Source of the DNA: an uncultured virus (IMG/VR IMGVR_UViG_3300042402_002237)
Taxonomy: Duplodnaviria; Heunggongvirae; Uroviricota; Caudoviricetes
Direction: 5' to 3' (one strand)
IMG/VR virus record: IMGVR_UViG_3300042402_002237
DNA length: 20,000 nt
Of the stretch, positions 1-20,000 are shown piece after piece (within the stretch, counting starts at the first letter, position 1; the number at the start of each line of letters is the position of its first letter). The notes under the pieces are model-generated. The model was not told where the DNA came from. It made no database searches and worked only from the letters and a program-made list of their open reading frames with translations. A program made the translations under genes and the position numbers.

Positions 1-972
1 GCGATCATACGAGGCGTATGCGCGGATCATTTTATTTCGTTTCTCAACATCGTCCCACGCACCAGCGTCTTTAATTGCCTGGACACGCTGAGGGCTTAAC
101 GTGATTGTTCCAGGTCTTGCGCTGGTTGTGTTTGCTACCCGGCTAGAGGCCGTTGGGCCTGCACGACGAGTTTGCTGCCCACCTTTACTTGTGTAACGGT
201 GTGGCAAACGTGCCGATAAACGATTGTCTAACTCTTCCCAATACTCAGGATCGCTTGGATCCCAACCATCTGTTGCGAGTTCTTGATCAATTACCTTGGC
301 GATTCTACTATCTGTGTCTCGAGCCTGTGGGTCAAACCAAGAGTTTTTGTTTAACCAACGTGTCGCATTTCGCTGAACTTCCTCAGCCATGGGTGTTGGT
401 ACATTTTGCTTGGGTGCTTGAGCCGTGTCGAGCTGTTGTTTCTTGTAGTATTGAGCCTGTTGAAGTCTTTGCTTTGCTTCTGTTAGCTGCTCTAAATACT
501 CTACCTGTCCTGCTGCGTCACCTGACTGCGCGGCCTGCAACATTTTCATTTTGGCGTATTCTACACGAGTCGCCTCGTCTTCAATCGCCTTATCAATCTG
601 TGCAAACTGGTAGGAGGCTGTGGTGCTCTCTACCTTAGCTAAACGCTCTGCCAATTCTGCATTACGTCGTTCAAGTGCGGTAATTTTATTGCGGGCCGTT
701 GCTTCGCGCTGTTTGGTTAATTCTTTCTTTAACCTGCGCTCTTCTCTACGTGCCTCGCGAATCTTTTCGCGGTCTTCATCCGTCTCCTCAGGATCAGAAT
801 CCACCTCGCCACCTTCGGAGGCTTCTACGGGATCATCTTCGTCCTGGTCGCTGTCTTCAACAGCGTCTTGTTTTTCTTCATCTGGAAAGTGATCAACATG
901 CTCTTCCAGTTTGGCTAAAACCGTGCCATCATTTTGTTCCTTAATTGGAATATCTTTTTCATTATCTGCCAT
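1..972 (-). CDS. Putative head scaffolding protein (3' end runs off the window)
   Basis: Not in the ORF track. ATG at 972 (MADNEKDIPIKEQNDG...) stays open to base 1. Very acidic N-terminus, then long coiled-coil segments (REARREERRLKKEL...), downstream of portal and GroES, as expected for a scaffold gene. Function is inferred. Confidence 0.6.
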   Translation of the reverse strand, partial: MADNEKDIPIKEQNDGTVLAKLEEHVDHFPDEEKQDAVEDSDQDEDDPVEASEGGEVDSDPEETDEDREKIREARREERRLKKELTKQREATARNKITALERRNAELAERLAKVESTTASYQFAQIDKAIEDEATRVEYAKMKMLQAAQSGDAAGQVEYLEQLTEAKQRLQQAQYYKKQQLDTAQAPKQNVPTPMAEEVQRNATRWLNKNSWFDPQARDTDSRIAKVIDQELATDGWDPSDPEYWEELDNRLSARLPHRYTSKGGQQTRRAGPTASSRVANTTSARPGTITLSPQRVQAIKDAGAWDDVEKRNKMIRAYASYDR

Positions 973-987
973 AATTTTCTTTCAAAA

Positions 988-1428
988 TTAGTCTACAAAC
1001 GCTTTCATCTTCTGCGCATGGTCAAATGACTTAATGCGAGAGATAATTTCACGTGCCTGGATGGTAATAAACACCACGGGGGATCCATCATCATCTGGGC
1101 TTACAACAAAACGGTCACCGCCGTACTTGATGGTTCTAACCAAATCACCTTCTTTGCACCAAGGGCCTTCAATCCAAGGCTCTAGGGTATCTGGCGACTT
1201 ATATGCTAGCGGGCCAATCTGGCGTACTTTAGCTACGGTCTCATTGAAACGTAACGTCTGTCGGGTCTCGTCAACTAAAATGATTCCACCCTTGCTTTTG
1301 TCCTTCTCCCGTCTTAACTGCACTAAAACACGGTCTCCGGCCACTTCAATACCTGGATCGATGTCTGGAAAGCACTCGGCTTCCGAACGAAGATCTGGGT
1401 CTTCCTTTTGTGATATATCAAATGCCAT
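988..1428 (-). CDS. groES: Phage co-chaperonin GroES (Cpn10 family)
   Basis: Cpn10 motifs GDRVLVQ...KSKGGIIL (mobile loop), V..IGP, K.GD.V...KYGG. Confidence 0.88.
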   Translation of the reverse strand: MAFDISQKEDPDLRSEAECFPDIDPGIEVAGDRVLVQLRREKDKSKGGIILVDETRQTLRFNETVAKVRQIGPLAYKSPDTLEPWIEGPWCKEGDLVRTIKYGGDRFVVSPDDDGSPVVFITIQAREIISRIKSFDHAQKMKAFVD

Positions 1429-1449
1429 CCGGCAGTCCTTTCTTGAATC

Positions 1450-1644
1450 TTACGATTCGTCTTCTTCGTCTTCCGTTAAAATCTCGTTAATAATATCCAA
1501 CGTAATCTTAAATCCCTCGTGTCGGCCAACCAATCTCTGGTAGTCCTCAAACGAATTTACGTTAGTTCCCGCGGTAACGGATTCCGCTAGTGATTTTTGC
1601 TCAGCCTTTACACGACCGATAATTTCAGATAAAAAGTCCTTCAT
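1450..1644 (-). CDS. Small hypothetical protein in head module
   Basis: 64-aa ORF co-oriented with neighbours; promoter motif directly upstream. Confidence 0.75.
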   Translation of the reverse strand: MKDFLSEIIGRVKAEQKSLAESVTAGTNVNSFEDYQRLVGRHEGFKITLDIINEILTEDEEDES

Positions 1645-1650
1645 AATCTC

Positions 1651-1682
1651 ACTAATGCAAGTATATGAAGGAATCCGCCCTA
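1651..1682 (-). promoter_or_regulatory. Putative phage-sigma promoter TAGGGCGGAT-N13-TGCATTAGT (copy 1)
   Basis: Both boxes and the spacing are identical to the copy at 5232-5263; intergenic, oriented toward the ATG at 1644. Confidence 0.75.
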
Positions 1683-1685
1683 AAA

Positions 1686-1904
1686 TTAATAAAAATTGCC
1701 GCCTTTAAGTTCGTTAAGATTTTTGCCTGGGCCGACTGGCTTAGCGTTTTTTAAGTTACCTTGCTTGGCGCCAATTTTCCAGTTATTATCCCGGTGGCTG
1801 CCAGATGGGCCAGCGTCTAGGGTTTTATCTTCTGGGCCGCCGCCGCTAGATAGTTTACCAGTCTCTTGGTATGTTTGACGAAAGCCTTTTAAATTTTCGG
1901 CCAT
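1686..1904 (-). CDS. Small Gly/Lys-rich hypothetical protein
   Basis: 72-aa ORF starting right after the portal stop, AGGAG RBS upstream. Confidence 0.75.
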   Translation of the reverse strand: MAENLKGFRQTYQETGKLSSGGGPEDKTLDAGPSGSHRDNNWKIGAKQGNLKNAKPVGPGKNLNELKGGNFY

Positions 1905-1905
1905 G

Positions 1906-4653
1906 TTATGCTCCTGTGGTGGGTTTTGGTTGTAGTGCTGCCTGTACTGCCTGTTTAGCCATTTCGGCGTCAGTTAAAAACTGCTGTTTTTCAATCTCGA
2001 TACCATGCTGACGGATATCTTTCTCTGCCTCGTTTACTGCCTGGATACCAAGCATTGCCTGCTCTTGGGCGAGCGCCATCTCTTGGTTTGTTAGTTGCAA
2101 CTGCGCCTGCATAGCAGCCACCCGCTCGCGCGAGGAGTTGTTCATGCTGTTAATTGCGATGTTGGTGGAGTTCTTCTGGTTATCCAGCTCGGTTTGTACC
2201 TCGTATTTGCTCTGGAGTTCCAGTACTTTGCGCTGCAATTCGGCGATCTTAAGCTCGTAATCTTGCTGGGCCTTTGACTGCTCCATCTGCATTTTAAGCT
2301 GTGACTCTTGCTGTTTGCGCTGGGTCTCTGCCATCTGGGTCTTGAGAATAACCTGAGCCGTTGGGTCCTGGGCCGCAACTTTTTCCATCTGGGCCTGTTG
2401 TGCCTGCTGAACTTTAGCCGCCAGCTCTTGTATCTGGCCAATGTATGGCTGTAATGTTGTCTGCGCGTCTTGTCCAACCATCTGCGAAGCTAACGCCAAC
2501 GCCTGTTGAGATTCTAAATCTAATGGCTTCTCTTGGTTTAACTCTAACGTGTCCCGGCCACCTTGAGCCTGTGCAACGTATGCCCTCATCGATTGCAGGT
2601 AGTGCAGCGTTAAGTGTTGTTTAATGTGTTCTAACGCCAACGGTGCGTATGACGGCCCAATTACAGGGTTGCCGCCGTAGGCTGGGTTCGCAGCGTATTC
2701 TAAGTGAATCTTAATGTGGCTGATGTGATCTTGGTCGGGGTATGCCGCCGCTGGTCTGCCCATTGTCATCGAAACGTTTTCCAACGCTGGGTTTGACTCT
2801 TTCGCGCCCAATGGGTTTGGTAATATCTCGTCAATGTTAGGCACCTTGAGCTGGTGTAATACCCTGCGATACGCTGCCCGAATGTCAAACATTCCAGGTG
2901 GCGCTGATGTTGCCATCTGCAAGATAGCCTGGTTCTGAGCTAGACGTTGCGTCTCGGAGAAAATGTTGGGGTCAGATACTGGACGTACGTCGCTGTTGTA
3001 TGCAAAGTCACGTACACGAATTTCTTCGCCGGACTGGTTGTCCATCTCTTCCAAGTACCAGTGATTGATACGGGAGATAATTGCCAGCGATTTAGCTTGG
3101 CTGCGGTGTAGTCGTGCGTGAATGCTGGAGAATACCTTAGCGCCCTGCTCGATGAGAGCCTGGGCCGTACCAACCGGCATGTTGTTGTTTGCCTCACCAA
3201 TTTTTTCTTCTGCGGTGGTGACAACGCCTTTAGCCGCATCAGTTAACCAGCCAAGTAAGTTAAACAGTACGCTGGACGGTTGATTAAACGGCATTGGCAT
3301 CGCAATCTTGCGAACATCGTCAACGCCAGGTGCTCCTTCAATTTCTACTACTTGCGTAGGTTCGATTCGATCGCTTTGGCCACCAATTCGTCCACCCTTG
3401 AGCTTAAGTAGCGTTTGGGAATTATTAATATGCGCCGCGTCAAGGAGAGCGCGTAGAGCACCAGTGAGAGCAGCGCTAAGGCCGCCAATAAGATGGGGGA
3501 GACCAATAGCATAAGCGCCACGCCAAGGGATAAATTTAAACTCGACATACCAGTCCAGTTTTTCAAACTTCTCATCATTTGCTTCCCAGTTACGATACAG
3601 ACCCAAGACTTTACTTGTGGTCTCATCAATCATTAAAATGTAAGGGGCGCGTTGTCCCTTAGTTTTGTCGTCTTCATCCAAACGCATGAAGCAGGTAATC
3701 TCATAAACACGACGTAATCCGTCAATGTTTTTAGAAGGCATGTCTTTGCCTTCGATCTTGTTGTTTGCCTTTTCAGATTGCGTCTGATCGTTTAGCGGAG
3801 CATCGGAGGTGTACTCACTGTCGATGTCAATGTAGATACCGGCTTCAACGCGCTGCAAAAATGTGTCTTCGGTAATGTCTTGTACTTCGGTTACACGTTG
3901 CGCTGTGTAGAAGTTAGTCGACGCGTATGGTAACAAGATGTTATCAATCGCTACCCACTCGCAGATTGGTCGCTTTTGTTCTTCATCCCAGCGCCACTTA
4001 AGGAACTGTGATCCACCTAGTGGCAACTGAGTGAGCAACTGCTCCATCTCGTCGCGATACTCTGGCACCTGCTCGGTTAGCTGCCAGTTAAGGAAGTTAA
4101 CCTTACGATCTGCTGTCTCTTCTTTTATTCGGTCTGCTTCGCCCTTGATGTTGGACTTAACTAAACCATCGGGTGGAAGTAATTCCTTAGCCGTTGACGC
4201 AGCAAAGTCAACGCAGGCCTCTGCCATAACTGGGTGCACCACCTTGGAAGCACCGTCAAACGTCGCCCCTCCCGGTGCATCTTTTCCAAGCCCAGTTCTA
4301 CGCAATCCTTCTTCATACTGTTTATCTCGTTGTGTGCGCGACTCTTTGTCGGCGTCAATTAAATCCAAGTACTCCGTTGCGAGGGCCTGTAATGTTCCCT
4401 CATCAAACGACTCTGCCAGGTTCTCGTAGAACTCTGGATTCTTACGTGGACTTTGTTTTTCTTGGTAGTTGACAACAACCGATCCGTCTTCTAGTTCAAC
4501 TATTTCTTCTTCAACGTCGCCCGGTTCTAATCCCAGCGCGTCTTCGTAATAGTCCATCTCGGCATCTTGCGCCATGGCCTCTTGAATGTTTTCTTCGGTT
4601 TCAAGGCCCGGCAAATTTGCACCAGACTGAATAGGTAGTATTGGATTTGCCAT
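1906..4653 (-). CDS. Portal protein with long C-terminal coiled-coil extension
   Basis: 915 aa, two genes downstream of TerL; portal-like segments (VHPVMAEACVDF, LPLGGSQFLK, YAIGLPHLIG, GTAQALIEQG) and a Gln/Ala-rich helical tail resembling a P22-type barrel. Confidence 0.82.
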   Translation of the reverse strand: MANPILPIQSGANLPGLETEENIQEAMAQDAEMDYYEDALGLEPGDVEEEIVELEDGSVVVNYQEKQSPRKNPEFYENLAESFDEGTLQALATEYLDLIDADKESRTQRDKQYEEGLRRTGLGKDAPGGATFDGASKVVHPVMAEACVDFAASTAKELLPPDGLVKSNIKGEADRIKEETADRKVNFLNWQLTEQVPEYRDEMEQLLTQLPLGGSQFLKWRWDEEQKRPICEWVAIDNILLPYASTNFYTAQRVTEVQDITEDTFLQRVEAGIYIDIDSEYTSDAPLNDQTQSEKANNKIEGKDMPSKNIDGLRRVYEITCFMRLDEDDKTKGQRAPYILMIDETTSKVLGLYRNWEANDEKFEKLDWYVEFKFIPWRGAYAIGLPHLIGGLSAALTGALRALLDAAHINNSQTLLKLKGGRIGGQSDRIEPTQVVEIEGAPGVDDVRKIAMPMPFNQPSSVLFNLLGWLTDAAKGVVTTAEEKIGEANNNMPVGTAQALIEQGAKVFSSIHARLHRSQAKSLAIISRINHWYLEEMDNQSGEEIRVRDFAYNSDVRPVSDPNIFSETQRLAQNQAILQMATSAPPGMFDIRAAYRRVLHQLKVPNIDEILPNPLGAKESNPALENVSMTMGRPAAAYPDQDHISHIKIHLEYAANPAYGGNPVIGPSYAPLALEHIKQHLTLHYLQSMRAYVAQAQGGRDTLELNQEKPLDLESQQALALASQMVGQDAQTTLQPYIGQIQELAAKVQQAQQAQMEKVAAQDPTAQVILKTQMAETQRKQQESQLKMQMEQSKAQQDYELKIAELQRKVLELQSKYEVQTELDNQKNSTNIAINSMNNSSRERVAAMQAQLQLTNQEMALAQEQAMLGIQAVNEAEKDIRQHGIEIEKQQFLTDAEMAKQAVQAALQPKPTTGA

Positions 4654-5204
4654 TATTTTTTAATCTTTTTTGAAATTGCGCTAGCCGCTTTTTTAATTGG
4701 CTTTGCAAACGGGAGAACACTTAATCCAGCGATTCCACCAGTCAAAGCGGCACCGCCAGTTTCTCCTTGCTCTAATTGTCGTTTCATTTCTGGTCCTGCA
4801 TCAACAATAGATGTCGCCATTGAAAGTGGGTTTAAAAATTGAAGTGGTAAATATTCTGATTGCTGACCTTCAAAGCCAGTTCCAAATAATCTGTCGGCTG
4901 GTCTTTCGCCAATCAAGCTGGCTATTTTGTCACGCATCCAGGTTGTAGCTGTTTGGGGTTGTGCTTGAAACGTTGGCTCAACTTCTGGCCGCTGTGAGGC
5001 CATTTGGTAGTCGTATGCCTGCATTAGTGCCCTTAACATTTCAGGGCTCATTTGATTTGTGCTGCCGCCGTCCGCAAAAAACTTGGGCTGTATGCCAGAC
5101 TCTTCCATCAACAACTGTTGCGGAGTCTTTAACATGCCGGGGGAGGCGGGCGTCATGCCAGCCTCTTCCATTAACATTTGTTGTGGGGTCTTTAGAAAGT
5201 TCAT
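4653..5204 (-). CDS. Hypothetical, probably virion-associated protein (likely start MNFLKTPQQ at 5204)
   Basis: The track start at 5243 lies inside the promoter motif, so ATG 5204 is preferred. Tandem LKTPQQxLMEExG motif followed by FADGG. Confidence 0.65.
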   Translation of the reverse strand: MNFLKTPQQMLMEEAGMTPASPGMLKTPQQLLMEESGIQPKFFADGGSTNQMSPEMLRALMQAYDYQMASQRPEVEPTFQAQPQTATTWMRDKIASLIGERPADRLFGTGFEGQQSEYLPLQFLNPLSMATSIVDAGPEMKRQLEQGETGGAALTGGIAGLSVLPFAKPIKKAASAISKKIKK

Positions 5205-5231
5205 TTTGAGCGGGTGGTTATTCCTATTTAT

Positions 5232-5263
5232 ACTAATGCACAAATCCAGGGGTATCCGCCCTA
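5232..5263 (-). promoter_or_regulatory. Putative phage-sigma promoter TAGGGCGGAT-N13-TGCATTAGT (copy 2)
   Basis: Exact match to both boxes of copy 1; overlaps the TerL stop codon and faces the 5204 gene and portal. Confidence 0.75.
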
Positions 5264-6706
5264 CTGGGCGTAGGGGTTGGCAAATCGCTTGCTTAGGTCG
5301 TCGTCCACGTAACTATAGTCTCGAGCCGGTAGCGGGTCGAGCTGGATCCATCCAGAATCACGTAGAACGCGCAACGCTTGCGAGAGGGAGTCGACGTAGT
5401 CGTCGTGTCCACCAGCCTCTGGAAATGAACATACTTGACGCAGAAAACGTTTTGCCCAGTCTGCATATTCTCCTTTGCGTTGGGGTTCCTCTGGTATCCA
5501 GACTTTGCCCTTAGACACCAGCGGCGCGACAATGTTTAACCGTTGTACCTTATCGGCGCGTCCCGGGTTGTATCCCCTGACAGGCACACCAGCTCCCTGG
5601 AGCTCCTGGATCAGCGAAATACCCGCCGACTTATCTTCCATGAGGATCAGGTCCGCCTTTCGGCCCTTACCAAAGTCATTATCGGCGCCGTAAACGACCT
5701 CCTTAAAGTCGTTGATTACCTTCCTGCGTAACTCGGGGTAGGACAGGTGCTCGTCCCAAGCGTCCAGTAATATGATCGCTGTACCAGCGTCTTGTTGTTC
5801 AAACACGCCCCAGATGGTGCAGGCGGTTGGGTCGTTCATTGTTTTCTCAGAAGTCGCCGGGTCATACGACGCGATGACATACTCCAGTGTCGGAGTTGGC
5901 TTGTTGGCTGGCCAGAGCTTAAACTGTTTGCGTTTGATGATACCTGACTGTTCTGGGTCAAGGATCTCGCCATAGATCTCTTGTCTTCCAATGTCAGTTC
6001 CGTCATACGTTTCAAGCTGTTTGAAAAAAGTCTCTGAAAGGTTTGCTCGGTTGTCGTAGGACGACGCGTTTGATACGTATACATCCCCACCTACTTTCCC
6101 CTCGTTTAAATCTACAATTAATTCTTTTGGCTTGGGTGTGGTGGTAATAATCTGCTGCACTCGAGGGATGCGTGGGTCCCGTAGACGGAGGGTAAACTGT
6201 ACTCCATCGTAGGCATCGTCGATGTAATCAAATGCACACAGCTCGTCAAACCACGCCCCGTGATATTGTTTACCTCGGTAGCGCTCAGGCTCGGAGGCCG
6301 GGATCCCCTGTATAAGAGATCCATTTGTAAGGGTGATTTCAAACAGGGACTTGTTGTAGTCTCGAATGAGTGACGGGGGAATGATATTGAGAAGTCCAGA
6401 GTCCCCCTCGAAACAAGTTGCACGTATATCGTTTGAGGTGGGAGCGGTGACGAGCCAGCGGGTGTTGTCATACATCCAAGCCCGAATACCAATCCAGTGG
6501 CTAGCAGTGTGCGTTTTACCCGATCCACGACCGGCAAGCATAAGAAACGTGTCATATTCGCCATCCTCTGGCTCCCGTTGGTGTGGTAGCGCCTGTAGGT
6601 GCCACTTGACCTGCCAGATGGCAGCCTCAAGCTGTTCCTTAGGCCAGTGCTTGTTGCTATCTGCGAACTTTTTTAATACAAGCTCTTGTTTTGATGTTAA
6701 CGACAT
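5261..6706 (-). CDS. terL: Terminase large subunit
   Basis: Walker A AGRGSGKT, Walker B AWFDE, TTTP coupling motif, RNase H-like nuclease residues (YDPA, NDPTA, HDDYVDS). Confidence 0.95.
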   Translation of the reverse strand: MSLTSKQELVLKKFADSNKHWPKEQLEAAIWQVKWHLQALPHQREPEDGEYDTFLMLAGRGSGKTHTASHWIGIRAWMYDNTRWLVTAPTSNDIRATCFEGDSGLLNIIPPSLIRDYNKSLFEITLTNGSLIQGIPASEPERYRGKQYHGAWFDELCAFDYIDDAYDGVQFTLRLRDPRIPRVQQIITTTPKPKELIVDLNEGKVGGDVYVSNASSYDNRANLSETFFKQLETYDGTDIGRQEIYGEILDPEQSGIIKRKQFKLWPANKPTPTLEYVIASYDPATSEKTMNDPTACTIWGVFEQQDAGTAIILLDAWDEHLSYPELRRKVINDFKEVVYGADNDFGKGRKADLILMEDKSAGISLIQELQGAGVPVRGYNPGRADKVQRLNIVAPLVSKGKVWIPEEPQRKGEYADWAKRFLRQVCSFPEAGGHDDYVDSLSQALRVLRDSGWIQLDPLPARDYSYVDDDLSKRFANPYAQ

Positions 6707-7689
6707 GAAATAAAACCCTCTCCTACGAGATAGCTGTTATCTGGCCCGTCTGTTTCGATGTGAACACAGGTCTGCGGCTGGATCTTTGTAATTTTTTCGA
6801 TGTACCTACGCGCCTGGTGTACTTTTATCGGTTTAGATACCTGATTAGGTACCAGTTTTAACCTGGTTTTAAAAAATAGCGAGTAAATTTTCTTTTGTTC
6901 TGTAAAACTGAGCCGGGTCTTGCCACCCAGGGACTCAACTAGGCCCTGAACTGCCAGCGCCGTGCCATAATGTGTGGTCGAGAACCTAAACTGGTCTCTG
7001 TTTGTCGAATATTGCTGGGCCTTTGCAAACAAAATGCCACGTAGCAGCTCAATTCGCTGGTCTTTGTCCGCCAGCAGGTAGTTTGCCGGTAATTTTGTCG
7101 GAATATCTGGGGCCAACTGTGACTCTATGGTCGGCGATATGGTAAATTGGCGCCAGCCATTTTTCAAAGTCTTGCGAATCTTGACCTTGTACCCAAAATC
7201 TTTGAGTTGCTGCTCAACTTCTTCGGTTGTATCGGGGTTTGTTGTAAAATATCCGCTGGGTTTGCGGTTTATAAACCAGAACCCAAACACAAACGGCGGG
7301 ACTGGTAGGGTCTGGTGGGGTAGCTCGATGGGTTTTGTGGTAGGGATCGAATAGATCCGGTGGTTGTCTTCCCGCTTATGTCCCCGCTCTAACAAATTTT
7401 CCACGTTTATGGGCCGTAGTGGCCGCCTAAATGGGTGGTAGCCTTTGTACGTCATGGCACGCAGCCGGTACTTAAAGTTTTCCACCAAAAATTCCAGGCG
7501 TTTGTCCCCAGAAATTGTAAGGTAATCGTTTAACGTAACCTCGTAGCAGTCCTCTGAGAAGTATTCCTGGACCAGCTTTACCTTTACGGGTTTGCCGTTT
7601 TGGTCAAACAGGTAGTCACCCGGCTGGATTTTGTTTGCCGGTTTCCAGTAGTCCAAGGTCAGGACTTTTTGATTTGCTAGTATTGCCAT
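6697..7689 (-). CDS. Free-standing degenerate intein-like protein (Hint + LAGLIDADG-like)
   Basis: Hint N-terminal pattern (AILANQKVLT...KIQPGDYLFDQNGKPVKV), C-terminal block CVHIETDGPDNSYLVGEGFI, LAGLIDADG-like helices PPFVFGFWF and QRIELLRGILF. No exteins and no terminal His-Asn. Confidence 0.8.
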   Translation of the reverse strand: MAILANQKVLTLDYWKPANKIQPGDYLFDQNGKPVKVKLVQEYFSEDCYEVTLNDYLTISGDKRLEFLVENFKYRLRAMTYKGYHPFRRPLRPINVENLLERGHKREDNHRIYSIPTTKPIELPHQTLPVPPFVFGFWFINRKPSGYFTTNPDTTEEVEQQLKDFGYKVKIRKTLKNGWRQFTISPTIESQLAPDIPTKLPANYLLADKDQRIELLRGILFAKAQQYSTNRDQFRFSTTHYGTALAVQGLVESLGGKTRLSFTEQKKIYSLFFKTRLKLVPNQVSKPIKVHQARRYIEKITKIQPQTCVHIETDGPDNSYLVGEGFISCR

Positions 7690-7957
7690 AAAAATTATCT
7701 AGGACCCACAGGTCCAGCCAACGCCCTAACGGCGCCCTAATTTTGTTTTGGATCTCCACGGGCAGTCGGTTAATATCCATGTGCTCGCAGACCTTTAAAC
7801 GAAACTCGATGTACTTAGCCGTCTCTTTGTCCAATATTTCAACTGGCGCGTCGGCAGAGTCAAAGTGATACAGGTTACAGACCAGGACACGGAACCCCCT
7901 AAGTCTTCCATTAGAATCTTCTAGGGCACCCTGGATCTGGTAAACATATTCGTTCAT
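7616..7957 (-). CDS. Hypothetical protein, first gene of the leftward operon
   Basis: 113-aa ORF, ATG 6 nt after the TGCATTAGT box; overlaps the next gene by 74 nt. Confidence 0.65.
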   Translation of the reverse strand: MNEYVYQIQGALEDSNGRLRGFRVLVCNLYHFDSADAPVEILDKETAKYIEFRLKVCEHMDINRLPVEIQNKIRAPLGRWLDLWVLDNFYGNTSKSKSPDLGLLETGKQNPAG

Positions 7958-7963
7958 ACATCT

Positions 7964-7995
7964 ACTAATGCAAACATTTGATTATTATGGCCCCA
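7964..7995 (-). promoter_or_regulatory. Putative phage-sigma promoter (copy 3, TGGGGCCATA-N13-TGCATTAGT)
   Basis: Exact TGCATTAGT box; upstream box keeps T-GGGC in the same register. Confidence 0.65.
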
Positions 7996-8004
7996 CCTCA
8001 ATGC

Positions 8005-8021
8005 GATAGTTTTTAACTATC
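8005..8021. promoter_or_regulatory. OxyR/LysR-type palindrome GATAGTT-N3-AACTATC
   Basis: Contains ATAG-N7-CTAT, matching the OxyR unit ATAGntnnnanCTAT. Confidence 0.5.
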
Positions 8022-8039
8022 AATTTTGCTCGCAGAAGC

Positions 8040-8196
8040 GCGGCACTTGCGGCACTTGCGGGGGTATATTCCAGGTTTCCCTCTATCTTTATTTTTTATT
8101 TTTTAAAAATAATAAAAATAGTAAAGTAACCCCCGCAACCCCCGCATCCCCGTCAAACATCAAGGACTTAGCGCATTTCATTTCACATTGTGAAAT
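8040..8196. repeat. Origin-like element copy A: inverted GC-rich iterons around a 63-bp AT-rich core, plus IHF-like site and 15-bp palindrome
   Basis: GCGGCACTT x2 + GCGGGGGT (8040-8065), AT core 8066-8128, ACCCCCGCAACCCCCGC (8129-8145), CATCAAGGACTTA (8158-8170), TTTCACATTGTGAAA (8181-8195). Homologous to 15299-15495. Confidence 0.8.
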
Positions 8197-8338
8197 TTAC
8201 TATACAAATTTTACAAAAAAAATTTTAGAAAGTCGACTTTTGTGGGTAATGGAACGAGCTTGGGGTCTGTGGGGCCCCCAGCCGGCCGCCCCGCCACGGG
8301 ACCCAAATTGGCATACCGCATTATGAAAAAGCCCCCCG

Positions 8339-8395
8339 TGCACCAAAATGGTGCACAAATTCACCGCCTTGGTGCGTCTGCACCAACATGGTGCA
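8339..8395. promoter_or_regulatory. Three tandem NtrC-type boxes
   Basis: TGCACCAAAATGGTGCA (8339-8355), TTCACCGCCTTGGTGCG (8360-8376, degenerate), TGCACCAACATGGTGCA (8379-8395); NtrC consensus TGCACCA-N3-TGGTGCA. Confidence 0.8.
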
Positions 8396-8408
8396 CAGCT
8401 CGAGCGCT

Positions 8409-8566
8409 TCGATGTTAGTGAGCGCTCACTAACATCGAGGCACCGCGCCCCCCTGCCAAGTAGCGCATTGGTTAGTGAGTACTAACTAACATGGCCGAGC
8501 GCCCACTCTGTCCCCATTATCAGCACTCGATGTGCCTGAGTGCTAAGTTAGTAAGTGCTAACTAAC
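8409..8566. repeat. Three copies of 20-bp palindrome GTTAGTRAGYRCTMACTAAC (operator-like)
   Basis: 8414-8433 (within a perfect 30-bp palindrome 8409-8438), 8471-8490, 8547-8566. Confidence 0.85.
8520..8546. promoter_or_regulatory. CIRCE element (HrcA operator)
   Basis: TCAGCACTC-N9-GAGTGCTAA versus consensus TTAGCACTC-N9-GAGTGCTAA: 17/18 with the exact spacer. Confidence 0.85.
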
Positions 8567-8764
8567 ATGGCGCCCTGTTAGGGTAAATACCTATTGACGG
8601 ATTGGACGCGTTTTAAGGGGGCTAGGAGGCGCGCAGGGCAGAGATGATGGTTAGGTATCAACTCATTGACGATCGTTGAGCCATCGAGCTGGGGTGCCAC
8701 CACAAAGGCTTTGCGGGCGCGAGGGCGGATAGGTGGGGTGGGCGAGTGATCAGGTAATTTGAGT

Positions 8765-8790
8765 TACCACAATATCCCACAATCCCCCAC
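8765..8790 (-). promoter_or_regulatory. MraZ-type direct repeats
   Basis: Minus strand GTGGGG-GATT-GTGGGA-TATT-GTGGTA: three GTGG units at an exact 10-bp period, as in the mraZ/dcw promoter operator. Confidence 0.65.
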
Positions 8791-8817
8791 AGTTTAGTCA
8801 GGTATTTTATTTAGTTG

Positions 8818-8848
8818 TTTACATTTAATTCCAAAGGTCTGTACAATA
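8818..8848 (+). promoter_or_regulatory. Sigma70-like early promoter 1
   Basis: TTTACA-N18-TACAAT with AT-rich upstream DNA; shares AAAGGTCTGTAYAATA with the promoter at 13178. Confidence 0.7.
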
Positions 8849-8960
8849 GAGGGTATCGGAAGTGCAGTGGCTAATCCACTCAAACGCAAACCCAACCGCG
8901 ATCTATAAGGGGGAGCCGGCAGAACCGGTGCTGTTATCCAACACAGCGTATGCTAACAGA

Positions 8961-9008
8961 TAGTAATGCTCAGAGCGCATTGTAACCAGTGCGCTCGAGG
9001 CAGTACTA
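8961..9008 (+). other. Long bulged hairpin in early leader (RNase III-site-like)
   Basis: TAGTA...GAGCGCATTG-TAAC-CAGTGCGCTC...TACTA, directly before a CA-rich spacer and AGGAG RBS. Confidence 0.55.
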
Positions 9009-9031
9009 ACCAAACAACAGGAGATTACACC

Positions 9032-9283
9032 ATGGCAAAATTCACAGTCGTTAAGTTAATCGATGAGAAAAAAGTAGTACCTGCAAGATTGTTACCTGAG
9101 CAGTGTGGTGGCAACATGACATGGCAGATTGATGACAAAGACGTATTGGAGTACAACCCCAAGACTAAACAGTTTAGCCTTGAGGTTTATGAGTTCCAAA
9201 ATGATGACTACGAGCTAGTCAACACCTTGGGGCACGATGACGCGTATCAGATAGCATTAGATGAGGGTATCTGCTACGAGTAA
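9032..9283 (+). CDS. Early hypothetical protein (start MAKFTVV at 9032)
   Basis: ACAGGAG RBS upstream of ATG 9032; 83 aa. Confidence 0.75.
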   Translation: MAKFTVVKLIDEKKVVPARLLPEQCGGNMTWQIDDKDVLEYNPKTKQFSLEVYEFQNDDYELVNTLGHDDAYQIALDEGICYE

Positions 9284-9285
9284 CA

Positions 9286-9337
9286 GGTCGAAACAGCCTA
9301 ACGGCTGTCTGCACGTTAGGCGTGCACTGATGAGACC
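9286..9337 (+). ncRNA. Type II hammerhead ribozyme 1
   Basis: GGTC-GAAA-[CAGCC TAAC GGCTG]-TC-[TGCACG TTAGG CGTGCA]-CTGATGA-GACC: full core, stems I and III closed, stem II open; GUC triplet, predicted cut after C9309. Confidence 0.93.
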
Positions 9338-9358
9338 ACACACAACACAGGAGAGCCT

Positions 9359-9757
9359 ATGAACTTTCAATACATCTGCAATAACCCACGCACATTTGAC
9401 TTAGAGATCAACGATTGCGTGGTTCGGGCGCTATCGCTCGCATTCAATCGGGCGTACCCCGAGGTGCACGAGGTATGTGCCAAGGCAGGGCGCAAGCCAC
9501 GCCGTGGCATGATGCGTGCCCAAACCGACAAGGCGATCCAAGTACTGAGCGCCAACAAAGACGCCAAGCTCGAGCGATACAGTCGGGGCAACCGGTGCAC
9601 ACTGGCAACCTTTGCCAAGCACAACCCCAAGGGTAACTTTATCGTGATCAAGAGGGGACACGCCGTGGCGCTGATCGATGGCGTGTACCACGATAACAGC
9701 AACACCGAGACAGGCCTGCCACGCTCGATCGTGCAGGCGTGTTTTAGGACTAAGTAA
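9359..9757 (+). CDS. Putative papain-fold (C39-like) cysteine peptidase
   Basis: NDCVVRAL (Cys at helix start), GHAVALIDG (His on strand) and a downstream YHD Asp form a Cys-His-Asp pattern; AGGAG RBS. Confidence 0.5.
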   Translation: MNFQYICNNPRTFDLEINDCVVRALSLAFNRAYPEVHEVCAKAGRKPRRGMMRAQTDKAIQVLSANKDAKLERYSRGNRCTLATFAKHNPKGNFIVIKRGHAVALIDGVYHDNSNTETGLPRSIVQACFRTK

Positions 9758-9759
9758 CA

Positions 9760-9809
9760 GGTCGAAACGCCGTGAGGCGTATGCACGTTAGGCGTGCACT
9801 GACGAGACC
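9760..9809 (+). ncRNA. Type II hammerhead ribozyme 2
   Basis: GGTC-GAAA-[CGCC GTGA GGCG]-TA-[TGCACG TTAGG CGTGCA]-CTGACGA-GACC; GUA triplet, predicted cut after A9781. Stem III differs from copy 1 but stays paired. Confidence 0.92.
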
Positions 9810-9829
9810 AAACAACGGAGAGTAATAAC

Positions 9830-10210
9830 ATGGCATACATGAACCAAGACAAAAAGGCAGTAATCAAGGCAAACCTAGACAAGGCGCTCAAACCACTGGG
9901 CATTAAGTTTAGCCTGCGTGTAAGTAATCACATGGCGATTACTTGCACAATCAAGAGCGCGCCATTTAATATGCTCGCAGATCGTAAGCAAGCGCTGAGC
10001 GCATTCCAACAGGATCATGCGCAGGTCAACCCATACTGGTTCCAAGACCATTACGTGGGCAAAACACGTGACGTACTGGCTAAGGTCATGGAGGCAATGC
10101 AAAGCGCCGGATACTACGATCGCAGTGACGCCATGGTGGACTACTTCGACACGGCGTACTACTACCATGTCAACATCGGCGACTACGACAAACCATTTCA
10201 GGTAAAATAA
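9830..10210 (+). CDS. Early phage protein, LPD29-like (tentative)
   Basis: LK..GIKFSLR and D.SDAMVDYFD..YY motifs recalled from phage polyvalent-protein-associated domains; GGAG RBS. Confidence 0.45.
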   Translation: MAYMNQDKKAVIKANLDKALKPLGIKFSLRVSNHMAITCTIKSAPFNMLADRKQALSAFQQDHAQVNPYWFQDHYVGKTRDVLAKVMEAMQSAGYYDRSDAMVDYFDTAYYYHVNIGDYDKPFQVK

Positions 10211-10212
10211 AA

Positions 10213-10239
10213 TCAGTGGCTCGATCTATGAGCCACTGA
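10213..10239 (-). terminator. 10-bp perfect hairpin; intrinsic-terminator-like on the minus strand
   Basis: TCAGTGGCTC-N7-GAGCCACTGA; a T-tract (TTTTATTTT) follows only on the minus strand. Confidence 0.5.
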
Positions 10240-10272
10240 CACAGTACAATGATGACATCAACAGGAGATAAT

Positions 10273-10491
10273 ATGAGCTACAATACAGACTGCGCTGAGA
10301 TTTGGAACCCAACGGGCGCGATTAATTTTGAGGTGCGCATGGATCCACTGGGCGCCGGTAAGTACGACGTGTGGGCAGTGCAAGGCGGTTATGCACGCAA
10401 GGTCACATCAAACTGGTTTGCCGATCGTAAAGATGCAGAGGCATTATTTTTATCTAAAGATTATTCTCAATGGATGGAGGAACTACAATGA
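10273..10491 (+). CDS. Early hypothetical protein
   Basis: ACAGGAG RBS before ATG 10273. Confidence 0.75.
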   Translation: MSYNTDCAEIWNPTGAINFEVRMDPLGAGKYDVWAVQGGYARKVTSNWFADRKDAEALFLSKDYSQWMEELQ

Positions 10492-10742
10492 AAGCACTAC
10501 AAAACTATGTAAAGCAGGCCAATGACTGGAATGCGATCTTTAATCGTGGTCAGTACGACCTAGCCAATGAGCGCGATCGTCAGCGCCTAGCACGTCGCAT
10601 TGACAGCGAGCTGAGCCCCGAGAACCTAACCATGGACGGCGAGCTCTCACGCACCGAGGTCAATCGCAGGTATAATAATTTAATCCGAGTCGCCGAGCAG
10701 TTACAGGCACTCGACCCATCAATTCAATTTTCGGAGGTGTAA
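10488..10742 (+). CDS. Early hypothetical protein (LSPENLTMDGE motif)
   Basis: GGAGG RBS, ATGA overlap with the previous gene. Confidence 0.78.
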   Translation: MKALQNYVKQANDWNAIFNRGQYDLANERDRQRLARRIDSELSPENLTMDGELSRTEVNRRYNNLIRVAEQLQALDPSIQFSEV

Positions 10743-10743
10743 T

Positions 10744-11010
10744 ATGGCAAACCTACAATTTGGCGTGCGTGAGCTAGCAAAGAAGTTCTACCACGACTAT
10801 CAGGAAGAGCTCTTCAACACGATCAATGACATCGGAGACCCGATGCGTGCGCTGAGATTTTTGCAGGGCGTAGCACGCTCTAATCAGTCGTCATGGTCGG
10901 GTGGCTTTAGCGCCACCAACATGGAAGAGCAGATCAAGCGTGAGCTAGCCATCGACATGATGGAGTATGTAATAAATAAGATGGAGTACTCAACAAAGGA
11001 GGTAGTATGA
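10744..11010 (+). CDS. Early hypothetical protein
   Basis: GGAGGT RBS, tight packing. Confidence 0.78.
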   Translation: MANLQFGVRELAKKFYHDYQEELFNTINDIGDPMRALRFLQGVARSNQSSWSGGFSATNMEEQIKRELAIDMMEYVINKMEYSTKEVV

Positions 11011-11327
11011 CAGCGACTACATTCCCCGAGTGGGAGCAGGAACTAGATGCGTGGGAGGCTAAGTATCGCCCGATTAAAAATCGTTTTAATGGCGAAGAGT
11101 TATTTCCTGACGATAAGTTCGAGACCTACGGCGCAGAGCTCGAGTTCGTCCGTGCGCAGGATCCACGCAATATTTGGACACTGGTCGACGGCGACGACGG
11201 CAACCTGTATATAGTAAGTGGGTACCACTTGGTTAACAGGATCAATTACTTTGTGACCGAGGTACCATACGAGGGCGACGGCATGGACGTGCCGTACTAC
11301 ATATTTGACGAAGAGGAGACAGAATGA
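11007..11327 (+). CDS. Acidic early hypothetical protein
   Basis: AGGAGGT RBS, ATGA overlap. Confidence 0.8.
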   Translation: MTATTFPEWEQELDAWEAKYRPIKNRFNGEELFPDDKFETYGAELEFVRAQDPRNIWTLVDGDDGNLYIVSGYHLVNRINYFVTEVPYEGDGMDVPYYIFDEEETE

Positions 11328-11509
11328 TGAGCTACGATGCAGATTTTGAGAAGGTTTACATGGTCGAGTTCGAGTCGGGCAGGACCATCCACGTGCAGTT
11401 CTTTGACGTTGAAGACGTAAAGGAGTACTGCGCACAGAACCACGGCGGTATCGCCATTAAATCAATCTACCAAGAGGTTTACTGTAACTTTGAAGAGGAG
11501 ACAGAATGA
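11324..11509 (+). CDS. Small early hypothetical protein
   Basis: RBS and ATGA overlap lie within the junction repeat. Confidence 0.75.
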   Translation: MMSYDADFEKVYMVEFESGRTIHVQFFDVEDVKEYCAQNHGGIAIKSIYQEVYCNFEEETE

Positions 11510-11652
11510 AAGTTGTCAGCCACGAATTATTAATCCACTGGAGCGACGGGACTAGCGAAGTTCGCACAGATTTTCCGTACATTGAGTACATTGATGAGTA
11601 TTTACAGGAACTAGAAAATGAATACGTTAAAGATGAGGAGGAGACAGAATGA
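11506..11652 (+). CDS. Small acidic hypothetical protein (48 aa, not in ORF track)
   Basis: MKVVSHELLIHWSDG...EEETE; fills the gap with ATGA overlaps at both ends. Confidence 0.72.
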   Translation: MKVVSHELLIHWSDGTSEVRTDFPYIEYIDEYLQELENEYVKDEEETE

Positions 11653-11876
11653 CTGAATTAAGATCACTGATTAGCGCCACGATTAAAGAGCGCTACGAGC
11701 CCGAGTATCAACCCAGTATCACGGACGCACAGGCGCTAGGCGCCATGATATCGAGCCATTTTATGTGGGATGGCGTTCAGATATTAGATGCGTTACAATA
11801 CGCACTGGAAGACGCCAATTTTCACAGTGTCAACGAACAGATCAACGCCATTAGAAAGAAGGAAGACCTACTATGA
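11649..11876 (+). CDS. Early hypothetical protein
   Basis: RBS, ATGA overlaps. Confidence 0.75.
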   Translation: MTELRSLISATIKERYEPEYQPSITDAQALGAMISSHFMWDGVQILDALQYALEDANFHSVNEQINAIRKKEDLL

Positions 11877-12142
11877 CACGCAAGCACAGACTAGCATATA
11901 ACGCACTCAGGAAGATCAACGCACCCGTATACGAGCGTGTTGATATCAAAAACTTTCAGATCAGCGCCGAGCATAATTTCGACACGAAGTACGGCAACAC
12001 GCTATGGGCAGATTATTATGACGGGCACACGATCGGATCAGATTGGGAGTTTGGTGTCAACCCACTGATCACCGAGACGTTAAACAAGTACGGGCTCTAC
12101 GCCGAATGGATCAACGCAGGTGAACTGGGAGTATACGAATGA
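11873..12142 (+). CDS. Early hypothetical protein
   Basis: ATGA overlaps, AAGGA RBS. Confidence 0.75.
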   Translation: MTRKHRLAYNALRKINAPVYERVDIKNFQISAEHNFDTKYGNTLWADYYDGHTIGSDWEFGVNPLITETLNKYGLYAEWINAGELGVYE

Positions 12143-12375
12143 ACCGACTAATTAAGGCAGTGGAGATTTTGAAGGATCGTTATAAGCACGAGATCTATAA
12201 AAGCGGTGACTGGTCTTACAATCTGTGGTCGTGGACTGTTACCATTGCAATAAACGAAGAGGACGACAGCAGTTACGACGTCGTGGCGTATCGTGCCAAG
12301 GGTAACGTGACGGACTGGTCGGACTGTGTAGTGTTACCATCATATCCAGTACAATGGGAGTTAACTTATGAGTAA
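12139..12375 (+). CDS. Early hypothetical protein
   Basis: GGAG RBS, ATGA overlap. Confidence 0.72.
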   Translation: MNRLIKAVEILKDRYKHEIYKSGDWSYNLWSWTVTIAINEEDDSSYDVVAYRAKGNVTDWSDCVVLPSYPVQWELTYE

Positions 12376-12550
12376 GTATATTGTGACGTACGTACGTGAG
12401 TCGTATTACTCGACTGTGATTGACGCCGAGGACATTGACGAGGCACGTAAAAAAGCGTGGAGTGTAAACCTCTTAGACTTGGAGCACGACTACGACAGTG
12501 GTGTGTTTAAAATTAACAACGTGGTACCACAAATAGGGATAACAAAATGA
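12368..12550 (+). CDS. Small early hypothetical protein
   Basis: GGAG RBS; IDAEDIDEARKKA is a pattern common in small phage proteins. Confidence 0.72.
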   Translation: MSKYIVTYVRESYYSTVIDAEDIDEARKKAWSVNLLDLEHDYDSGVFKINNVVPQIGITK

Positions 12551-12855
12551 CATTCACATTAGAAGACGTAAACAATATCGAGTTTAACGAAGAGATCAGC
12601 GAGGCAGACTACTACGCCTCCATACAGCGAGCAATCAACGGCGGTATGTGGTCATTACAAGGATCGTATGGTCGTACCATGATGGAGGCAATCGAGGCAG
12701 GCAAGTGCCTGCTAGGTCTTAAAGGCGCCAGTGACTACTGGGGCAACACCATCCCGTCACGCCTCCAAGTACAGGACGGCACCAAGGGATCGTGGGAGTA
12801 CGTAAAGCAACACAACGGCGTAGTATGGGCAAACAAAATGGCAGGAGTGAAATAA
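12547..12855 (+). CDS. Early hypothetical protein (WSLQGSYGR motif)
   Basis: ATGA overlap; motif typical of a small phage protein family. Confidence 0.75.
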   Translation: MTFTLEDVNNIEFNEEISEADYYASIQRAINGGMWSLQGSYGRTMMEAIEAGKCLLGLKGASDYWGNTIPSRLQVQDGTKGSWEYVKQHNGVVWANKMAGVK

Positions 12856-12856
12856 C

Positions 12857-12985
12857 ATGAGCCAAAAACAATTTATCAAGTTGTTGATTGAGGTTAGTGA
12901 GCGCCTCGCAGACGAGTCGGACTACGAGGATTATCTTTTACCACAGCTACAAAACGCCGTGGATTACTTGGAGGAGCTACAATAA
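12857..12985 (+). CDS. Small hypothetical protein (42 aa, not in ORF track)
   Basis: AGGAG RBS, MSQKQFIKLL...LEELQ, TAATG overlap with the next gene. Confidence 0.68.
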   Translation: MSQKQFIKLLIEVSERLADESDYEDYLLPQLQNAVDYLEELQ

Positions 12986-13191
12986 TGGCATTCTATTACT
13001 TTGGCGACATGGAGTTCGGGGACTTTGTGAAGGGCGACGACCACTACCCAGTGGCGCTGATCCACGCAGTACGTGACACACGGGAGTTTGCCACGGAGGA
13101 AGAGGCAGACGACTACATGGTCGAGCAGGGGTTTGGTGGGTATGTAAACGCCGACTCCAAGAACATTGAGATATACTTTGCAAAGAAATAA
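12985..13191 (+). CDS. Acidic hypothetical protein
   Basis: GGAGGAG RBS. Confidence 0.72.
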   Translation: MAFYYFGDMEFGDFVKGDDHYPVALIHAVRDTREFATEEEADDYMVEQGFGGYVNADSKNIEIYFAKK

Positions 13192-13207
13192 AAAGGTCTG
13201 TATAATA
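13178..13207 (+). promoter_or_regulatory. Sigma70-like early promoter 2
   Basis: TTGCAA-N17-TATAAT upstream of the block containing the sigma gene. Confidence 0.78.
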
Positions 13208-13227
13208 TTACTTTTAACGGAGGAATT

Positions 13228-13536
13228 ATGAACACAATCAACGTACCATCATTTAACGAAGTACCTGCATTCACCGACGACTTGGTCGACCAGTTGGGCG
13301 CAGTCAAGCAGGCAATCGACGAGCTCGAGGCAACAGCACGCAAGTTTAAGGCAGAGCTCATCAAGCGTGGCGTAGGCACCTACGAGGGCTCCAAGTTCTT
13401 TGCCGAGGTGCAACACTACGATCGTGCCACGATCAGCCCTACACTGGTGCGCAAGCTCAGCAACGAAGACTTCGTCAAGCAGGTCACCGAGGTCAAGGCA
13501 GTTGACGCCGTAGTAGTCAAGGCACTGGGGGTGTAG
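13228..13536 (+). CDS. Hypothetical protein with N-terminal coiled coil
   Basis: GGAGG RBS, 102 aa. Confidence 0.8.
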   Translation: MNTINVPSFNEVPAFTDDLVDQLGAVKQAIDELEATARKFKAELIKRGVGTYEGSKFFAEVQHYDRATISPTLVRKLSNEDFVKQVTEVKAVDAVVVKALGV

Positions 13537-13537
13537 T

Positions 13538-13735
13538 ATGAAGATCGGCGACGTGCTACACAACGGCGCCACTGTGCTCCAGTTTAGCGACAACGCTATA
13601 CTGGCGACGTGGCGCAGTAAGGTGACGCCATTCGTAACGTGGCGCTACTTTGAGGGCGACCCTAGGTCAACGTCATGGGGTCACTACTTTAGCAACCTTG
13701 AGGATGCGGTTAAAGACTATGAGGAAAGAAAATGA
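13538..13735 (+). CDS. Hypothetical protein (WGHYF motif)
   Basis: Tightly packed; FVTW...WGHYF...A..DYEER pattern seen in small phage proteins. Confidence 0.75.
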   Translation: MKIGDVLHNGATVLQFSDNAILATWRSKVTPFVTWRYFEGDPRSTSWGHYFSNLEDAVKDYEERK

Positions 13736-13911
13736 GTAACTACAAATTCGTCCTGATTGACGAGTTTGGCGGGGCTGTACGCAAGTTTGCGAGTAAGTTG
13801 GAGGCTACCCCCTACCTTACCAACGGAACACGCCTAGAGCCCCTGCCAAAGGCGCCAAAAACGAATCTATATCAACAGGCACTATTACTTTGTGGAGAGG
13901 CACCATTTTGA
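13732..13911 (+). CDS. Small hypothetical protein (59 aa, not in ORF track)
   Basis: GAGGA RBS, ATGA overlap, MSNYKFVLIDEFG...GEAPF. Confidence 0.7.
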   Translation: MSNYKFVLIDEFGGAVRKFASKLEATPYLTNGTRLEPLPKAPKTNLYQQALLLCGEAPF

Positions 13912-14078
13912 AAATCATCGGCGCATTTATTGTAATGATCACTGGGTTTTGGTTTGCCCAAGGGATGTTTGATCTGTATACGATCTTGTGGTTTGTATTT
14001 GGGCTAGCAATGCTCATACCAACAGAAGTTTATAAAACATTATGGGAGCTATATGAAAGAAAACGACATTCTAAGTGA
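13908..14078 (+). CDS. Small two-helix membrane protein (likely TTG start)
   Basis: GGAGAGG RBS, TTGA overlap, two hydrophobic stretches and a basic tail. Confidence 0.6.
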   Translation: MKIIGAFIVMITGFWFAQGMFDLYTILWFVFGLAMLIPTEVYKTLWELYERKRHSK

Positions 14079-14625
14079 CTACCTCAAGTCGCTGTACGGC
14101 ATCGAGCCGTTGACAGTGGAGGAAGAGCACGAGCTCGCCAAGAGGATTCAAGCAGGCGACGAGGGTGCACTTGAGCAGTTGATCAAGCACAACCTGCGCT
14201 TTGTGGTCTACGTCGTCCGTAAGATGACGGCGTGGAACCACGGCAAGGTGCCAGTGGAGGACATGGTCGCCATGGGTAACGAGGCATTGTTTACGGCGGG
14301 TCGTAGGTGGGTGCCTAAGAACAACGCACGCTTTGCCACATACGCCAAGACGTTTATTGAGAAGGGCGTACGGCGTGACCTAGACAACACGGCAAACATC
14401 ATACGCCTGCCAATCAATATCATGGAGCAGGTAAAGAAGTTAAACTATACCGAGCGCTCGCTATCCCAAGTACTGGGGCGTAAGCCCAAGACGCACGAGA
14501 TCGCCACGCTCATGGGCGTCACAGAGAGCAAGGTGCACCAGTTGCAGGGATACATCGCACGTGAGCCAGTATCGCTCGACCACATCAACCAAGAGAAGTT
14601 TACCGAGGAGCATTTAGATGATTGA
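14053..14625 (+). CDS. RNA polymerase sigma-70-family factor (regions 1.2, 2, 3; no region 4)
   Basis: DYLKSL...PLTVEEEHELAKRIQAGD (1.2), LIKHNLRFVV and RFATYA (2), IRLP and LGRKP..EIA (3); ends shortly after PVSLD. Confidence 0.92.
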   Translation: MKENDILSDYLKSLYGIEPLTVEEEHELAKRIQAGDEGALEQLIKHNLRFVVYVVRKMTAWNHGKVPVEDMVAMGNEALFTAGRRWVPKNNARFATYAKTFIEKGVRRDLDNTANIIRLPINIMEQVKKLNYTERSLSQVLGRKPKTHEIATLMGVTESKVHQLQGYIAREPVSLDHINQEKFTEEHLDD

Positions 14626-14965
14626 ACTAAACGAAGAACAACAGAGGGCATACGCACGCTTTATCAAGGCACGTGACCGAGTGGGACTGGGCGCCGTAAA
14701 GCCAAACAAAAATTACAGTTGGGTGCCCCTATCCGACTACTCATCGTGCGTGGACGTCGCGGGCATGAACCACCCACTATTTGTACAAAACGACGAGTGG
14801 CTCGAATACAAGGAGGCATTTGCCTCGTGGCTTGCAGTTGAGCCGGAGTTTAGAGACCGAGAGCGTATGCGCATGAGTCGGGGCGACTACGGCACGCAGG
14901 ACAGTTGGGAAGAGCGTGGCAACAAGGTAACGGACATCGTTAACAAGATCAAGGAGGAAAAATGA
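14618..14965 (+). CDS. Hypothetical protein
   Basis: GAGGAG RBS, overlaps the sigma stop. Confidence 0.75.
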   Translation: MIELNEEQQRAYARFIKARDRVGLGAVKPNKNYSWVPLSDYSSCVDVAGMNHPLFVQNDEWLEYKEAFASWLAVEPEFRDRERMRMSRGDYGTQDSWEERGNKVTDIVNKIKEEK

Positions 14966-15156
14966 GGGTGATACCAACCGACGTATTAGACAAGGACGGC
15001 AACCTAGAAAAGATCGAGTTTTATGACGAGCTCGGTGGATTCCAATTTCAGGCCATGTGGGACCCAGTCGACGAGCAAAACGCAGACAACCGACGTGAAT
15101 TTAGGGAGTGGGCCAATGGCATGGCCAAGCGCATGGACTACGAGGTAGTCAAGTGA
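14962..15156 (+). CDS. Hypothetical protein
   Basis: AGGAGG RBS, ATGA overlap. Confidence 0.75.
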   Translation: MRVIPTDVLDKDGNLEKIEFYDELGGFQFQAMWDPVDEQNADNRREFREWANGMAKRMDYEVVK

Positions 15157-15311
15157 GACGGGGCGATGACTACGGCGAGAAGATACGGCGAAAGTTCATC
15201 GAGCACGACCCCAAAATGGACAGGATGAGACGCACCGAGAACCTACTCCTGCTAATCCTGATCCTGTACCTCGGCGGGCACGTGATTTATGCCCTATTTT
15301 TCACAATGTGA
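15153..15311 (+). CDS. Small protein with C-terminal transmembrane helix (likely GTG start)
   Basis: GAGGT RBS, GTGA overlap, hydrophobic LLLLILILYLGGHVIYALFF. Confidence 0.55.
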   Translation: MRRGDDYGEKIRRKFIEHDPKMDRMRRTENLLLLILILYLGGHVIYALFFTM

Positions 15312-15495
15312 AACGAAGTGAGCTAAGTCATTGATGTTCGACGGGGATGCGGTACTTGCGGGGGTACTTTTACTATTTTTATGTTTTTTGAAAAATAAAA
15401 AATAAAGATAGAGCATAAACTGGAATAGACCCCCGCAACCCCCGCGAGCCCGTCAGACATCAAGGACTTACAGCAACTCATTTCACATTATGAAA
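15299..15495. repeat. Origin-like element copy B: 67-bp imperfect inverted arms around a 63-bp AT-rich core
   Basis: Arms 15299-15365 and 15429-15495 align without gaps; each has TTTCAYAATGTGAAA, an IHF-like CATCAAnGACTTA and GCGG iterons. Lies directly upstream of the primase-helicase gene. Confidence 0.82.
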
Positions 15496-15513
15496 TATTG
15501 GCACCTAAAATTT

Positions 15514-15522
15514 TGCATTAGT
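15514..15522 (+). promoter_or_regulatory. TGCATTAGT box upstream of primase-helicase (upstream box absent)
   Basis: Exact 9-mer shared with the three leftward promoters, 20 nt before ATG 15543. Confidence 0.55.
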
Positions 15523-15542
15523 AAGTGTGAAGAAAGGAACTT

Positions 15543-17855
15543 ATGACAGATAAACCAATTTGCCTCCCCGTACAGTTCGCCACGATACCACTGGAATTGA
15601 AACGCATTCCAAGGTGGGTACTGTGGCGCCTTGTCGAGGTAGGCGACGAGAACAACAAGCGGTGGAGTAAACTGCCAACGCAGACAAGCGGTCAACCTGC
15701 CTCGTCAACCAACCCAGCGACGTGGACAGACTTTCCGTCAGTCCAACACGCCTACGAGGAAGACCCCGAGAAGTTTGCCGGTATCGGGTTCGTATTCACC
15801 CAAACCGACAACCTCATCGGCGTAGACTTGGACGACTGCTTTGACCACGTCACGGCGCGATTCACAAATGCTGCACTGCAACATATCTCCGACGAGCTCG
15901 AGGGCTACCACGAGGTCTCACCCAGTGGCACCGGCATTAAGATATTTACCCGAGCCGACCTAGCGCACGCCCACGTCGACCACAGCCAAGGGCTAGAGAT
16001 CTACCCACAGGGGAGGTTCTTTACAGTGACGGGGCACTACCTAGGTGGATCGATACCAACCGAGGCGCAAGACCTATCGGCGTTCATACCCGAGCGTGCA
16101 CTGCACGTGACTGGGGATGCGTTCGCTGATTATGTACCACCGGTCGAGGGCTACGACCTGCACCGAGTTGAGACCGAGCTCTTAACTAAGCTCGACCCCG
16201 ACTGCGGGTACACGGACTGGATGGGCGTGGGCTTTGCGCTCTTCCACCAGTTCGGCGGGGACGTAGAGGCCTGCGAGTTATGGGATCGTTGGAGCTCGCA
16301 GTCCGGCAAGTACGCATCGACCGGCATGAATAGTTGCGAGTCAAAGTGGCGCACGTTCAAGAGTGGTGGCGCGACTCTACGGAGCATTATCTTTAAGGTC
16401 AATCAGAAAGAGAGGGCGGATGCGCTCGCTCGGGGCGAGATAGTACTCGACTCGGGCGCGATGAATCACGCACGTACCTTTCTCGACGCGCTCTACTCTA
16501 GCGAGGAAGGCTATCGCCTAGTGCACTATGCGGAAGACTTTTTTATACACGCGGGCACGCACTACGAGATCATCGAGGAGGCAACGATACGCTCAAAGCT
16601 CTACGCGTTCCTTGATAAGTGTAAGAAACCGGCTAAGGGTGGTGCCTTGGTACCGTTTAACCCGTCACCAGCGAGCGTCTCGGCCTCTATGGATGCGATT
16701 AAGTCGATTGTGCACCTACCTAATCATGCAAACACCAAGCCACCGATTTGGTTTGAAGAGTATCAGGCAAATAAGCCCGACGCGTCGAAGTTGATCAGCG
16801 TCAAGAATGGCCTCTTTCACCTAGAGGACAAGATCTTATTGCCACACTCGCTCGGGTTTTTTACACAGCACTCGCTACCGTTTCAGTACGACCAAGGCGC
16901 GACCTGCCCGCAGTGGGACGCGTTCTTACAGTCGATATGGGAAGACGATCAGGAGTCGATCGACGCACTGCAGGAGATCTTCGGCTACATCCTGTCGGGA
17001 GACACGAGACAGCAGAAGTTTTTTAACATAATTGGTCCGCGACGTAGCGGTAAGGGCACGATCAACAAGGTGCTCGTATCTCTATTCGGACAGCACAACA
17101 CTGTCGCGCCACAATTGGAGGAGCTCTGTGATACATTTGGCTTACAACCATGGCTTGGAAAACCCCTTGCCTCATTTACTGACGCTCGTGCACCTGAGCG
17201 TAATCGTAGCGCTGTCGTTAGCCAGTTGTTGCGTATTGTGGGTGGTGATACTGTCACCGTTAATCGCAAGAATAAGGAGGCATGGTCGGGCTATCTGCCA
17301 ACGCGTATCATCGTATACTCGAACGAGGCGTTGCAATTAACCGAGAACAGTAACGCGCTCACCGGTCGTATGTTGGTGCTACGCATGACCAAGTCATTCT
17401 ACGACAACGAAGACACCGACCTGTTTAACAAGCTATCCGGCGAGTTGGCCGGTATCTTTAACTGGGCCATGGCCGGACTTGATCGCAGACTGTCACGTGG
17501 CGGTCACTTTAGACAACCACAGTCGGGCAGACAGTTGTTGCTGTTGATGGAGCAGTTGGGCAACCCACTGAACTCGTTCGTCGAGGACACGTTCGTGTTT
17601 GACCCAACGTCGCAGGTTAAGAAGGACGACGTATTCCTGTGTTGGAAGAGGTGGGCGGTTAGACGTAGTTTGCCACCCGGCTCGGAGATGTCGTTCAAGC
17701 GCAGGTTCTTAGCGGCGACACAAGAGAAACGCATCGAGACAGGCGAGAGCCGAGCAGATGGTGAGCGCGTGCCAATTTACCTTGGCATACGATTTAACAC
17801 ATCGGCCGGCGAGTACTTAAAATCAGTCGAAACATTTGAAACGGAAGGATATTGA
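15543..17855 (+). CDS. Primase-polymerase (AEP) / PriCT-2 / D5-P4-type SF3 helicase fusion
   Basis: GVDLDDC and EVSPSGTGIKIF (prim-pol; K where His is common), YTDWMGVGFAL...WDRWS (PriCT-2), VKNGLF (D5_N), Walker A GPRRSGKGT, GGD.V...RK and SNE (SF3 motifs). Confidence 0.92.
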   Translation: MTDKPICLPVQFATIPLELKRIPRWVLWRLVEVGDENNKRWSKLPTQTSGQPASSTNPATWTDFPSVQHAYEEDPEKFAGIGFVFTQTDNLIGVDLDDCFDHVTARFTNAALQHISDELEGYHEVSPSGTGIKIFTRADLAHAHVDHSQGLEIYPQGRFFTVTGHYLGGSIPTEAQDLSAFIPERALHVTGDAFADYVPPVEGYDLHRVETELLTKLDPDCGYTDWMGVGFALFHQFGGDVEACELWDRWSSQSGKYASTGMNSCESKWRTFKSGGATLRSIIFKVNQKERADALARGEIVLDSGAMNHARTFLDALYSSEEGYRLVHYAEDFFIHAGTHYEIIEEATIRSKLYAFLDKCKKPAKGGALVPFNPSPASVSASMDAIKSIVHLPNHANTKPPIWFEEYQANKPDASKLISVKNGLFHLEDKILLPHSLGFFTQHSLPFQYDQGATCPQWDAFLQSIWEDDQESIDALQEIFGYILSGDTRQQKFFNIIGPRRSGKGTINKVLVSLFGQHNTVAPQLEELCDTFGLQPWLGKPLASFTDARAPERNRSAVVSQLLRIVGGDTVTVNRKNKEAWSGYLPTRIIVYSNEALQLTENSNALTGRMLVLRMTKSFYDNEDTDLFNKLSGELAGIFNWAMAGLDRRLSRGGHFRQPQSGRQLLLLMEQLGNPLNSFVEDTFVFDPTSQVKKDDVFLCWKRWAVRRSLPPGSEMSFKRRFLAATQEKRIETGESRADGERVPIYLGIRFNTSAGEYLKSVETFETEGY

Positions 17856-18001
17856 TGGACAACAAAGATGAGATGATGTTTTTTGCGGGTCTGGCGTTGA
17901 TGGGCCTAGTAGCGCGCGGAGAGGCACCAAGCTCCGCGTCTCAGCAGGCGTGGCAATACGCCGAGTTTATGATGGCCCACAAGCCCGATGGTAAAGTTTA
18001 A
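17855..18001 (+). CDS. Small hypothetical protein (48 aa, not in ORF track)
   Basis: TGATG overlap, AAGGA RBS; FAGLALMGL...AWQYAEFMM resembles a common small phage family. Confidence 0.68.
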   Translation: MDNKDEMMFFAGLALMGLVARGEAPSSASQQAWQYAEFMMAHKPDGKV

Positions 18002-18236
18002 CTTTCGAAGGACCACCCTGCGCAATGGGTTTACTACCATATTTGGTGGGGTGGGCCAACGGCGCACTGTGTTTATTAACAAAAACGCCAAGCCTAATCA
18101 TTACAAGCGGACTCGGATGCAGATGTACCGACGCGCGTCGCAGGGGTGGCGCAACCAAACCTACACGCGCCTGTGCGCGTTAAAATTATATGTGCGGTTT
18201 GGCAAACGTAAACCATCAAAACGTTTTAGGAGATAG
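17988..18236 (+). CDS. Highly basic hypothetical protein
   Basis: 82 aa, Arg/Lys-rich, fills the gap between co-oriented genes; weak RBS. Confidence 0.5.
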   Translation: MVKFNFRRTTLRNGFTTIFGGVGQRRTVFINKNAKPNHYKRTRMQMYRRASQGWRNQTYTRLCALKLYVRFGKRKPSKRFRR

Positions 18237-18237
18237 C

Positions 18238-18405
18238 ATGTACCACACAGTACAGGAGTACGAAGACGCAGTAAACCGAGTGCCGATGACCGAGGCACAG
18301 ATCAACGAGATGGTCACCACGCTAAACAAAACCAATCGGATGTGGAGCATGCGCGACTTTGTCAGAACAGTGGAGGAGCACCATGGGATCAAAAATGAAA
18401 ATTAA
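18238..18405 (+). CDS. Small hypothetical protein (start MYHTVQ)
   Basis: AGGAG RBS; MTEAQI...FVRTVEEHHGIK, a distant member of the local LTDEEI/FARAI family. Confidence 0.7.
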   Translation: MYHTVQEYEDAVNRVPMTEAQINEMVTTLNKTNRMWSMRDFVRTVEEHHGIKNEN

Positions 18406-18571
18406 AATGATTGACCCACCAAGCGGGTGGATGTACGGGTTTCCAAAAGAAATACCGGAGCACGTCGATGACACCTGCAAATGGTTAATTGACAATGGAT
18501 ATCCCGAGAAGTTAATTAAAGATCTTGGTGATAGTTTTTATGTACGTGGATGGTACGAGGAGATAGAATGA
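18395..18571 (+). CDS. Small hypothetical protein (IDPPSGWMYGFPK motif)
   Basis: Overlapping packing with both neighbours. Confidence 0.72.
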   Translation: MKIKMIDPPSGWMYGFPKEIPEHVDDTCKWLIDNGYPEKLIKDLGDSFYVRGWYEEIE

Positions 18572-18915
18572 AACCAACAGATGAATACGTAGTTTGTTCT
18601 TTAGAAGATGCTGAGGCATTTGCAGATAAACGAAATATAACTGTCACAGTGTCGGAAAGTGATTGGGAAATAATTGGCAAAGAAATAGGGGAGACAATGA
18701 AATCAAATTACGTGGCCGAGGCGCCGTACCATCCTGGCTATGAGGACGCCGTTATCACGGAACCAAAGCCATTTTTATGCGGAATCTACAAGTCAAAACC
18801 CCTTACAAATGAAGAGATTACAGAAGTCTTTGACAATACTTTTAAGGTGCGTGATTTTGAAGACGCGTTTTTAAAGTTTGCTAGAGCAATAGAAAAGGCG
18901 CATGGAATAAAATGA
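18568..18915 (+). CDS. Hypothetical protein ending in LTNEEI...FARAIEKAHGIK module
   Basis: GAGGAG RBS, ATGA overlap. Confidence 0.7.
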   Translation: MKPTDEYVVCSLEDAEAFADKRNITVTVSESDWEIIGKEIGETMKSNYVAEAPYHPGYEDAVITEPKPFLCGIYKSKPLTNEEITEVFDNTFKVRDFEDAFLKFARAIEKAHGIK

Positions 18916-19145
18916 ACAATGAACCAGTAGCGTGGATGGATGAAATAAATACTTTTGTGCTTGATGAAGATTACAAACAGTTTCCTAAATCTTTACAGAA
19001 TGGAATGATTCCACTCTATACCCATCCAGTAAAAGAACTAACAGATGAAGAAATACTGCAATTTCAAGACAAAGTTCCTTACACACTTGGTTCTGATTTG
19101 ATTGATTTTGCTAGAGCAATACTAAGAAAGGCACAAGAGAAATGA
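18912..19145 (+). CDS. Hypothetical protein (EPVAW...PLYTHP...LTDEEI...FARAILRKAQEK)
   Basis: ATGA overlaps; modular motifs shared with neighbours. Confidence 0.75.
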   Translation: MNNEPVAWMDEINTFVLDEDYKQFPKSLQNGMIPLYTHPVKELTDEEILQFQDKVPYTLGSDLIDFARAILRKAQEK

Positions 19146-19357
19146 ACGCATACGAATTAGCTGATGAATTGGCTTTTAAACATATAGCTGGTGATGATAG
19201 TGGTGCATTTAGTAGCAAGATAATTACCATGCTACGCCAGCAACAAGCCGAAATAAATAGATTAAAAACGCTGTGTATTTTGTATATTGACGATGAATGG
19301 TCAGGCACAAGTAGCTATCAAGCAAAAATTGATGAGGTTAATAATGAACGCAAATGA
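19142..19357 (+). CDS. Hypothetical protein (MNAYELAD...TMLRQQ module)
   Basis: ATGA overlap; N-terminus paralogous to the next gene. Confidence 0.72.
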   Translation: MNAYELADELAFKHIAGDDSGAFSSKIITMLRQQQAEINRLKTLCILYIDDEWSGTSSYQAKIDEVNNERK

Positions 19358-19808
19358 ACTAGCTGATGCACTACAAGAAACCGAACCATACTATTCAACG
19401 GATTATAAGTTGTTTGACAAAGCCGCCACCATGCTACGCCAGCAAGCAAAAGAGTTAGATGAAGCTGGGCATATGATTGGTGTGCTACGGGAACAGTTAC
19501 AAGAAGAAATACAAGCAAGAGCAGATGCATTAGATGATTTAAACAGTCGGATGATGAAGTTTATGAAGTCATACAACGAAATGGCATGGAAGTTAGAAGA
19601 AGTAGGCGGTGCGTATACCCATCCAGTAAAAGAACAAGACACAGATTGTCAGTATTGCAAACAAGGATGTATTCGTTGTGATGCTAGAAAGCAACTAACA
19701 GATGAGGAAATACAGCTTTTTATTAACGATGTTCGTGACTATGACATAGACACCCATGATTTGTTTGAGTTTGCTAGAGCAATACTAAGAAAGGCACAAG
19801 AGAAATGA
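19344..19808 (+). CDS. Mosaic hypothetical protein (start MNANELAD), with CxxCxxGCxxC
   Basis: GAGGT RBS before ATG 19344; combines modules of the two preceding genes. Confidence 0.72.
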   Translation: MNANELADALQETEPYYSTDYKLFDKAATMLRQQAKELDEAGHMIGVLREQLQEEIQARADALDDLNSRMMKFMKSYNEMAWKLEEVGGAYTHPVKEQDTDCQYCKQGCIRCDARKQLTDEEIQLFINDVRDYDIDTHDLFEFARAILRKAQEK

Positions 19809-19996
19809 AACGTAAAAAAGAAAACTTTAGATTCACCATCAAGACAATCAGCGAGAACGAGGACGGGTCGGCTAATTGTGAGGTGGAGATGGACGACTAC
19901 ACCAAGGGCAAGCTGATCGAGATCGGCGTCATCGCGATACTAAAAGAACACATCGCACAGGAGAAAATGAAACATGCAAAAGAAGCCTCCGTTTAA
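19805..19996 (+). CDS. Hypothetical protein (ENEDGSA motif)
   Basis: ATGA overlap, 63 aa. Confidence 0.72.
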   Translation: MKRKKENFRFTIKTISENEDGSANCEVEMDDYTKGKLIEIGVIAILKEHIAQEKMKHAKEASV

Positions 19997-20000
19997 GGTA

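Follow-up and report, generated by a model that had tools for sequence, protein, structure and literature searches.

The window (the whole stretch of 20,000 nucleotides analysed here) carries a leftward late operon (packaging and head genes) and a rightward early operon, divided by a non-coding gap at positions 7958-9031, as established from the open reading frames listed and from scans of the neighbouring genes for protein families. ORFs in this gap do not exceed 58 aa, in agreement with its earlier description as gene-free DNA between divergent late and early modules. A tRNA scan of the gap found none, an Rfam scan gave nothing relevant (one meaningless miRNA match), and a search of the gap DNA against 50,697 phage records returned no match. 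Protein Atlas look-ups of the gap's two neighbouring proteins (113 aa and 83 aa) provided no usable lead, and no family could be assigned to dozens of early ORFs. DNA of the window occurs in lake-water metagenomes. The features discussed below are as follows (positions in the window; strand given where one is assigned):

7958-9031: non-coding gap between the late and early operons
8005-8021: palindrome GATAGTT-TTT-AACTATC (also readable as ATAG-N7-CTAT), left outer palindrome of inverted-repeat copy 1, in the late-operon leader
8041-8172: copy 1 of a large inverted-repeat element: GC-rich 9-bp repeats, mirrored between 8041-8067 and 8128-8154, surround an AT-rich core of about 60 bp, and CATCAAGGACTTAGC occupies 8158-8172
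8181-8195: 7-1-7 palindrome TTTCACA-T-TGTGAAA (TTTCACATTGTGAAA), immediately past the predicted start of leftward transcription
8208-8236, minus strand: predicted leftward sigma-70-type promoter TCGACT-N17-TAAAAT (9/12 positions)
8339-8395: three NtrC-type boxes, perfect (8339-8355), weak (8360-8376) and perfect (8379-8395), with centres 21 and 19 bp apart
8409-8438: 30-bp perfect palindrome of a phage-specific class, containing GTTAGTGAGCGCTCACTAAC (20-bp palindrome no. 1)
8471-8490: GTTAGTGAGTACTAACTAAC (20-bp palindrome no. 2)
8520-8546: CIRCE-type element TCAGCACTC-N9-GAGTGCTAA, with a sigma-54-like sequence nested on the minus strand (8537-8522)
8547-8566: GTTAGTAAGTGCTAACTAAC (20-bp palindrome no. 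3), abutting the CIRCE element
8578-8602: degenerate TAGGGT-NN-ACCCTA (TTAGGGTAAATACCTA) and, after it, the conserved TTGACGGATT
8767-8791, minus strand: MraZ-type operator GTGGG/GTGGG/GTGGT with an exact 10-bp period (CCACA three times on the plus strand)
8795-8805: TAGTCAGGTAT box, after the GTGGG repeats and ahead of the early promoter
8818-8847, plus strand: predicted early promoter TTTACA-N18-TACAAT (10/12 positions)
8957-9012, plus strand: conserved 5' leader hairpin of the early operon (fold z = -6.5)
15301-15485: copy 2 of the inverted-repeat element, with TTTCACA-N-TGTGAAA-type palindromes on both sides, ending 58 bp before the primase ATG (15543)

The gap contains 8 palindromes (arms of at least 7, spacers of up to 9), compared to a mean of 0.65 in dinucleotide shuffles, none of 300 of which reached 8, and to a mean of 0.54 (maximum 2) in 67 gap-sized coding windows. 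This excess, about 12-fold over shuffled or coding DNA, bears out the dense array of sites described in an earlier note made from the sequence alone. Shuffled controls, which that note had proposed, separate the individual motifs: the NtrC-type boxes, the CIRCE element and the GTGGG repeats are non-random, while ATAG-N7-CTAT (8006) is matched at least once in 29 of 200 shuffles. The GTTAGT-N8-ACTAAC and TTTCACA-T-TGTGAAA palindromes also count as confirmed, non-random features. Another listed site, GGTAA-N6-TTACC (8753), is present but not conserved (identity of 0.55 among 13 close relatives, compared to 0.80 for the gap overall). A GC-rich candidate hairpin at 8255-8310 folds no better than shuffled sequences (z = +0.5) and was discarded.

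There are 386 TerL relatives in IMG/VR. In the comparison of relatives (loci L016 and L067 left out), site modules are swapped from one sequence to another, and the modular exchange that the earlier note suggested looking for in the same interval is thus observed. The clade is one of abundant uncultured freshwater phages, of which the cassette is a hallmark. It is absent from the distant relatives Caulobacter phage GB2A and MW202545; in the latter, a 1.37-kb unannotated stretch looks coding and is free of palindromes.

Perfect copies of TGCACC-N5-GGTGCA are located at 8339 and 8379, and a copy with two mismatches at 8360. Allowing up to two mismatches, the 20 kb of the window contain 5 matches where 0.89 are expected, and none of 200 shuffles reaches 5. 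The arms of these NtrC-type boxes are conserved (0.91 and 0.92), unlike the spacers (0.64 and 0.28), of which 27 different ones occur among 74 boxes. Box copy number in relatives ranges from 0 to about 9 (about 9 in L076, edge to edge; about 10 in L164), spacing is variable, and helical phasing is weak (R about 0.33, from non-independent data). Among 2.9 million viral contigs searched, 53 carry tandem perfect NtrC boxes, and 49 of these belong to this clade.

The CIRCE consensus TTAGCACTC-N9-GAGTGCTAA is matched at 17 of its 18 positions at 8520-8546 (0.01 matches expected), and at all 18 in relatives L013 and L025. The element is accessory (10 of 40 related sequences), and its module moves among relatives together with conserved flanks. 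Similarly, the three CCACA motifs with an exact 10-bp period at 8767-8791 were found in none of 200 shuffles; the corresponding GTGGG repeats occupy the same position in 18 of the 40 related sequences and, when present, always lie just upstream of the early-promoter block.

A plausible host is provided by a betaproteobacterial MAG (G002), which co-bins three phages of the clade; the host assignment is based on this co-binning, in a single MAG. The MAG encodes HrcA, NtrC, MraZ, Fur and RpoN. With at most one mismatch, TGCACC-N5-GGTGCA has 16 matches in it (6 of them on the three phage contigs), compared to 1 for the reversed control. NtrC-type boxes are found upstream of glnA(-ntrB-ntrC), at 84 bp, and of a Gcw_chp-glnK operon, at 136 bp; CIRCE sites precede groES-groEL and an rpoH-like sigma gene, and GTGGG/GTGTG/GTGGG with a 10-bp period stands directly before mraZ. 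The assignments of the phage sites to NtrC, HrcA (CIRCE) and MraZ are each supported by finding the same motif at these host genes. The consensi used for CIRCE, NtrC, sigma-54, MraZ and Fur were checked against the MAG's own sites, and the phage NtrC-, CIRCE- and MraZ-type sites fit them as well as or better than the host sites do. The gap shows no DNA homology to the MAG, and captured host DNA was rejected as its source.

As the earlier note stated, no gene in the window resembles these regulators: homologues of NtrC/Fis-type HTH proteins, HrcA, MraZ and Fur were not found there, nor were MraZ, HTH_8, HrcA or Fur domains in any of the six longer phage contigs (41-52 kb, plus G001). Host-type sites exist in the gap, are non-random, are conserved as motifs and match operators of a plausible host, while the matching regulators are not encoded by the phage.

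The motifs at 8006, 8158 and 8181 are parts of one inverted-repeat element of about 190 bp, the second copy of which is also found in phage contig G001. ATAG-N7-CTAT, previously read as an OxyR operator, thus belongs to a repeated phage element in addition to being within reach of chance. Likewise, the supposed IHF site CATCAA-N4-TTA (8158) does not fit WATCAANNNNTTR and sits in an arm of the inverted repeat. The earlier IscR reading, like those for OxyR and IHF, finds no support. GATAGTT-TTT-AACTATC has an identity of 1.00 in the 13 close relatives, and distant relatives carry palindromes of different sequence at its position. TTTCACA-N-TGTGAAA is present in 1-3 copies per phage contig and in at most one on host contigs; the variant reported at 8314 is not within two mismatches of it.

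GTTAGT-N8-ACTAAC is perfect at 8414, 8471 and 8547, and TAGG-N7-CCTA (8579) is a degenerate member of the phage-specific TAGGGT-NN-ACCCTA family. These four sites, listed earlier within the array of host operators, show no enrichment in the host MAG (5 GTTAGT-N4-ACTAAC compared to 26 in the control; 5 TAGGGT-NN-ACCCTA compared to 9), and additional copies of both classes occur elsewhere in the phage genomes. In relatives, some of the phage-specific palindromes are dispersed and some lie within genes (SNF2 helicase, DNA polymerase A). None of these three classes (the 20-bp palindromes, TAGGGT..ACCCTA and TTTCACA-N-TGTGAAA) is a host operator; all are specific to the phages. Candidate Fur-family 7-1-7 boxes, of which the window has none, occupy the TTTCACA-N-TGTGAAA positions in relatives; with at most one mismatch, such sites number 3 in the host MAG and 2 in the control, and the MAG sites include a tandem pair that precedes a cupredoxin-like gene.

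Most sites had been placed hundreds of base pairs from any identifiable promoter. This premise is a weak one: the gap itself contains two predicted sigma-70-type promoters, the 8181 palindrome lies beside the predicted leftward start, the GTGGG repeats are about 27 bp from the early -35, and some relatives have sigma-54 promoters near their NtrC boxes. The hexamers of the leftward promoter and those of the early promoter are each 0.86 conserved among close relatives. AATTTTACAAAAAAAATT and AAAGTCGACTTT of the leftward promoter region recur in distant relatives, where TAGTCAGGTAT (0.90 conserved) is present too; sigma-70 promoter-like sites as a class are not enriched over shuffles. The NtrC boxes are clear of both predicted promoters, the leftward of which is about 100-190 bp away. 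Two placements differ from those of the host-type operators: the GTGGG repeats stop upstream of the early -35 and are on the opposite strand, and the genes nearest CIRCE, 485-560 bp off, are not chaperone genes.

Perfect sigma-54 promoters alongside the NtrC boxes characterize a minority of the clade. A strict count (within 500 bp, 45 unique clade regions) gives 12 perfect TGGCACG-N4-TTGCW promoters in 7 regions, compared to 0 in the reversed control; the other 38 regions carry NtrC boxes without a canonical sigma-54 promoter. In L088, an NtrC box followed after 19 bp by a sigma-54 promoter occurs twice, aimed at the early genes. Sigma-54-like sites were detected in 10 of the 40 related sequences, all 10 of which also have NtrC boxes, and some of these sites form face-to-face palindromic pairs. 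The lineage of the window itself shows no canonical sigma-54 promoter alongside its NtrC boxes: sigma-54-like matches are at chance level across the whole window (13 compared to 11.9 expected), and the sole candidate in the gap is AGGCACATCGAGTGCT, nested in CIRCE, for which a leftward start around 8511 is predicted.

We propose, with a probability of about 0.5, that the gap is a hub which senses host state and controls the divergent promoters of the early and late operons. It would be built of interchangeable short modules of two kinds. Phage-specific modules (GTTAGT..ACTAAC, TAGGGT..ACCCTA, TTTCACA-N-TGTGAAA and the large inverted-repeat element), presumably read by phage proteins, would serve as operators, possibly also as an origin or packaging signal. 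Host-type modules, namely a three-site NtrC enhancer (8339-8395), an HrcA operator (8520-8546) and an MraZ operator (8767-8791), would couple phage transcription to the host's nitrogen status, its chaperone load and its division programme; in some relatives, canonical NtrC-activated sigma-54 promoters would provide the coupling. Binding by these regulators and the direction of regulation are what we infer from the motifs. In favor of the hub are the conserved arms, the counterparts at host genes, the lack of the regulators in the phage, the pairs of NtrC box and sigma-54 promoter in relatives, and the constant placement of the GTGGG repeats and of the CIRCE flanks. Against it count the missing canonical sigma-54 promoter in the window's lineage, the separation of the NtrC boxes from both predicted promoters, their variable number and spacing, an accessory CIRCE away from chaperone genes, promoter predictions no commoner than in shuffles, and a host assigned from one MAG. 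The phage thus probably reads the physiological state of its host through the host-type sites, and it may disturb that state as well.

A rather unlikely alternative is that the host-type sites have no connection to phage promoters and act as decoys, the replicating genome titrating NtrC, HrcA and MraZ (in relatives also E-sigma54 and perhaps Fur) and thereby reprogramming host regulons. Titration of HrcA, for example, would derepress groESL and rpoH and provide GroEL for the GroES-like co-chaperonin of the phage. The quality of the phage boxes, at or above host consensus, is what a decoy calls for: the gap sequences, 51.9 kb in all, hold 53 perfect 6-5-6 boxes, which come from 29 of the 40 related sequences and of which 51 have full 7-bp arms, compared to a single perfect box, within a coding region, in the 3.1 Mb of host contigs of MAG G002. 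Box copy number is free, with boxes edge to edge in L076, and GCACC-N5-GGTGC is confined to one cluster per 41-52 kb phage contig, as expected of clustered decoy sites. The 38 of 45 lineages that keep boxes without a canonical sigma-54 promoter point the same way, as do the face-to-face sigma-54-like palindromes, an odd layout for transcription. In addition, the phage encodes a GroES homologue, about 7 kb downstream of CIRCE, and titration by synthetic or multicopy sites is reported to work in bacteria (PMC7826281, PMC8599769).

However, each genome has a single CIRCE and a single MraZ operator, both accessory (10/40 and 18/40), and the GTGGG repeats and the CIRCE module are fixed in position, with conserved flanks and promoter-like sequence adjacent. 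Tandem units of box and sigma-54 promoter are directed toward early genes in relatives. Moreover, NtrC is an activator, from whose titration the phage would draw no obvious gain, and a natural phage sponge for transcription factors was not found in the literature searched. Given the promoters predicted in the gap and the sigma-54 promoters of relatives, the decoy model is therefore not needed. A specific link between CIRCE and the phage GroES-like gene was also considered and rejected, as the gene is present in 17 of 17 loci and CIRCE in 2 of them. It is likewise doubtful that both functions are combined, in a plug-in cassette of super-consensus NtrC, HrcA and MraZ sites (in relatives also for E-sigma54 and perhaps Fur) that reads host state and also soaks up regulators, rewiring the nitrogen, chaperone and division regulons; if true, the cassette would be a natural multi-regulator DNA sponge.

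Alternatively, every palindrome of the array, the NtrC-, CIRCE- and MraZ-like ones among them, might be an operator of a phage protein encoded by one of the many small early genes, the likeness to host sites being incidental or a deliberate mimicry (competition for the same sites). Several palindrome classes of the array are clearly phage-specific, 7-1-7 palindromes of differing sequence interchange at the same positions between lineages, as immunity variants do, and the dozens of family-less early ORFs leave room for such proteins. We nevertheless consider this improbable, given exact and independent matches to three unrelated host motifs (CIRCE at 18/18, 7-bp arms, 10-bp period), the presence of true sigma-54 promoters in relatives, and phage ORFs among which no Fis/NtrC-type HTH, HrcA, MraZ or Fur domain was found.

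There is a still smaller chance that the gap is mainly a replication origin and/or a packaging region (pac site or terminal-repeat boundary), the palindromes being iterons or terminase/initiator sites and the host-factor sites serving origin architecture. The GC-rich 9-mers around an AT-rich core, with strong folds (DNA fold z = -4.1 for copy 1 and -5.5 for copy 2), would suit an origin, and the element occurs twice, once beside the terminase operon and once immediately ahead of the primase-helicase gene. In the cultured relative GB2A (TerL 42% identical), packaging involves 2.9-kb terminal repeats adjoining the terminase genes. This reading accounts for 8005-8200 but not for the NtrC, CIRCE and MraZ sites. 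GC skew also changes sign at the gap, but at the very point where the coding strand switches, and contig breaks near the element are expected of any two-copy repeat. Finally, it is very unlikely that the palindromes act as RNA hairpins (processing, stability or termination) in a non-coding transcript or leader instead of as DNA operators: although NtrC box 1 on the minus strand resembles a terminator hairpin with a T-run and the leader hairpin at 8957-9012 is clearly structural (identity of 0.91, paired changes visible in the alignment), the arms are kept in sequence and not in pairing alone (55 distinct boxes with invariant arms and zero compensatory variants), there is no Rfam family, and the three GTGGG motifs form a direct repeat, not a hairpin.

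The control hub that we favor can be compared to several known systems. The glnAp2-type unit of proteobacteria combines an NtrC enhancer with a sigma-54 promoter. The phage array shares its box consensus and its arrangement of two strong sites and one weak site about two helical turns apart, and some relatives have a perfect TGGCACG-N4-TTGCW nearby; unlike glnAp2, the window's lineage has no canonical sigma-54 promoter in reach, the boxes number anywhere between 0 and about 9, and some sigma-54-like sites in relatives are palindromic pairs. The CIRCE/HrcA operator is a 9-N9-9 inverted repeat found at groESL and dnaK operons; the phage copy matches it at 17/18 positions (18/18 in relatives), and the candidate host has HrcA and the same element, but the phage copy is not located between a promoter and a chaperone gene. 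The Escherichia coli MraZ operator consists of GTGGG-type direct repeats at the dcw-cluster promoter. The phage has three such repeats at an exact 10-bp period, although they lie upstream of the -35 on the opposite strand, whereas the host repeats are located between the promoter and mraZ.

Multi-operator control regions are known in other phages, such as lambda OR/OL, the conserved inverted repeats of phiC31 and the stoperators of mycobacteriophages. GTTAGT..ACTAAC and TTTCACA-N-TGTGAAA resemble these in being repeated, with some copies dispersed or intragenic; in the lake phage, by contrast, no repressor gene was identified and the array is interleaved with host-regulator sites. Titration by multicopy Fur boxes is a known decoy effect, and the gap similarly presents clustered candidate high-affinity sites on DNA that becomes multicopy, but the known decoys are laboratory constructs or chromosomal sites. 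Phages are also known to borrow single host regulators (LexA, NtcA, PhoB). Here, one compact modular cassette holds near-perfect sites for three unrelated host regulators together with phage-specific operators.

The precedent is found in marine cyanophages, whose genomes carry 1-16 host NtcA sites each, thought to exploit the nitrogen-stress response of the host (Sullivan et al. 2010, PMC3037559). Cyanophage NtcA/Pho-box promoters and the present cassette are alike in that a lytic phage lacking the regulator has sites for a global nitrogen regulator of its host, presumably so that phage genes are driven under nitrogen stress of the host. They differ in the regulator (here NtrC, with sigma-54 in some relatives) and in the probable betaproteobacterial host, in the gathering of sites into one intergenic cassette instead of their spread over promoters, and in the combination of the lake-phage boxes with HrcA- and MraZ-type operators. 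Should the sites be functional, phage transcription would be coupled to NtrC/sigma-54, of which no earlier report was found in the literature searched. They would also reveal how infection by lytic phages of oligotrophic bacteria is timed to nitrogen limitation and proteotoxic load, and would offer a concrete system in which to ask if host regulators are titrated by phage DNA. From the motifs of the cassette, moreover, the host is predicted to be a proteobacterium with NtrC/sigma-54, HrcA and MraZ.

The window is part of a tailed-phage genome, and its DNA is found in lake-water metagenomes. No GenBank phage record is close to it at the DNA level. Its large terminase (TerL) protein is nearest to those of MW202545 (53%) and of Caulobacter phages GB2A, RW, RLK, and KcrB (42%), and TerL relatives are encoded on 386 IMG/VR stretches, the best 80 of which were kept for comparison. 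The main features are:

988-1428, minus strand, GroES-like gene (family scan)
1906-4653, minus strand, portal gene (ORF list and family scan)
5261-6706, minus strand, large terminase (ORF list and family scan)
6697-7689, minus strand, second ORF with terminase-like similarity (ORF list and family scan)
7616-7957, minus strand, 113-aa ORF
8236-8208, minus strand, predicted leftward promoter TCGACT-N17-TAAAAT (inferred from a consensus scan)
8818-8847, plus strand, predicted early promoter TTTACA-N18-TACAAT (inferred from a consensus scan)
from 9032, plus strand, many small early ORFs
14053-14625, plus strand, sigma-70-type factor (family scan)
15543-17855, plus strand, primase-helicase (family scan)

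The two adjacent, overlapping terminase-like ORFs (5261-7689, minus strand) encode 481 aa with both terminase domains and 330 aa with an N-terminal-like match only; the annotation of Caulobacter phage GB2A splits the large terminase into two parts, with a DNA methyltransferase gene between them. The 190-aa sigma-70-type ORF has regions 1.2, 2, and 3 and overlaps a downstream 115-aa ORF that lacks any family match (14053-14965, plus strand). As region 4 was undetected in this factor, it may be split or atypical.

Between the divergent operons, the gap (7958-9031) is free of tRNAs and of ORFs longer than 58 aa, and Rfam gives no meaningful match to it. The earlier note had described gene-free DNA with a dense array of operator-like motifs, and the core of this description stands: the gap holds 8 palindromes whose arms reach 7 bp or more, versus 0.65 in dinucleotide shuffles (0 of 300 reach 8) and an average of 0.54 over 67 coding windows of equal length. 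Several motifs are individually non-random, namely two perfect TGCACC-N5-GGTGCA (NtrC-type) boxes at 8339 and 8379 with a weak one at 8360, a CIRCE-like element at 8520 (17 of 18 positions match), three GTTAGT-N8-ACTAAC palindromes (8414, 8471, and 8547), three CCACA repeats with an exact 10-bp period (8767-8791), and TTTCACATTGTGAAA at 8181. Four other proposed sites are weaker: ATAG-N7-CTAT (8006) is a low-information match that occurs at least once in 29 of 200 shuffles, the IHF core is not satisfied at 8158, the supposed variant of the 8181 palindrome at 8314 lies outside two mismatches, and GGTAA-N6-TTACC is not conserved (0.55).

A TerL scan of 185,579 species genomes matched three contigs, all in a single 3.1-Mb MAG labelled 'uncultured beta proteobacterium' (G002), and this co-binning hints at a betaproteobacterial host. 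The MAG encodes HrcA, an NtrB-NtrC pair, MraZ, Fur, and RpoN. Operator consensus strings were compared with the operators of this MAG only. With at most one mismatch, TGCACC-N5-GGTGCA occurs 16 times versus once for the reversed control (6 copies on phage contigs and 10 on host contigs, 5 of the latter intra-ORF), including 84 bp 5' of glnA-ntrB-ntrC and 136 bp 5' of a Gcw_chp-glnK operon. CIRCE is present twice, ~60 nt 5' of groES-groEL and 12 nt 5' of an rpoH-like sigma gene, and mraZ is directly preceded by GTGGG/GTGTG/GTGGG with a 10-bp period, a layout identical to the phage GTGGG/GTGGG/GTGGT. The proposed assignments to NtrC, HrcA, and MraZ are thus supported by operators of the same type at the expected host genes. 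The sigma-54 promoter pattern is found 42 times versus 8 for the control, 2 of the 42 being on phage contig C42. Host contigs have a single perfect NtrC-type box, which is located within the ntrC coding sequence (G002:C53:62507-62523, locus L098), and the CIRCE preceding the rpoH-like gene is perfect (G002:C68:31716-31742, locus L099).

As had been stated for the window, the phage genes do not resemble these regulators: no window ORF matches such families even at E = 0.5, and MraZ, HTH_8, HrcA, and Fur domains are found in none of six related phage records (G001 and G003-G007; 29-52 kb, 44-81% complete). One of these, G004, has an RpoN-DBD match under the family cut-off.

The GTTAGT, TAGGGT, and TTTCACA palindromes were rejected as host operators for lack of enrichment in the MAG: GTTAGT-N8-ACTAAC has no match there, GTTAGT-N4-ACTAAC has 5 versus 26 for the control, TAGGGT-NN-ACCCTA has 5 on host contigs versus 9, and TTTCACA-N-TGTGAAA has at most one, at a contig end. 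Related phages carry perfect extra GTTAGT-N4-ACTAAC copies, extended to ~22 bp, inside DNA polymerase A and SNF2-helicase genes (G004:C1:19762, G004:C1:29761, and G006:C1:6823; loci L125, L129, and L122), which recall the 'stoperator' sites of mycobacteriophages. Because of these extra copies and the absence of host enrichment, the three classes are phage-specific. The 7-1-7 'Fur-like' class has 3 host sites versus 2 for the control, the host sites including a tandem pair 5' of a cupredoxin-like gene.

Homologous intervals were extracted with the 113-aa gene as anchor (65 loci anchored, 44 of at least 1100 nt, 39 unique); leaving out L016 and L067 and adding three MAG-binned contigs, the comparison set comprises 40 sequences including the window. 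They share a motif vocabulary in varying combinations.

Occurrence of motifs in the 40 compared sequences, which are phylogenetically non-independent
NtrC-type boxes: 33/40
GTTAGT palindromes: 29/40
TAGGGT-NN-ACCCTA: 25/40
TTTCACA-N-TGTGAAA: 23/40
GTGGG x3: 18/40
TGAKAAT-N-ATTMTCA (7-1-7): 17/40
CIRCE (at most 2 mismatches): 10/40
sigma-54-like sites: 10/40

When the window is aligned with its 13 closest relatives (113-aa protein identity of 80% or more), identity is 0.80 over the entire gap, 0.91 and 0.92 in the NtrC-type arms versus 0.64 and 0.28 in their spacers, and 0.88-0.93 in the 20-bp palindromes versus 0.69-0.84 between them. Motif arms are therefore better conserved than spacers, and modular swapping is also apparent, as units within 8400-8570 are duplicated, lost, or replaced among close relatives.

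GCACC-N5-GGTGC is confined to the gap cluster in 41-52 kb contigs. Perfect NtrC-type boxes total 53 over the 40 gap sequences (51 with 7-bp arms), for a chance expectation of ~0.003. Two perfect boxes 15-45 bp apart occur in 53 of 2.9 million viral contigs, and since 49 of these 53 have an adjoining homologue of the 113-aa gene, tandem boxes are a hallmark of this phage clade. The four contigs without a nearby 113-aa gene are L164, L161, L180, and L183; L164 has ~10 boxes within 240 bp (1460-1700), adjoining an HNH endonuclease gene.

Promoter-consensus sites in the scan are no more numerous than in shuffles; both predicted promoters are conserved (0.86), and the AT-rich block of the leftward one is also seen in distant relatives. 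The GTGGG repeats stop 27 bp short of the predicted early -35. The predicted leftward start is followed within a few bases by the 8181 palindrome, and the leftward promoter has the NtrC-type boxes ~100-190 bp upstream. Of 45 unique clade regions, 7 contain perfect TGGCACG-N4-TTGCW sigma-54 promoters, 12 in total, versus 0 for the reversed control. These promoters form tandem units of box, 19 bp, and promoter directed to early genes in locus L088, and face-to-face palindromic pairs in L039 and L078. No canonical one is present in the window's own lineage, where the sole candidate is AGGCACATCGAGTGCT (minus strand), nested within the CIRCE element; over the whole window, sigma-54-like matches are at chance level.

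The best-supported reading of these sequence patterns is that the gap would be a control hub of the divergent operons with two layers of sites: phage-specific operators, and host-regulator sites through which phage transcription would be tied to host nitrogen status, chaperone load, and division programme. Cyanophages, which use host NtcA sites (PMC3037559), offer a precedent. In the portions of the literature covered by our search, we found no report of phage control regions with NtrC/sigma-54, CIRCE, or MraZ sites, nor of any natural sponge for transcription factors in phages. Such a sponge, in which host-type sites would titrate host regulators, was the model of the earlier note and is a less probable alternative. 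In its favour, site quality is super-consensus, copy number is free, the canonical sigma-54 partner is missing in most lineages, and the phage GroES-like gene would profit from derepressed host groEL. Against it, each genome has one CIRCE and one MraZ site, both accessory and fixed in placement, relatives have true box-promoter units, and CIRCE is unlinked to the GroES-like gene (gene in 17/17 loci, CIRCE in 2/17).

A repeated phage element makes up the left third of the gap. The 8041-8195 segment has a second copy at 15301-15485, ending 58 bp 5' of the primase start, and the two copies enclose the entire early gene block. The element is bounded by two outer palindromes, between which lie 9-bp GC-rich repeats, an ~60-bp AT-rich core, and mirrored repeats, in that order; the 8006, 8158, and 8181 motifs are components of it. 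Copy 2 has TTTCACA-N-TGTGAAA palindromes on its flanks, directly upstream of the primase-helicase gene, and in the G004 lineage the outer positions are held by 7-1-7 palindromes of other sequence. Folding is much stronger than in shuffles for each copy, with z = -4.1 (copy 1) and -5.5 (copy 2). Candidate roles for the element are an origin, a packaging signal, a terminal-repeat boundary, or a regulated barrier separating temporal gene classes.

A strong conserved hairpin lies in the early operon's 5' leader (8957-9012, plus strand; z = -6.5), and in it base changes are paired among relatives, suggesting an RNA structure. Between early genes, a Hammerhead type II-like motif (9286-9347, plus strand) scores 31.5 bits versus a gathering score of 37, with intact CUGAUGA and GAAAC cores. 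A similar copy is seen around 9758-9820, the stem TGCACGTTAGGCGTGCA being at 9310 and 9782, and relatives have up to three copies between early genes (e.g. L013 and L015). These motifs may reflect ribozyme processing of early polycistronic RNA.

Perfect CIRCE elements are found in more than 113 viral contigs, and among the matches listed L202, L248, and L262 have two-copy arrays. In an unrelated 41.9 kb IMG/VR contig (L240:1455-1640), non-coding DNA 5' of a sigma-70-like promoter contains four CIRCE-type elements in tandem, alternating with AAGTTAGA-N-TCTAACA palindromes, the flanking ORFs having no family match; in the window, the CIRCE is directly followed by a GTTAG..CTAAC palindrome (8547).

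What the first reader, a model, noticed from the sequence alone, without database searches (positions are those of the whole stretch)
9281..9809. Two intact type II hammerhead ribozymes punctuate the early operon
Seen: near-identical ~55-nt elements follow the TAA stops at 9283 and 9757 and precede a CA-rich spacer plus RBS. Each has the full core (GAAA, UH, CUGANGA), stem II GGTC/GACC and stem I TGCACG/CGTGCA. Stem III differs (CAGCC/GGCTG vs CGCC/GGCG) but stays paired, i.e. structure is conserved despite sequence change. The upstream TAAC, which contains the stop codon, could pair with GTTA at the stem I loop as a pseudoknot. Established: this is the hammerhead consensus, and GUC/GUA are efficient triplets. 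Inference: the phage processes its early polycistronic mRNA without proteins, giving downstream genes hairpin-capped 5'-OH ends that resist 5'-monophosphate-dependent decay.
Basis: partly seen in the sequence, partly recalled or inferred. Interest (0 to 1): 0.85.

Follow-up and report, generated by a model that had tools for sequence, protein, structure and literature searches.

The report
Two hammerhead ribozymes between phage genes
Two small self-cutting RNA motifs (type II hammerhead ribozymes) really do sit between the first genes of an uncultured lake phage's rightward operon and probably cut the long message into single-gene pieces, but this arrangement has been known in phages since 2011.

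Summary
Type II hammerheads lie at 9286-9337 and 9760-9809 (+ strand), with predicted cuts after C9309 and A9781. Each starts 2 nt after a TAA stop and is followed by an A/C-only spacer, GGAG and ATG. Rfam's own thresholds miss both (31.5 and 19.9 bits; cut-off 37). A covariance model built only from 68 other viral-contig copies scores them at 73.5 and 65.4 bits (E about 1e-21 and 1e-18), and nothing else in the window exceeds 9.4 bits. In that alignment 98.2% of cells pair and 286 carry compensatory changes.

The proposed TAAC:GTTA pseudoknot is not supported. Flank-to-loop complementarity equals the shuffled control, and a close relative keeps TAACA with no ribozyme there.

Close relatives show natural gain or loss. 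One lacks exactly the 57 nt of HH2 plus its spacer. All 7 near-full-length homologs of the upstream gene keep a hammerhead in the HH1 slot. None of 80 loci with homologs of the gene after HH2 has one directly upstream.

Protein-free mRNA processing is plausible, but it is the hypothesis Perreault et al. published in 2011 and is still untested here. This scan has also noted the same arrangement on other DNA (29 notes). Verdict: a clean new member of a known kind, of low to moderate interest.

The parts
8818..8847 (+). Promoter-like site (TTTACA-18-TACAAT) upstream of the rightward operon. It is a candidate only.
   Evidence: 10 of 12 consensus matches. However, the region has 5 promoter-like sites against 3.6 +/- 1.9 in shuffles, so this is not above chance.
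8966..9283 (+). ORF A, 105 aa, no known family. Its TAA stop (9281-9283) lies 2 nt before HH1.
   Evidence: ORF; no PHROG, Pfam or NCBIfam hit; 7 near-full-length homologs at 78-94% aa identity in viral contigs; all 7 are directly followed by a hammerhead.
9286..9337 (+). HH1, a type II hammerhead ribozyme. Stem II 9286-9289/9334-9337; G12A13A14 9290-9292; stem III 9293-9308; cleavage after C9309; stem I 9310-9326; core CUGAUGA 9327-9333.
   Evidence: Rfam RF02276 31.5 bits, E 2.2e-4, below the gathering score of 37; MFE fold is the three-way junction; R1 73.5 bits, E 3.6e-21.
9338..9358 (+). A/C-only spacer ACACACAACACA (9338-9349), SD GGAG (9350-9353) and 5 nt before the ATG.
   Evidence: unpaired in the centroid fold of the cleaved 3' product. 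Family-wide, the first 10 nt after stem II are 43% A against a 26% background.
9359..9757 (+). ORF B, 132 aa, phrog_3754 (unknown function). It lies between the two ribozymes; the two cuts would release a 472-nt RNA (9310-9781).
   Evidence: phrog_3754, E 4e-22; three viral contigs with 92% identical homologs.
9760..9809 (+). HH2, a type II hammerhead ribozyme. Stem II 9760-9763/9806-9809; G12A13A14 9764-9766; stem III 9767-9780; cleavage after A9781; stem I 9782-9798; core CUGACGA 9799-9805.
   Evidence: Rfam 19.9 bits, E 0.031; MFE fold; R1 65.4 bits, E 1.2e-18. HH2 plus the AAACAAC spacer (9760-9816, 57 nt) is exactly absent in relative L125.
9810..9829 (+). Spacer AAACAAC (9810-9816), SD GGAG (9817-9820) and 9 nt before the ATG.
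   Evidence: unpaired in the fold of the cleaved product.
9830..10210 (+). ORF C, 126 aa, phrog_10415 (unknown function), with a weak sub-threshold LPD29 match.
   Evidence: E 5.6e-29. LPD29 21.5 bits, below the cut-off of 27; 132 relatives in viral contigs; none of the 80 kept loci has an R1 hammerhead immediately upstream.

Best explanation
Both elements are functional type II hammerhead ribozymes, transcribed as part of the rightward (+) polycistronic mRNA of an uncultured freshwater tailed phage.

Each folds as soon as its roughly 50 nt are made and cuts itself, after C9309 (GUC) and after A9781 (GUA). This separates ORF A, ORF B and ORF C into individual RNAs. In the type II layout the cut falls between two self-contained hairpins, and only the 4-bp stem II holds the halves together. 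The upstream product therefore ends in the stem III hairpin plus one nucleotide carrying a 2',3'-cyclic phosphate. The downstream product starts flush with the stem I hairpin and carries a 5'-OH. It continues with an unstructured A/C-rich spacer, the SD and the start codon.

The likely benefit is that each cistron gets defined, hairpin-capped ends and a ribosome-binding-site context that does not depend on the gene upstream. That acts as an insulator, which would be useful in a region where gene cassettes are swapped between related phages.

Shown here: motif integrity, strand, conservation with covariation, placement, and natural presence/absence among relatives.

Inferred: cleavage in vivo and any effect on stability or translation.

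The elements belong to a large phage subclass with these features: stem II GGUC/GACC; an invariant A just 5' of stem II; a 6-bp stem I closed by U.G with a 3-nt N-A-N loop. This subclass shows no loop I pseudoknot.
For: Motif and fold.

Independent model: R1 was built from 68 external sequences only, with the window and its close relatives L125-L127 left out. It scores the two elements 73.5 and 65.4 bits, on the + strand only.

Covariation in the 68-sequence alignment: 98.2% of 1156 cells pair, against 27-47% when partners are slid by 1-3 columns and 70.8% in shuffles (0 of 500 reach the observed value). 286 cells have changes on both sides, against 89.5 in shuffles. 11 of the 13 pairs not fixed by my search pattern show compensatory changes.

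These gave 146 hits and 133 unique cores, of which 126 have at least 4 contiguous bp in both stem I and stem III, with 83 distinct stem I and 76 distinct stem III sequences.

Placement is a family trait. In 92 of 123 external members an upstream ORF's stop codon ends 0-6 nt before stem II or includes its first G; the window's offset, stop + 2 nt, is the commonest (28). In 101 of 123, an SD, a start codon and an ORF of at least 30 codons follow within 60 nt, with a mode of 19 nt (window: 21 and 20).

Strand: all 26 model hits in 90 loci oriented by their genes are on the gene strand.

Conservation of the slot: 7 of 7 ORF A homologs (78-94% aa identity) carry a hammerhead right after the stop, with compensatory stem I changes (UGCACG/CGUGCA vs CGCACG/CGUGCG) and different stem III sequences.

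Product ends: folds of the predicted products keep stem I flush at the new 5' end and stem III 1 nt from the new 3' end.

Precedent: Perreault et al. 2011 saw cleavage of clustered prophage hammerheads during in vitro transcription of roughly 2-kb native fragments, and in vivo in E. coli (PMC3088659, passages). Three predicted type II hammerheads near phage-like genes were found cleaved in Desulfovibrio vulgaris RNA (PMC8782182, abstract and passages).
Against: There is no direct evidence of transcription or cleavage for this phage. Only assembled contigs were available, they came from relatives (88-97% alike), and contigs cannot show RNA ends.

Rfam's curated threshold is not reached.

The tertiary contact that gives natural hammerheads fast cleavage at physiological Mg2+ is not identified. 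Activity at low Mg2+ is therefore assumed, not shown.

HH2 is dispensable. L125 has ORF B and ORF C adjacent without it, and 0 of 80 ORF C homolog loci have an R1 hammerhead directly upstream. Any benefit is therefore modest or depends on context.

The promoter call is at chance level, and 'early' is inferred only from gene content.

Stem II and the core are invariant in my family sample by construction, because the search pattern fixed them.
Confidence: 0.6

Rival explanations
1. The hammerheads are mainly module-boundary or semi-selfish elements. Near-identical 50-nt copies at gene junctions spread within and between related phages and give homology for swapping gene cassettes. Under this view RNA cleavage is tolerated or secondary, and is not selected for gene expression.
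For: Copy number and position vary among close relatives: 0 to 3 copies between ORF A and the conserved genes downstream, in 13 related loci. There is an exact 57-nt presence/absence of HH2 plus its spacer. HH2 plus ORF C are missing together in L126 and L127. The block of similarity between the window and L125 resumes at 9276, 10 nt before HH1. The closest copies of HH2 (94% and 93% over 54 nt, in L136 and L129) sit in loci where tblastn found no ORF C homolog. Copies within one genome share stem I, while stem III sequences reassort between copies.
Against: Selection clearly acts on the RNA. The catalytic core is intact, the stems are kept by compensatory changes across 83 stem I and 76 stem III variants, and the elements always lie on the sense strand (26 of 26). 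DNA homology alone would need none of this. The HH1 slot after ORF A is conserved in 7 of 7 homologs. No transposition machinery or target duplication is visible; there is only a GG shared at both edges of the 57-nt indel.
Confidence: 0.15
2. The pair of ribozymes excises the 472-nt ORF B segment (9310-9781) with 5'-OH and 2',3'-cyclic-phosphate ends. A host RtcB-type ligase, or the ribozyme's own reverse reaction, then joins those ends into a circular or spliced RNA.
For: The geometry fits: two same-strand ribozymes flank one gene, and they have identical stem I and stem II, so a hybrid ribozyme would re-form across the junction. Perreault et al. raised this possibility (PMC3088659).
Against: The same authors looked for spliced or circular products and found none (data not shown in their paper). 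Relatives have one, two or three ribozymes in different arrangements, and ORF B is flanked on only one side in L125 and on neither side in L127. No joints were seen in the laid contigs, though this is weak because the contigs came from relatives.
Confidence: 0.04
3. Cleavage is a regulated switch coupled to translation. Stem II begins 2 nt after the stop codon, so a ribosome terminating on ORF A or ORF B would cover or unwind the 5' strand of stem II and the GAAA. How much RNA is cut would then depend on how heavily the upstream gene is translated.
For: Stops are packed tightly against stem II across the family: 92 of 123 end within 6 nt of stem II or include its first G, and 22 of those include that G. 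A subset (13 of 123) has an alternative hairpin that sequesters the core and covaries with N7, which shows that competing folds exist in this family.
Against: Tight packing is what any compact phage genome would show. L125 shows the same stop-CA-GGAG junction with no ribozyme. The window's two copies lack the alternative hairpin. There is no experimental support.
Confidence: 0.1
4. The elements are chance matches or decayed, inactive relics.
For: Rfam gathering thresholds are not reached. The reverse strand folds about as stably.
Against: Every core position is canonical. The family-specific model gives E about 1e-21 and 1e-18. Orthologous slots are conserved with compensatory changes.
Confidence: 0.03

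Closest known systems
Type II hammerhead ribozymes clustered between genes of prophages and phages (Perreault et al. 2011, PMC3088659; Rfam RF02276)
   Same: The same catalytic core, the same permuted topology (stem II open, stems I and III closed by loops), the same placement between small genes of phage origin with several copies close together, and the same proposed role of cutting long phage transcripts into gene-length mRNAs (passages read).
   Different: The published consensus has a short stem II, often 2 bp, and a pseudoknot between loop I and the 3' tail in 'a majority' of members. Here stem II is 4 bp (GGUC/GACC), loop I is a conserved G-U-N-A-N-G-C, and no pseudoknot with either flank is detectable. 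Rfam's model treats GACC as an insertion and scores both copies below its threshold. It reaches threshold for only 1 of 27 such elements in 20 other loci. I did not open Perreault's Dataset S1, which may already contain this subclass.
Type II hammerheads found cleaved in vivo in Desulfovibrio vulgaris by cyPhyRNA-seq (PMC8782182)
   Same: Predicted type II hammerheads next to hypothetical and phage-like genes, shown to cleave in cellular RNA (abstract and passages).
   Different: Those are chromosomal or prophage loci of a cultured bacterium and have experimental proof. Here the source is an uncultured lake phage and no RNA-end data exist.
RiboJ-type synthetic ribozyme insulators
   Same: What it works like: a self-cleaving hammerhead placed just upstream of a ribosome-binding site removes the variable upstream RNA, so that the downstream gene's expression does not depend on what precedes it.
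   Different: RiboJ is engineered from a satellite-RNA hammerhead of another topology and adds a hairpin after the ribozyme. The phage elements are natural, type II, and followed by an unstructured A/C-rich spacer. The insulator role is only an inference here.

Membership tests
Hammerhead ribozyme (catalytic class) | Core C3-U4-G5-A6-N7-G8-A9 | tested here: met
   CUGAUGA at 9327-9333 and CUGACGA at 9799-9805. N7 is free in the consensus; in the family it is U 76, C 39, G 6, A 5.
Hammerhead ribozyme (catalytic class) | G12-A13-A14, followed by the A15.1-U16.1 pair and a cleavage-site nucleotide H17 that is not G | tested here: met
   GAA at 9290-9292 with A9293-U9308 and C9309; GAA at 9764-9766 with A9767-U9780 and A9781.
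Hammerhead ribozyme (catalytic class) | G10.1-C11.1 pair opening stem II | tested here: met
   G9334-C9289 and G9806-C9763.
Hammerhead ribozyme (catalytic class) | Three helices around the core, maintained by compensatory changes in relatives | tested here: met
   stems I and III are 97-98% paired over 68 sequences, 11 pairs show changes on both sides, and slid controls give 27-47%. Stem II could not be tested because my search pattern fixed it.
Hammerhead ribozyme (catalytic class) | Site-specific self-cleavage giving 2',3'-cyclic phosphate and 5'-OH ends | not testable with these tools
   Only assembled contigs from relatives were available; they carry no end information.
Type II hammerhead (topology) | Stem II open-ended; stems I and III closed by loops | tested here: met
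   MFE and centroid folds of both elements, alone and with flanks; R1 alignment.
Rfam RF02276 Hammerhead_II (curated model) | Score at or above the gathering threshold of 37 bits | tested here: not met
   31.5 bits and 19.9 bits, and 0 hits at gathering. This is a property of one curated model, whose consensus has a shorter stem II, and not of the ribozyme class. The model also misses 26 of 27 sister elements.
Published type II consensus (Perreault et al. 2011) | Pseudoknot of at least 4 bp between loop I and the nucleotides just 3' of stem II (said to hold for 'a majority', so it is not obligatory) | tested here: not met
   For 3' +1..+12, 14% of members have at least 4 bp, against 12% with shuffled partners. 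The 5' flank gives 18% vs 18%. In the window the only complements lie 16-17 nt downstream, next to the start codon.

The most novel reading that the evidence does not exclude
The hammerhead plus its short A/C-rich spacer may be a discrete, transferable 'intercistronic insulator cassette' that is gained and lost precisely between a stop codon and the next Shine-Dalgarno sequence. Evidence that fits: the exact 57-nt indel at 9760-9816; 93-94% identical copies in other gene contexts; and reassorting stem I and stem III halves. On this reading the subclass would spread through phage gene-cassette regions as a natural plug-in that makes newly acquired genes independent of their upstream neighbour. 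It would dock stems I and II through the invariant A 5' of stem II and the conserved U/A of loop I, instead of through a pseudoknot.
Probability: 0.15. Interest if true: 0.6.

Novelty: new member of a known kind. Interest (0 to 1): 0.3.

Why it matters
What self-cleaving ribozymes do in bacteria and phages is still an open question (review PMC6765202). This locus does not answer it, but it offers a clean natural comparison. Closely related phages differ by exactly one ribozyme plus its spacer in front of the same gene: window vs L125, with ORF C 96% identical. That is the ideal pair for testing whether cleavage changes the stability or translation of the downstream mRNA.

There is also a practical point. 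The curated Rfam model misses this abundant phage subclass (1 of 27 detected at threshold), so routine annotation of viral metagenomes probably undercounts hammerheads.

Tried and rejected
1. Rfam at gathering thresholds over the whole window gave no hit. Only the permissive mode showed Hammerhead_II, below its threshold.

I narrowed the range.

3. No whole genome is held for this window, so genome-wide counts of ribozymes were not possible.

4. blastn of 8900-10300 against cultured-phage records found no match. tblastn with the primase found only relatives below 35% identity. Host and taxon therefore remain unknown; the DNA occurs in lake and freshwater metagenomes.

5. RNA evidence. The four runs laid were two metatranscriptomes and two runs guessed to be RNA. 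They gave only short contigs from relatives covering parts of the region. One 201-nt contig of a run whose RNA status is a guess ends 3 letters beyond 9781. Another contig bridges the HH1 site inside a relative's different hammerhead. No joints were seen and no ends can be read. I draw no conclusion on transcription or cleavage.

6. Pseudoknot with the 5' flank or the 3' tail: rejected as described.

7. Other copies in the window, or copies on the minus strand: none.

8. Naming ORFs A, B and C. PHROGs gave only families of unknown function. Pfam gave a sub-threshold LPD29 match for ORF C. NCBIfam gave nothing.

9. A split terminase. ORF 6697-7689 (-) has a weak PHROG terminase hit, but ORF 5261-6706 already holds both terminase domains. 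I do not claim a split.
Full report
**What is there.** HH1 runs from 9286 to 9337 and reads GGUC-GAA-[ACAGCC UAAC GGCUGU]-C-[UGCACGU UAG GCGUGCA]-CUGAUGA-GACC. HH2 runs from 9760 to 9809 and reads GGUC-GAA-[ACGCC GUGA GGCGU]-A-[UGCACGU UAG GCGUGCA]-CUGACGA-GACC. In hammerhead numbering these give G12A13A14, the A15.1-U16.1 pair, H17 (C9309, A9781), stem I, C3-A9, and the G10.1-C11.1 pair that opens a 4-bp stem II. Each ribozyme starts 2 nt after a TAA stop (9281-9283 for ORF 8966-9283; 9755-9757 for ORF 9359-9757). Each is followed by an A/C-only spacer, GGAG and an ATG (9359, 9830). Outside stem III the copies differ only at H17 and N7.

**Is it more than chance?** Both elements fold into the three-way junction as their minimum-free-energy and centroid structure, alone and with flanks. 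The reverse complements fold about as well, so the fold does not give the strand. Rfam found nothing at its curated thresholds. In permissive mode Hammerhead_II (RF02276) matches HH1 at 31.5 bits (E 2.2e-4) and HH2 at 19.9 bits (E 0.031), both under the gathering score of 37. The printed alignments show why: the Rfam consensus has a shorter stem II and treats GACC as an insertion.

To get an independent measure I scanned IMG/VR for GGTCGAAA-N25-55-CTGANGAGACC. These gave 146 hits and 133 unique cores. Of the unique cores, 126 have at least 4 contiguous base pairs in both stem I and stem III, with 83 distinct stem I and 76 distinct stem III sequences. Of the 7 failures, 5 have a good stem I and an interrupted stem III, and 2 (L018, L064) do not look like hammerheads.

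I aligned 68 external members with cores of 49-54 nt, out of 123 external unique members; the window and L125-L127 were left out. With the hammerhead structure written on that alignment, 98.2% of 1156 cells pair. The figure is 27-47% when partners are slid and 70.8% in shuffles. 286 cells carry changes on both sides, and 11 pairs show compensatory change. Stem II and the core are invariant there only because the search pattern fixed them.

The covariance model built from this alignment (R1) scores HH1 at 73.5 bits (E 3.6e-21) and HH2 at 65.4 bits (E 1.2e-18). The next best hit in the whole window, on both strands with filters off, is 9.4 bits. There are therefore exactly two copies, both on the + strand.

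**Context.** The window is part of a tailed phage. On the minus strand lie a large terminase (5261-6706), a portal (1906-4653) and a GroES-like gene. From 8966 a rightward operon holds many small ORFs, then a sigma-70-like factor (14053-14625) and a primase (15543-17855). No cultured phage is close. The DNA occurs in lake and freshwater metagenomes. A promoter-like site at 8818-8847 precedes ORF A, but such sites are not above chance in this region. 'Early operon' is therefore a reasonable reading of the gene content, not a demonstrated fact.

**The pseudoknot.** Neither has support in this subclass:
- Over 125 members, the share with at least 4 contiguous complementary bases is 18% for the 5' flank and 14% for the 3' tail. 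With shuffled partners it is 18% and 12%.
- GTTA loops are not associated with TAAC flanks: 2 of 15 vs 19 of 108, p = 1. Only 3 of 123 have the in-register 4-bp complement.
- Mutual information between the three loop nucleotides and 18 other positions (16 flank positions, N7 and H17) gives a lowest p of 0.028 in 54 tests.
- The relative L125 keeps ...TAACA|GGAG... at the ORF B-ORF C junction although it has no ribozyme there.

TAAC therefore belongs to the stop codon and to the usual junction of this phage group. What is conserved outside the core is an A immediately 5' of stem II (125 of 126; it was not in my pattern) and an A immediately 3' (96 of 126). Stem I has 6 bp closed by U.G, with a 3-nt loop whose middle base is A in 75 of 96. 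These positions are candidates for a non-pseudoknot tertiary contact. That is inference.

**Placement is a family trait.** In 92 of 123 external members an upstream ORF's stop codon ends 0-6 nt before stem II or includes its first G. The window's arrangement, stop + 2 nt, is the commonest (28). In 101 of 123, an SD, a start codon and an ORF of at least 30 codons follow within 60 nt, with a mode of 19 nt. The first 10 nt after stem II are 43% A and 14.5% U, against backgrounds of 26% and 21%.

**Relatives show gain and loss.** Three contigs encode ORF B at 92% identity.
- L125 and L127 each carry three hammerheads upstream of ORF B, at different positions. L126 has none in the 331 nt available.
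- L125 has ORF C (96% identical) directly after ORF B. Exactly 57 nt, window 9760-9816 (HH2 plus AAACAAC), are absent there.
- L126 and L127 lack HH2 and ORF C together.
- All 7 near-full-length ORF A homologs (78-94% aa identity) have a hammerhead right after the stop, with compensatory stem I changes and other stem III sequences.
- None of the 80 kept ORF C homolog loci (of 132 found) has an R1 hit (E up to 0.001, default filters) immediately upstream. Nine have one elsewhere in the 1.2-kb upstream flank.
- The closest copies of HH2 (94% and 93% over 54 nt, in L136 and L129) lie in loci where tblastn found no ORF C homolog.
- All 26 hits in these 90 gene-oriented loci are on the gene strand.

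The HH1 slot is therefore conserved, and HH2 is a lineage-specific gain in a hypervariable cassette region.

**Mechanism.** The best-supported reading is self-cleavage of the + strand polycistronic RNA at both sites. Because of the type II layout, the upstream product ends with the stem III hairpin plus one nucleotide, and the downstream product begins flush with the stem I hairpin. The SD stays unpaired in the centroid fold. Only the 4-bp stem II holds the halves together, so the products should part readily (inference). Terminal hairpins and a 5'-OH plausibly alter decay, and removing the upstream RNA would make the ribosome-binding-site context constant, which is an insulator effect. All of this is inference. 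The effect of a 5'-OH depends on the host's RNases (my recall), and the host is unknown. Precedent for cleavage of such clustered elements in vitro and in vivo comes from PMC3088659 (passages) and PMC8782182 (abstract and passages). My attempt to see RNA ends failed, because only contigs from relatives were available.

**Comparison with what is known.** Perreault et al. 2011 described type II hammerheads, their clustering around single genes in prophages, and the idea that they cut long phage transcripts into gene-length mRNAs. A 2019 review states that this still needs work. My literature searches found no later functional study of phage hammerheads in the held library, which lacks most subscription journals. 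Earlier notes of this scan report the same arrangement in many other genomes (29 notes).

This locus differs from the published consensus in having a 4-bp stem II and no pseudoknot. Rfam's model detects only 1 of 27 such elements in 20 loci at threshold. I did not open the supplementary alignments of the 2011 paper, so I cannot say that the subclass is unreported.

**Verdict.** This is a new member of a known kind. Its main value is the natural with/without pair for HH2, and the evidence that standard annotation misses this subclass.

Noticed in passing
L125:2155-2213, 2423-2481; L127:1891-1949, 2397-2453, 2635-2693; L128-L134 about 1497-1578: Twelve hammerheads in close relatives read CUGAUGA-U-GACC, with an extra U between A9 and G10.1: 5 of the 6 in L125/L127 and all 7 that follow ORF A homologs. 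The window's two copies are canonical. From recall, an extra nucleotide at this spot is tolerated in a viroid hammerhead. Activity was not assessed here.
   Followed up: partly
13 of 123 family members, e.g. L010, L019, L026, L028, L038, L042, L113 (immediately 3' of stem II): The 3' tail begins NUCAG and can pair with C3-N7 of the core (CUGAN). N is the Watson-Crick complement of N7 in 12 of 13 and forms G.U in one. This would be an alternative hairpin that sequesters the catalytic core. It is absent from the window's copies. An earlier scan note (e1-3485193) mentions a competing helix in another phage.
   Followed up: partly
window 10212-10240: A perfect 9-bp hairpin (11 pairs counting G.U) lies right after the ORF C stop and is conserved in L126 and L127 after ORF B. 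It looks like a terminator only on the minus strand (U-run), where no gene is nearby. On the plus strand it has no U-run and is followed by a -10-like TACAAT (TATAAT in L127).
   Followed up: partly
window 9013-9276 vs L125:1948-2912 and L127:1464-3000: The segment after a conserved roughly 1.5-2 kb block (86-88% identical) is hypervariable among relatives. Different small ORFs and 0-3 hammerheads occupy the same place; similarity resumes 10 nt before HH1.
   Followed up: partly
L028:31-95 (-): A second, classical type II hammerhead (Rfam 49.4 bits, above threshold) lies in the same viral contig as a subclass member. Both forms can therefore coexist in one phage.
   Followed up: no
window 6697-7689 (-) and 5261-6706 (-): The 330-aa ORF upstream of the large terminase has a weak PHROG match to large terminases (phrog_15, E 5e-13) but no Pfam or NCBIfam hit. 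The 481-aa ORF already holds both terminase domains. The 330-aa protein may be a divergent small terminase or an ATPase-like partner.
   Followed up: partly
window 7957-8966: A roughly 1-kb stretch between the divergent structural (minus) and rightward (plus) gene blocks has only short ORFs (58 and 45 aa). It is 86-88% conserved in L125 and L127. It includes a terminator-like hairpin at 8335-8359 (-).
   Followed up: no
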